This document shows positions 1 to 64,000 of a stretch of DNA of 64,000 bases, in pieces. A program made the translations under genes and the position numbers. Position 1 is the first letter of the stretch, and each line of letters starts with the position of its first letter. The notes under the pieces are model-generated. The model saw only the letters and a list, made by a program, of their open reading frames with translations. It did not search any database and was not told the DNA's origin. The DNA comes from Torpedo marmorata (Eukaryota), in contig OZ360236.1 in assembly GCA_977017645.1 (NCBI GenBank), forward strand, positions 67,828,001 through 67,892,000, read 5' to 3'.

Positions 1-6
1 GCAACA

Positions 7-1536
7 ATGCACGCGGTGGATGAGGAGATACCTTTTCAGGTAGAGAGCGACGCATCGGACTTCGCGCTGGCTGCTACCCTCAACCAGGCGGGAAGGCCGG
101 TGGCGTTTTTCTCACGGACCCTTCAAGGCCCCGAAATTCGGCACTCCGCGGTAGAGAAAGAAGCCCAGGCCATAGTGGAAGCAATCAGGCACTGGAGGCA
201 CTATCTCGCCGGCAAGCATTTTACCCTGCTGACCGACCAACGCTCGGTGGCATTTATGTTCAACAACCAGCAGCGGGGTAAGATCAAAAATGATAAGATC
301 ATGAGGTGGAGAATAGAACTCTCCACCTACAATTACAACATCCTTTACCGGCCCGGGAAGCTCAATGAGCCCTCCGATGCTCTATCCCGGGGATCATGCG
401 CCAGCGCGCAGATCGACCGATTACATGCCCTACACGACGCCCTCTGCCACCCAGGGATTACCAGGCTCTTTCACTTTGTGAAGTCACAGAACCTGCCATA
501 CTCCCTGGAAGAGGTCAGGACATTGATCAGAGGTTGCCGGGTTTGCGCGGAGTGCAAACCTCAGTTCTACCGCCCCGACAGGGCACAGCTGATCAAAGCC
601 ACTCGCCCTTTTGAACGTCTCAGTATTGACTTCAAGGGGCCCCTTCCCTCCACGAACCGCAACGTGTACTTCTTAAACATTATCGATGAGTACTCGCGGT
701 TCCCCTTTGCCATCCCCTGCCCCGACACTTCGGCTACCTCAACCATAAAAGCTCTCCACCAGGTATTCGCGCTGTTTGGTTTCCCAAACTACATACATAG
801 CGACCGGGGAGCAGCTTTTATGAGTGAGGAGCTGCGACGGTACCTGCAGGCCCGAGGCATCGCCACTAGCAGGACCACCGGATACAACCCCCGGGGGAAT
901 GGACAGGTGGAAAGGGAGAACGCTACTGTATGGAAGGCCACGCTCTTGGCTCTCAAGTCCAAGGGATGGCCGGTTTCCCGCTGGCAGGAGGTTCTCCCCG
1001 AAGCCCTCCACTCTATCCGGTCCCTGCTGTGCACATCCACCAACGCAACCCCTCATGAACGATTTTTTTCCTTCCCCAGGAAGTCGACCACCGGAACCGC
1101 CCTACCTGCCTGGCTGACGTCCCCGGGACCAGTGCTGCTCCGCAATCACCTTCGGAGCAGCAAATATGAGCCGGCAGTCCAGAGGGTGCAGTTGGCGCAC
1201 GCCAACCCACAATATGCGTACGTGGTCTTCCCTGATGGGCGAGAGGACACTGTCTCGATTCGGGATCTGGCGCCCGCTGGGGCACCGGCAGAACATTCCG
1301 ACGGGCAAGACCACCTGCTGCAAAACCCCTCTAATTACCACCTGCTGCAAAACCCCTCTAATTCCCCACCCAGTGTGCCAGACCCAGCCCCCTCGCCGGG
1401 ACCACAGACATTCCAAGAGGCCAGGCAGGAGGCGACTGCACAGACAACCCTACCATCTCCCCCATCACCACAACCCGCCCCGCCACTACGCAGGTCACAG
1501 CGGCAAATTCGACCGCCGGATCGCCTTGACCTGTAA
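7..1536 (+). CDS. Ty3/Gypsy pol, 3' part (RNase H + integrase); element runs off the left edge of the window
   Basis: RNase H motifs (ESDASD, EKEAQA, LLTDQRS); integrase HHCC (HDALCH...CRVC) and D-D-E (SIDFKG, HSDRG, VERE); no chromodomain; close paralog of 16211-19984. Confidence 0.95.
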   Translation: MHAVDEEIPFQVESDASDFALAATLNQAGRPVAFFSRTLQGPEIRHSAVEKEAQAIVEAIRHWRHYLAGKHFTLLTDQRSVAFMFNNQQRGKIKNDKIMRWRIELSTYNYNILYRPGKLNEPSDALSRGSCASAQIDRLHALHDALCHPGITRLFHFVKSQNLPYSLEEVRTLIRGCRVCAECKPQFYRPDRAQLIKATRPFERLSIDFKGPLPSTNRNVYFLNIIDEYSRFPFAIPCPDTSATSTIKALHQVFALFGFPNYIHSDRGAAFMSEELRRYLQARGIATSRTTGYNPRGNGQVERENATVWKATLLALKSKGWPVSRWQEVLPEALHSIRSLLCTSTNATPHERFFSFPRKSTTGTALPAWLTSPGPVLLRNHLRSSKYEPAVQRVQLAHANPQYAYVVFPDGREDTVSIRDLAPAGAPAEHSDGQDHLLQNPSNYHLLQNPSNSPPSVPDPAPSPGPQTFQEARQEATAQTTLPSPPSPQPAPPLRRSQRQIRPPDRLDL

Positions 1537-1629
1537 AAAGGGCTTGTATATATATTTCTGTATTATATTTACTGTGTGTTTTCTGTAACTTAATTAGAGT
1601 GGTCACGTCACCCCGCTGGACTCTTTTTT

Positions 1630-1641
1630 AAAAAGGAGGGG
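1630..1641 (+). promoter_or_regulatory. Polypurine tract of Gypsy element 1
   Basis: AAAAAGGAGGGG, 4 nt before the LTR start; same layout at about 20063-20074. Confidence 0.85.
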
Positions 1642-1645
1642 TGAA

Positions 1646-1896
1646 TGTGGTAAACCACTGTTTGTGTATTGTGGTGTAGGTATGTACTGCAGGCTGTCCC
1701 GATGTCTACTCCCTCCCCTCCCTTGGGTGTCCAGGTAATCCCTCCCCTTTCCTCACCTGAATAAAGGCCACTGTATCACGGCCACTCCTCCAGTCCGGGT
1801 CAGATCTGCTGGAAAGTACTGCTTAGTTCTAAGGTAATAAAAGCCTATGGTTCACTCACGCTCATAGCCTTCGAGTGTTTATTGATAGGCCTATCA
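1646..1896 (+). mobile_element. 3' LTR of Gypsy element 1 (251 bp)
   Basis: TGTGGTAAACCAC...TGATAGGCCTATCA termini shared with the other LTRs; internal GAATAAAGG and AATAAAAGCC. Confidence 0.9.
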
Positions 1897-2669
1897 CACG
1901 TCCCTGCCCGAGGTGTGCACACAGATGACTCACACCAGCAACACCAAAGCAACTGCACCGTTTTCACACACAATTTCTAAGCCCACGTCATCTTAAGGAA
2001 AATCTACAAATATTTTATAAGGATTTTGTGAAAAATCAATGATTTGGAAATCCATTGGGTCTGAAAGTCCTGCTGTAAACAAACTCTTTAAAAGCTCTGG
2101 TGCATACTGCTCAATCACATGGTAACATATCAATAACCAAAATCCATGAATTAAATATGGGAGGCTCCAACATCTTGCAATCAGAGAACCTTGTTCAAAA
2201 ATGTAAGAAATGTTATCTCCTACTCCAAAATATCAATACACAGATAAAATCTTTGTATTGTCAGGAATGAAATGCCTGGAGAATGGCACATTGAGATTAC
2301 ATTGAGATACTGTAATGTTTGATTCCATTCCCTATCCAGTTTGTTAGTCTAATGCATTGAACTTTTCATCTAACGAGCAAATAGCCCTCTAATTATTGGT
2401 TGTTCAGATACCTTCTGCTTGAAAGCCTCACCCCCTCAATAGATGGCTTTAACATTCCAGTATGTGTCTCACATGTTGATAGTGAATTGCTTAATCTCTG
2501 CCACAAAGCAGACTCTACCAGGCTGGTTAACTCTGAAAATTTACTTTCTGTCATAGTAGTGTAATTTAGATTGATGGAAGTTTAAGCATGCAATACGAAC
2601 TGAATGGTAATCTTGGCTCAGAGAGGCAATGATAGATTAATGTGAAAGCTGTCAGCATAATAGAAACCA

Positions 2670-2960
2670 TGTTTTCATAAGACATTGGAACAGAATTAGG
2701 CCTTTCAGCCCATCTACTCTGCTCTTCCATGCAAATCATAGCTGATGTATTTTTCCTTTTAACCCCATTCTCCTTGCCTTTTCCTCATAACCTACCAATC
2801 AAGAACCTGTCAACCAACACTTCAAATATACTTAATGACTTGCTTCCACAGCCGTGGCAACGAATTCCACAGATTTACTCCCCTCTGGCTCCTCATCTCT
2901 TTTCTAAAGGGACACCCTTTTATTCTGATGCTGTGCCTTTGGTCCTCGACTCTCCCACTA
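2670..2960 (-). mobile_element. Degraded CR1-type LINE 3' tail
   Basis: Reverse-strand similarity to the CR1 3' ends at 4780-5070 and 40735-41290. Confidence 0.5.
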
Positions 2961-4089
2961 CAAGACCTTCATTTATGTAGCTTTAACCATATTAGATTTC
3001 AAACAAGATCTCTATTTATGTAACTTTATCCATATTATAATTATCCAAAAGTCAAGTGAAATGCAGTTTCATTTGCAGGAGGAATCATCATATGCTTAAA
3101 CCGTTGGCCATGTCTCCCTTAAGTGTCTCATTGGCCACGTTCCTTCTTGATCTGTCTCTTGCTTTCTCTTTGTGGTTTGTGTCACTTCCTCAATTTCTGT
3201 TTGTCTAATTGTCCTTGTTTCTCTACTGAACTGAGATAAAGTGAAGGTTTGAGAGATTAAATCAGTGTGACTGGGGAAAATACAGAGTCAAAGCAATGGA
3301 CGGGGGAAACTGACAAAGAAAGAGATAGGAGAGAGAGGGAGAGAATGAATGCTGGAAATATTCATTAGATCAGACAGGTTTGTATATTTTCTCTCTCTCC
3401 CTCCCTCTCCCTGAATAAGAATCGGCAAACAATCATGACAAACATGCATTAATTTTGGGACACACAGTGAAACAATGGCCAACCAAAATGAACATGAGAC
3501 TGAAGGGAGACATTGATATTTTTGCAAAAAATAGCAATACCCTTGAGAACTGGGAGGGTTTTGGAAATGCGTGAAGTATGGCTATAAAATGATGGTAAAA
3601 CAAAATAAAAACTGAGAATAAATCAATAAGAATTAGAAAAAGTTTCTGAAGTTATGTCTGGATTCTAACTGCACTGGCACCAAGTCTGTAATAACAATTC
3701 CAGTATTTCCCCCACTCTGATATAATGCTGACTGGTGTATGGATCCCTTTCCCTCTCTCCCAACTTTCTTGAATGGCAAGGATGAATTGGTCACCTTTCA
3801 CTCCAAGGGAGCTCTTCTATAACCTGTGGCATGTTGGGACCACCATCACAATAAAGATCTCTTTGCATTCTCTGACGATTTTTTCCTAATTTGCCTACTT
3901 AATGTTGTCATTCTCCATATTTTTTATAAAAACATCCCTGTAGTTAGTTATAACAACAAAAACATTTTTCGTAAGCCCAGTTTACATGTATCAATATACC
4001 TACAAGGCTAAAACTCTATGCTAATTTACTTTTTGAACCTTCTAATGCGCTCCAGTCAGAACTGTCATTATTACCAAATTATAATGATG

Positions 4090-4360
4090 CTTTGAATCAC
4101 GTGGTTTCGTCTGCACGCGCTACAAGCACGCGCTGTTGTTTTTGTTGCTGCTGGTGTTTTTATAGTCGCTGCTTTTATCAAAATTTTCTGATGTTTTAGC
4201 TACAATATTGTGGTAATTAGTATTTGTGAACCTACATCAATAACTTTTTTGAGAATGAAGTAGTAATTAAAGGAAAAGAAGGAGAAAAATCATGGGGGGA
4301 GGGGGGGGGTGATACCATAAGTTACCGCACTGGGTGACACCAACCCTAGTGACGCCACTG
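4090..4360. mobile_element. One end of a hAT-type DNA transposon
   Basis: Ends ...GGTGACACCAACCCTAGTGACGCCACTG (CAGTGGCGT-type terminus on the - strand); partner end not found; left boundary approximate. Confidence 0.5.
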
Positions 4361-4779
4361 TTTAAAACCTTAAATTTCATCAATATATCTTTCCATTTAA
4401 AATCAGGAAATGCTGCAAACACTCAGCATGTTGGGCAGAATCTATGGAGAGAGAAACGGAGCTAATCTTTCAGGTTGTCAAGGGTTCAGAAATGGCATAG
4501 ACAGCAATAGTTGAATCATTAACCATGATAACTGTTCAAAATGAAAGTGGAAGCACTGGTTCCAATTGAAATTGAAAATCTTAATTCAGTCAGATTCCAA
4601 GATCAGGCGATATTGGTTCTTCCAGCAAGATATTAGCAGAAAAATGGATATTAGCACAAATATTTCAGGGATCCCCCTGATAAACACAATTCTATAAATG
4701 AAATCTTTCATCAAGTAGAAATAAGTTAGGTTGGAATTCTGAAAATACTTCCACTGCTCAAGTTAGAGGAAGAAAATAA

Positions 4780-5070
4780 AGGATGTTTTTTCGTAATCGA
4801 GGCATGAGAAATTAAGCAAGGACATATTCTGTTGTGAGCCTCCAAGGAGGACGTCTAGAATTCTCCACACCAGAGGTCTGTGGAGGTTAGATCACTGGAG
4901 GCATTTAAAAATAAGGCAGCTCATTTTTTGTAAGACTGAGATCTATGGGGAAGTGACACAGAAGAGGAGTTGAGGGAAGTAGAAGAGCAGATCAGCCCTG
5001 ATCATATTGAATGGCAGGACAGGCTTGAAGGGGCAGAGAGCCCACACCTGCTCTCTGTTCTTGTGTTCAC
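4780..5070 (+). mobile_element. Degraded CR1 LINE 3' end
   Basis: Similar to the typical CR1 3' sequence (GAATTCTCCAC...GATCAGCCCTGATCATATTGAATGGCAG...GGCTTGAAGGG). Confidence 0.55.
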
Positions 5071-5812
5071 TACAACCCTGTCAAGTCGGATTTGGGCTTA
5101 GGAATCTGGCTTCGTTCACATTCCAGCCACAGGCTCTCAGAAGTCACGCTATCTCACGGCAACACTGAGGAAAAATGAATTGTGATTGGATTTTATTTAT
5201 TGTTCCAAACCGAACAAGCTGAAACTGCTCTCAGGTCAAGCAACATGAGTGGAGCAATAAATAGAGTTATTGTTTCAGCTCAATGATTTTCCATCTTAAT
5301 GGTGAAGAAGTAATATTGAAAATGTTTTGATTAAGTACAGAAGAAATTAAAGCTGAATGAGGAAACCATACATCAAAGGAAGGGCCGATGATAAAGTGGC
5401 AAAAGGAATGATAAGGGAAGGCAAAAAGCAGGCAGAACTTGGAAAGTAATGAAAACAGATGGGACTAGAGGGAGTGTAAACAGCAAAAGCAAAATCATTA
5501 CCAAACGTTATCGTGAAACACATCCATTTAGTCCACTAATATACTTTAAGCTTCTTTAAATATTTTATTTAAAATTTTAAATTACAAAATACATAAGGTA
5601 AAATATGAAATTATCAAAATACTTGTGATACATTTTCACCCCCCCTCCCCTCCCTAACCCTCCCATCCCTACTAATCTACTAAAATAAGAAGAAAAAAAG
5701 AAAGAAAGAAAAAAAATAGAGTAAGGAGAATGTCAATCTAAAAAAACCAACTATAAACTGATTTTATTGTGGAAGATAGGTTCGCCAGTCAGATCTGATA
5801 TCCAGAGATATT

Positions 5813-8800
5813 CGCATCCTTAAACCAACAGTTTTTATATATGGGCTCCATATTTTCAAAAAGAAATGATATTTATTACATAAATTATAAGTAATTTTTT
5901 TTCAAGTGGTATACATGAATGAAGTTCTGCATGCCATCTTTCTAACCCTAAATCTACATCAGATTTCCATGTAATAGCAATGCATTTCTTAGAAACAGCT
6001 AAAGCAATTCGCAAAAATTATATTTGATACATATTTAATTTCATCTTAATACTAATTCTTTTAATATCTCCAAACAAAAATATCATAGGGTCCATTGGAA
6101 GTGTAATACTAAATACTTTATCTAAAAAGTTTTTAACTTTCAACCAAAAATCATAAATCTTTGGACAAAACCATGTAGAATGTACAAAAGAACCTTCCTC
6201 TCTGTTACATCTAAAACATAAACCTGATAATGTTGAATTAAATTTCTTTAATTTTTTGGGCGTTAAATATAATTGATGAAAAAAATTATATTGAACTAAC
6301 CTATATCTAACGTTAATAATCTTCGTCATACTTAGTTTACATAATTCTTTCAAATGTTCTTCGTCTATTGTTACATTCAAATCTGATTCCCATTTTAATC
6401 TTGATTTATGAATTCCTACTTTAGGGATTTTTCTCGGAAACAATCTATACATTTGAGAAATAAATTTATTTACACCTCCATTAGTAACTAATAATTCTAG
6501 TTCACTCTGTCTTGGTAAAGTCAAACTATAACCTAACTTCCCAACTAAAAATGCTCTAATTTGGTAATAAGCAAAAAGTGTATTATTCAATACATTAAAC
6601 TTATCTTTCATTCTTTGAAAAGTAATAAATTTACCAGCTTCAAAACAATCATTTATTTTCTTAATTCCCTTTTGGAACCAAATTTTAAATAATTGATTAT
6701 CAACAGTAAATGGAATAAGTTTATTTTGATATAAAGGCATTTTTGGAGAAATCAACCCTTTCCCTCCTGTCTCCCTATCCACTCTATTCCATATTTCTAA
6801 CAAATGTTTAAAAATAGGAGAATTCTTCCCTTTTTTTTTATAATAATTTAGAATTCAATTTATAAATAACTTCTTCTTTCAAATCTTCTCCTATATTATT
6901 TAATTTTATTCTAATCCAAGCAGAAGACTTAGCTAAATCAAACATTTCATTAACAAATTTTAATTGAGCTGCTTTATAATAATTTTGAAAATTAGGAAGT
7001 TGCAAACCACCCATTTCATATTTCCAAGTTAACTTCTCCATACCTACTCTAGCCAACTTTTCTTTCCACAAAAACTTCCTAATAATTAAATTTAAATCTT
7101 TAAAAAATTTCGAAGGGATTTCGTAAGGAATTGATTGAAAAAGATATTGAATACTTGGAAAGACATTAATTTTAATACAGTTTACCCTTCCTATTAAAGT
7201 TATAGGTAAGTCCTTCCAATTTTCTAAATCTTTTTTAATTTTCATAAATAATGGTAAATAATTTAAGTTATATAAATTAGATAATTTTGTATCAATCTTT
7301 ATTCCCAAATATTTAATTCCTTCCTTTGACCATTTAAATTGTGTAATTTCTTTACATTTACTATAATCCCCTTGTGTCAATGCCATAATTTCACTTTTAT
7401 CAGAATTAATCTTATAACCAGATATTTCCCCATATTCTCTCAATAAAACAGTCAATTGTGTTAAAGAAGTAATAGGTTTTGTCATATAAATCAATACATC
7501 ATCTGCAAATAAACTAATTTTATGCTCTTCTCTTCCAACTTTAATACCTGCAATCTTAATATCTTGTCTAATTAATTCTGCCAAAGGTTCTATTGCTAAA
7601 ATAAACAATGCTGGCGACAAAGGACATCCTTGTCTAGTTGACCTAGTCAAAGAAAATTTTGAAGAAATTTGTCCATTTGTCACCACTTTAGCAGATGGTT
7701 CTTTATATATAGTTTTAATCCAATTAATAAATGTAGTTCCAAAACCAAATTTCCCCAATACCTTAAATAAATAATTCCACTCTAATCTATCAAAAGCCTT
7801 TTCAGCATCTAATGTTAATACTAATGCTAGATCATCTTTTTTTTCCCACATTTATTAAACTAATTAATCTAGCTATATTATCTTTTGAATATCTATTCTT
7901 AATAAAACCAGCTTGATCTACATGGATTAAATCTGGTAAATAATTAGCCACTCTATTTGCTAAAATTTTTGCCATTATCTTATAATCCACATTTAACAAT
8001 GAAATTGGTCGAAATGATTCTGTTTTCAACACATCTCTACTTTTTTTGGTATAACTGTAATTATTGCATTCGAAAATGTTTCCGGTAACGAATGAGTTTC
8101 CGTTATTTGTTTCAACACCTCCATATATGGAGGTATCAATAAATCTTTAAACTCCTTATAAAATTCTGATGGGAAACCATCCTCCCCTGGAGATTTACCA
8201 CTCGTTAAAGAACTAAGAACATCATTAACTTCCCTCATTGAGAAAGACGAATCTAAAAGTTCTTTACTTTGAGTATTTAATCTAGGTAACTTAATTTTAG
8301 ATAAAAATTCATTAATTTTAGAATCATCTTTATCAATCTGAGATTTATATAAATCCAAATAAAAATCCTTAAAAGAATCATTTATTTCTCGAGGTTTATA
8401 TGTTATTTTCTTAGTTCTTTTTTATAGCATTTATAGTTCTAGAAGTTTGATCTTTCTTTAATTGCCACGCCAACACTCTATGTGCTCTTTCTCCCAATTC
8501 ATAATATCTTTGCTGAGTTCTTTCAATTAATTTTTCCATTTTATATGTTTGTAACATATTATAATGCAATTTTTTCCCAGTTAAATTTTTCCTCTTTTCT
8601 TCTGATCTCTTTTTTTGCAAGTCCTTCTCCAAAAATTCAATCTCCCTCTCCAAATTATCCACCTCCTGAACATATTCTTTCTTAATTTTTGCTGAATAGC
8701 TTATTATTTGGCCTCTTAAATAAGCCTTTAAAGCTTCCCAAATAATAAATTTATTATCAATCGAATTAGAATTAATTTGTAAAAATTCTTGAATTTCTCT

Positions 8801-9594
8801 TATATAATCACAAAAATCCATTCTTTTTAATAAAGAGGAATTAAATCTCCACCTATATATAGTTTTTTCTTTTTCTGGAATTATACAAGACATTAATAAA
8901 GGCGAATGATCAGAAATTATTCTTGCTTTATAACGTGCTTGTGTTACCCTATCTTGAACTTGTGAGGACAATAAAAACATATCTATCCTAGAATATGAAT
9001 CATGTCTAAAAGAATAAAAAGAATAATCTTTTTCTCTAGGGTTCAACTTTCTCCAAATATCTATCAAGTTTAATTCTTTCTTCAAAATAAGAATTCTTTT
9101 AGCAATTTTAGATTTAACAACTGATTTTGATGTTTTATCCATTATCGGATCTAAACAAAATTAAAATCCCCACCAATTAAAATATTATCATTAGCTTCTG
9201 ACAAATGCATAAAAGAATCTTGAATAAATTGTTCATCTTCCATATTTGGTACATATATATTCATAAGTGTCCACATTTCTGAATATATCTGACAATGTAT
9301 TAAAACATATCTACCTACCACATCTATAACCACAGATTGTATTTTAAAAGGTAACTTTTTATTAACTAATATAGCAACTCCTCTTGCTTTAGAATTAAAT
9401 TAAGAAGCAACCACTTGGCCAACCCAATCTCTCTTCAACTTCTGATGTTCTGAATCTGTCAAATGTGACTCTTGTAAAAAAGCTATATCTACATTTAACT
9501 TTTTAATATACGCTAAAGTTTTCTTCCTTTTAATCGGGTTATTTAGCCCATTTATATTAATACTTACTACATTTATTGTTTTACTATCCATCAT
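5813..9594 (-). pseudogene. L1-A ORF2 (APE endonuclease + reverse transcriptase + C-terminal Cys/His motif), frameshifted
   Basis: SININGL, FLQESH, GGDFN, SRIDMF, SDHSP; RPISLLNVDYK, DAEKAFD, QGCPLSP, FADD; CFRC...HSTWFC; split over about 7 ORFs. Confidence 0.93.
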
Positions 9595-9874
9595 TACTAA
9601 ATCTTAATAACTCTCTCTCCATCAGATCCACCAGCACCCTCCTCCACATTCGTAATCTATTTGACATCTACTTAAAAAGAAAAAGAAAGAAAAAGAAAAT
9701 AAAAAAGAAACAAAACCCCACTGTATACAATACTGGCAAAATTACCCCAGTATTACCCCCCTCCATTACTCGGGTAGTGGCCCTCGCCACTAAGGTGGTA
9801 TGCGGCTAGGAAGGAGAAAACAAAAAGTTCACCCCCCCCCAAACAGATTTTACATAACATTTATTATCATATCT

Positions 9875-11297
9875 TCATTTAGCTTCTTCAAGGTCCTTAT
9901 GAACTTGGTCTTCACCAATCTCGATCTCGGCCTCATCCTCTTTTCCTGAAGTACTTGGCAAAGAAACTTGCGACGGTGAAATATCTTGAACTTGGTGATG
10001 TTCCATCAAATCTTGATCTTTCTTCAAATACGGAAGAGAATTTGCATGTTGGAGCGCTTGTTGACAATCTGTAAAAAAACAAGATCGATTCCCTGTAGAC
10101 TGAACCTTCAAAACCACAGGATATCTAAACGAAAACTTATACCCCTTATTCCAAAAAATCGCTTTTGCTGGATTAAATTCCTTTCGTTTATTAACTATAA
10201 CTGAACTCAAATCATGATAAAATAAAACTCTATTCCCCTGAACCAACAATGGACCATTCTGAGACTTAGCGTTTTGAATAGCTAATTTCAATACCTTCTC
10301 TTTATCCGGATATCGAAGACATTTAACTAAAACTGAACGTGGTCTTTGACCAACATACGGTTTCCCCCTACCAACTCTATGTGCTCTCTCTAACTCCAGT
10401 CCATACTTAAAATTATCAATACCCAGAGCATCTGGAATCCATTTTTGAAAGAATTCAGTCGTATCATACCCTTCGAAATTTTCAGGTAATCCCACAATTT
10501 TGATATTGTTCCTCCGGCTCTGATTGTCCAATACATCCAGCTTTTGTAAAAGTTCATTTCTTTGCTGCTCCCAAACTGTAAATGAATCTTCTACTTTATC
10601 AACTCTATCTTTATAATCCACCATTTCTTCATAATTTTCTTTAACCTCTTTTTCAATTTCTTGAACTTTCACTTTTACTGTATTCACAGTATTTGTCTGT
10701 CTTCTCATATCTTGCTTAATATCTTTCATTTCTTCTTCAATTCCATTAAGTCTAAGTTCCAAACGATATTCCATCGTTGACATCCTCTTTGTCATGTTAT
10801 CAATAGCCTTAAGTATTTGTTGAGCTACCGATATTTCATTCTCTTCTCCACTTGAATCTTCAGTCTCTCCCTCCATTTCTCCCATTTCTTCTTCCATTAT
10901 TCCTTTCTTCTCTATTTTTATCTTCTGAATCTGATGAAATTTCAAGTCCCACAACATATTGTAATGATTGTGGAACGTTTCCTTTGCCGTCAGCCTTATC
11001 TGACAGCTCCCGTTGTCTATCGCGCATGCGCACCGTTTCGCGCATGCGCGGTTGCTCAGTTGAAATTTGTAGTTTTGTAGTCTTCCTTCGAGCACCGGCG
11101 CCATCTTCCCCAGCTCCCCGGGATGGCAGCGCCGGAGCTTCAGTCGCTCTAGGCGCCCTCGTCCGAGTAGTTCTAGGAGGGAGAGAAACTTGAACCTGAG
11201 GCTCCATCAAGCAGGTAGGCCGATCTTCTTGTTGAAATAAACTTTGTTGAAGCATTACTTTCCTTGCCTTTTGTTCTTTCGTTTTTCTTGTAGCCAT
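9875..11297 (-). pseudogene. L1-A ORF1 (coiled coil + RRM/CTD), one frameshift near 10900
   Basis: MATRKTK start at 11297; coiled-coil heptads; DNQSRRNNIKIVGLPE, LERAHR, RYPVVLKV motifs typical of L1 ORF1p. Confidence 0.88.
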
Positions 11298-11352
11298 TGT
11301 TAAGCCTTTAATAAACACTCTTAACTTATTTTAAAACGAAATAAATTATCTT

Positions 11353-11585
11353 TGTGGTAAACCACTGTATATGTGTTGTGAGCTAGGGATAGGTTTGGAC
11401 ATGCCCTGCTGACTGTCCCGGTGACTCCTCCTACAATCCCCTTGAATAAAGGCCATTGTGCCACAACTCCTCCCCCAGTCCGGGACAGATCAGCAGCTCG
11501 AATGTAGCTCCATTCTATAACCAATAAAAGCCTTTCAGTTCATATACAACTTCCAGTCTTTTGGGAGTCATTGATAGGTGTATCA
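11353..11585 (+). repeat. 5' LTR of element 2 (233 bp)
   Basis: TGT...TCA; differs from the 3' LTR by 3 substitutions and one 12-bp indel. Confidence 0.95.
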
Positions 11586-11607
11586 ATTTTATTGGTTATA
11601 CTGTCAA

Positions 11608-11687
11608 ATGGAGAGCGTCCTGAGACCGGACAAGCTGGATATCGATCCGCTGGCACCAGACGCCAGTAACGCTTTCGAACTCTGGCT
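11608..11687 (+). pseudogene. True N-terminus of element 2 gag (MESVLRPDKLDIDPLAPDASNAFELWL), cut off by the L1-B insertion
   Basis: ATG 22 nt after the LTR; joins in frame with 16177 onward once L1-B and one TSD copy are removed. Confidence 0.88.
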
Positions 11688-14600
11688 TTAAAAAAAAAAA
11701 AAATTATTTAAATTTTTAAATCACAAAATACATAAATCAAAATATATAACTTTCAAAATAAATGTGATATATATTTCCTCCCCCCATACCCACCCTCCCT
11801 TCCCAAACCCCCCATCCCCACTATTCTAAAAAATAATAATAAAAAAAAAGTATAGTAAAAAAGAAAGAAGAAAAAGATAGATTAATAGTAAGGGGAGAAC
11901 CATCTACAAACTAATTTTATCATGGAGGTTAAACTCGCCAGTAGACCTGATATCTAGAGATTTCAAATCATTAAACCCATAACTCTCATATATGGGCTCC
12001 AAATTTTCAAAAATGAATGATACTTATTACGTAAATTATAAGTAATCTTTTCCAGTGGAATACACGAACGGAGTTCTGCATGCCACCTATCTAAACTTAA
12101 ATCTAAATCTGATTTCCAAGTAATAGCAATGCATTTTTTTGAAACAGCTAAAGCAATTCGTAAAAATTCTACCTGATACATATTCAATCTATTCCTAATA
12201 CTAAATTTTCTAATATCTCCAAATAAAAATAACATAGGATCCATTGGAAACATAACATTAAAAACTCTATCTAAAAAATTCTTAACTTTCAACCAAAAAT
12301 CTTGAATTTTTGAACATAACCATGTAGAGTGAACAAAAGAACCTACTTCACTCTTACATCTAAAACACAAATCTGATAATGTCGGATTAAATTTCTTTAA
12401 TTTTTTTGGTGTTAAATATAATTGATGGAAAAAATTATATTGTACTAATCTATATCTAACATTAATAACTTTAGTCATACTTAATTTACATAAATCTTTC
12501 CAATGATTTTCAGCTATATTAACATTTAAATCTAATTCCCATTTTAATCTTGATTTATGTAATCCTACTTTAGGCATTTTTCTCTGAAATAATTTATACA
12601 TTTGAGAAATAAACTTATTGACATTTGCTTTAGTTATTAATAATTCTAACTCATTTTGTCTTGGTGCAATCAAATCATCCTCTAATTTCTCAATCAAAAA
12701 AGCTTTAACTTGATAATAAGCTAACCATGTATTATCTAATACATTAAATTTTTCCTTCAATCTTTGAAACGTAACAAATCTTCCAGCCTCAAAACAATCT
12801 TTAAAATTCTTAATTCCTTTTTGAAACCATAATTTCAATAACTGATTATTAATAGTAAATGGTAAAAGTGGATTTTGATATAATGGCATATTTAAAGAAA
12901 TTAACCCTTTTCCACCTATTTCTTTATCTACCTGTGTCCATATTTCCAACAAAAGTTTAATAATCGGAGAATTTTTCTTTTTTACTGATAATAATTTAGA
13001 GTTCCACTTATAAATAATATCCTCTTTATAATTTTCTCCTATATTATTTAATTCTATATTAATCCAAGCAGAAGATTTAGCTAAATCAAAAAATTCATTA
13101 ACAAATTTTAATTGAGCTGCTTTATAATAATATTGAAAATTAGGAAGCTGAAATCCTCCCATCTCATAATTCCATGTTAATTTATCCATACTTACTCTTG
13201 CTAACTTCCCTTTCCATAAAAATTTCCTAATAATAAACTTTAAATCTTTGAAAAAAATTTTTGGAATTCCGAAAGGAATTGATTGAAAAAGATATTGAAT
13301 TCTTGGAAAAATATTCATCTTAATACAATTTACTCTTCCCATTAAAGTTATAGGCAAATCTTTCCAATTTTCCAAATCTTTCTTTATTTTCATAAATAAA
13401 GGTACATAATTTAATTTATACAAATTTTCTAATTTTGTATCCACTTTAACTCCCAAATATTTGATTCCTTCTTTTGCCCACTTAAATTCCGTAACCTCTC
13501 TACATCTAGTATAATCACCTTGAGATAAAGCCATTATCTCACTTTTATCTGAATTAATTTTATAACCAGATATTTCACCATATTCTGTTAACATAATAGC
13601 TAGTTGTTGAAGTGATGTAATAGATTTCGTCATATATATTAATACATCATCTGCCAACAAACTAATCTTATGTTCTTCCATACCTACTTTAATCCCTACT
13701 ATATTAGGGTCTATTCTAATCAATTCAGCCAAGGGTTCTATTGCCAAAACAAATAGGGCTGGTGACAGGGGACATCCCTGCCTCGTAGAACGCGTTAAAG
13801 GAAATTTTGGCGATATTTGTCAATTCGTAATTACTTTAGCTGTAGGTTCTCTATATATAGTTTTAATCCAATTTATAAAAGTATTCCCAAAACCAAATTT
13901 CTCTAACACCTTAAATAAAAAATTCCATTCTAATCTGTCAAAAGCCTTTTCTGCATCTAGCGTTACAACCAATGGTAAATCCTGTTTCTTTTTATATAAA
14001 TTAATTAAATTTATTAATCTAGCTATATTATCTTTTGAATATCTATTTTTAATAAAGCCAGCTTGATCTGGATGTATCAAATTTGGTAAATATTTAGCTA
14101 TTCTATTAGCCAAAATTTTTGCCATTATTTTATAGTCTACATTTAACAAAGAAATAGGTCTATATGACTCAGTTTTTAATACATCTCTATCTTTCTTTGG
14201 TATAACTGTGATAATAGCATTCAAAAATGTTTTCGGTAATAAATGGGTTTCCGTAATTTGATTCAATACTTCCATATATGGAGGTATTAATAAATCTTTA
14301 AATTCCTTATAAAATTCTACTGGAAATCCATCATCACCAGGGGATTTACCACTTTTCAACGTCGAAAGAACCTCACTAACTTCTCTCATCGTAAAAGGTA
14401 AATCCAAAGAATTTTTATTCTGAATATTCAATTTAGGTAAAGTAATTTTAGATAGAAATCTATTAATCTTCAAATCATCATGATCAACCTGAGATCTGTA
14501 TAAATTCTGATAATAATCTTTAAAAGATTCATTTATTTCTTGGGGTTTATAAGTTATTTCTCCAGTATTTTTTTTCTTTATAGCATTTATAGTTTTAGAA

Positions 14601-16165
14601 ATTTGCTCTTTTTTCAATTGCCATGCTAAAACCTTATGAGCTTTTTCCCCTAATTCATAATATCTTTGCTTCATTCCTTCAATTAATTTTTCCGTTTTAT
14701 AAGTTTGTAATAAATTTTAATGTAATTTCCTCCTTATTAAACGATTTCTCTTACGAATTGATTTATTTCTCTGTAAATCTTTTTCCATAAGCTCAATCTC
14801 CTTCTCTAATTTTTCTGCTTCTTTCAAATAATCTTTCTTAATTTTTACCGAATAGCTTATTATCAAACCTCTTAAATAAGCTTTTAAAGTTTCCCAAATT
14901 ATAAATTTATCATTAATCGATTGACCATTTATCCTCAAAAATTCCTGAATTTCTCTTCTTATATATTCACAAAAATCTTTCCTTTTCAATAAAGAAGGAT
15001 CAAATCTCCAATTAAATATAGTTTTCTCTTTTTCTGGAATTATACAAGTCATTAGCAAAGGCGAATGGTCTGAAATTATTCTCGCTTTATAAGATACTTG
15101 TGATATTCTATCTTGAATTTGTGAAGATAATAAAAATAAATCTATCCTAGAATATGAATCATGTCTAAAAGAATAAAATGAATAATCTTTCTCTCTAGGA
15201 TTCAATTTTCTCCAGATATCTATTAAATTCATATCTTTCATCAAACTAATAATTCTTTTAACTATTTTGGGTCTAACAGACGATCTAGAGGTCCTATCCA
15301 TTATTGAATCTAAACAACAATTGAAATCTCCCCCAATTAAAATATTTTCCTTAGCATCTGATAAATGTAAAAATGCATCTTGAATAAATTGTTCATCATC
15401 TGGATTTGAAACATATACATTCATAAGAGTCCAAAATTCTGAATAAATCTGACAATATACCAAAACATATCTTCCTGCCACATCTGTCACTACCGATTGT
15501 ATCTTAAAAGGTAGTTTTTTATTAACTAAAATTGCTACCCCTCTAGCTTTAGAATTAAATGTAGAAGCTACCACATGTCCAACCCAATCTCTTTTTAATT
15601 TTTGATGTTCAACCTCTGTTAAATGGGTTTCTTGTAAAAAAAGCTATTTCTACTTTCAACTTTTTCATATATGCCAAAGTCCTTTTTCTCTTAATTGGGT
15701 CATTAAGCCCATTTATATTAATACTTACTAAATTTATACTTCTAGAATCCACCATAATCAAATTGTAACCTTTCTCTGTCCATCAAATCCACTAGCGTTC
15801 CCCTCCTAAATTGCACTCTACATATTCTCCCCTCAAGTAAAGCAAAAGATAGACATACAAAAAAGAAAAATTCCCTTGAAAAAAACACTGGTATTTCTAT
15901 CCCAGTGTTACCCCCCTCCATTGTTCGAGAAGCAGCTCTCGCCGCTAAGGTGGTGATTGGTTCGGAAGAAGTGCCAATGAGTCCACCTCCCCCCAACAGA
16001 TCAAAATAAATTTATACAGCATAAATTCAATTAACTCCTCCCAAAACCAGTTCTTCTTGTTCTTCTTCAACTTGAACTAGAATATTTCCTTCTCTTGGTG
16101 AAGCAGATGGCAAAACAACTTGTCCTTGTTGAATTTCTTGATCTTGCTCTTGCTGCCGCGGAGTA
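11688..16165 (-). mobile_element. 5'-truncated L1 (L1-B) inserted in Gypsy gag
   Basis: 11-bp TSD GAACTCTGGCT (11677-11687 / 16166-16176); contains the ORF1 3' end, spacer, ORF2 and 3' UTR. Confidence 0.93.
11963..15755 (-). pseudogene. L1-B ORF2, few disruptions
   Basis: APE, RT and CFRC...HSTWLC motifs in ORFs 14717-15574, 13820-14674 and 11963-13747; ATG at 15755. Confidence 0.93.
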
Positions 16166-16685
16166 GAACTCTGGCTAATCTGTTTCGAGTAGTTTCTAAG
16201 GACGATCAAAGTGGAAGGCGAAGACGGAAAACGCATGGTCCTCGTCTCTAGGGTAAGCCCCCGAGTTTACTCGACGATCCAAGATTTTCAGACTTACGAG
16301 GACGCCATGGATGCCTTAAAACGGCTGTATATAATGCCTGTGAACTCAGTATACGCGAGGCACAGGCTAACGACGCGGCAGCAGCGGCCCGGGGAGTCGA
16401 TCACAGAATTCGTACGGGACATACAGTCACTCGTGCGGGCGTGCGACTGCAGGGCGCTGACGGCGGAGCACCATGCAGAGCTGTTGGGGAGAGACACTTT
16501 CGTCACGGGGATCAGGTCAGTATATGTGCGCCAGCGGCTGCTGGAGCATGCTGACCTGACCTTTCGTTCTGCCGTTCAAATGGCCCATACGCTGGAGGCC
16601 GCGCTGCGGAACTCGGACGCTATGCAAGCGCATGACCTCCAGCAGGCCCCGTGGATGGCACTGACTCCCAACCCTGCCAGCGATT

Positions 16686-16767
16686 CGACTACCGCCGCCG
16701 TCAGCCGCGACCCGACTACCGCCGCCGTCAGCCGCGACCCGACTACCGCCGCCGCCAGCCGTGAGCC
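16686..16767 (+). repeat. 27-bp x3 in-frame tandem repeat in gag (TTAAVSRDP)
   Basis: CGACTACCGCCGCCGTCAGCCGCGACC repeated. Confidence 0.9.
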
Positions 16768-19700
16768 CGAGAAATGTTATTTCTGCGGGCTCGAGAAGCA
16801 CCCTCGAAAACGCTGCCCGGCCCGAGACGCGACCTGCTCCAGCTGTGGCAAGAAAGGCCACTTCGTGAAGGCCTGCCGCTCAAAGCCGCGAGCGGGTCCG
16901 AGCAGCGCCGCGTGCGGGATTCAGGGGCGGCCATCTTACCTTTCATCACTTCCGGCGTCCTACCCACCCGCAGTTGCCAACACGTGCGAAGAATGGAGGC
17001 GGCCATCTTGGACCTCGGCACTTCCGGCGCCGCCATCTTACTGCTCCGATGCCAACACATGCGACCCACGGAGGCGGCCATCTTCTTCAACTCCGATGTC
17101 GGATCAAGATTACGAACCTACACTGGCGTCAGTGACGCTCGACCAGAGTGCACCCCATCAACTATCAAGATCGATGATGGACATCCTGGTTGGAGGACAC
17201 AGAACAAACTGCCTGTTCGACACAGGCAGTACAGAGAGTTTCATTCACCCCGACACGGTACTGCGATGTGGCCTCTCAACATTGCCGGTAAGCCAAAGGG
17301 TTGCCATGGCTTCCGGGTCGCACACAACAGACATCCGGGGGGGTTGTGTAGCGACGATAGTAGTACAGGGCACGGAATATCGGGACTTCTCACTACTAGT
17401 CATGCCTCGACTGTGTGCGCCTGTACTACTGGGACTCGATTTCCAGAGTCACCTACAGAGCGTTACCATGCAATATGACGGGCCCCTTCCAGCGATTACC
17501 GTTGGCAACCACCAGTACCTTAAAAACACATCCCAGACTACCTGCGGCCTCTCCACCCTCAAGATCTCACCCCCATCGCTATTTGCCAACCTGACCCCTG
17601 ACTGTAAACCAGTGGCGACCAAGAGCAGGCGATACAGCGCAGGGGACAGGACATTTATCAAGTCGGAGGTGAGGCGATTGCTTGGGGAAGGGATCATTGA
17701 ACCAAGCACAAGTCCCTGGAGGGCCCAGGTAGTCGTAGTAAAGAATGGGAGCAAAAATAGGATGGTGGTGGATTATAGCCAGACGATTAACAGGTTCACG
17801 CAGCTGGACGCATACCCCCTACCACGCATTGCGGATATGGTGAACCAGATAGCGCAATACAAGCTATTTTCTACCATAGACCTCAAATCGGCCTACCACC
17901 AGCTCCCTATTCGCCGGGAGGACCGCGCTTACACTGCCTTTGAGGTGGACGGCAGGCTTTATCATTTCCTGCGCGTCCCCTTTGGGGTCACTAATGGGGT
18001 GTCCGTCTTCCAGAGGGAGATGGACAGGATAGTGGACCAGTTCGATCTCAAAGCCACTTTCCCGTACCTGGACGACATCACTATCTGTGGTCACGATCGC
18101 CAGGACCACGATAACAACCTCCGGAAGTTCCTCCAGGCGGCCAAAGCACTTAACCTCACGTACAATAAGGATAAGTGCGTGTTCGGGACCACCCGACTCG
18201 CCATCCTGGGGTGTGTCGTGGAGAACGGTGTCATCAGCCCCGACCCTGACCGCATGCGCCCCCTGTTGGAACTACCGCTTCCCCACACCCTCAAAGCCCT
18301 CAAAAGGTGCTTGGGCTTCTTTTCCTACTACGCCCAATGGGTCCCCAATTACGCAGATAAGGCCCGCCCCCTTGTCAAGTCCACCACGTTTACCCTTGCA
18401 ACGGAGGCACATGAGGCTTTCAGCCTTATAAAAGGGGACATTGCTAGAGCTGCAATGCATGCGGTGGACGAGTCCACTCCCTTCCAGGTAGAGAGTGACG
18501 CGTCCGACTTCGCACTGGCTGCTACCCTCAACCAGGCGGGAAGACCGGTGGCGTTCTTCTCCCGTACCCTCCAAGGCCCCGAGATTCGGCACTCCGCGGT
18601 GGAGAAAGAGGCCCAGGCCATAGTGGAAGCTATTCGGCGCTGGAGGCACTATCTCGCCGGCAAAAGGTTTACTCTGCTGACTGACCAACGCTCAGTAACG
18701 TTTATGTTTAACAATCAGCAGCGGGGTAAAATCAAAAATGATAAAATCATGAGGTGGATAATCGAACTCTCCACCTACAACTACGATATACTGTACCGGC
18801 CCGGGAAGCTCAATGAGCCCTCCAATGCTCTATCCCGAGGGACGTGCGCTAGCGCACAGATCGACCGGCTGTACGCCCTCCACTGTGACCTCTGCCACCC
18901 CGGAGTTACCAGGCTGTTCCATTTTGTGAAGGCCCATTACCTACCCTACTCCCTAGAGGAGGTCAGGACAATGACCAGCAGCTGCCAGGTCTGCGCGGAG
19001 TGCAAACCGCAATTCTATCGCCCTGACAAGGCACAGCTGGTCAAGGCCACCCGCCCCTTCGAGCGACTCAGCATCGACTTCAAGGGTCCCCTCCCCTCCA
19101 CCGACCGCAACGTGTACTTTCTGAATGTGATTGACGAGTACTCGCGGTTCCCCTTTGCTATTCCCTGCCCCGATACCTCGGCCATATCCGTCATTCAAGC
19201 TCTTCGCAAAATATTTACCTTATTTGGTTTCCCCAGCTATATACATAGCGACTGGGGATCCGCGTTTATGAGTGAAAAGCTGCGACAATACCTGCTGGCC
19301 AGGGGTATTGTCACTAGCAGGACCACGGCCTACAATCCACGGGGTAACGGACAAGTGGAAAGGGAGAACACCACTGTCTGGAAGGCCACGCTCTTAGCCC
19401 TCAAGTCTAAGGGATTGCCAGTCTCCCGCTGGCAAGAAGTCCTCCCCGAGGCCCTCCATTCTATTCGGTCCCTGCTGTGTACTTCCACTAATGCGACTCC
19501 TCACGAAAGACTCTTTTCCTTCCCTAGGAAGTCGACCACCGGGACCACCCTACCTGCATGGCTGACGTCCACAGGACCGGTGCTGCTCCGCAAGCACCTT
19601 AGGAGTAATAAATATGCACCGATGGTCGAGAGGGTCCAGTTAGCCCATGCCAACCCCCAGTACGCCTACGTGGTCTTCCCTGTTGGGCGGGAAGACACCG

Positions 19701-19862
19701 TCTCCATACGGGACCTAGCGCCCGCAGGAGCGCTGGAAACTGCCCTCGAACACCCCATTGTTACAATTACCCACCCCAACACGACACCGCACCCTCCAAC
19801 ACTTTCACTGTTACCGGCCGTTCCGGTACCACAAATCAGGCAGGAGGCAGCTCTGCCGCCTC

Positions 19863-19936
19863 CCCCATCACCATAGGTACTATCGCCCACCCCATCACCA
19901 CAGGTACTATCGCCCACCCCATCACCACAAGTACTG
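19863..19936 (+). repeat. 27-bp x~3 in-frame tandem repeat in the integrase tail
   Basis: CCCCATCACCACAGGTACTATCGCCCA repeated; first copy has CAG>TAG. Confidence 0.85.
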
Positions 19937-20078
19937 CGCAGATCGCAACGTCGGACTCGACCGCCTGATCGGCTTGATCTGTAACTGTAATATATCTTTG
20001 TACATAGTTCATATTTCTGTAACGTATTATTAGTGTTCACTTCACCCCGCTGGACTCTTTATAAAATGGAGGGGTGAA

Positions 20079-20299
20079 TGTGGTAAACCACTGTATATGT
20101 GTTGTGGGCTAGGGATAGGTTTGGACATGTCCCGGTGACTCCTCCCACAATCCCCTTGAATAAAGGCCATTGTGCCACAACTCCTCCCCCAGTCCGTGAC
20201 AGATCAGCAGCTCGAATGTAGCTCCATTCTATAACCAATAAAAGCCTTTCAGTTCATATACAACTTCCAGTCTTTTGGGAGTCATTGATAGGTGTATCA
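20079..20299 (+). repeat. 3' LTR of element 2 (221 bp)
   Basis: Direct repeat of 11353-11585, preceded by the PPT. Confidence 0.95.
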
Positions 20300-20419
20300 A
20301 TCTTATAAACAATTTTTGATTATATCTGTGGGGAGAGGTGTATTTCCACATCTCTCACCTACGCCATCAAACCACGCCCCCCATACTTTGAGCTTCTGTT
20401 CGCTTTTCATTTTAAGTCT

Positions 20420-20830
20420 TCATCCCACTTGCACTTTTACCCCTCTGCCCTCGACCTTGTGCTCATCATCAATGAAACCTTGAGGAACGGCCCCCCCCCC
20501 ATTCACTGGGCACTACAGTGCTCTGACTTCAGATCACTTTCACTTTAGGCAGCAATGATTCAGGTATTGCCACTTACACCAACATCTGACGCGACTTTTG
20601 TTTTTGTATTCTGTTTGTATACTCTTCTAATCCCTCCCGTCTTGCATCCTATCACAGGTCTTGTGTTCGACCTTGTCATTTGTCTTTTATCTATCTCAGT
20701 TCTTGCTGAAAATGATTACGGTCCAACATTTTCCAGGTCTGATGTGAGATCCTGAAGGTTGACTAAGTTTCTCTCTCCACACATGCTGCCTGATCTGCTG
20801 AGCATTTCCTGTTTTTATTCTGATTTTGAC
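20420..20830 (+). mobile_element. Degraded Penelope-like terminal region
   Basis: Pyrimidine-rich tract followed by TCTGATG...CTGAAGGTTGAC...TTTCTCTCTCCACACATGCTGCCTGATCTGCTGAG, a unit that recurs across the window. Confidence 0.45.
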
Positions 20831-20914
20831 AGTAACGAGCCTATTGCAGAAGGGGTTAATTGCTCCATTCAATTGGTGCTGGTTCCTTGCAAGACCACTT
20901 ATGCTTAGCCATGC

Positions 20915-21555
20915 TCTGTAAGATGCACATCAATATCTCTACTTTCTAAGAAGTCTGAGGAGATTTGGCATGGCGTCGAATACTCCATCAAACTTCTACA
21001 GGTGCTCTGTGGAAAGTATACTGACTGATTGATCACAGCCTAGTTTGGTAATTTGATTGCCCAGGAACGCAGAAGGCTGCAGAAGGTAGCAAACATAGCC
21101 AAGATCATCACGGGCTCCGACCTCCCATCCATTAAAGTCATCTATGTGAGGCACTGCCTCAAGAAGGCAGCCAACATCATTAAGGACCGCCAACACCCTG
21201 ATTACAAGCTCTTCTCGCTGCTACCTTTGGGAAGAAGGTACAGAAGCCTAAAGTCTAGCACCTCTAAGCTCAGGAACAGTTTCTTTCCAACTGCTATCAG
21301 GTTTTTGAACATTTCTTATTGCACTAATCATTAACTACTCTGACACCACCAAAATGGTGGTCTGCATTATTGCAATACCACTTCTTCTCTTGCACTATGG
21401 TAACTGTGAATCTTCATTATCTATCTTTTATATTATCTCTTTTAATTTAATGTATACTTTTGTAGTGTTTTTTTTTTAATGAAGTACCTTTTCGGCTACA
21501 GCAAATAAAAATTTCAGTGCATATGTACATGACAATAAACTCATCATTATCATCG
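20915..21555 (+). mobile_element. Rex1/Babar LINE 3' fragment
   Basis: LQKVANIAKIITG..LPSI..IY.RHCLKKAANIIKD..HP...LFSLLPLGRRYRSL; tail ATGACAATAAAC(TCA)n. Confidence 0.8.
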
Positions 21556-21599
21556 TTCTCTACCTTGACGTCCCTTTTTTCAATTATTCTTGCAACGCC

Positions 21600-22595
21600 T
21601 TCTCCTGTTTCACACAAGAGTATTTCATCTTCTGACAATTATGAGTGGAAAAGGAATTCCACCATTTACAAATTTGTTGATGATACCACAGTAGTGGGCT
21701 GTATAAAAAAGGGCAATGAGTCAGCATACAGGAGGGAGATTGAAAATCTGGCTGAATGGAGTACTAACAACAACCTCTCACTCAATGACACCAAAACCAA
21801 GGAGCTGATTGTAGACTTTAGGAAGGGAAAACCAGAGGTGTACGATCTAGTGATCATTGGGGGATCAGCGGTGGAGAGGGTGAGCAAATTTAAATTCTGA
21901 GAGTCGCTATCTCGGAGGACGTTTCCTGGACCCAACACAAGAATGTCATCATGAAGAAAGCACGTCAGCACCTTTACTTCCTCAGGAGTTTGTGGAGGTT
22001 CAGTATGACATTGGAAACCTTGGCAAACGTCTATAGATGTGTAGTGGAAGGTGTGCTGACCGGCTGCATCATGGCCTGTTATAGGGGCACCAATACCTCT
22101 GAGCAGAAAGCCCTGCAAAAGGTAGTGGACACAGCCCAGTACATCACAGGGAAAACTCTTCCCACCATCGAGAAAATCTACATGGAATGCTGCTGTCGGA
22201 GATCAGCTGCAATCATCAAGTATCCACATTAGCCCCAGGACATGCTCGCTGCTGCCATCAGGAAAGAGGTGTAGGTGCCACAAGACTGGTACAGTACCAC
22301 AAGGTTCAGGAACAGTTACTACCATCAAACTCCTAAACAGCAGACTGAATTAGAGACTAATTTAAGAACTTTTACTTTGCACATTATTTATTATTGAATA
22401 CTTTTTCTGTATTTGCAATCATTTTTACATTTTTTCTTTGTTTACATTTCTCTCTTTTGCATTTGTATCTTTTTCTTAAGTACAGTTTTCACTACCGATA
22501 AGTAGAAATTCTGCCTGGCACGCAGGAGAAAGAATCTCAAGGTTTTATGAGATGTCATGTACGTGCTCCAACAATAAATTTGAACTTGAATTTGA
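21600..22595 (+). mobile_element. Rex1/Babar LINE 3' fragment
   Basis: KFVDDTTVVG, KTKELIVDFRK, KKARQHLYFLR; tail AATAAATTTGAACTTGAA. Confidence 0.82.
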
Positions 22596-23061
22596 ATTCT
22601 CTTTATTTCATCTTTTTTGCCAATGATTTGTAATCACCGTCTGGATATTCATCTACTAACCTGAGGAAATAATTTGTCTCCCTTGTATTTTTATTTGTAC
22701 CATTTGCATATTAATAAACTTAATATCATAATGTGTATTCTACTTCGGAAAATTAGTACAACATGCAATGCATAGTAAGAAAACAGAAATTAATTTGGTA
22801 ATAATTAATTCTGTGCAATTTATTTTAATGGTTGACAAATATAATTCTGTTTCAGGGAAAGAAAAAAAATTCTGTTCAGCTACAAGTTTGTTAAATTTAT
22901 TTCTCATTTCAATAAAGGATTTAATCCCTTGATTAATCTGTTATCAAAATTTGGGAAAGGCCATTTTGTTACAAAGGCAATTTTGTGTACAGCACGAGAA
23001 TTATACAGCATGATTTTAATAGTTCACAACTTTGGTGGATATAGATAACTTGTGAGGTTGC

Positions 23062-23480
23062 AGTAAACAAACTGCTGGAGGAACTCAGCAGATTATGGAG
23101 TATTTGTGGGCCAACAGAAGTGTCAACGTTTCAGGTCGAGACCCTGCAATGAGTCCTATGCAGGGTCTGTCTGCGTGGAGTTTGCACATTCTACCTGTGA
23201 CCACATCATTTCTACTAGTCCTCCAGTTTCCTCCCACATGCCAAAGATCTGCGGGTTAATGGGTTAATTGGTCCCTAGTGCATAGATTCTGAGGGAGGTG
23301 ACAAGAATGTGTGAGAAATGTGGGATTTGTGTGACTAGATGGTTGATTGACAGTACAGACTTGGTGGGCCAAAGATTTCAGGTTGAAGACCCTTTGTCAT
23401 AACATTGTCAGTCCACTCTGTTTCTCTTCTCACAGATGTGGCCTGAGCTGCTGAATATTTCCAACATTTTTGGTTTTTAT
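23062..23480. repeat. Inverted pair of Penelope-like repeats with a degraded V-SINE fragment in the centre
   Basis: CTGCTGGAGGAACTCAGCA... left arm and ...CACAGATGTGGCCTGAGCTGCTGAA right arm; V-domain-like sequence at 23165-23370. Confidence 0.55.
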
Positions 23481-24267
23481 TGTAGTATATTTGCAACTTT
23501 AGCCCACAGCAATATTGATGATGCAAAAATGGTCAGCAAGCTATTCTGTTCAAAGGCAATCCGAGTGAGAAATATATGGTGGCCTTGCCATCAGTGCCCA
23601 TATCCTGAAAAATTAACTTAAAACTGCCTTTCACAAGTTCAATATCACTAAATGATTTACAAAGAAACACTTTCTGAAATATGATTACTATTGCAATGCA
23701 GGAAATTAGTTTAAATATGTCTGGTACATGATTAAGTAACATTTTGTGGATATCGTTCAAAGGAGTTCTGAAAGATGATTTGTACATCCTCTATGGGACT
23801 TACAAAACGAAGGAGACGCTGAAGCAATAGGACATAGGGTGGAAGGAAGCTCACAATGTGCAATTCATGGACATAAACCAGCATGGTTTCTCTCAGGATG
23901 CTTCTTAGCTTTCAGTCTTACTGCAAGTTTTAAAGGGGCAAGGAAGTTTAATGACTCTGCCAAGATTATCTGCAGCCTTTTAACAAAAAAAGCAACACAA
24001 AAAGAACATTTCTGTCATTATCAGAGTGGAGTGATATTTGGGCACACCATCTCTTTATCTGCACTGCAAAAAATCAAAGTTGGCAGTTGTGATTTTGGAA
24101 CTGTTAACACAACATGTAATAATGAAGGTGCGAGCCTTCAAATGATTTTAAGATTTCACCTTCCAATCCCTAGAACCTTTGAAAGAAATCTTTTGATACC
24201 CAATTTTGTGCAACTCTTAATCTACATTTCAATCATTCACTCAAGCATTAGTGCTACTCTCTCATAT

Positions 24268-27200
24268 CTATTTATTTATTTATTTATTTAAAAAATATTT
24301 TTATTAGTATCATAACATTCTATACAATAAAATAGAATCAAATATATCCAAAAGTAACATATTATAGTCATCATCTCATCAAGTTGTAATTAACCTTTGA
24401 TACATTTTATTATATTAACTGCAGAAAATGATTTATCATAAAAAAGAATAAAGATAAGAAAAACAAAGGAAAAAAAATAATATAATAAACCGTAACATTT
24501 TAATACAAAGCAAAGCTAGCGTAACTAATACTACACCTAATACCTACGCCTAAAAAAAAATGACCTCACAACCCCAAACCTCTAACATTGCACTGATATG
24601 CATTTGAGTTCCAGTCCAATTTAGAAAAAGAGAAAAAAAAAGTACTGTAACCTTTATAAATTCTGATAATAATCCATAAATGAACCACAAACTTTTCTAA
24701 AATTAAGATTCATAGTTAGACTGGAACATCTAATTTTCTCTAAAGTTAAGCAGGTCATCATGTTCTGTAGCCATTGATTATAGGTGGGCGGAATATTCTC
24801 CTTCCAGTTCAACAAAATCAACCTTCTGGCCATCAGAGAAGCAAATGCAATGACATGTTTATGAATTTTAGAAAGCTCATTATTATTTGGATCATTAATT
24901 CCAAAAATAACCATATAGGGATTTGGATCTATCTGAGTATTATGAACTAACGAAAGCGTACAAAAAATTTTATTCCAAAATCGGTTCAATTTTGGACACG
25001 ACCATTACAAATGAAACAAAGTTCCCTCATAGATATTACACCTATCACAGGTTGAAGAAACATTAGGGAAAAACTTTGTTAATTGTGTCTTTGAATAATG
25101 AACTCTGTGAACTACTTTAAATTGAATAAGAGTATGTCTAGCACAAAGAGAGGATATGTGAACGAGATCCAAAATAGAAGTCCATAAAGTGGGAGAAAAC
25201 TGTGCTTGAAAATCTCATTCCCACGCTTCTGTCACCTTGTCTAAGTGAATTACCGTAGAATCCAATAGTATCCCATAGAACACAGATAACGGTTTGTTTG
25301 TATCCGGTTTGGTATTAAAAATCGTTTTAATGGTCTCTAACTCCAAGTCTTGTGGGAATCTCAAACGTTGTGAATTTAGAAAGTTCCTTAACTGAAAATA
25401 TCTAAAAATGTGATGTCTAGGAATATTAAACTTAGCTATTAACTTTTCAAAGGAGGCCAAATTATAATCAATATAAGCATCCTTAAAAGTACAAATACCT
25501 GCATCATTCCAAACTCAAAATCCCCTATCTTGAACAGTAGGTATAAAAAAATAATTAAATAAAATTGGGCTTCGTAATAAGAAATTATGCCTACAATTTG
25601 ATTTCCTAAATTGAAACCATATTCTTAAAGTATGTTTAACTACCATGTTATTACTAAATTTAGAATCCCTAAAAGGTAAAGGAGCACCAAGAATGGACAA
25701 TAAGGAATGTTGCTTAATAGAGTTAACCTCTCCTTTTAAATTTTTACACAGTAATACATACATGAACAATATAGATTATTAACTTCAGAAAAAAATCTTT
25801 TATAATATTGCATTACAGTGTATTCTACCCCTTCCCTTATCCCACCAAACCGTTGTTAACATTTTTCAAAAGTTCAAATTTAAATTTTTACTTAGTGTTT
25901 CTAATCCTACCCTCTACCCATTCCCTCCCCTTAAATTCCCTCCCCTTCCTTGAATTCCCTCCCCGTTTCTCGAATATCTTTATAATGTATCCACATATTA
26001 ATGTATCTAATATTCGCAGCCCAATAATACTTCCTAAAATTAGGAAGAGCCATGACTCCTTGTTTTTTCAGAATTCTGCAAAAAAGCTTTCCTGACTCGA
26101 GGGTGTTTTTTATCCCAAATATAGGACGATATCAAAGATTCTAATTGATCCAAGAAAGACTTAGGAATAAAGATTAGTAATGCTTGAAAAATATATAAAA
26201 TTTAGGTAAAACATTCATTTTAATTATATTGATACGTCCAATTAGTGTAATCATTAAAGGAGACCATCTTGTAAACAATTTTTTAACTTGATTTAATACC
26301 TGAAGAAAGTTTTCTTTAAACAAATTAACAAATTTAGTAGTGATATTAATACCTAAATAAGTAAAGTAGTTCTTAACTAATTTAAGTGGTACATCAAACC
26401 ATAAAACATGGGGTGATTTCAAAACAAACATTTCACTTTTAGCTACCGATAAATTTAATTTATAACCAGATAAGCTACCAAATCGAGTAAGTAAATGTAA
26501 AATCACTGGAATTGAATGTTCAGGATCTGAAATATATAATAATAAGTCATCAGCGTAAAGAGATACCTTGTGTTCAACACTAGCTCTAAAAATACCTGAA
26601 ATATCATCAGATTGTTTAAAAGCCAAAGCTAAAGGTTCTAAAGCCATATCAAATAATAATGGACTTAGTGGGCATCTTTGTTTTGTACCCGAAATATTTT
26701 AAAAGGTTTAGATTTCATTGAATTGGTAATAATCATCGCAGTAGGTGACAAATAGATTAATTTGATCCACCTAATAAAATTTGGGCCAAATTTAAATTTC
26801 TCTAATACATTAAAAAGATATTGCCACTCAACACGATCAAAAGCCTTCTCAGCATCTAAAGAGATAACACTTTCAAATGGAGATTGACCAGGTGTATAAA
26901 CTATATTCAACAATCTACGAACATTAAATTGTAAATATGTTCCCTTAATAAAACCTGACTGATCCTCAGAGATAATAGTAGGGATAATATTTTACAGTCT
27001 ACGAGGTAAGATTTTTGAAAGTATCTTAGCATCCACATTAAGCAAAGAAATAAGGGCGATAAGATGCGCATTCAGACGGATCTTTATTCTTTTTAAGGAT
27101 AAGAGAAATAGAGGCTTCGTAAAATGTAGAAGGTAACTTCCCACACCTCATAGCTTCAGATAAAGTGATCTCTAAACGTGGTACCAATAAATCAACAAAA

Positions 27201-30117
27201 GTTTTATAAAATTCAGCCGGAAACCCATCGGGTCCCTGACTGCAAAGATTTAATAGCATCTGAAATCTCAACAGAGGATATAGGGTTTTCCAATATAGCT
27301 TGCGCCTCTACCGACAGAGAAGGGACATTCAACTCATTTAAAAAATGTTTTATAGAATCATTATCCTCCTTGAGTTCAGAGCTATATAGTTAGAATAAAA
27401 ATTACGAAAAGTATTATTAATTTCTTCATGATCTAATGTCTTAGTTCCATCTTCCTGTTTAATTTCCAATATCATTTGTTTAACAAAGTTATGCTTAATC
27501 TGATTGGCCAAATGTTTTCCTGCTCTTTCTCCATGAATATAAAAATTAGACCGAGATTTTAGCAAATATGATTGAATCAGATATGTGAGCAGGAGATCAT
27601 GTCTAGCTTAAATCAACTCGCTTCTTAAACAAATCAGGGTTAAGCGTCCGAGCATATTGTTGATCAATAGACCTTATTTCAGCGGCAAGACCAGCTCTCT
27701 CAGCATTTGCTTTCTTTTTCAAATTGGCCGTAAAGGATATAATCTGCCCCCTAATATAAGCTTTAAAAGAATCCCATACAACCAGCTCGGATACACCACT
27801 TCCCGAATTCATCTGAAAGAATAAACTAATGTGCTCTCTCATCATTTTTTTAAAATCTGAGTTTGTTAACACAGTAGCATTCATACGCCACTGTGTGGTG
27901 CGTTTAAGAAGATCTGGAAAATTTAATGAAAGAATTACTGGAGAATGATCTGAAATAATAGTCTCATATTTACATAAATCGACCATTGGAATAAGCTGTT
28001 TCTCTATTAAAAAGTAATCAATCCTAGTTCATGTGTGATGCACTTTAGAGAGAAATGAGAAATCTTTATCTGTAGGATTAAGAAATCTCCAAACGTCTAT
28101 CACTCCCGATTGAAACGTAAATGAATTGATAAACATAGCAGACTTATTAATAACTGCAGTCTTTGAAGAGGAATGATCCAACACTGGGTCCAGCCAACAG
28201 TTTAAATCTCCCCCAATAATCAATGAATATAAATTTAAGTCTGGAAGTAAAGAAAAAAGCTGCTTAAAAAAAATTAGGATCATCTGTATTCGGACCATAT
28301 ATATTTAAAAAAACATAGAATTTATTATTAATTTTACCTGATAAAATAATATAGCGACCTTTTACATCTGTAGTAACCTCATGCTTCACAAACGGTAAAG
28401 AGTTATCAATCAGAATAGCTACACCCCTAGTTTTGGCTTCATATGCCGTGGTATAGATCTGTCCTCTCCAAAGTTTAGCTAATCAGGAGGTATCAGAATT
28501 TCTTAAATAGGTTTCTTGTAAGAAAACTATTTCTGGGGAAAGCTTTTTAATATGTGCAAAAACCTTACGTCTCTTGACTGGTTCATTGAGGCCACATACA
28601 TTCCATGATAATAACTTAAGCTTTCTAGCCAATTTGCAGCTTATATTTAATTGTAGTAAAAAGGAGCTTTAATTTTAATATTACAACAAATATAGATATA
28701 GAGATTCCACCCTAACCTCCCTTAACTAAAGAAATACCAATGCAATTAAATCCCCCCTCCCACCTACAGGCAAACAAGCGCAAAACTAACCCTAACATAT
28801 TTCTAAGCCCTATGTTCTCGCAGCTCGACTCAAGGTTAAGGAGATAAGAAAGAAAGAAAAAAAAACATCTGTTCCTCACGTATCTAGACATATTTTGACT
28901 AAGATCTTGCCACACCATGGCCACTAAAGATTTAAATAAAACAAGGCATTTTCAATCATACAGATAAAGAATTAGAGATAAAATAATTCCTCTCATTCTG
29001 TACAGAAAAAGAGAGTTTACTTTAAAAGGGAACATCATAAATTTAATAAAATTTAATTTAAAGAAAAATAGAAGACGCACTAATAACACCAACCCGATGT
29101 TAAGTCCACATAAATCAAAGGATTTAACTGAAGATCAATCAATAAAATTCATTCTGAAGAGGATCCTGGAAGTTCCTTCAAAAACTGGGATGCAGACAGA
29201 GGGTTCTTAAACCACTTCACGGTGTTGTCACGAAGCGTGATCCGAAGTCTCGCTGGATACCAGAATGAAGGCTTGCAACCTTTACGATAAAACGGAGCCA
29301 TCACCTCTTTAAACGCTGAGCGCTCTTTCATGATCTTGGCAGGGTAGTCATCCACTATTCAGATCCGATGATCTTTATATGTCAGCATCCCTCTGCATCT
29401 CGACTCTCTTAGAAGTGTGTCTTTAACTTGAAAATTTTTCAAACATAAAATAACAGATCTGGGTCTAACCCCAGTACCTGATTGTTGCCCAAGTGAGCGG
29501 TGCGCTCTATCCAATTCAGGCGCTTGGGGAAGTCATTCCGGACCAAATATCTCACGCAGCAGCTCTGCAAAAAACGCAGTAGGCAGCCCTGACTCAGTAC
29601 CTTCTTTTAAACCAATAATCCTCAAATTGTTTCATCTGGATCTTGCTTCCAGGTCGAACATTTTCTTCCGTAATTGCTCGTTTTCTTTTTGATAGTCAAC
29701 TGCTGATTTCAGTAATCTGGTCGTATCAGCTTCAACTTGATATAAAGCATTTTCTATGTCAGTAATTCTTCGATCATGACCAGCAACTAGGTCCTGAATA
29801 TCAGAGATAGACTGAGCAACCTTCTCAAAGCAGCTTGCATTTTCCGTATTTCAGTTATTTCTTCCAAAATCTTCTCCCATATAGTAGTTTGAGCAGCTGA
29901 AGGATCTTCTTCTCTTCTTGCACGAGCTCAAGTGGCCATTATAACAGTAATTACAAGGACTGTTCTCAAAACTAAAGAACCATTAAATAAATCAGTAGTT
30001 CTTATCCGTTAAAATTATAATGTGAGAAAATAACTGTTAGTTCATAGTGTGGGAAACAGATAACAGTTAGCAGAGCAGGTAAATATGCGTGCTACCCCAT
30101 CTGTGGTCAGGCTGTGA
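24268..30117 (-). mobile_element. Near full-length, degraded L1 of a second family (L1-C)
   Basis: ORF1 remnant 29149-29939 (LDRAHR, YPARLRI); ORF2 fragments 24654-28630 (GGDLN, SDHSP, DAEKAFD, YADD); (TATT)n tail; possible degenerate TSD TCATAT; an apparent extra L1 3' end at about 25730-25960. Confidence 0.88.
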
Positions 30118-30966
30118 ATCATATTTGTTTTAAACCATGTTTTTCAAACACAGTGACCAACATTATAAAATAAAGCCAATTAGGGCATTTGTGTCAGGAA
30201 AGTAATCTCAAAAATTGGTGACCAGTATAAAAGAAACAACTTCCTCTCTAACAACAGGTGGACAAGGGATCGATTTAAAGGAAAATAAATAGTTTTTAAA
30301 AGCTGCAGTATTTGTTGGCCATATATTCTCTGGAAAGATTGGACTGACTGATTTATGTGCTGAAAGCAAATACAGAACCAGGGTATCATCGGCTGATGAC
30401 AGCACAGGAGGAGGCCATTGTGGTCACACAGCTGGGAGAAACTTGAATTGGATGTATGATTAAAAAAGATAATTTTCAAAGCTCTGCATAAAAAAATAGA
30501 GGAACAGAAATAGTTCTTCCAGAATTCCAACACACCCACAGCTGGCTGAATGGCCTCTTCCTGCTCTGAACCATTCTCTGAGACAACAAATCTGGCTCAA
30601 AATAAGTATGTGCAGAGGTTTTGTTTAGCAGTACACATAAAAATTGACCAGACTGGAATGAAATGTGATATCTTTGCTACATAAAGGATGGTGCATGACA
30701 TGCTGAGTTTCTCCAGCACTTTTGTGTATTGATCTACAATAGCTTCTGTCATTTTGTGGTAGAAACTCAACAAACCGCTTTTGATTGACTCTGGTTATGC
30801 TGATGAAGCAATTTCTGTATCAGATTCACATGGAAGGATGCAATTCCCTGTGCAAAGCTCCTTTAGAGTATTGTCTGGGAAATCAAGCCATGTTATTATG
30901 AGGTACACCTCTCATGTTTTATCAGTGACGCTCTCTGAGAAGGCATGAACTGGGAGACTCTCTCAG

Positions 30967-31214
30967 TGTGGTAAACCACTTTATATGTATTGTGGCCTGA
31001 GGCAGGTATGACCATGACCTGTCTGTCTGTCCCGGTGACCCCTCCCCTTTTACCTGGAATAAAGGCCTTGAGCCCGCAACTCCTCCCCCAGTTCCGGGAC
31101 AATCCAGCAGGGATCATCAGGTCAAGTCATAGTCAGCCCTGGCTTGATTCTGCTAATAAAAGCCTGTTAATTCCTGCACTTCTAGACTCGTGTTGGTTAT
31201 TGACAGGTACGTCA
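30967..31214 (+). mobile_element. Solo LTR (248 bp), same Gypsy group
   Basis: TGTGGTAAACCAC...TGACAGGTACGTCA; TSD CTCAG (30962-30966 / 31215-31219). Confidence 0.92.
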
Positions 31215-31877
31215 CTCAGTACCCATATACAACTCCCCTTCTTGGGACTCCTTTCCACAAGAGAAGAACGGAACTGTGAGCTCCCCAAACATCCTCTAAC
31301 TCAATGACCTTATGCCCCAATAACTTTCTACCCTTGTCACCCTGATTACTTCCGATTCCTCAATCAACTCCTTGACTACCATGAATACCTTCTCCAGCCT
31401 CTGGGCACAAACTTCCAATTCATCAAGCTCACTAACAACTTGCCCCAGCCTCAAATTGCAGACAACCCATGACATATGATTGCTGGCCCCAATTACCTCT
31501 GAGACGAACGTACCCCCGCCCACCCCAACCCCGTACCCAGCCTTGGCCATCGACTGACTTGATACTTATTTATGTACACCAGGTCAGTAAGGAGTGTCTT
31601 GCGTTGATGTTTGCTGCACCAAACCAAAAAATAGAATGCAGTGGTCCATGACTATGCTTCCCCAGCCACCACTAATCTTCAAAACATTGTCTAGAATTAT
31701 TTGAGTCATGGAGAGATACAGCAGGGAAATAAACCCTTTGACCTACCAAGTCCGCATTCTTCCAGGTAAAGTGTGCCCAGGTGGGAGGTAAAAAATTTAA
31801 AAATTAAGAAAGCAAACTTCTGGCATCCTGAACTATTGGTTAGGTACTGCGGTAGTGGCAGAACCACTGAGAAAGTT

Positions 31878-32458
31878 ATGTTGATGCAATCACAAAGAAG
31901 GCTCGTTAGCGGCTATACTTCGTGAGGTGTCTGCAGAGATTCGGTATGTCACCAAAGACTCTCGTAAACTTCTACAGGTGTACCGTGGAGAGCATTCTGG
32001 CTGGTTGCATCACTGCCTGGTATGGAGGCGCCAACTCCCAGGACAAGAGTAAACTCCAGAGGGTTGTTAACTCGGCCTGTGACATCACAAGCACCAAACT
32101 TCACTCCATCGAGGACATATACATGAGGCGGTGTCTTAAAAAAGCAGCCTCTCTCCTCAAAGACCCCCACCACCCAGGCCATGCCCTCTTCACTCTGCTT
32201 CCATCGGGAAAAAGGTACAGGAGCCTAAAGACGAGCACTCAACGGCACAAGGACAGCTTCTTCCCCGCTGCCATCAGATTCCTGAATAATCAATGAACCA
32301 AAAACACTACCTTTCTTTTCGTGCACTATTGTTTATAATTTTTTATAGTAATGTCGTAAGATGGTTAATATGAATGTTAATTGCACTATGATGCTGCCGA
32401 AAAACACCGAATTTCATGACTTGTTCATGACAATAAATTCTGATTCTGATTCTGATTC
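31878..32458 (+). mobile_element. Rex1/Babar LINE 3' fragment, well preserved
   Basis: FGMSPKTLVNFYRCTVESILAGCITAWYG...LLPSGKRYRSLKT; tail AATAAA(TTCTGA)3. Confidence 0.88.
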
Positions 32459-32634
32459 AAAGGTTGTCCTATATATATATCTAAAATACTTTCTCTACTA
32501 CTGCTTGTCTACCATTCTTTAAGCAATAAATATTAAGTTACTTGACTTAAGAAACTCTTATTTCTTATTTAGTGCCTAAAAACTCAAAATTGCAAGTATT
32601 TGGTAAATGCAGTGAAATAAACTTCCTGTGACTC

Positions 32635-32875
32635 TGCAGCATGGTTAGCGTAGCGGTTAGCACGATGCTATTACAGCACCAATGACTCAGGTTTGAATCT
32701 GGCGTTGTCTGTAAGGAGTTTATATGTTCTCCCCGTTTCTTCGTGGGTTCCCTCCGGGTGCTTCAGTTTCCTCCCACCATCGAAAAATGTATGGGGTTGT
32801 AGGTTAATTTGGGTGTAATTGGGCGTCTCTGGTTTAAATGGCCGGAATCGGCTTCTACCGTCCTGTAAATAACAA
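32635..32875 (+). mobile_element. tRNA-derived V-SINE
   Basis: A/B-box-like head; V core GTTCTCCCCG...GGGTT...GTTTCCTCCCAC; homologous to 35446-35693. Confidence 0.8.
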
Positions 32876-35445
32876 AAAATTCCATTTGACGTTGCCTTGG
32901 CAGCACCACAGTTACACATGCCACCATTAATGTAAAGCAGGTACTTAGATGGCAAGAAAATTACTATGTGTCCTCTTTCACAGTCAATGATTTTAATTGG
33001 TGGCATAAACCGATGCAGGTCCTGCAGGAACACATCAGAAAATAATTATCAGTATGCCCCTGCTTATTTAACACAAGCACAAACCTGAAATCCATGTCAC
33101 CGCTTTAAAAACAATAACAACTTGCGAACACAGGCTTTCCATTTTATTGATGTCAAAAGTGGTAGCATGTCTAATGATATGATGCTACCTTTTCCCACTT
33201 GAAAACTTATCCGAGGAAGTCACAGAGAGAGACTGTTTTCTGAAGATTCATAACAGTCTAATTTCATCATCTTACTGCTGTTTACATGGATTTCTGAAAA
33301 AAAAATGGAGAAATGAGATTATGAAAGTGAGATTTTCCTTGAATGAGAACAGACATTGGACTCGCAGAGCAATTTTATTTGTGATTTCCTACATGATGCA
33401 GTTTGTAATTTAATTTCATGCAATCAATAGGAACCTGCATTAATACACAATGAACGATGCATTAATATAGGATGAATGGTGTGGGGCGGGGTAGGATGGG
33501 AGTGTGTGATGATAATACTCATTGGGGCTAAAATGCTGACTGTGTTTACCCTTTAAATATCCAAGGTTTTTTTTTCCTCGGTTAGATTTTACGCAAAGGA
33601 AATTGGGTAGGGTAGGCATCAGATACCGACAGCTGTTGGCCTGTCTATTGATGTAATTAGTCCTTGCCAATATTAGTCCTAGAGTTGAACAGGATAGAAA
33701 CGGATCCTTCAGGCCACCACATCCAAGCTGTCCTTTTTGCCCATCGACTCTAATCCTATTCACCCTCGTGTTGTTCTGTAAAACGATAGCCAAGTTTTAC
33801 CTACTTCAGAAATTAGCTTGCTTTCTTTTGGATTGCTGAAGTTCATAGTTTTGTTGGCCACATCGCATTTTGCATCACTTGAATTTGTGTCCAGAGTTGG
33901 TTTCAAAGAATTGCTCTTCATATTGAACAAGACATTCAGCCATTAATCAAATAAAATTCAATATAACTTTATAAAGCTTTTTGTGCAATTTATCTTTAAT
34001 CAAAGCAGAGGTAAATTGCTGAAATGTTCATTGTGGGAGCACTGCACAGAACAGGGTCAAACTGCATCTGCAATTTTGGAGATTTCAAATTCATTTTGTG
34101 TATTATTTAACTTAAAAACTGAAGGAACCATTGGAATGACTCTTTTAAATCATTTCTTTTTTTTTTTAAATTGCGTTTCAACAAAAACAGCACGCCTGAA
34201 AGTACTTAAGATAAAATAATAAGATTAAAATATATCAGTTACAGTAAGTTTAATCACACAGCCAATCCAATAGTTGTAACCTAATTTTAAATTTATATAG
34301 AAAATAACTTTATTAAATTAGAAAGTAATTTCCAAGTTACATTCCTCATTATGTTAATTGTATTTATTGATTACTTTCATAATCTTTAAAAAAAATACTG
34401 CTATTTCTATTCCTTCATTTGTAGAGCCTCCTTCAAGGCCTGGAGTTAAGTACAACTAGTATTCATAATGATGATGAATTCTCCTTGGGGCGTTGTCATA
34501 GTTTGTTGATGGAGTCTGTTGCTACCTTTAAAGTCATTGCAAAAGCTTGTGTGGTGCTGAATGCAAAGTTTAGCAATATAACACTGTAATGAAACAATGC
34601 AAATAGAAACTCCAGGCCATGAATTTCAATTTATTGCTAAGGTAGAAAACCAATAGGTGTTTGCTGCTTAGTGATATTATTGCTGGGTGATAACCCTTGT
34701 GGCAAATCCTGCAGCAAAGCCTGAAGATATACCTTTTGTGTTACCCTAAACTGTTTGCATCCATTCATGTAAGCAGAATGGAATGACTCTGAGATGCTTC
34801 AGAACAGACTCCTGGCTGTAGTAAAGCTAATCTGTGACTTGAAAACAAGTGGCTATTCACATCACCTACAATGTGACTCCAGTTCTGTGGAAAATCAGAA
34901 AGAAATCTGTTCAACCAAGCACTGTTCATTTTAAATCAGCTTCTCAGGGAATGATCCATCGTAGGCAGTGATCTCAGTGGAACCTTATTGGCACTACAAC
35001 TTTAATCTGCTGATTGTACTTGAAGTTTCATGGAGGCATACAGAACTGATTGGATATTTCATTAGAAATCATATTAAACGATACTGGTTTTCCTTCAATG
35101 TACCATGACTGCTATCTTGACCTATTTTCCCAGAAGCCAGTAATCAAACCGTTTGGCTCAATATATTTCAATCATTCCTCCCAGTAACTTAGCTTGATTA
35201 AGTGGGGTTGAAGTGTAGCACATCAGCTGAACTGCAATTCTAACCCATAGAGCCCTTGTGGTGCCAGCACCAAGCTTCAAGGTGTCTCTCAGCAATGTAC
35301 TCTGGATTGTGCTAGCCAGCAGCACTCGCCGGTAGTCGTCTCGTTACACTGGAAGACCAATGGGTTGAAGGCAGATCCAAGTGTGCCTTTTATCGACATG
35401 ATGATCTTCCAGCAGTCGTCAAGGTTTGTCTCAGCATGCAACGGG

Positions 35446-35693
35446 AGGCACGGTTGGTGTAGCAGTTAGCGCCACGCCTTTACAGCGCCAGCGATCGGGA
35501 CCGGACCGGGTTTCGAATCCTGCGCTGTCTGTAACGAGTTTGTACGTTCTCCCCGTGTCTGTGTGGGTTTTCTCTGGGGGCTCCGGTTTCCTCCCACCAT
35601 TCAAAACGTACCAGGGGTGTAGGTTAATGTGGTGTAAATTGGGCGGCACGGACTCGTGGGCCGAAATGGCCTGTTACCGTGCTGTATGTCTAA
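35446..35693 (+). mobile_element. tRNA-derived V-SINE with a CR1-like tail
   Basis: TGGTGTAGCAGTTAG A box, GGTTTCGAATCC B box, V core, tail GGGCCGAAATGGCCTGTTACCGTGCTGTATG. Confidence 0.88.
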
Positions 35694-36597
35694 CGTGCGT
35701 GGAGCTGAGTACAGAGGCCATAACCATGTCTGGCAGGTAGTAAAGCCACTGTTCATGCCCTGTACATCAGACACATGTTGGACCTGCAAAGAAAATCCCA
35801 GATTTGGGTGATCTCACAGAAAGTCTGCTGTTTTCCTTAATGATCATTTTGAAGCTGTAGTGTGTGGCACACACAAATATTTTGCGATGCAGTCGATTTT
35901 CAAGGCCCATGCCTTTTCCCCTCCTCATGGAGAGGAGGTCAAATGGTGGAATGAAGCAGGTGAGAATTAAACAAATTTAGCCCACACATAGATAGATCAC
36001 ATGATTGCATTCCTAGCCTACCTCGTTTTTTCTTTTTTTAAACTGGAAGACAGAAGAGATAAAATCTCGCACTTGGTTACCATGCCGACCTTTGCGGCTG
36101 CATCAGTGGGAGAGGGGCAACAGGTAAGCGATGATGTAACGTGGTATCTGTGTCTCCAGTTTTGCATCTCGGGACCAGCATAATGCTCGAAGTACCTAGT
36201 ACTGGTAAGCAGAACTGATTTTATTTTTGTTTGAAAATAAGATGCATTTGCTAGCCAATAAATATCCAGGAGTTAACTGCTGCTGATCATGTGTTGTTGA
36301 CAGTGACCTTGTTTCTGAATGAGGCAGTGATTATGTAGCAGGAAATGAGATTTGTGGTTGTCAGCATTTGCCAGGCTAAAGGCAAATTAAATAGTCCTTT
36401 ATTGTGACCTTTGATGTGTAGATGACCTTCCCTAAACAGCACATGTGTTGTTTGGAAGACCAATATTTTTATGAGGATGCTAATGATAATTTAACAAAAT
36501 AAGGGACATGTTTTAAATAAATCTCCTTCATAGCTGTTTCTACAGTATCCAACCGATATCAGTATTAAATCCCAATCCAGTTTCATAATATTTAATG

Positions 36598-36770
36598 CAA
36601 ACAATTAGAAGCTGGAGGAACTCTGGGTCAGACAGCATCCATGGAGAGATATGTTTACTCGATGTTTAAGGTCAGGTCACTTTCTCTCCATGGATACTGC
36701 TTGACCCACTGATTCCCTCCAGCTTCTGATTGCTCAAGATTTCAGCATCTGCAGTTTTTCTGTTTCTCTT
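36598..36770. repeat. Palindromic Penelope-like repeat
   Basis: AGAAGCTGGAGGAA...CAGCATCCATGGAGAGA versus TCTCTCCATGGATACTG...CCTCCAGCTTCT. Confidence 0.6.
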
Positions 36771-36904
36771 TTCTCGTTGTATTTAATGTTGCTTTCACAA
36801 AAGCAATTGCCACTTACTTGCCGAAATATATTACAAGAATTGATTGTTACTTTCATCTCACCCTGTGCCATCAAAAACACGTTACTGAGTAACATGAAAA
36901 GAGA

Positions 36905-37190
36905 AGTGTGCTTGATGTCAAAAACGACACTGCTGCAGAAACTTTGTGGTTCAGGCAGGATCGGTGGAAACAAAGAGATTGATGACATTTCAAGTCAAGA
37001 CCCTGCATCAGGACCTAACAATGCATTCAATAACATTGGCGTTGTGAAAGTAACATTTGTTCTGGTGCAGGGTGTCAACCTGAAACATTGGCTCTCTTTT
37101 TCCATCCACAGATGCTATCTGACCCGCTGAGTTTCTCCAGCAGCTTGATTTTTGCTGCAGATTCCGGCTATCTGCCGTCTCTTGTGTCTC
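36905..37190. repeat. Palindromic Penelope-like repeat with degenerate hammerhead cores
   Basis: GACCCTGCATCAG on the left, CTGGTGCAGGGTGTCAACCTGAAAC on the right; flanking arms are inverted. Confidence 0.6.
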
Positions 37191-37229
37191 TATACTTGTG
37201 ATGGAATCTCCTACATAGGCTTTCTGTGC

Positions 37230-37490
37230 ACTGGAGTTGCTGGCTCTGCATTTTGGCCGGAATTCCAGAGACATTACTTCAAGTCCCACCATGGCAGCTG
37301 GAAAACTTTAATTCAAGTCCTTAAATGAATCTGGAATTTTAAAGAAAGCTAGTAGCAATAATGGTGACCATAAACTACTGGATTGTCCAAAAAGAAAAGT
37401 TTGGTTCACTGATCTCCTTCAGGGAAGGAAACCTGGTGTCCTTCTCAGTCTAGAACCAACAATGTGGTTAATCCTTAATCAACTCAGGGA
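37230..37490 (+). mobile_element. Degraded SINE-like repeat
   Basis: TTCAAGTCCCACCATGGCAGCTGG...AATGGTGACCAT...GGTTCACT...AGGGAAGGAAA resembles a repeat I recall as common in sharks and rays; not verified. Confidence 0.45.
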
Positions 37491-37499
37491 TACATACAG

Positions 37500-38000
37500 T
37501 ACTTGTTCAAATGCCTTTTAAATGTTGTAATTGTATCTGCCTCTACTACCTCTTCCAGATCTTGCTCCAGATAATCATAATCCATAATAATAATCATCAC
37601 CCACTGTGTGAAAAACTTACCCCTTTGCTTGCCTTTAAATTTCACTCCCCCCTTAAACCTGCACTCTCTAAGCTTCTCTGCCCCACAACTCTATCCCATC
37701 AATGCCCCTCATAATGTTATAAACCTCTGTAAGGTCACTCCTACGTTCCAGTGAGAATAAACCCAGCCTATCCAATCCCTCTTTATAACTGTAGTCCTCC
37801 ATTCCAGGCAGAATCCTGGTATATCTCTGCTGCAGTCTCTCTAATGATGCCACATATTTGCTGTAGTCTACAACCAGAACGATAGACAAAACTCCAGATG
37901 CAATCGAGCCAATGTTTTGTACAACTGCAACATAACATTCCAATTCGTACTCAATGCCATGAAGTATGACAGCAAGCATAGTAAACACATTCTTTGGTAC
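37500..38000 (-). mobile_element. CR1 LINE 3' fragment
   Basis: LERLQQRYTRILPGMEDYSYKEGLDRLGLFSLERR..DLTEVYNIMRGID. Confidence 0.8.
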
Positions 38001-38177
38001 CTATGGATGAGTAGTAAATGTCATCATTTTAGACATCTTCACAGAATGTGAAAATATACACTAAACATTATATCTAGTCTGAGCAAGGCAGGAAAAGAAT
38101 GTCAAAATCCTAATCTAAAAGTTGCTCATTTTGTTCCTCAAAAATATAAATAAAGGCTTGAAATATATATGCTAAAT

Positions 38178-38353
38178 CAGGGGAGCCAACCTTTTAATTT
38201 TTAATTTAAACATACAGCACGGTAACAGGCCATTTCGGCCCACGAGTCCGTGCCGCCCAATTAACCTACACCCCCAGTATGTACTCGTGGGCCGAAATGG
38301 CCTGTTACTGTGCTGTATATCTAAATTAAAAATTAAAAGGTTGGCCACCCCTG
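38178..38353. mobile_element. 176-bp palindromic hAT-type MITE with SINE-derived arms
   Basis: TIRs CAGGGGAGCCAACC / GGTTGGCCACCCCTG; 8-bp TSD TGCTAAAT (38170-38177 / 38354-38361). Confidence 0.9.
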
Positions 38354-40033
38354 TGCTAAATTATGTTTGACTGAATATTTATGTTTAGCAGTATTTAAAA
38401 GAAAAGATGTGTGAACAGACAGTACTGTACTCCCAGTTTAGGGAAACAATTTTCCTGAATCTACCATGTCAAGATCAATAAGAAGTTTGAACACTTTGTT
38501 GAGATCACCTCTCATTCTTCCAAACACAAGAATATATCGTCCCAGTCTGCTTAAATTAGGCAGAGGATCAATTAGTTAAAACTGAAACAAGCATAAGTCA
38601 TACTAAATACAGCATTTAGCAGAAAGTAAAATTTTATCAGGAATCTACGTTAGCTTGTGATTTCTGAGTAAAGTAACAATTGTTTGAAATGTTTAACAGG
38701 GTGTGGATATTTTTGTATATAAATGAAGATTGATTATATACCTAACAAAACCCACATCTCAGGAATCAATTTAGAAAAAAAATAGGCCAATCTTACTCTT
38801 CAGTTAACATTTCTGAGGCAGCTTTTTAACAGATTGGACAGTTGATGATTGGCCCAAACTTAACAGTGACCATTTCATCTCTACAATAATGTGGGATCAG
38901 AAGCGAGTGGGGGCAGGGTAGCGAGATCAGTGAAAGCTTTGGAAGAGCATTAAAATAAATCGAAATGTCCCGTTATCAAATGAATAGTGATTCAGGAAAC
39001 AGGCCTTCCATGAGCTGAACCAACAACAGACATTCACAATCTTCTGGTGAAACCATGGCCTTTATTTTGCTAAGCAGAGCCTTGGAATTGGTCTGAAACA
39101 AATCATTGGCAGTTCAGACACTTTAGAACAAGATAAATACCCAGATTCTAACAATCTACCATTAGATAAGCAAATAATTAAAATATTTTGGCTTTACTTC
39201 ATATTTGAGGATTGAACATTGGATGGGAATCCCATTGACTATGCAGTTCTGTTTTGAACCAATCTATTGTTCATTTAAAGAATCAGTGTGCTTCATTTCT
39301 CCTACTTCTCATGGATAATGTATAGCTCAATCATACAAACCCAGTACAAGTCAAATGAGAAACCATATCAAAGTGGTTTAAGGAGATTTGAAATATTTAA
39401 GAACACTGAGTGCTAATTAGACTGTCAATAATACTAGGCATACAGGACATAGAAATATTTTTAATAGAACAGCTTCATTCTGAATGGAGTGGGCAAAATG
39501 ATGAATTCTAAAGAATTTTAAATCACACCCTCTCACACAGGGCTGTTAGAATGGGTTTAGCAACTTAAACATCTGAACAGCAGTAGTTGGATTAATTTTT
39601 TTTACCCGCTTGATACTTCAGGAGCATTTTACATTCTCACTGTCAACTGCTTTGATTTTTGGTTTTTTTTTGGAGTGAGAATGAGATATGTTTCAATTAT
39701 ATTTCAGTTGATCAAATACATTAGAACTTTCACATTAGACAGTGGAAGATGGAAACACAAAAAAGCAAGCAGGAAACAAAGAAACTTGCCATTTAATTTT
39801 GAACCAAGTTCGATGTATCAGCAGGCAAGGAAAGAGACATATGGGACTAGTGCAATCTGGTATTGCTTTCATTGCGATTGCCATTTTATCTTCCTCTTTA
39901 ATACAGTGGCATTTATAAAACATACCTTCACTGATTAAAGAGTACTTTCACTGACAAGTCAAATAAAATTTCTGGATGTTTGGCCATCATATATTGTGTT
40001 GCTACAGAAATCATGACAACAAGGGAAGAATAA

Positions 40034-40505
40034 TTCAGAGATGCAGAGTTGTATCCCATTGGAAAAAATAACGTACAATATGAGGAATAAATATGGATTC
40101 TTTTTACAAATTTGGCGTCCATTTATCCAATTATTAGGAATGAATATTTAAATATGTTGCCCTACATCCCAGACCCTGCTGACTCTCTTAAGTTTAAATT
40201 TGAAGAATGAACATTGTTGAATTTCTTGCACCAAGCCATGGATCTGTACAGATATATTTTCACTTTTTCTTTTCCTTTCTCTTTTCTTTTTTAGTTCTAG
40301 TATGGGGAGGGGATAAGGGATGGGAAGGGTGGAGGGTGGGTTGTTTTAGTAAGGGTGGATTTAGATGGGGTTAGATTCATGGTAATACGAAATTCCTATG
40401 TATCGAACTTAACCAATGTTTACTATGTATTTTATGTTATTTTGTATTATTGTGAAAAAATTTGAAAAATTTAAAATAAAATATTTAAAAAAAAACACCA
40501 AAAAA
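40034..40505 (+). mobile_element. Short 5'-truncated L1
   Basis: CIPLEKITYNMRNKY...IW C-terminus, G-rich UTR, A tail; 16-bp TSD AACAAGGGAAGAATAA (40018-40033 / 40506-40521). Confidence 0.9.
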
Positions 40506-40734
40506 AACAAGGGAAGAATAAGCGTCAATTCTGTTGAGGAATAGATTGAGCAGGAATATAAAATTATATTCACTTTTTGTGTTGCATACGGGACATGGTT
40601 AACCCACTGAAGTGGATGTTAAGGCTTTGATGCACTATACCTGACGATGACCTGACCTGGTGACAACCAGAGTACATTTTGTTGGAGATAAACTTTGGAA
40701 TCTTGATGGAAAGCCTATTTATTCACTCATTCAC

Positions 40735-41290
40735 CATGTTTTGGACATTGGTGAGGCCAAAATTGGAGTATTGTGTGCAGTTTTGGTCACCTAACTACAG
40801 GAAAGAGATTGTGAACAGAAGATTTACAAGGATGTTGCTGGGACTTGAGGAACTTAGTTACAGCGAAAGGTTAAACAGGTTAGGACTTTATTCCCTGGAG
40901 TGTAGAAGAGTGAGGGGAGATTTGATAGAGGCATACAAAATTATGAGGGGTAAAAATAGAATAAATGCAAGCAGGCTTTTTCTACTGAGGTTAGGTGAGG
41001 CAAGAAGTAGAGGACATGGTTTAAGGTTGAAAGGTGAGATGTTTAGTGGGAATATTAAGGGAACCTTTTCACGCAGAGGGTGGTAAGAATGTCGAAGGAG
41101 CTGCCAGCTGAAATGGTGAATGCAGGCTCGATTTTGACAAGAAAAATTTGGATAGTTACATGGATGGGAGGGGTATGGAGGGCTATGGTCTGGGTGCAGG
41201 TCAATGGGACTAGGCAGAATAATAGTTTGGCACAGATTAAATGGGCCAAATGGCCTTTTTCTGTGCTTTAGTGTTCTATGGTTCTATGGC
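40735..41290 (+). mobile_element. CR1 LINE 3' fragment
   Basis: LVRPKLEYCVQFWSP...LSYSERLNRLGLYSLE...RGHGLRL; tail (GTTCTATG)n. Confidence 0.88.
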
Positions 41291-41439
41291 TCACTAAAAA
41301 AAGCAAACAGCTGAAGGAACTCTGAGGGTCAACAAGTAAAGGCCCTGGAATTACTATCCAAAGTGCCGCTGGCTTCGGGCTGTCATGAAGAGGTGCAGTG
41401 CGGAAACAGGCCAGCACCACCCACTGACACTCATCCGTC

Positions 41440-41698
41440 AATGATACTGGTTTTGTTCTCCCCACATTCTCAACAACCTCGCTGCCACCCATCCAACTCT
41501 ACCTCTCACCAACACATTCAATTTACAGTGGCCAATTAATCTGCCAACTTGCAAGTCTCTGGGAAATGGGAGGAAATGGGAACACCCAGAGGAAAGTTTT
41601 ATGTGTTCCTCTGGAGAACGTGCCAACTTCACACAGACAGCCCCTCAGGTCAGGATTGAACCCAGGTCTCTGGCACACTTAGCTACACCACCATGCCA
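41440..41698 (-). mobile_element. Degraded V-SINE
   Basis: GGATTGAACCCAGG (B box, reverse) and GGGAGGAAA...ACCCAGAGGAAA (V core, reverse). Confidence 0.65.
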
Positions 41699-42339
41699 CT
41701 TATGTGAATCCTTTTAATGAGGATCTTTCTGTGGCCACCTGCAATTAGTTCCTTCATGTTAGTCTTGAGTGGTCTGCCCAATTCTCTCCTTCTCTCCATC
41801 TCATCCACATGCAGAGGAGGCTTTCCCTCCAAAACCTCTGCTTTTGTTTCTCTCTCTGAGCTACCAGCAGCAAACAACACCTGCAGCAGGGCTGTGGCTT
41901 GGTGCAGGATGTCCTTAAATGGCTAAAACCCTGCCGTGAATGAACAATGATTATCAGGATCTGTGAAGATTTCCACTTAAGGGATGTGGTGTATACTGCA
42001 AATGTTCCTGCAGTTTTGCAAGGATCATGATAACAAAAAACACCATTGGTTAATCATACAGTGCAGGATTAGTGCTTCTGCTGAGGAGCAATCCAATTTC
42101 TGGGAATGTTAGTATCATTTTATTAGGGGTGCATGTGTAGCAATGTAGAAAATTTTCAGAAAATTGGCCTGAAGATATGGCCATCTACGAAACAAAATCA
42201 ATTTTACATAAATTTGAGTGAAGTCATTTTGAACAACTAAAAAGAAAATGAGTGGTTTAAACTGGTGAGCATATTACTTGTTCCAGCAGCTGTAGAACAT
42301 GGAGGTTATTAAATGTGAAGTATCTGCAGTGAATACTAG

Positions 42340-43175
42340 TGGCTGGTTTAAGATGGCAGTGCTGCCGGAGCCACTGTAACGGCAGCGCTGCCGCTGGTGT
42401 GGACCCTTGAGGAGCGAGGTTCGGAGATACAGCGCTCCCGCGGGGTCCAACCGCCCAGTCAACTGCCGTCAGCTCCGCATGGGCTTTGAACGGCCCATTA
42501 AAGGAGCCGACGGTAGTTTTATTTAAAATCCCGCGACCACGGGGTCTGCGCCCAAGATGGCAGCGCCTCTGATCGGCAGCAGCCACGAGGGGTTGCAGAC
42601 TCCAGGGGAGCGGAGGACTGGCGCAGGGCACCATAAAACTGGGAGACCATCCCCCGTCTGAGAAAGAGAAACAGAGGAGACGACCCACAGGACTGTGACG
42701 GACCAGTGAAGGGTTCTGCGGCTGAAAGACCAATGCATGCGGCAGGCTGCTGGTGACTCGAGGCGAGGAACCCGCGGAGGCTGTGGGCTGCTGGAGACTG
42801 CTGTCGGGAGACTCAAACCGGGCTGCGGACTGCTGGAGACTGGCTCGAACTGGCTGAAGGGGTACCAGGTATCGGAACCGGGATGCGAGGGGGTGCCGAA
42901 GGCGCTGAAGGGTTCCTGACCGTGTCGGAGGTTCGGATCTGGAGCTCGGGTTGCCAATGGTTTGGACTGGTCTCTGTGTGACTGCGGAGGCGAATCTACG
43001 GACACTGGGTGACTCTGGGGGAACTCTCTTTTGATTCTCTTTCTCTGACTGTAAGAGGCGCTTCAGGCAATTTCTGCCGATGGCAAATCTATCTGTCTTA
43101 CAGCAGGCAAAAGCAATTTTGTGTCATATGACACTGTTTTATTTCATGACAATAAATTGAATCTTGAATCTTGAA
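42340..43175 (+). mobile_element. GC-rich non-autonomous retroelement with a Rex1-type 3' tail
   Basis: Starts near AAGATGGC, non-coding CpG-rich body, ends ATGACAATAAA(TTGAATC)n; second partial copy at 49250-49560. Confidence 0.7.
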
Positions 43176-44489
43176 CCCATAATAACTCAAGTGGCAAAAT
43201 AACTCTTCTGCAGCAGCTGTGAGGAACCTGCAGTCAGCTAAATAATAAAAAGAAACTGATGAGAGAAAGGCAAAAACTGATCTATTTTTTGCCATGGTAT
43301 TAAATTATGGAGGTCTTAGCTTCATGGATATTTGTCAGGTTTTAGGGAGCTTGTCTGACTTTGGTCTGTTTAGTTTCAAAATATACATTGGCTTGTTATG
43401 GTATTAATTGGCTAAAGTGAAGGTCTCCTTTTTTTAGTGAACAAACAGTTTTTTGTTTGTCTAGTGTGTCTGGTCTGTTCTTAGCAACATCAGCAGGCCT
43501 CTGAGTCCTATTTGGTCTAATATTGTCTTGCAGCTCTCACCTCTGCTCTAACCTCTATCAGGTAATAGTGGTGGTTTGTGATCAATGTTATGTTAGTTAA
43601 GCTGCCAATAACAAGCCATGGTAGATAAATTGTGAAGGCACAACCTTTCAACCAGAGGTTCAAATATTTTGTGTAAAAGGGAAGACAGAACTTCTCAATA
43701 ATTAGATTTGCCAGCATCTGATGGAGAAAAGTAAATAAAATAGTTAAAAAAGAAATGAGATTTATTATGTACCTACACTTCAGAAAAAAACATCTCAATG
43801 GGATTTCAAGGCCAGTGGTACTGTGTAGGTTATTGAATTAGAAGCATTGTTGGTCCTTCACTGATTCTTCTACACTGTGGTTCCTCTACAATATTTATTA
43901 CACATGCGATATTTCACTGCAATGAGAGACTGTGACTGCTCGTCATTAACACCACTTGGAACAGGCAGGTGGAAAAAGTAATAGCAGCTCTGGACAATGG
44001 AAAGCATCTGGGCTTTAACCTTTCCACAATGCATCAGAACACTAGAGTGTTTTTCTTGGATGCAGAATGAATAGGAACTGAGGGCTACATGCAGTTTCCT
44101 TTCAGGGAGCTGACAGAGTAGACCAATATTGATTTGTGGGGTGACAATAGAAGAATGTCAATGTTACGGCGGCGAGACACTTGAATCTTGCAATCGCGAC
44201 TGAATGTTCCTTAAATACAAGTGTTTGCTGCTTCTTAGCTTCTCTAAAACCACTGCTGCTGAGGTTTGCCTCCAAGTCAAGAGAGGAGCACAACTGAACC
44301 AGCCAGCATAAGCAAAGTCACAGAGCAGGACAACCTGTTTTGGAGGGGAAGGAGTACGAGAAGGGGGAGCAAAGCTTCCAGGAAGGAGGAGCAAAGCTTC
44401 CAGGATGCAGCTCTATCCATCAGGAGCTTCAGCCAGGAATAATTCACAAGACATGAGTGCTCCAGAGAGGACATTCTCACTGAAATATC

Positions 44490-44750
44490 CAAGGTGTGCA
44501 ACAGCTATTGCAAAGCCATGGGACAATCCCTTCACCAGACACTATCAAGGTCACAGTAAACATGAACTTGCATGTATTGGCCTCATTCCATACCAAAGCT
44601 GGAGATAATCTGCAGCGTGTTCCAGTTTGCAGTACATTATTGCATAAGAGAGGGCACAGGTGTTCATTATTGCATGAGCACACTTTACCTATTTTTCATT
44701 CTCACCAGAAAACAGCATTGCATGGCACTGTTGACGGCAGGAGGTGTGGA
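44490..44750 (+). pseudogene. PIF/Harbinger (HARBI1-like) transposase remnant
   Basis: IKVTVNMNLHVLASFHTKAGD followed, after a frameshift, by ICSVFQFAVHYCIREGT; resembles the Harbinger HTH region. Confidence 0.5.
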
Positions 44751-44817
44751 GCACTTATTAACTTGCAGAGAAAAGGGTTCTGTTCCCTCAGTATCCAGTT
44801 AGTACATGACCGTACAC

Positions 44818-45200
44818 CAGGGGTGGCCAAACTATGGCCCATGGGCCAACTGCAGCCCGATGCCCATTTTTAAGTGGCCCAGGGTGAATTTTAAAAATAA
44901 AATAGAATATGGCCCATTAGAACATAGTCTCTAACAATAAATTGCACTGTATGTATATTGAACTTCTTAGTTTCAACACGAGATGTCACTGCCATTTTGA
45001 ACAACTACCAGACCAGCTGTTGGAATGTTACTCATCAATGATAACGTTTACCTCAGTTTAAAAAAAACATTTACCTCAGTTGATTAAACATGGCGGAACC
45101 TAAAAGACGCAAAATAGCAAGGGAGTGCCGAAAATTTCAGACACGGTGGGAATGTGAATACTTTTTCACAGACGTCAAGGGGAAATGTGTTGGTTTGATT
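44818..45200 (+). mobile_element. hAT-Charlie-type transposon 5' end with the transposase start
   Basis: TIR CAGGGGTGGCCAAAC; ATG at 45090 gives MAEPKRRKIARECRKFQTRWECEYFFTDVKGKCVGLI, a GTF2IRD2/Charlie-like N-terminus. Confidence 0.75.
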
Positions 45201-45424
45201 TAATAGCCTATCTTTAATAGCCTATCTTTATATTTACACATTGCATCATAATCATTAAGGTGGACACTTGGGCAATGAACTGTATTCACTGAGAGTTGTG
45301 GAGGAATGTTGGAGACTGCCTTGACCCTTTCTTGATCTTTTCTCCAGTTCTTATTTTGCACCCAGCCTTTTATTTTGCACTGCTTTTTGAATGAGAGCTT
45401 TAAAGAGTTTTATTGTATTCATTT

Positions 45425-46460
45425 AAATTAAATTTTCTTTTAAATCTCTTTATTAATTCCATAAAATCATGGATATAACAGTTCATTCACTATATACGTT
45501 CACAGAAAAAAAAGCAAAGAAAAGCATTATCACATGTTCCATTAATCCATCCATAACAGAGTATACATTACAGATATATATCAATTTTTTTTTTCTTTAC
45601 AATTTAGTATTATAATACCAATAGGTATAAAAAGAGCCAAGCCACAAAAAAAATATATAGTAATTTCATCATAATACATTTTTTTATAAAAGCTAAAGCA
45701 ATTTAAACCAGCCTACCACCTACCCCCACCCCAGAATTGCACTGACCTGTAGAAATAATATAACTTCAAATCATGAGGAATCATAAACTCTGATAATAGT
45801 CGATAAAGGAACCCCAAATATTAGTAAATTTTAGGTTTAATTTAATATTTGAACATCTAATCTTTTCTAATGTTAAATAGGACATTAAACTTGATAGCCA
45901 ATCCTCATAGATAGGAGGATTACCATCCTTCCATTTTAGCAAGATCTGTCGCCTTGCAACCAGAGAAGAAAAAGCAATCACATGTTTTTGATTATTAGTA
46001 AGATCATGATTACTAGGATCATTTATACTAAATATTACTATAAATGGATTTGGATCTAATTGAGTAGTTAAAACCAAAGAAAGAGTACATAAAATTTGTT
46101 CCGAAATCTAACTAACTTAGGGCACAACCAAAACATGTGAAATAATGTACCTACATGAACTTTACATCTATCACACTGATAGGCCTATCAATGATTCTCG
46201 AGAGACAGTGAGTAGAACACGAACAGTAGGCTTTTATTAACTATAAAAGGAAGCTACAGTTGACCTGCTGATCTATCCCGGACTGAGGGCGGAGCAGTGG
46301 CACAAGGGACTTTATTCGGGGGAGGAAGGGGGAGGAGCTACCGGGACAGCCAGGAAGGGGGAGGAGCCACTGGGACAGACAGCAGTACATGCCCATACTT
46401 ATCCCCAGCCCACAATACATGTAACAGTGGTTTACCACACACACATAGATGATATATTAA
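45425..46460 (-). mobile_element. 5'-truncated L1 (L1-C-related) carrying a solo LTR
   Basis: ARRQILLKWK...LEKIRC C-terminus; nearly identical to 60385-60975. Confidence 0.85.
46177..46439 (-). mobile_element. Solo LTR (263 bp)
   Basis: Reverse-strand TGTGGTAAACCAC...TGATAGGCCTATCA; TSD CACAC; the empty site is visible in the paralogous L1 at about 60950. Confidence 0.92.
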
Positions 46461-46827
46461 ATTTAACAGCAGCAGATACAGAAATGCCTCCTGTAATATG
46501 TGAGCACATCAATAAACTACTGTAGTGTCAACTGTACTGTAACTGCTTGGTGCAAATCCTTTTGGTGATGAAATACATCAAAGTTTGAATTGCTGCAAGA
46601 TATCTCCAAGAATCTTCAAGAGTCACCCTCACTATTCTGAATAAGAATCTCAACGCTCCGTGCATGACATTCAGTTAAAACCTCTGCCAATAGTTTCATT
46701 TGACGGAACAAGTTGTGTGCGGAGCAAAACATTGATGAAACTAATTGAGCTTAATCTGTGGATAAATTATCAATTGTGCTATCACATTGTTTCTTAATTA
46801 AGTTTTTGCTTTTTAAGTAATTGGATT

Positions 46828-49248
46828 TTTTTAATTTTTAAAATATTTTATTAAAAATTTTAAATCACAGAATACATAATATAAAATGCAAAATTATCAA
46901 AATACATGTGATACATTTTCACCCCCCCTCCCTCCCCTCCCTAACCCTCCCGAAAAGAAAGAAAGAAAGAAAAATAGAAAAAAAAATAGAGTAAGGAGAA
47001 TGTCAAACTAAAAAAGAACAACTAAATAATCTGAATTTATTGTGGAAGATAGGTTCGCCAGTCAGATCTGATATCCAGAGATCTTCAAATCTTTAAACCA
47101 ACAGTTTTTATATATGGGCTCCATATTTTCAAAAAGAAATGATTTTTATTACGTAAATTATAAGTAATTTTTTCAAGTGGTATGGCTGAACGAAGTTCTG
47201 CATGCCATCTTTCTAACCCTAAATCTACATCAGATTTCCAAGTAATAGCAATGCATTTCTTAGAAACAGCTAAAGCAATTCGCAAAAATTCTATTTGATA
47301 CATATTTAATTTCATCTTAATACTAATTCTTTTAATATCTCCAAACAAAAATATCATAGGGTCCATTAGAAGTGTAATACTTAATACTTTATCTAAATTT
47401 TTTTAAACTTTCAACCAAAAATCATATATCTTTGGGCAGAACCATGTAGAATGTACAAAAGAACCTTCCTCTCTATCACATCTAAAACATAAACCAGATA
47501 ATGTCGGATTAAATTTCTTTAATTTTTTAGGTGTTAAATATAATTGATGAAAAAAATTATATTTCACTAATCTATATCTAACGTTAATAATCTTCATCAT
47601 ACTTAGTTTGCATAATTCTTTCCAATGTTCTTCATCTATTGTTACATTCAAATCTGATTCACATTTTAATCTTGATTTATGAATTCCTAATTTCAGCATT
47701 TTTCTCTGTAACAATCTATACATTTGAGAAATAAATTTATTTACACCTCCATTAGTAACTAATAATTCCAGTTCACTTTTTCTTGGTAAAGTCAAACTGT
47801 AACCCAGCTTTTCAACTAAAAATGCTCTGATTTGATAATAAGCAAAAAGTGTATTGTTTAATACATTAAACTTCTCTTTCATTCTTTGAAAAGTAATAAA
47901 TTTACTAGCTTCAAAACAATCATTTACTTTCTTAATTCCCTTTTGGAACCAAATCTTAAATAATTGATTTTGAACAGTAAATGGAATAAGTTTATTTTGA
48001 TATAAAGGCATATTTTGAGAAATTAACCCTTTCCCTCCTATCTCCCTATCCACTCTATTCCATATTTCTAACAAATGTTTAAAAATAGGAGAATTTTTGC
48101 CTCTTATTAATAATAATTTAGAATTCCATTTATAAATAACTTCTTATTTCAAATCTTCTCCTATATTATTTAATTCTATTCTAATCCAAGCAGAAGATTT
48201 TCCTAAATCAAACATTTCATTAACAAATTTTAATTGAGCTGCTTTATAATAATTTTGAAAATTAGGAAGTTGTAAACCACCCATTTCATAATTACAAGTT
48301 AATTTCTCCATACCTACTCTCGCCAACTTTCCTTTCCACAAAAGCTTCTTAATAATTAAATTTAAATCTTTAAAGAATTTCGAAGGAATTTCATAAGGAA
48401 TTGATTGAAAAAGATATTGAATTCTTGGAAAAACATTAATTTTAATACAATTTACCCTTCCTATTAAAGTTATAGGTAAATCCTTCCAACTTTCTAAATC
48501 TTTTTTAATTTTCATAAATAATGGTAAATAATTTAATTTATATAAATTAGCTAATTTTGTATCAATCTTTATTCCCAAATATTTAATTCCTTCCTTTGAC
48601 CATTTAAATTGTGTAATTTCTTTACATTTACTGTAATCCCCTTGTGTCAAAGCCATAATTTCACTTTTATCAGAATTAATTTTATAACCAGATATTTCCC
48701 CGTATTCTTTCAATAAAACATTCAATTGTATTAAAGAAGTAATAGATTTTGTCATATAAATCAATACATCATTTGCAAATAAACTAATTTTATGCTCTTT
48801 TCTTCCAACTTTAATACCTGCAATCTTAATATCTTGTCTAATTAATTCTGCTGAAGGTTCTATTGCTAAAATAAACAATGCTGGCGACAAAGGACATCCT
48901 TGTCTAGTTGACCTCGTCAAAGAAAACTTTGAAGAAATTTGTCCATTTGTCACCACTCTAGCGGAAGGTTCTTTATATATAGTTTTAATCCGATTAATAA
49001 AAGTAGTTCCAAAACCAAATTTCCCCAATACTTTAAATAAATAATTCCACTCTAATCTATCAAAAGCCTTTTCAGCATCTAATGTTAATACTAGTGCTAA
49101 TTCCTCTTTCTTTTGTGCCACATTTATTAAACTAATTAATCTAGCTATATTATCTTTTGAATATCTATTCTTAAAAAAGCCAGCTTGATCTACATGGATT
49201 AAATAAGGTAAATATTTAGCCACTCTATTTGCTAAAATTTTTGCCATT
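46828..49248 (-). mobile_element. 5'-truncated L1 of the L1-A subfamily
   Basis: RT to C-terminus almost identical to 5813-7980; same 3' UTR. Confidence 0.92.
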
Positions 49249-49249
49249 A

Positions 49250-49560
49250 CCGTTGGTTCCGCACGGGCTTTGAACGGCCCGTTGAGGGAGCCGACGGTGG
49301 TTTTATTTAAGATCCTGCGACCGTGGGGTCTGCACGCAAGATGGCAGCGCCTTTTAACCGGCTGCAGCCACGAGGGGCTGCAGACTCCGGGGAAGCGGAG
49401 GAGTGGAGCAGGGCACCAGAGGACGGGAAGATCACCCCCCGTCTGAGAAGGAGAAGCGGAGGAGACGACCCACAGGAAGGAGACCACGGTGGCGGACCAG
49501 TGAGGGGCTCTGAGGCTGAAGGAACAGTGCATGCGGCGGGCTGCTGGTGACATGAGGCAC
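49250..49560 (+). mobile_element. Partial copy of the GC-rich element at 42340-43175
   Basis: GGGCTTTGAACGGCCC...GGAGCCGACGG...AAGATGGCAGCGCC shared. Confidence 0.8.
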
Positions 49561-49564
49561 CCAG

Positions 49565-50150
49565 GCAGAGTAAGAAACTTTGTTTTGCATTCTATCCAGG
49601 CAAGTCAACTCATGCCACAGGTAGTGGAACAATAACAAATAAATAAGGAGCAGTGCAGGGAGTAGTGTACAATAAGTCAAATAGTGAAGGGTGTGAGAAA
49701 GGTACAGTTAAAAACAAAACTGTGCAAGGGCATCATTTTTTGCTAGGGTGAGATCCATTTAAGAGTCTGATAACAGCAGGAAATAAACTGTCCTTGAATC
49801 TGGAGGTTTGTGTTTTCAAGCACATGTATCTTTTGTCCGATGGAGGTGGAAGGAAGAGAGTGTGACCAGGGTGGGTTGGGTCCTTTAATCTGTGAGCAGC
49901 TTTCCTGGATCAGCAGGAGGTGTAGATGGAGTCAATGGAGAAGAGGGGAGGGGAGGTTGCTTTGTGTGATGGCCTGATCTGCATGTACAACTCTCTGTAC
50001 TTTCTTCTGTCTTGGGCAATGCAGTTCCTGTACCAAGCTGTGATCACCCAGACACGATACCTCCTATGGTGCAACTTTAAAAGTTGGTAAGAGACCTTGG
50101 GGACATGCTGAATTTCCTCAGGTTTCTGAGAAAGAAGAGTCTTGCATGAA
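49565..50150 (-). mobile_element. Degraded Rex1/Babar 3' fragment
   Basis: ITAWYRNCIAQDRRK; reverse-strand match to the other Rex1 pieces. Confidence 0.65.
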
Positions 50151-50239
50151 CTTCCTTGTTTGTAACACTCTTGCATGGTTCTAACTCCAGCTTTGCAAAC
50201 AGAGTTTAATAAATTGGGAAACATTCCTATGTTTGCTGG

Positions 50240-50720
50240 AGACACGCAGGAGACTGCAGATGTTGAAATTTGTAGCTGAACATGATCTGCAGGAGGAACC
50301 TAGCAGTGTAAGTAGCATGAGTGGGAGAGAAAGAATGACCGATGATTTGGCCAAAATGCCTCATCAAAACTTGATGAAGGGTTTTGGCCAAATCATCAAT
50401 CATTCTTTTTCTCCCACTGATGCTGCTTGAACCAATCAGTTTGTCCAGCAGATTGTGTTTAGATTCTGATCTTAAGCTTTAAATACTTACTAAGGTTTAA
50501 ATATAGGAATTTCTGTAAACACTCAGCAGGCCAGGCAGCATCTGTCGAGAGAGAAACCGAGATAACACTTCAGTTTGAAGATGCTTCATCAGAGCTAACA
50601 AAGAGCCTCTGACTTGAGACGTTGACTCTGTTTCCATTTCCACAGACTCTGGCTAACCTGCTGAGTGTTTTCAGCATTTCCTATTCTCGTTTCAAATTTC
50701 CACTGCCTGCAGATTTTTTA
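50240..50720. repeat. Two adjacent palindromic Penelope-like repeats
   Basis: ACTCAGCAGGCCAGGCAGCATCTGT...AGAAAC versus GTTTCC...CACAGA...CCTGCTGAGT; similar older pair at 50240-50460. Confidence 0.6.
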
Positions 50721-51540
50721 CATATTCATTGAATAAACTTTACTGTGAGTTATTGATTTCTACTTGTATTTCGATTTATTAGTCGATTCAGTTAACTCTT
50801 TTTTTTAGCTTAATATGAATTGGGGCAGCAATTTTATGAATGATTCTTGATTCTAATTGCTAGTGTCAGAGATAAATCCCTTGAATTAAATCCAGTAAAA
50901 ATCTCATATTCTGGTCAGAATTTCTTTTGCAAGTTTATAGCTTCCAATTTATATTGTCCAATTTGTCAGCCTGCTCTTGAGTTAAGAACAAAATAGAATC
51001 TTCTACCAAAGAAGACGTCATCTAAATTTTATTCATTGTTATTTGATTGTGCTTCTCTGATTTCTGTACAGATGTTTCCTGAGCTAATGAACTATATATG
51101 CATGTTGCTGCTATTTTTAGATAAATAGAGTAATGAATGAGTGAGCAAATGAAGATTTGTGTGTTAGATGTTGCAAGCTTAAAAATACACTGATGCAGTG
51201 CAAAGTATCACGGAGGATTTTCAGCATACCATTTCACTCAACCAGTTTGTGCTTCATATTATTCATTTCCTCCCATGAAACATCTTATCCTAAAAACAAC
51301 CCCTCTCCTTATCTTCCCCTTAATTGGATCAATGCCATTCAACAAAATGCTTTTGGTGTTTATGTTCCTGCCATCCCTAAAACTGAAAAGAAATTCGAAC
51401 AGGAAATATTAGGAAATTTCAGTCAGGTCAGGCAGCATCTTTGGAGAGAAAAAAATGCGACTCAACTCAGCATTTGCAACATTACACTTTTTTTTCAGGT
51501 TTCCCAGAAAAGTTTGTATTTGATAAGACACACCAGCGTG

Positions 51541-51710
51541 CAGGGGTGGGCAATCTTTTAATTTTTAATTTAGACATACAGCACGGTAACACGCCATTTC
51601 AGCCCAAGAGTCCGTGCCACCCAATTAACCTACACCCCCGGTACGTACTCATGGGCTGAAATGGCCTGTTGCTGTGCTGTATGTCTAAATTAAAAGTTTG
51701 CCCACACCTA
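51541..51710. mobile_element. Second copy of the SINE-armed hAT MITE
   Basis: Same structure as 38178-38353; CAGGGGTGGGCAA terminus; no TSD visible. Confidence 0.85.
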
Positions 51711-52018
51711 TAAGGAGTCTGAGGAGATTTGGCATGTCATTGGATACTCCATCGAACTTCCACAGGTGCACTGTGGAAGGTATACTGACTGGTTGCATCA
51801 CAGCCTGGTTTGGCAATACAAGTGCCCAGGAACGCAGAAGGTAGCAAACATAGCCGGGTCCATCACAGGCTCTGACTTCCCATCCACTGCAGACATCCAT
51901 GTGAGGCACTGCCTCAAAAAGGCAGCAAACATCATAAAAGACCCCCATCATCCTGGTCACAACTTCTTATCACTGGTACCTTTGGGCAGAAGGAATAGAA
52001 GCTTGAATTTGAAGCACC

Positions 52019-52254
52019 AATAGCCTGAATACGACTGGGATTGTCTGATCTTTGAAGCTAAGCAGGCACAGGACTGGTCAGTACTTGGAGGGGAGACCAC
52101 CTAGGAACACCAGGTGCTGTAGGTTTCTGTGAGGGGCGCTGGACAAAGTAGCAATTCTCTGTCTGCCTTACGGTGGACAAAAATTTTAAAAAATCATGTA
52201 TGTTACATTCTAAATGTAATATTACGTGACAATAATGGAACCTTTACCTTTACC
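52019..52254 (+). mobile_element. 5S rRNA-derived SINE-like insertion with a Rex1-type tail
   Basis: 52019-52127 aligns to 5S rRNA (GAAGCTAAGCAGG box A, GTACTTGGA-GGGAGACC box C, GGTGCTGTAGG); followed by a tail ending GTGACAATAA...(CCTTTA)n. Confidence 0.82.
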
Positions 52255-52529
52255 TCTAGGTTCAAGAACAGTTTCTTACAAATAGCTATCAAACTCTTGA
52301 ACCTCACCTTGGTACACTAATCACAGACTGTCTGCACTGTTGCAGGTCACTGTTTGCACTATGATTACTGTGAATATTTATTACATATTATGTATTTATT
52401 ATCTCTTTTAATTTAATTCAATTAATTTACTATTATAGTTGCTCTTTATAGGTACCTGTTCAGCTGCAGCAAGTAAGAATTTCAGTCATGTGTACATTTT
52501 ACAATGTGTATGACAATAAACTCATTATC

Positions 52530-52710
52530 AATTTTTGTTCAGGCGCCTGCTGACATTTTACTCATACCTTGCTGAAGGGCTCAAGCCCGAAACATTGGTT
52601 ATGCATCTTTATTTTTGCTATATAAATTACACTGTTTGACCTGCTAAGTTTCTACGGCATTGTGTTTTTACGTCAATCATGGTGTCTCCAGACTTTCATG
52701 TTTTACTACA
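52530..52710 (+). repeat. Penelope-like repeat with a hammerhead-like remnant
   Basis: TTGCTGAAGGGCTCAAGCCCGAAAC, then TGACCTGCTAAGTTTCT. Confidence 0.5.
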
Positions 52711-52749
52711 TCAATCCTTGTGGCTCATATCTAGATCGGCCTTTTTGAG

Positions 52750-53370
52750 TAATGAGTAGTTTATTGTCATATACATAAGTACAATGTACAGATGCACTGA
52801 AATTCTTACTTGGTGCACCCAAACAGGTACATAAGATGCTCCAGCTATAATAGTGTACATCAAATTTCTTCAATATACCAAAATAGAAAAATAGATTATA
52901 AGTATAAAAGAATAGATAGATAGATAAATATTAGCAATAGCAGATAGTACAAGAAAAAGGTGATATTTCAATAGTGTGAACAGATCTTTTGGTGGTCCTG
53001 GACTAGTTACTGGTTAGGATAGTACGGGAAGTTACATGAGTTTTATAAAGGACTGATGGATAAAAACTGTTCTTTAACTTGGAAGTGCTGGACTTCCGGC
53101 TTCTGTACTTTCTGCCTGAAGGTAGCAGTGAGAAGAGGTTAAGACCAGGGTGTTGGGGGGGTCCTCAGTGATGGCTGCCTTCTTGAGGCAACATCTCATA
53201 CAGATGCCTTAAATAGTTGGGAGGTCAGTGCCCATGCTAGATGTGGCTAGGTTTATCACATTCTGCATCTCCTGTGTTCCTGGGAACTCAAATTACTAAA
53301 CCAGGCTACGTTGCAACCAATCAGTGTACTTTCCACAGTGCACCTGTGGAAGTTTGATAGAGTATTTGAT
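52750..53370 (-). mobile_element. Degraded Rex1/Babar 3' fragment
   Basis: TTTATTGTCAT tail and a reverse match to 20915-21555. Confidence 0.7.
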
Positions 53371-54019
53371 CCCATATTTGATCCAGATGACACACAGGCT
53401 ATTGGTTATTGGGATCATCATTGATGGCATTGAACTGGTTTCATTTGTGGTTTAGTTGGATGCCAGTCATGACATGAGTGCTGTCAATCCCATGTGAGGC
53501 ATTGTATATCGCAGTCTTCAAATAAGTCATCAGATGAGGATTGGAAGTAAATATTTCCTTTCTAGCTGCTGAAAATGAAGTAGTGATGGAAGAGATGTTA
53601 CCCAGAAGTTTGCAATGAGTGATGAAATCATCACAGCAATTGAATCTTGAATCAAAATATTGACAATTCCCTCTCCTCCATAGATGGCATTTGATGTGTT
53701 AAATTCCCCGAGTAGTTTGTTTTTTGCATCGGATCAATTGATCTTAGTTATATAATTTATTTGACGCAAGGTAAAAACAAAGGTGCCTTGTAGTAGTAAT
53801 ATTTGTAATATGATTGGATTTTACATTCAGATTAAGAGAGCAAAGAATGGATCTATTCTGATTCTGATTAGTATGTTAAATTTACATAGAGGTGAAGATG
53901 ACCAGAAGCAGTGCTGGCTAAAGTGGATTGGCAAATTAGGTTAAGGGATTGATCAGGCAAGGGAATTTTTCTGATTATACAGAATAGATACATTCTAATG
54001 GGAAAGAAAAATTCCTCGG

Positions 54020-55160
54020 TGAGATCTACCATCATGATTAAATAAAGTTAAAGATAGTATCAAATTATAGAGAAAGCATATGATTGCACAGGCAGCAGGT
54101 CACAAAAATTGGATAGTATATTAAAAAACAAAGATTGATGAAGGGAGTAAAAGGAAGGGAAATTAGAGTATGAGATAAATCAAAGTAGAAATGTAAAATG
54201 TTTCTACAGATCTTCAGACAAGTAAAGCTAATAAAGTGAGCATCAGTGCTATAGACATTGAATCTGGGGAATTAATATGAGAAAAGAAGGATGTGGCAGA
54301 TGAACTGAACAGGTATTTGTAGCAATCTTCACTGCCAAGGAGAAAAGTAACATCCTAGAAACAGTTGTGAATTGGGAATGGAAGGGAGGGAGGAACTCAA
54401 CAGAACTACAATCACCAGTGCAGTGGTCCTGAGCAAATCATTGGAGCTGTGGGCTGACAAGTCTCCAAACCCTCATGTACTGCATCCTTGGGTCTTATCG
54501 GAAGAGACTAATGGGATAGTTGATGAGCTGCTTTCAATATTTCAAAATTCTATGGATTCAGAGGCTATTCTATTAATGTGGAAAATGGCAAATGTAACTC
54601 ATTTATTTTTAAAACGCAGATAGAAAGCTGGAAACTATTGTCTAGTTAATATGTTAGAGTCAACTGTGAAGAAGGTACAACTAATGCACTTAGAAAGAAC
54701 TGAGTGCAATTAGGCAAAGTAAAAGCATGTTTGATCATTATTAATGGTTCTTTGATAATACTTATGGGTAAAGGGGAATCAGTGGATTTCCTGTACTTGG
54801 ATTTCAAGAAAGCACGATAAGGTATTGCAGTAAAGGTTATTGCAAAAAATAAAATGATACAGGAAGAAACTTATTGGAATGGATAGATGAGCTGCCTACA
54901 AAGAAACTGAGAATAGGCATGACTTGTTTTGATTAGGCATTTTTTAAATCTCGGAGTCATGAGTCTTTGGAACTCTGTTCCTCAAAGTAGAGTAGAAGCA
55001 GAATATTTGAATCTTTTCAAGGTGCAGTTGGATAGATATCTGATTTGCAGGGGAAGAAAGAAAACCACTGGTAGTCAGGAAAGTGGATTTGTGTTCACAG
55101 TCACATCAGCCTTGATTTTATTGAATGGTAGAGTAGGTTTGAGGGGCCTACTTGATGAAG
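54020..55160 (+). mobile_element. Degraded CR1 LINE ORF2 and 3' end
   Basis: KSPNPHVLHPWVL, IFQNSMDS, WKMANVTHLF, YLDFKKA, SLWNSVPQ. Confidence 0.7.
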
Positions 55161-55274
55161 GCATGCATTGAGGCGGCATCATGATATGAACGTTCCCAAT
55201 GCACCATCAATTCAATACCTGTGTAGGAGCCAAGGGGCTCGTTCCTTGCCTGTGGTTTGGCCGCGGGCGTCGGC

Positions 55275-57965
55275 CAGGGGTGCAATGCTCATTTTTTTAG
55301 GTGCCGGAGCTATCAAAATGCCTGCCATTTCCTATATCCTCTCTCTATATATGTCACACCCAATTTGTGTACCTGCTCATTACATGAATGGGGCAAGGAT
55401 GTTGCCCAGTACATGAAATGAGCAGGTACACAAATTGGGTGTAACATATATATATATGAATATGGCTTCTTATAATGTCAAGCACTAAACCAAGATGAAA
55501 GAAATATATGAATTCCAGAGCTCCACAGAAATGTAGTGATAGTTAAGACATTAACAAGATTATAGCCTATCACTACATTTCAGTGTATAACTGGTACAAT
55601 AAAACATATAATACCTAATTTAATAATATGACAAAGTATTGCACGGTTGCACTCACTAATTATCATAAAAAATAATTATCAACAAGTAAAGAAAAAGATG
55701 GCAATCATGTATTTTACCAATTTAAAACTAATTACCTACTTACCAAATGCCACCAATGAGAAACTTCACAATAATTTCCACAAAGGGTCAGGCGTAATAA
55801 GTTTTTGGGGGTCTGAAGCAACTCTTGTCCTGGTGTCATCTTCTGATCTATGGTACCGCAGCCATGATGTGGCATACGGCTCAGGATTCCACTGAACTAG
55901 AGGAGGTCCGTGTAGTTTAACAAACATAAGTGCTGATACATGATTTATGAGAATCCTTGAGCGTGTTGTTGTTATTATCAAGTTCATGTGACTGAATCCC
56001 CTCTCACACTCAGCAGTACTAATAGGAATAACTTGAGAACAGCTCAGTAATGGGCGTAAATCTTGGGGGATGCGGCGTCCACGATCCTCCACATAGTCTC
56101 TGAAGGCATTTATTACAGAGGAAGAAGAAAGCTTAAACCTCTTACAGAGAGATGATATTGCAGCTTCTCAATAATTAGGCGGTATTTCAGCAGGCCAGTA
56201 GCCTTTATCAAGGACACACATTTCATTTAGCAGGGATTTATACATACTTTGAGGTTCAGAAGTTTGAGAACCTTTCAAGGATGTTGTCGTGAAAAAACGG
56301 TGCAGCAAATTGTTTATAAGACTAGTAAGAAACTGTAGATAATTAATGGAGACAATTTTGTTGTTGCTTGTTAAGGTAATTTCTCCAAACTTCCCCTTTT
56401 CAACTGCCTCTTGAGCTTCTAGAGTTTTTGTACCAGGTTGCTCTTTCAGTCCATGCAGTGATCTTATGCTCCGTTGGATCACTTTGTCTGCATAAACAAT
56501 CGTAGTAGTGTGTTTCTGTAAACACTCTGACAGTAAACCAAGTTCATGCAACATGTCATACATTAGAGCTAAGTCCAATAGAAACTGTTCTGAAGAGAGT
56601 CTTCAACAGACCTTCATAGGCTTTTCTGTCACTCCCAGATCTTGTTTCATCCTTCATTGCTTTTTCGAAGTGAAAACACAGTGCTTCATAATTTTGCCAC
56701 ACTGCTGAAACTGTTCGAAACGAGCTAGCTACCCACCTGGTGCCCAGAACATGGCCTATTTTGCAAATTTGTTGTTCTAGTTGAGAGGCACATTCAGACA
56801 GTTCCTTTTGATTTAGAGGTGATCTACTGTAAACAGAGTATAATTTGTTCATAAATTATTGAAAATGATTAATTCCATGAACTTCTCTCATCGAATCACC
56901 TACTGCAAATTCTAATCTGTGATTAAGACAGTGCCAAATTATCACACCAGGGTAATGTTCCTTGAGAATTATAGCAACATCAGATTTGACACCAAGCATT
57001 ACGCTCGCCCCATCACTAGCAAATGCTACAAGGTTCTTTTTCAAGTAAGAGTCATCAAACCCATGGTTATTGAGACAGTTCAATAGATGCTTAGCAATAG
57101 TTGAAGCTTTCTGATCAGGCAGTTCAATTAGATCTAAAATCATAAAATGGGGATCACCTTCCTTATCACTCTCACATTTCAAATAAACTATTAGGGCGGT
57201 CTTAATGCTCAGGCTTGTTGATTCATCAATGAGAACAGAAATTTTGCCATTTATCTGCTTGATATGCTGGCAAATTTTCTTTTTCATATTAATGGCAATG
57301 TGATTAATTATCTCTGTAGCACTAGTGCAGGAATGCAGTCCAATTCCAATGTCAATACCATTTTTGTTTTGAAGTTCCAATAAGCAAAGTGATCAGAGTA
57401 TGGTCTGTCATTCTGAGCTAAATAATATGCAGAGCGAAAAATTGAACAAGTTGCCTTTAGATGCAAAGCCTTCATGGTGTCAATAAAAAGAGCATCTTCA
57501 CCAGCTATATTTTCCAACACGTAGAACAGCAGTGTGAGCTTTTGATAGTTTGTGATCAACAATTTTTTTTCTGAGGGACTTCAAGCATGTACTTCGATTG
57601 GCTCCATAATAGGATACTTGGTACATCTGCCATTCATTTGACAGCCTCAAACCCTTAGAAGTGAAAAGTGTCAGATTGCTTATGTTTGCACATACTTTAC
57701 ACCCAAGTTTATCATCCTTGAAGTCTAACCAGGGATAAGTTTCCTTCTTTTTCTTCCACATTTCTTCAGTCCAAACACCTGAACAGGGACACAAGCCTGA
57801 CTTCGAAGCACCATTACTTTCAGAACTGTATTTGGACCCGGTTAGAAAATTTTAACTAGAGGCAAGCGAAACATAGCTTTTGTCACTTTTACAGTTATCA
57901 CTATCAGTCTCTTGTATGTTATTCTTGTTACACTCCTCAGCTTGTTTCTGAAAGAAAGAAGTTAA
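55275..57965 (-). mobile_element. hAT transposon with a KIAA1586/ZNF862-like transposase pseudogene (about 55766-57960); 5' end missing
   Basis: YPWL....LGCKVC, LIDEST, FASDGASVM, WHCLNHRLE, TRWVAS, STAECERGFS motifs over several frames; CAGGGGTGC terminus at 55275. Confidence 0.85.
55346..55452. repeat. About 107-bp near-perfect palindrome (MITE-like) flanked by TA repeats
   Basis: TGTCACACCCAATTTGTGTACCTGCTCATT...AATGAGCAGGTACACAAATTGGGTGTAACA. Confidence 0.85.
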
Positions 57966-58290
57966 CGTTGTCTCTCTCTTCATCTAACCCTTGGTCTCCT
58001 TTCCTCCAGTTCTCTACCCCCTTCGCTTTCCTATCAGAGAGCTACCTTTGGCCCTCTCCTGTCACTTATCAGCTTCTTTCTCTTATACTCTCCCACCTGT
58101 ATCCACCTCTTGCTTGTGCTCCTCCCCCTTCCTCTCGCCTCCCCCCACCTTTTTTAGTCTACCTGTTTTCAAAGATTCCCGAAACTTTGGTTAGCCTTTA
58201 CTTCCCATGGATACTGCGTGACCTACTGAGTTTCTCTAGCACTTTTGTGTATTGCACTCGACACCAGCATTTGCAGATTTTCTTGGTTTC
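57966..58290 (+). mobile_element. Penelope-like terminal fragment
   Basis: Pyrimidine tract, then CCCGAAAC...GATACTGCGTGACCTACTGAGTTTCTCTAGCAC. Confidence 0.5.
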
Positions 58291-58835
58291 ACGTTGTCTT
58301 ACCAGATCTGACTCAGGAGAACAACCGTTTGGGTAACTTTTACATTTCCTCCAAAATCGACCAAATGTTCACTTCCTTGGATCATAAACACCAGATTGGA
58401 ACAGAAAAAGAAAAAAGAAAATACTGGGAGGGCCACCCATCATTAGCATAGAATCTGTATTCAAACAGCACCAAGTCCCTCCCAGCTGAATTGACCAAAC
58501 ACGTGGAGACTGGTGTTCGAATCGGAACAATCCCACAGAAACTCAAGCGAAACCCTGACAGTCACATTCACAGAACCATGGCTGACGGACAAACGTAGTA
58601 GACTCTTGTAATGTCCCAGTATGTCCCATTACTCAGGCGGGACAGACCCAGAGGAATTGGTACAGTGGTATGAAGATCAAAGGGATTATCTATGTCCCAC
58701 CTGCCCCACCTCATCCGCGAATCAAATTCCATAAACTAAAAGCAAGATACTTTAGTTACCTTTTGACTGTTGAATTATTTTCCCCTTGAAATAAGTATAA
58801 GAGAACCGCGTGTCGGCCCGGCCCGCAGCACTCAC

Positions 58836-58942
58836 CACTGGATCCGGGGAGCCTCTTTCCTCGCCATCTCCTTCTTCAGCTTTTTCCGATCAACCCTGTA
58901 GTCGAACTTCTTCCTCCTGATTTTACCTTTTGCTCTCGGCAT
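58836..58942 (-). CDS. NOP16: Nucleolar protein 16, coding exon 1
   Basis: MPRAKGKIRRKKFDYRVDRKKLKKEMARKEAPRIQ + TG, then a GTGAGT donor; resembles the vertebrate NOP16 N-terminus; head-to-head with HIGD2A as in human; functional status unknown. Confidence 0.85.
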
Positions 58943-59242
58943 CTTGCAGCCAAGAACAGGGACGCCGCCAGCCTCACTCCTTCCATGGCCCTCACTACTC
59001 CCCCTTCATCTCTGACCAATGTGGGTGGATCCTACCGGGATACCGGTGAATAATTCCAGCACAAATCTGATTTATACCACCCATATTACAACACAAAGTG
59101 AACAATCCTCCTAATTTGTTTTTTTTTTCTCTGTTACCTTGTAGTAGCATGAATAAGATGAACCCTGCCTTGGCTTGGGCACCCAATCAGCAGCCGGCTC
59201 TCCCCTCAGCCCGCCGCCTCCTCCCAGCGGCGACGACTCATC
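58943..59242. promoter_or_regulatory. Putative bidirectional promoter / 5' UTRs between NOP16 and HIGD2A
   Basis: 300 bp between divergent ATGs, CpG-rich flanks, CCAAT boxes near 59016 and 59183. Confidence 0.65.
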
Positions 59243-59393
59243 ATGGCGAAGCCGGTTGTTGTGGCGGCTTCAGCTCTCGACGTGACGAAGCCTCCAGCTA
59301 TCGAGGGCTTCACTCCCGTGCCCAAGCCCAATGAGGAAGGGTTTTGGGACAAATTCATCAGGAAAATGAAGGAGAATCCGTTCATGTCGATTG
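59243..59393 (+). CDS. HIGD2A: HIG1 domain family member 2A, coding exon 1
   Basis: MAKPVVVAASALDVTKPPAIEGFTPVPKPNEEGFWDKFIRKMKENPFMSIG matches the KPPxIEG...KFxRKxxENP pattern; phase-1 donor G/GTTATT (weak). Confidence 0.82.
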
Positions 59394-59451
59394 GTTATTA
59401 GTGGTATTTTTCCCCCGTCAGCCACCACCCCCTCTCCCCAACACCCACTTT

Positions 59452-60380
59452 CGTAAAATCCCCTGTATTTAATATGCAGCTGCTGTTAAATTCCCCACTA
59501 GTTAAAATTCCCCACTTGTTTATTTTGCCTTTTTTTACAGAGGTGCCGGAATGGCGCTCCGGCAGCACTTCACCCTTGGCGTTGGCAGTGTCCCAGGGTC
59601 GGTGGGCCTCTTCCGGGGTCGACGTGTCCGCCAGTACGCAGGCGCCATGGACTGGGTTGACGCATGCGCACTTGGCTCGGCCCTGGCAGTGAGCGGTTGG
59701 AGCCAGGGTCAGGTCGCGTTCTTCAATGAGCATGCGCGGGGGTTTGTGCGCGTTGAAAAGGAGGTTCGCTAGCCCGTGTCATCAGTTGGGCGATCCGGGG
59801 AGGGTGAGTTAGGCATCGATAATTTCTGATGACAGTTACACGGACCTTAGAACGTTACATGTTATGATTGATCGGTACTTTGCTAGAACGTTACTTTCTT
59901 CTACAGTACTTTTTGCTATTGATATTGAACGTTACTACAGACTTTAGCCCTATTGTGTTTGTTAATAAAGTCTGCATAAGAAAACTCATTTGGGCTTCGT
60001 TACTGATTCATTCAAGAAACGCGTCGCAGACAAACGCCTCACTTAGCCTCCAAGCGACTATTTTATTGATCGAATTCGCTACATTTAGTCGACAGAATTT
60101 TTTTATTGGAACATTTGGACTGCTGTAAGGGGAAATTGAATTGTATTGAAAGCAATATGGCGGCCATCTTAGAAGTACTCAGTGCAGGATGCAGACAGTA
60201 ATACTCATCCATCGGTCCGAGTATCGGCCAGAGAGGGACCCAAAGCTTCTCATCCTAGAGAAGAAGGTCCTATAGACATTTTCGTGGAGCCATTTCTAGA
60301 AAATCAGTGACAATATCGACGGATGCTGCAGTAGAAACTCGCTTGTTGACAACAGCACATCACAGCCATCAGAAGCAATA
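59452..60380 (+). mobile_element. Possible LTR (to about 60083) plus a truncated internal region of an unrelated LTR element
   Basis: CpG-rich body, AATAAA near 59964, ...GCTACA followed by TTTAGTCGACAG and an ATG near 60158; no second LTR to confirm it. Confidence 0.35.
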
Positions 60381-60384
60381 GGCT

Positions 60385-62403
60385 TTATAATTTAGTATTA
60401 TAATACCAATAGATATAAAAAGAACCAAACCACAAAAAAAAGATAATATAGTAATTTAATCGTAATACATTTTTTTAATAAAAGCTAAAGCAATCTAAAC
60501 TAGCCTACCACCTACCCCCACCCCAGAATTGCACTGACTTGAGGAGATAATATAACTTCAAAGTATGAGGAATCATAAACTCTGATAATAGTCGATAAAG
60601 GAACCCCAAATATTAGTAAATTTTAGGTTTAATTTAATATTTGAACATCTAATGTAAAATAGGACATTAAACTTGATAGCCAATCTTCATAGATAGGAGG
60701 ATTACCATCCTTCCATTTTAGCAAGATCTGTCGTCTTGCAACCAGAGAAGAAAAAGCAATCACATGTTTTTGATTATTAGTAAGATCATGATTACTAGGA
60801 TCATTTATACCAAATATTGCTATGAATGGATTTGGATCTAATTGAGTAGTTAAAAGCAAAGAAAGGGTACAAAAAACTTTGTTCCAAAATCTAACTAACT
60901 TAGGGCACAACCAAAACATGTGAAATAATGTACCTTCATGAACATTACATCTATCACACATAGATGATATATTTGATGAAAGTTTAGCCAGTAAAGATTT
61001 CGAGTAATGAGCTCTGTGAACTACTTTGAATTTAATTAAATTATGTCTTGCACATAATGAAGAAGTATGGATACAGCCCAAAATATTGGACCACACTGAA
61101 GGTGAAAAAACTTCTTAAAAAATCTCTTTCCCAAGCCTCCTTTATTTTATCCACATGCTATATCACATTTTCTTTTAAAAGGGTATAAAATACTGACAAT
61201 GGTTTAGGTATATCAGAAGTAATAGTAAAAACCTTTTCTATGATTACTAACTTTAAATCTAAAGGAAACTCCAATCTCAAAGAATTTATAAAATTCCTAT
61301 CTTGAAAGTATCTAAAATAATTGTTTCTAGATAAGTTATACTTATTAACCATCTGTTAAAAAGTAATAAAATTAGTCTATAAACAAGTCTTTAAATGAAC
61401 ATACACCGTGATCTTGCCAAATCTGGAACCCTCTATCCCCACTAGATGGGGTAAAAAAAGGTATTGAGATTTATTGTACTATCAAGCAAGAAATTAAGGA
61501 TTATTTGCTTTTCTGAATTGAAACCATATTTTTAACACTTGTTTAACTATCTTGTTATTAGAAATTTTGGAATATATAAAGGGTGAAGGCATTCCTAATA
61601 TAGATACTAACGAATGTGTACCTATAACCTACATTTCTGATTTCATCCATTTAAATCTTTCTTGATAATTCTTAAAATGTATCCAAATATTAATAAACCT
61701 AATGTTAGCAGCCCAATAATAATTTCTGAAATTAGGTAAAGCAAAACCACCCTGTGGTTTGTCATTTTGTAGTACTTCCTTTCTTACTCTTGGTCTTTTA
61801 CCATTCCAAATAAAAGATGAAATTAAAGAGTCTGTTTGATCAAAAAATACTTTAGGGAGAAATACTGGAAGTGCTTGGAATACATACAAAAATTTAGGTA
61901 AAATATTCATTTTTATAATGTTTACACGGTCAATTAATTACATCATTAACGGAGACCACCCTTTAGTTAAATTTTTAACTTTATTCAATAGAGGAAGAAA
62001 ATTCTCTTTATATAGGTGATCAAATTTCACTGTAATGTTAACCCCAAGATATGTTAAATTTTTTAAACTACCTTAAAAGGAACTTGAAATGGTAGTACAT
62101 GAGGTGATTTTATCACCATTAATTCACTTTTACCTAAATTCAATTTATATCCCGATAAACTTCCAAATCGATCCAGTAATTGTAAAATCACTGGAACAGA
62201 ATTTTTAGGATCTGAAACAAACAGCAGCAGGTCATCTGCATATAAAAAATTGATATATATCTGTGATGTATACTCTGTTATTGATGGATTAATGGAACAT
62301 GTGATAATGCTTTTCTTTGCTTTTTCTCTGTAAACGTATATAGTGAATGAACTGTTATATCCATGATTTTATGGAATTAATAAAGAGATTTAAAAAAGAA
62401 AAG
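60385..62403. mobile_element. L1 with a 5' inversion (body on -, terminal 3' UTR 62245-62403 on +)
   Basis: 62245-62403 is the reverse complement of about 45432-45590, while 60385 onward matches about 45597 onward in direct orientation. Confidence 0.85.
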
Positions 62404-62748
62404 GAAGTCTGACTCCCATCTACTCATGGATAGGTGGTCTTCGGAGATGAACAGCTGCATCCCACTTGAAAAGGTTACATATAATTTCAGGAGGGGGTAT
62501 AACACCTTTCTAAAAATCTGGCAGCCTTATTTAGAGCATATAGGTACCTCATTGGCGCCAATATAGAGCTATGATTACTATTGTCTAGCCAGTAGACCTC
62601 TGTAAAGATTTTAACAATGTGGTATTATCGTGTCTCCATATGTTTTATTGTATGCACTGACAATGTGATGATCTTTTGTGTCTTTTTCTCCATTTTTTCT
62701 CTGTTTAATAGGACTTATATACAGGGAAGGGGGGTGGAGGGTTGGGTT
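62404..62748 (+). mobile_element. L1 3' fragment of another subfamily
   Basis: KSDSHLLMDRWSSEMNSCIPLEKVTYNFRRGYNTFLKIWQPY. Confidence 0.8.
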
Positions 62749-62749
62749 T

Positions 62750-64000
62750 TCTTTATTTTTATTATTTTATTTAAATTTTTAAATCACAAAATACCTGAAA
62801 TAAGATATAAAATTATCAAAATACATGTGATACATTTTCACCCCCCCACCCTCCCTCCCCTCCCCAACCCCCCAATCCCCACTAATCTAGTAAAAAATAA
62901 AAATTAAAGTAAAGTAAAATAAAAAATAAAAAAAAGAAAGAAAAGAATAGAATAAGGGGAATACCTTCTAAACTAATTCTATTATGGAGGTCAAATATGC
63001 CAGCAGATCTGATATCCAGAGATCTTCAAATCCTTAAACCCACGGCTCTCATATATGGGCTCCAAATTTTCAAGAAAAAATGATATTTATTACGTAAATT
63101 ATAAGTAATTTTTTCAAGTGGTATACACGAACGAAGTTCTGCATGCCATCTTTCTAATCCTAAATCTAAATCAGATTTCCAAGTAATAGCAATGCGTTTT
63201 TTTGAAACAGCTAAAGCAATTGGCAAAAATTCTACTTGATACATATTTAATTTCTTCTTAATGCTAAATTTTTTAAATATCTCCAAATAAAAATAACATA
63301 GGATCCATTGGAAATGTAATCTTAAATACTTTATCTAAAATTTTTTTAACTTTCAACCAAAAATCTTGAATTTTTGGACAAAACCATGTAGAATGAACAA
63401 AAGAACCTTCCTCTCTATTACATCTAAAACATAAGCCTGATAATGTCGGATTAAATTTCTTTAGTTTTTTAGGTGTTAAGTATAATTAATGAAAAAAATT
63501 ATATTGTACTAGTCTATATCTAACATTGATAATCTTCGTCATACTTAATTTACATAAATCTTTCCAATGATTTTCGTCTATATTTACATTTAAATCTAAT
63601 TCCCATTTTAATCTTGATTTATGCAATCCTATTTTAGGTATTTTCCTCTGAAACAATTTATACATTTGAGAAATGAATTTATTGACATCTCCATTAGTAA
63701 CTAATAATTCTAACTCATTTTGTCTCGGTAAAATCAAGGCATAACCTAATTTCTCAGTCAAAAAAGCTTTAACTTGATAATAAGCTAAAAATGTATTATC
63801 TGATATATTAAATTTATCTTTCATTCTTTGAAACGTAATAAATTTTCCAGCTTCAAAACAATCACTAATCTTCTTAATACCTTTTTGAAACCAAATTTTA
63901 AGTAACTGATTATTAACAGTAAATGATATAAGTCCATTTTGATATAATGGCGTATTTGAAGAAATCAATCCTTTTCCACCTATTTCTTTATCTGTCTTAC
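62750..64000 (-). mobile_element. L1 3' portion (L1-A/B group), continues past the window
   Basis: ORF2 C-terminus and 3' UTR homologous to L1-A and L1-B. Confidence 0.92.

Follow-up and report, generated by a model that had tools for sequence, protein, structure and literature searches.

The window analysed here, the whole stretch of 64,000 nucleotides, sits in the 6.2-Gb genome of Torpedo marmorata and harbours two retrotransposon copies, designated A and B. These are LINEs of the L1 clade, characterized by an L1-type ORF1 and by an ORF2 with an APE endonuclease and a reverse transcriptase. ORF1 of copy A matches human L1 ORF1p structures (E 8e-7), and the top match of the ORF2 endonuclease is human L1 ORF2p (E 1e-37); an RVT_1 domain is also present. 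An LTR retrotransposon divides the 5' end of copy A from its body, and once this insertion is allowed for copy A is full length, its 5' end lying at 20324-20382. The insertions at 11353-20299 are nested: a 5'-truncated copy B (~11700-16165) resides inside the LTR element, which in turn resides inside the 5' UTR of copy A. The LTR element also bears a long ORF at 16235-19876. The principal features are the following, the transcription start of copy A being placed by inference from the element boundary:

20324..20382, minus strand: 5' terminus of copy A, comprising G-run, micro-ORF and pyrimidine-rich pairing strand; 96% identity to the corresponding end of the full-length A-type locus L356
20359..20367, minus strand: micro-ORF AUG-GCG-UAG
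11353..20299, strand not assigned: LTR retrotransposon in the 5' UTR of copy A, with a 5-bp duplication (AAGAT), recognizable junctions and LTRs that are 93% identical
9875..11297, minus strand: ORF1 of copy A, with a frameshift close to its 5' end; this region would be looped out by the helix described below
9592..9594, minus strand: ORF2 start codon of copy A
15753-15755, minus strand: ORF2 AUG of copy B

Elsewhere the window contains a decayed 5S rRNA-like piece at 52007-52125 (plus strand), and a second integrase-like ORF together with more L1 ORF2 fragments at 7-1536 (plus strand), 26174-26647 (minus strand) and 47403-49553 (minus strand).

The spacer between ORF1 and ORF2 carries a conserved block in both copies. 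Across the genome, a pattern built on this block occurs 12,305 times, compared with 412 for a reversed control, and each of the 30 loci fetched with it has a match to copy A, either in the endonuclease or in ORF1. To the group that contains A and B, referred to as ABC, a spacer-independent search with an endonuclease motif added the lineages named D, K, E, M, I and N. Variants of the stretch also occur in contigs of three sequencing runs, which are uninformative on transcription. On the sense strand the block comprises two hairpins, the second of which begins just inside a reading frame, ORF-X:

9776..9791, minus strand: hairpin 1 of copy A
9729..9754, minus strand: hairpin 2 of copy A, beginning 13 nt into ORF-X
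15931..15946, minus strand: hairpin 1 of copy B
15884..15909, minus strand: hairpin 2 of copy B

Both hairpins had been proposed in the original prediction and are present at these positions, and the compensatory changes between A and B, the G-U pair that forms on the sense strand only and the GNRA loop in B were likewise borne out. Folding z-scores are −2.3 (A) and −3.8 (B) on the sense strand and −0.8 (A) and −2.5 (B) on the antisense strand. For a structure-blind alignment, 34 copies (19 ABC and 15 D/K/E) were picked by hand from lineages ABC, D, K and E, whose endonucleases are 62–73% identical to the lineage-E sequence. Across all 34 copies both hairpins share one register, with 89.9% of cells paired as against 26–54% in slid controls, and 12 of the 16 hairpin pairs display double-sided changes. 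A lack of significant covariation in a multi-subfamily alignment would have counted against the original prediction; at the level of the helix the hairpins exceed 400 of 400 tree-based nulls: mean covariation is 10.9 and 11.4, with null maxima of 6.3 and 5.9. At the level of single pairs, only 1 of 3003 reaches E<0.05, and none does so within clades. A covariance model of the hairpins detects weak matches in the N lineage (E 0.007–0.03, filters off), no match at the block in the M and I lineages and no spacer match among 80 metagenome loci. UGGGA, the TURBS motif, occurs within hairpin 2 of some subfamilies only. These structures, and the open frame discussed below, are very probably real.

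The pseudoknot with which the original prediction completed this fold has not fared as well. Its pairings are 94% paired in 37 ABC copies yet show 0 double changes in 15 pairs, the same as in shuffles, and helices of this type are absent from the D/K/E alignment. A search of Rfam, which had been suggested as a check, yielded no match over the block in the window, nor in 16 loci at E<=5. Covariance models of HDV-like, twister, hammerhead, pistol and hatchet ribozymes, of xrRNA and of the dicistrovirus IRES are unmatched at the block, and HDV and twister cores are absent from it by eye, as judged against their consensus. A known ribozyme or IRES family therefore finds no support in these sequence comparisons. 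Readings of the block as HDV, twister, H/ACA, k-loop or 5' splice site were dropped on inspection against the respective consensus. Several local folds of its 5' half (pseudoknot, local hairpin, three-way junction and extra linker helices) were also considered and rejected, being 83–97% compatible with the copies but having only 0–2 double changes. That a local IRES or pseudoknot in the spacer recruits ribosomes to ORF2, as first proposed, would agree with the covarying hairpins, with the compatibility of the local pairings in ABC and with the IRESs that programs predicted in long L1 spacers (PMC5381506, in its text). It is nevertheless very improbable, given the lack of any double change in the pseudoknot pairs, the silence of Rfam and the covariation of the same strands with a different partner, the 5' end of the element.

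This second pairing involves the 5' half of the block, whose strands are those of the proposed local pseudoknot:

9793..9848, minus strand: 5' half of the block in copy A, the 3' strand of the predicted long-range helix
15947..16001, minus strand: 5' half of the block in copy B

In copy A, 20324-20382 is predicted to pair with 9793-9848 through 44 pairs. As copy B is 5'-truncated at ~16165, its partner strand is missing from the window; in the full-length B-type locus L358 the block is predicted to pair with the locus's own 5' end. Among 67 loci with a block and long upstream DNA, 39 have kept a recognizable 5' end. Duplexes of 30–49 pairs are predicted between the first 62 nt from the micro-ORF AUG and the 5' half of the block, looping out 1.2–2.3 kb and extending to within a few bases of the 5' end. 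The block of the same locus outscores every other-lineage block in 32 of these 39 loci and every ORF1 window in 34, whereas 5' ends of the M and N lineages show no preference for their own block. For an analysis of compensatory change the UTR and the block were aligned separately in 13 ABC and 12 D/K copies, with L357, L266, L269, L379 and L392 omitted as near-duplicate or damaged and lineage E outside the analysis. Canonical pairs make up 93% of the 34 inter-strand pairs in ABC and 97.5% of the 33 in D/K. Double changes affect 12/34 and 9/33 pairs, respectively, counts that lean high because the same alignments had served to predict the pairs; tree nulls have means of 3.6 and 3.5 and reach the observed values in 0/300 and 1/300 cases. 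The test of this helix covers one genome, and in a blind scan for duplexes, 20 loci belonging to other L1 clades of the same genome gave output swamped by G-rich noise.

The block and the 5' end form an imperfect inverted repeat, and the 5' end contains CACGTG or a GC-box-like word. In principle the block could be the 5' promoter copied as DNA in inverted orientation, acting as an antisense promoter with no RNA helix involved. This is extremely improbable, as the differences between the strands favour G-U over A-C on the sense strand by 36:6 in ABC and 56:3 in D/K, an excess pointing to the sense RNA. The core of the original reading, a structured cis-element for ORF2 translation, survives: the best interpretation is still an RNA structure, conserved on the sense strand, that bears on ORF2 translation. 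The notion of a self-contained local fold does not survive, since pairing with the element's 5' end accounts better for the pseudoknot strands.

The 5' strand of the predicted helix harbours a minimal reading frame, AUG-codon-stop, located ~15 nt from the element boundary. A profile of the downstream sequence only was used to find it, giving 42 hits, 9 of which failed the G-run test. The micro-ORF is intact in 32 of the 33 copies with an intact G-run, which therefore possess the 5'-proximal short uORF expected of a pararetrovirus-type shunt. Its middle codon is variable and its stop is UAG or UGA; longer micro-ORFs are found in the M and N lineages. The following AUG is usually that of ORF1, ~107–120 nt further on. 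In ABC, D/K and E, predicted pairing begins 1–6 nt before the micro-ORF stop, and in copy A the strong inner helix starts 18 nt past it.

Pairing that spans the micro-ORF and reaches nearly to the 5' end is what would be expected if the helix were a translation-off or RNP switch, hiding the cap-proximal 60 nt, marking full-length RNA for packaging or shielding its 5' end while ORF2 is reached in some other way. ORF1p is an RNA chaperone and might anneal such a helix. Hiding, however, has no need of an intact AUG-codon-stop, and this is kept with a variable middle codon; a switch of this kind is improbable.

The spacer is not non-coding: it contains a conserved hidden frame, missed in the original prediction, with hairpins flanking its start. 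In both window copies the sequence linking the two hairpins is AUG GAG GGN GGU (the MEGG slot), and the frame that it opens continues to just beyond the ORF2 AUG:

9584..9766, minus strand: ORF-X of copy A, 60 codons, with a premature stop at codon 33; its terminal stop lies 8 nt past the first ORF2 AUG
15742..15921, minus strand: ORF-X of copy B, intact, 59 codons; stop 11 nt past the ORF2 AUG

Generally, ORF-X begins at the block, ends at the ORF2 AUG and has a length of 57–90 codons. The frame is open in 76 of 96 ABC copies (1 and 1 for the other two frames), in 17 of 31 D/K copies (0 and 1) and in 5 of 8 M copies (1 and 0). The A and B subfamilies are over-sampled in the ABC counts; per sequence cluster, the frame is open in 23/30 (ABC) and 10/17 (D/K). 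Its phase relative to ORF2 is retained in 78 of 99 ABC copies despite length variation over the U tract. In intact copies the stop falls at +5 to +11 (ABC, M) or −9 to −12 (D) relative to the ORF2 AUG. A stop at or near the downstream AUG, the arrangement on which stop-restart coupling of the SART1 and calicivirus type depends, is thus in place, although a stop in the −1 frame soon after the AUG could also come from ORF2's own codons. The start is less uniform: an AUG occupies the MEGG slot in 16 of the 34 alignment rows, an in-frame AUG is found 12 codons upstream in D and K and 9 in E, an upstream AUG that is out of frame is seen in several D copies, and in-frame AUGs are missing over the 95 nt scanned in 4 of 14 ABC and 2 of 16 D/K full-length copies.

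Frames of this kind also occur outside this genome. After motif and AUG had been located, sufficient upstream DNA ascertained and duplicates removed, 80 metagenome loci yielded 30 distinct and distant L1/Tx1-like families, 26 of which show an open frame, 50 codons or longer, that terminates at the ORF2 start. The corresponding figures are 5/30 on the antisense strand and 6/30 after a 300-nt shift, and the frame is significant in 23/30 families (P<0.05 versus dinucleotide shuffles). Most of these loci (L276-L355) show hydrophobic open frames of ~50–120 codons up to the ORF2 start, one or two of which may be ORF1 tails.

The product of ORF-X could be a functional membrane micropeptide, an idea that is compatible with the shunt proposed below. 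Its mean best 19-residue hydropathy is 2.25 (1.69 and 1.76 in the other frames), and in 18 intact hand-chosen copies dN/dS is 0.65, with an ABC interval (0.48–0.89) below 1. The same ratio is ten times that of the ORF2 start (0.06), however, and rises to 0.93 in 8 D copies; U-rich DNA gives hydrophobic peptides in all frames, no Pfam family scores above cut-off, and peptides of different lineages are unlike one another past a few N-terminal residues. A functional micropeptide is distinctly unlikely on these grounds. Judging by substitution patterns, the ORF-X protein is weakly constrained, with openness kept far more than protein, and the peptide is likely to be secondary.

Four features are shown in the sequence: complementary strands that have undergone compensatory changes, two covarying hairpins, and the preservation of both the micro-ORF and the open frame. 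A role of the structure and the frame in ORF2 translation is quite likely. More specifically, the block appears to combine the downstream half of the predicted long-range helix with the head of the hidden frame, and the two together probably (at a probability of about 0.55) constitute a ribosome shunt to ORF2 that bypasses ORF1. The helix would form in part of the RNA pool and loop out ORF1; where it stays open, ribosomes would scan on to ORF1. A cap-loaded ribosome would translate the two-codon micro-ORF, melt the weaker outer pairs and come to stand against the strong inner helix. Upon termination the 40S subunit would cross to the freed 3' strand, where hairpins 11–13 nt after start codons would aid initiation on ORF-X, also at near-cognate codons. 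Translation would then run through the U-rich spacer, terminate no more than ~12 nt from the ORF2 AUG and begin anew there. The anatomy fits a shunt followed by stop-restart: a micro-ORF sits at the base of a helix that places the 5' end beside a downstream start, hairpins follow the start codons and the open frame finishes at the ORF2 AUG.

The helix might instead do another job, for instance damping ORF1 translation, while ribosomes that terminate on ORF1 start again, first on ORF-X and next on ORF2. The ORF1 stop lies only 104–150 nt (ABC) or 220–290 nt (D) upstream of the MEGG slot, the open frame also exists in the metagenome families, beyond the genome in which the helix was examined, and termination-reinitiation is the model for mammalian L1 (in the relevant part of PMC5972666). 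Such a relay would leave unexplained why a micro-ORF sits at the base of the helix opposite the landing strand, and reinitiation after a 400-codon ORF is termed improbable for long spacers in a passage of PMC3894237; on balance it is unlikely.

Shunts that employ a uORF and a stem are known from CaMV, RTBV, RTSV and prototype foamy virus, as outlined in the relevant section of PMC5902531. The same section notes the effect on initiation of hairpins at ~14 nt and non-AUG starts at landing sites. The L1 arrangement is similar in that a 5'-proximal micro-ORF is associated with a stable helix, predicted in L1 and covarying, which would connect the take-off site with the landing site, and with a downstream start that is possibly non-AUG. 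Foamy virus is analogous in a further respect: its uORF lies inside the stem's ascending arm (PMC5902531, same section), and the L1 micro-ORF also lies within the predicted helix. In contrast to the pararetroviral shunts, the loop in L1 is a whole coding ORF of 1.2–2.3 kb and the first target would be a bridge frame. The micro-ORF, moreover, is situated inside the predicted helix and does not end a few nucleotides before a basal helix, as happens 7–8 nt upstream in RTBV and RTSV; nor is there a UA-rich unstructured landing site, hairpin 1 directly adjoining a helix whose landing strand is not UA-rich. Two defining pararetroviral features thus fail, so that the system is shunt-like by anatomy yet excluded from that family. 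Other observations also speak against a shunt. Pairing so near the 5' end could block ribosome loading, the ORF-X start is non-uniform and some subfamilies are without an in-frame AUG, and at 57–90 codons ORF-X exceeds the reinitiation limit of ~50 codons quoted in PMC5902531.

Duck hepatitis B virus, which shunts to Pol according to the same part of PMC5902531, likewise has a bicistronic RNA in which the RT ORF is reached from near the 5' end past a structural ORF. It differs from L1 in its undefined take-off site, and the account of this virus given there describes neither a long-range helix nor a bridge frame. Termination-reinitiation in SART1 and mammalian L1 offers another parallel in the form of a stop near the ORF2 AUG (PMC5972666 and PMC3894237, in the passages on these elements). 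Here the stop belongs to a third frame and not to ORF1, and the upstream structure pairs with the 5' end. Among L1 elements, the spacers of fish, frogs and lizards surveyed by Boissinot and Sookdeo (2016, PMC5381506) resemble those of the window in being long and U-rich with G-rich stretches. The text of this vertebrate survey reports no shared structure, proposes IRESs on the basis of prediction and describes no hidden frame or 5' UTR pairing; its supplement S4 holds the spacer sequences.

ORF2 translation in long-spacer LINEs is called an open question in PMC3894237, in the passage concerned. In the literature covered, which leaves most subscription journals and Repbase outside, there is no report of a helix between 5' end and spacer, of a shunt or of a third frame in L1 spacers. 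A broader proposal is put forward tentatively, at slightly less than even odds and from sequence comparison: a vertebrate L1 clade may reach its reverse transcriptase by a three-step route undescribed for LINEs, comprising a micro-ORF, a shunt over a helix with the whole of ORF1 in its loop and a bridge frame leading to ORF2. Annealing driven by ORF1p could then switch synthesis from ORF1 to ORF2, and long-spacer L1/Tx1 elements may in general possess the bridge frame as a third ORF that has been overlooked. The hidden frame also implies that these 'intergenic' spacers are mis-annotated as non-coding. The cis elements are now defined and each has natural compensatory variants, which renders them testable in one reporter series.

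Spacers of other L1 clades display structures of their own. Upstream of ORF2 in L168, L173, L175 and the metagenome loci L276/L278 there is a different hairpin, nearly identical between genome and metagenome contig. A third clade (L108, L125, L143, L144, L154 and L178) has its own spacer hairpin followed by a G tract, and 65–72-codon frames end near the ORF2 start in 5 of these 6 loci. Sense-strand G tracts with quadruplex-like runs are present in the spacers of most L1 clades seen.
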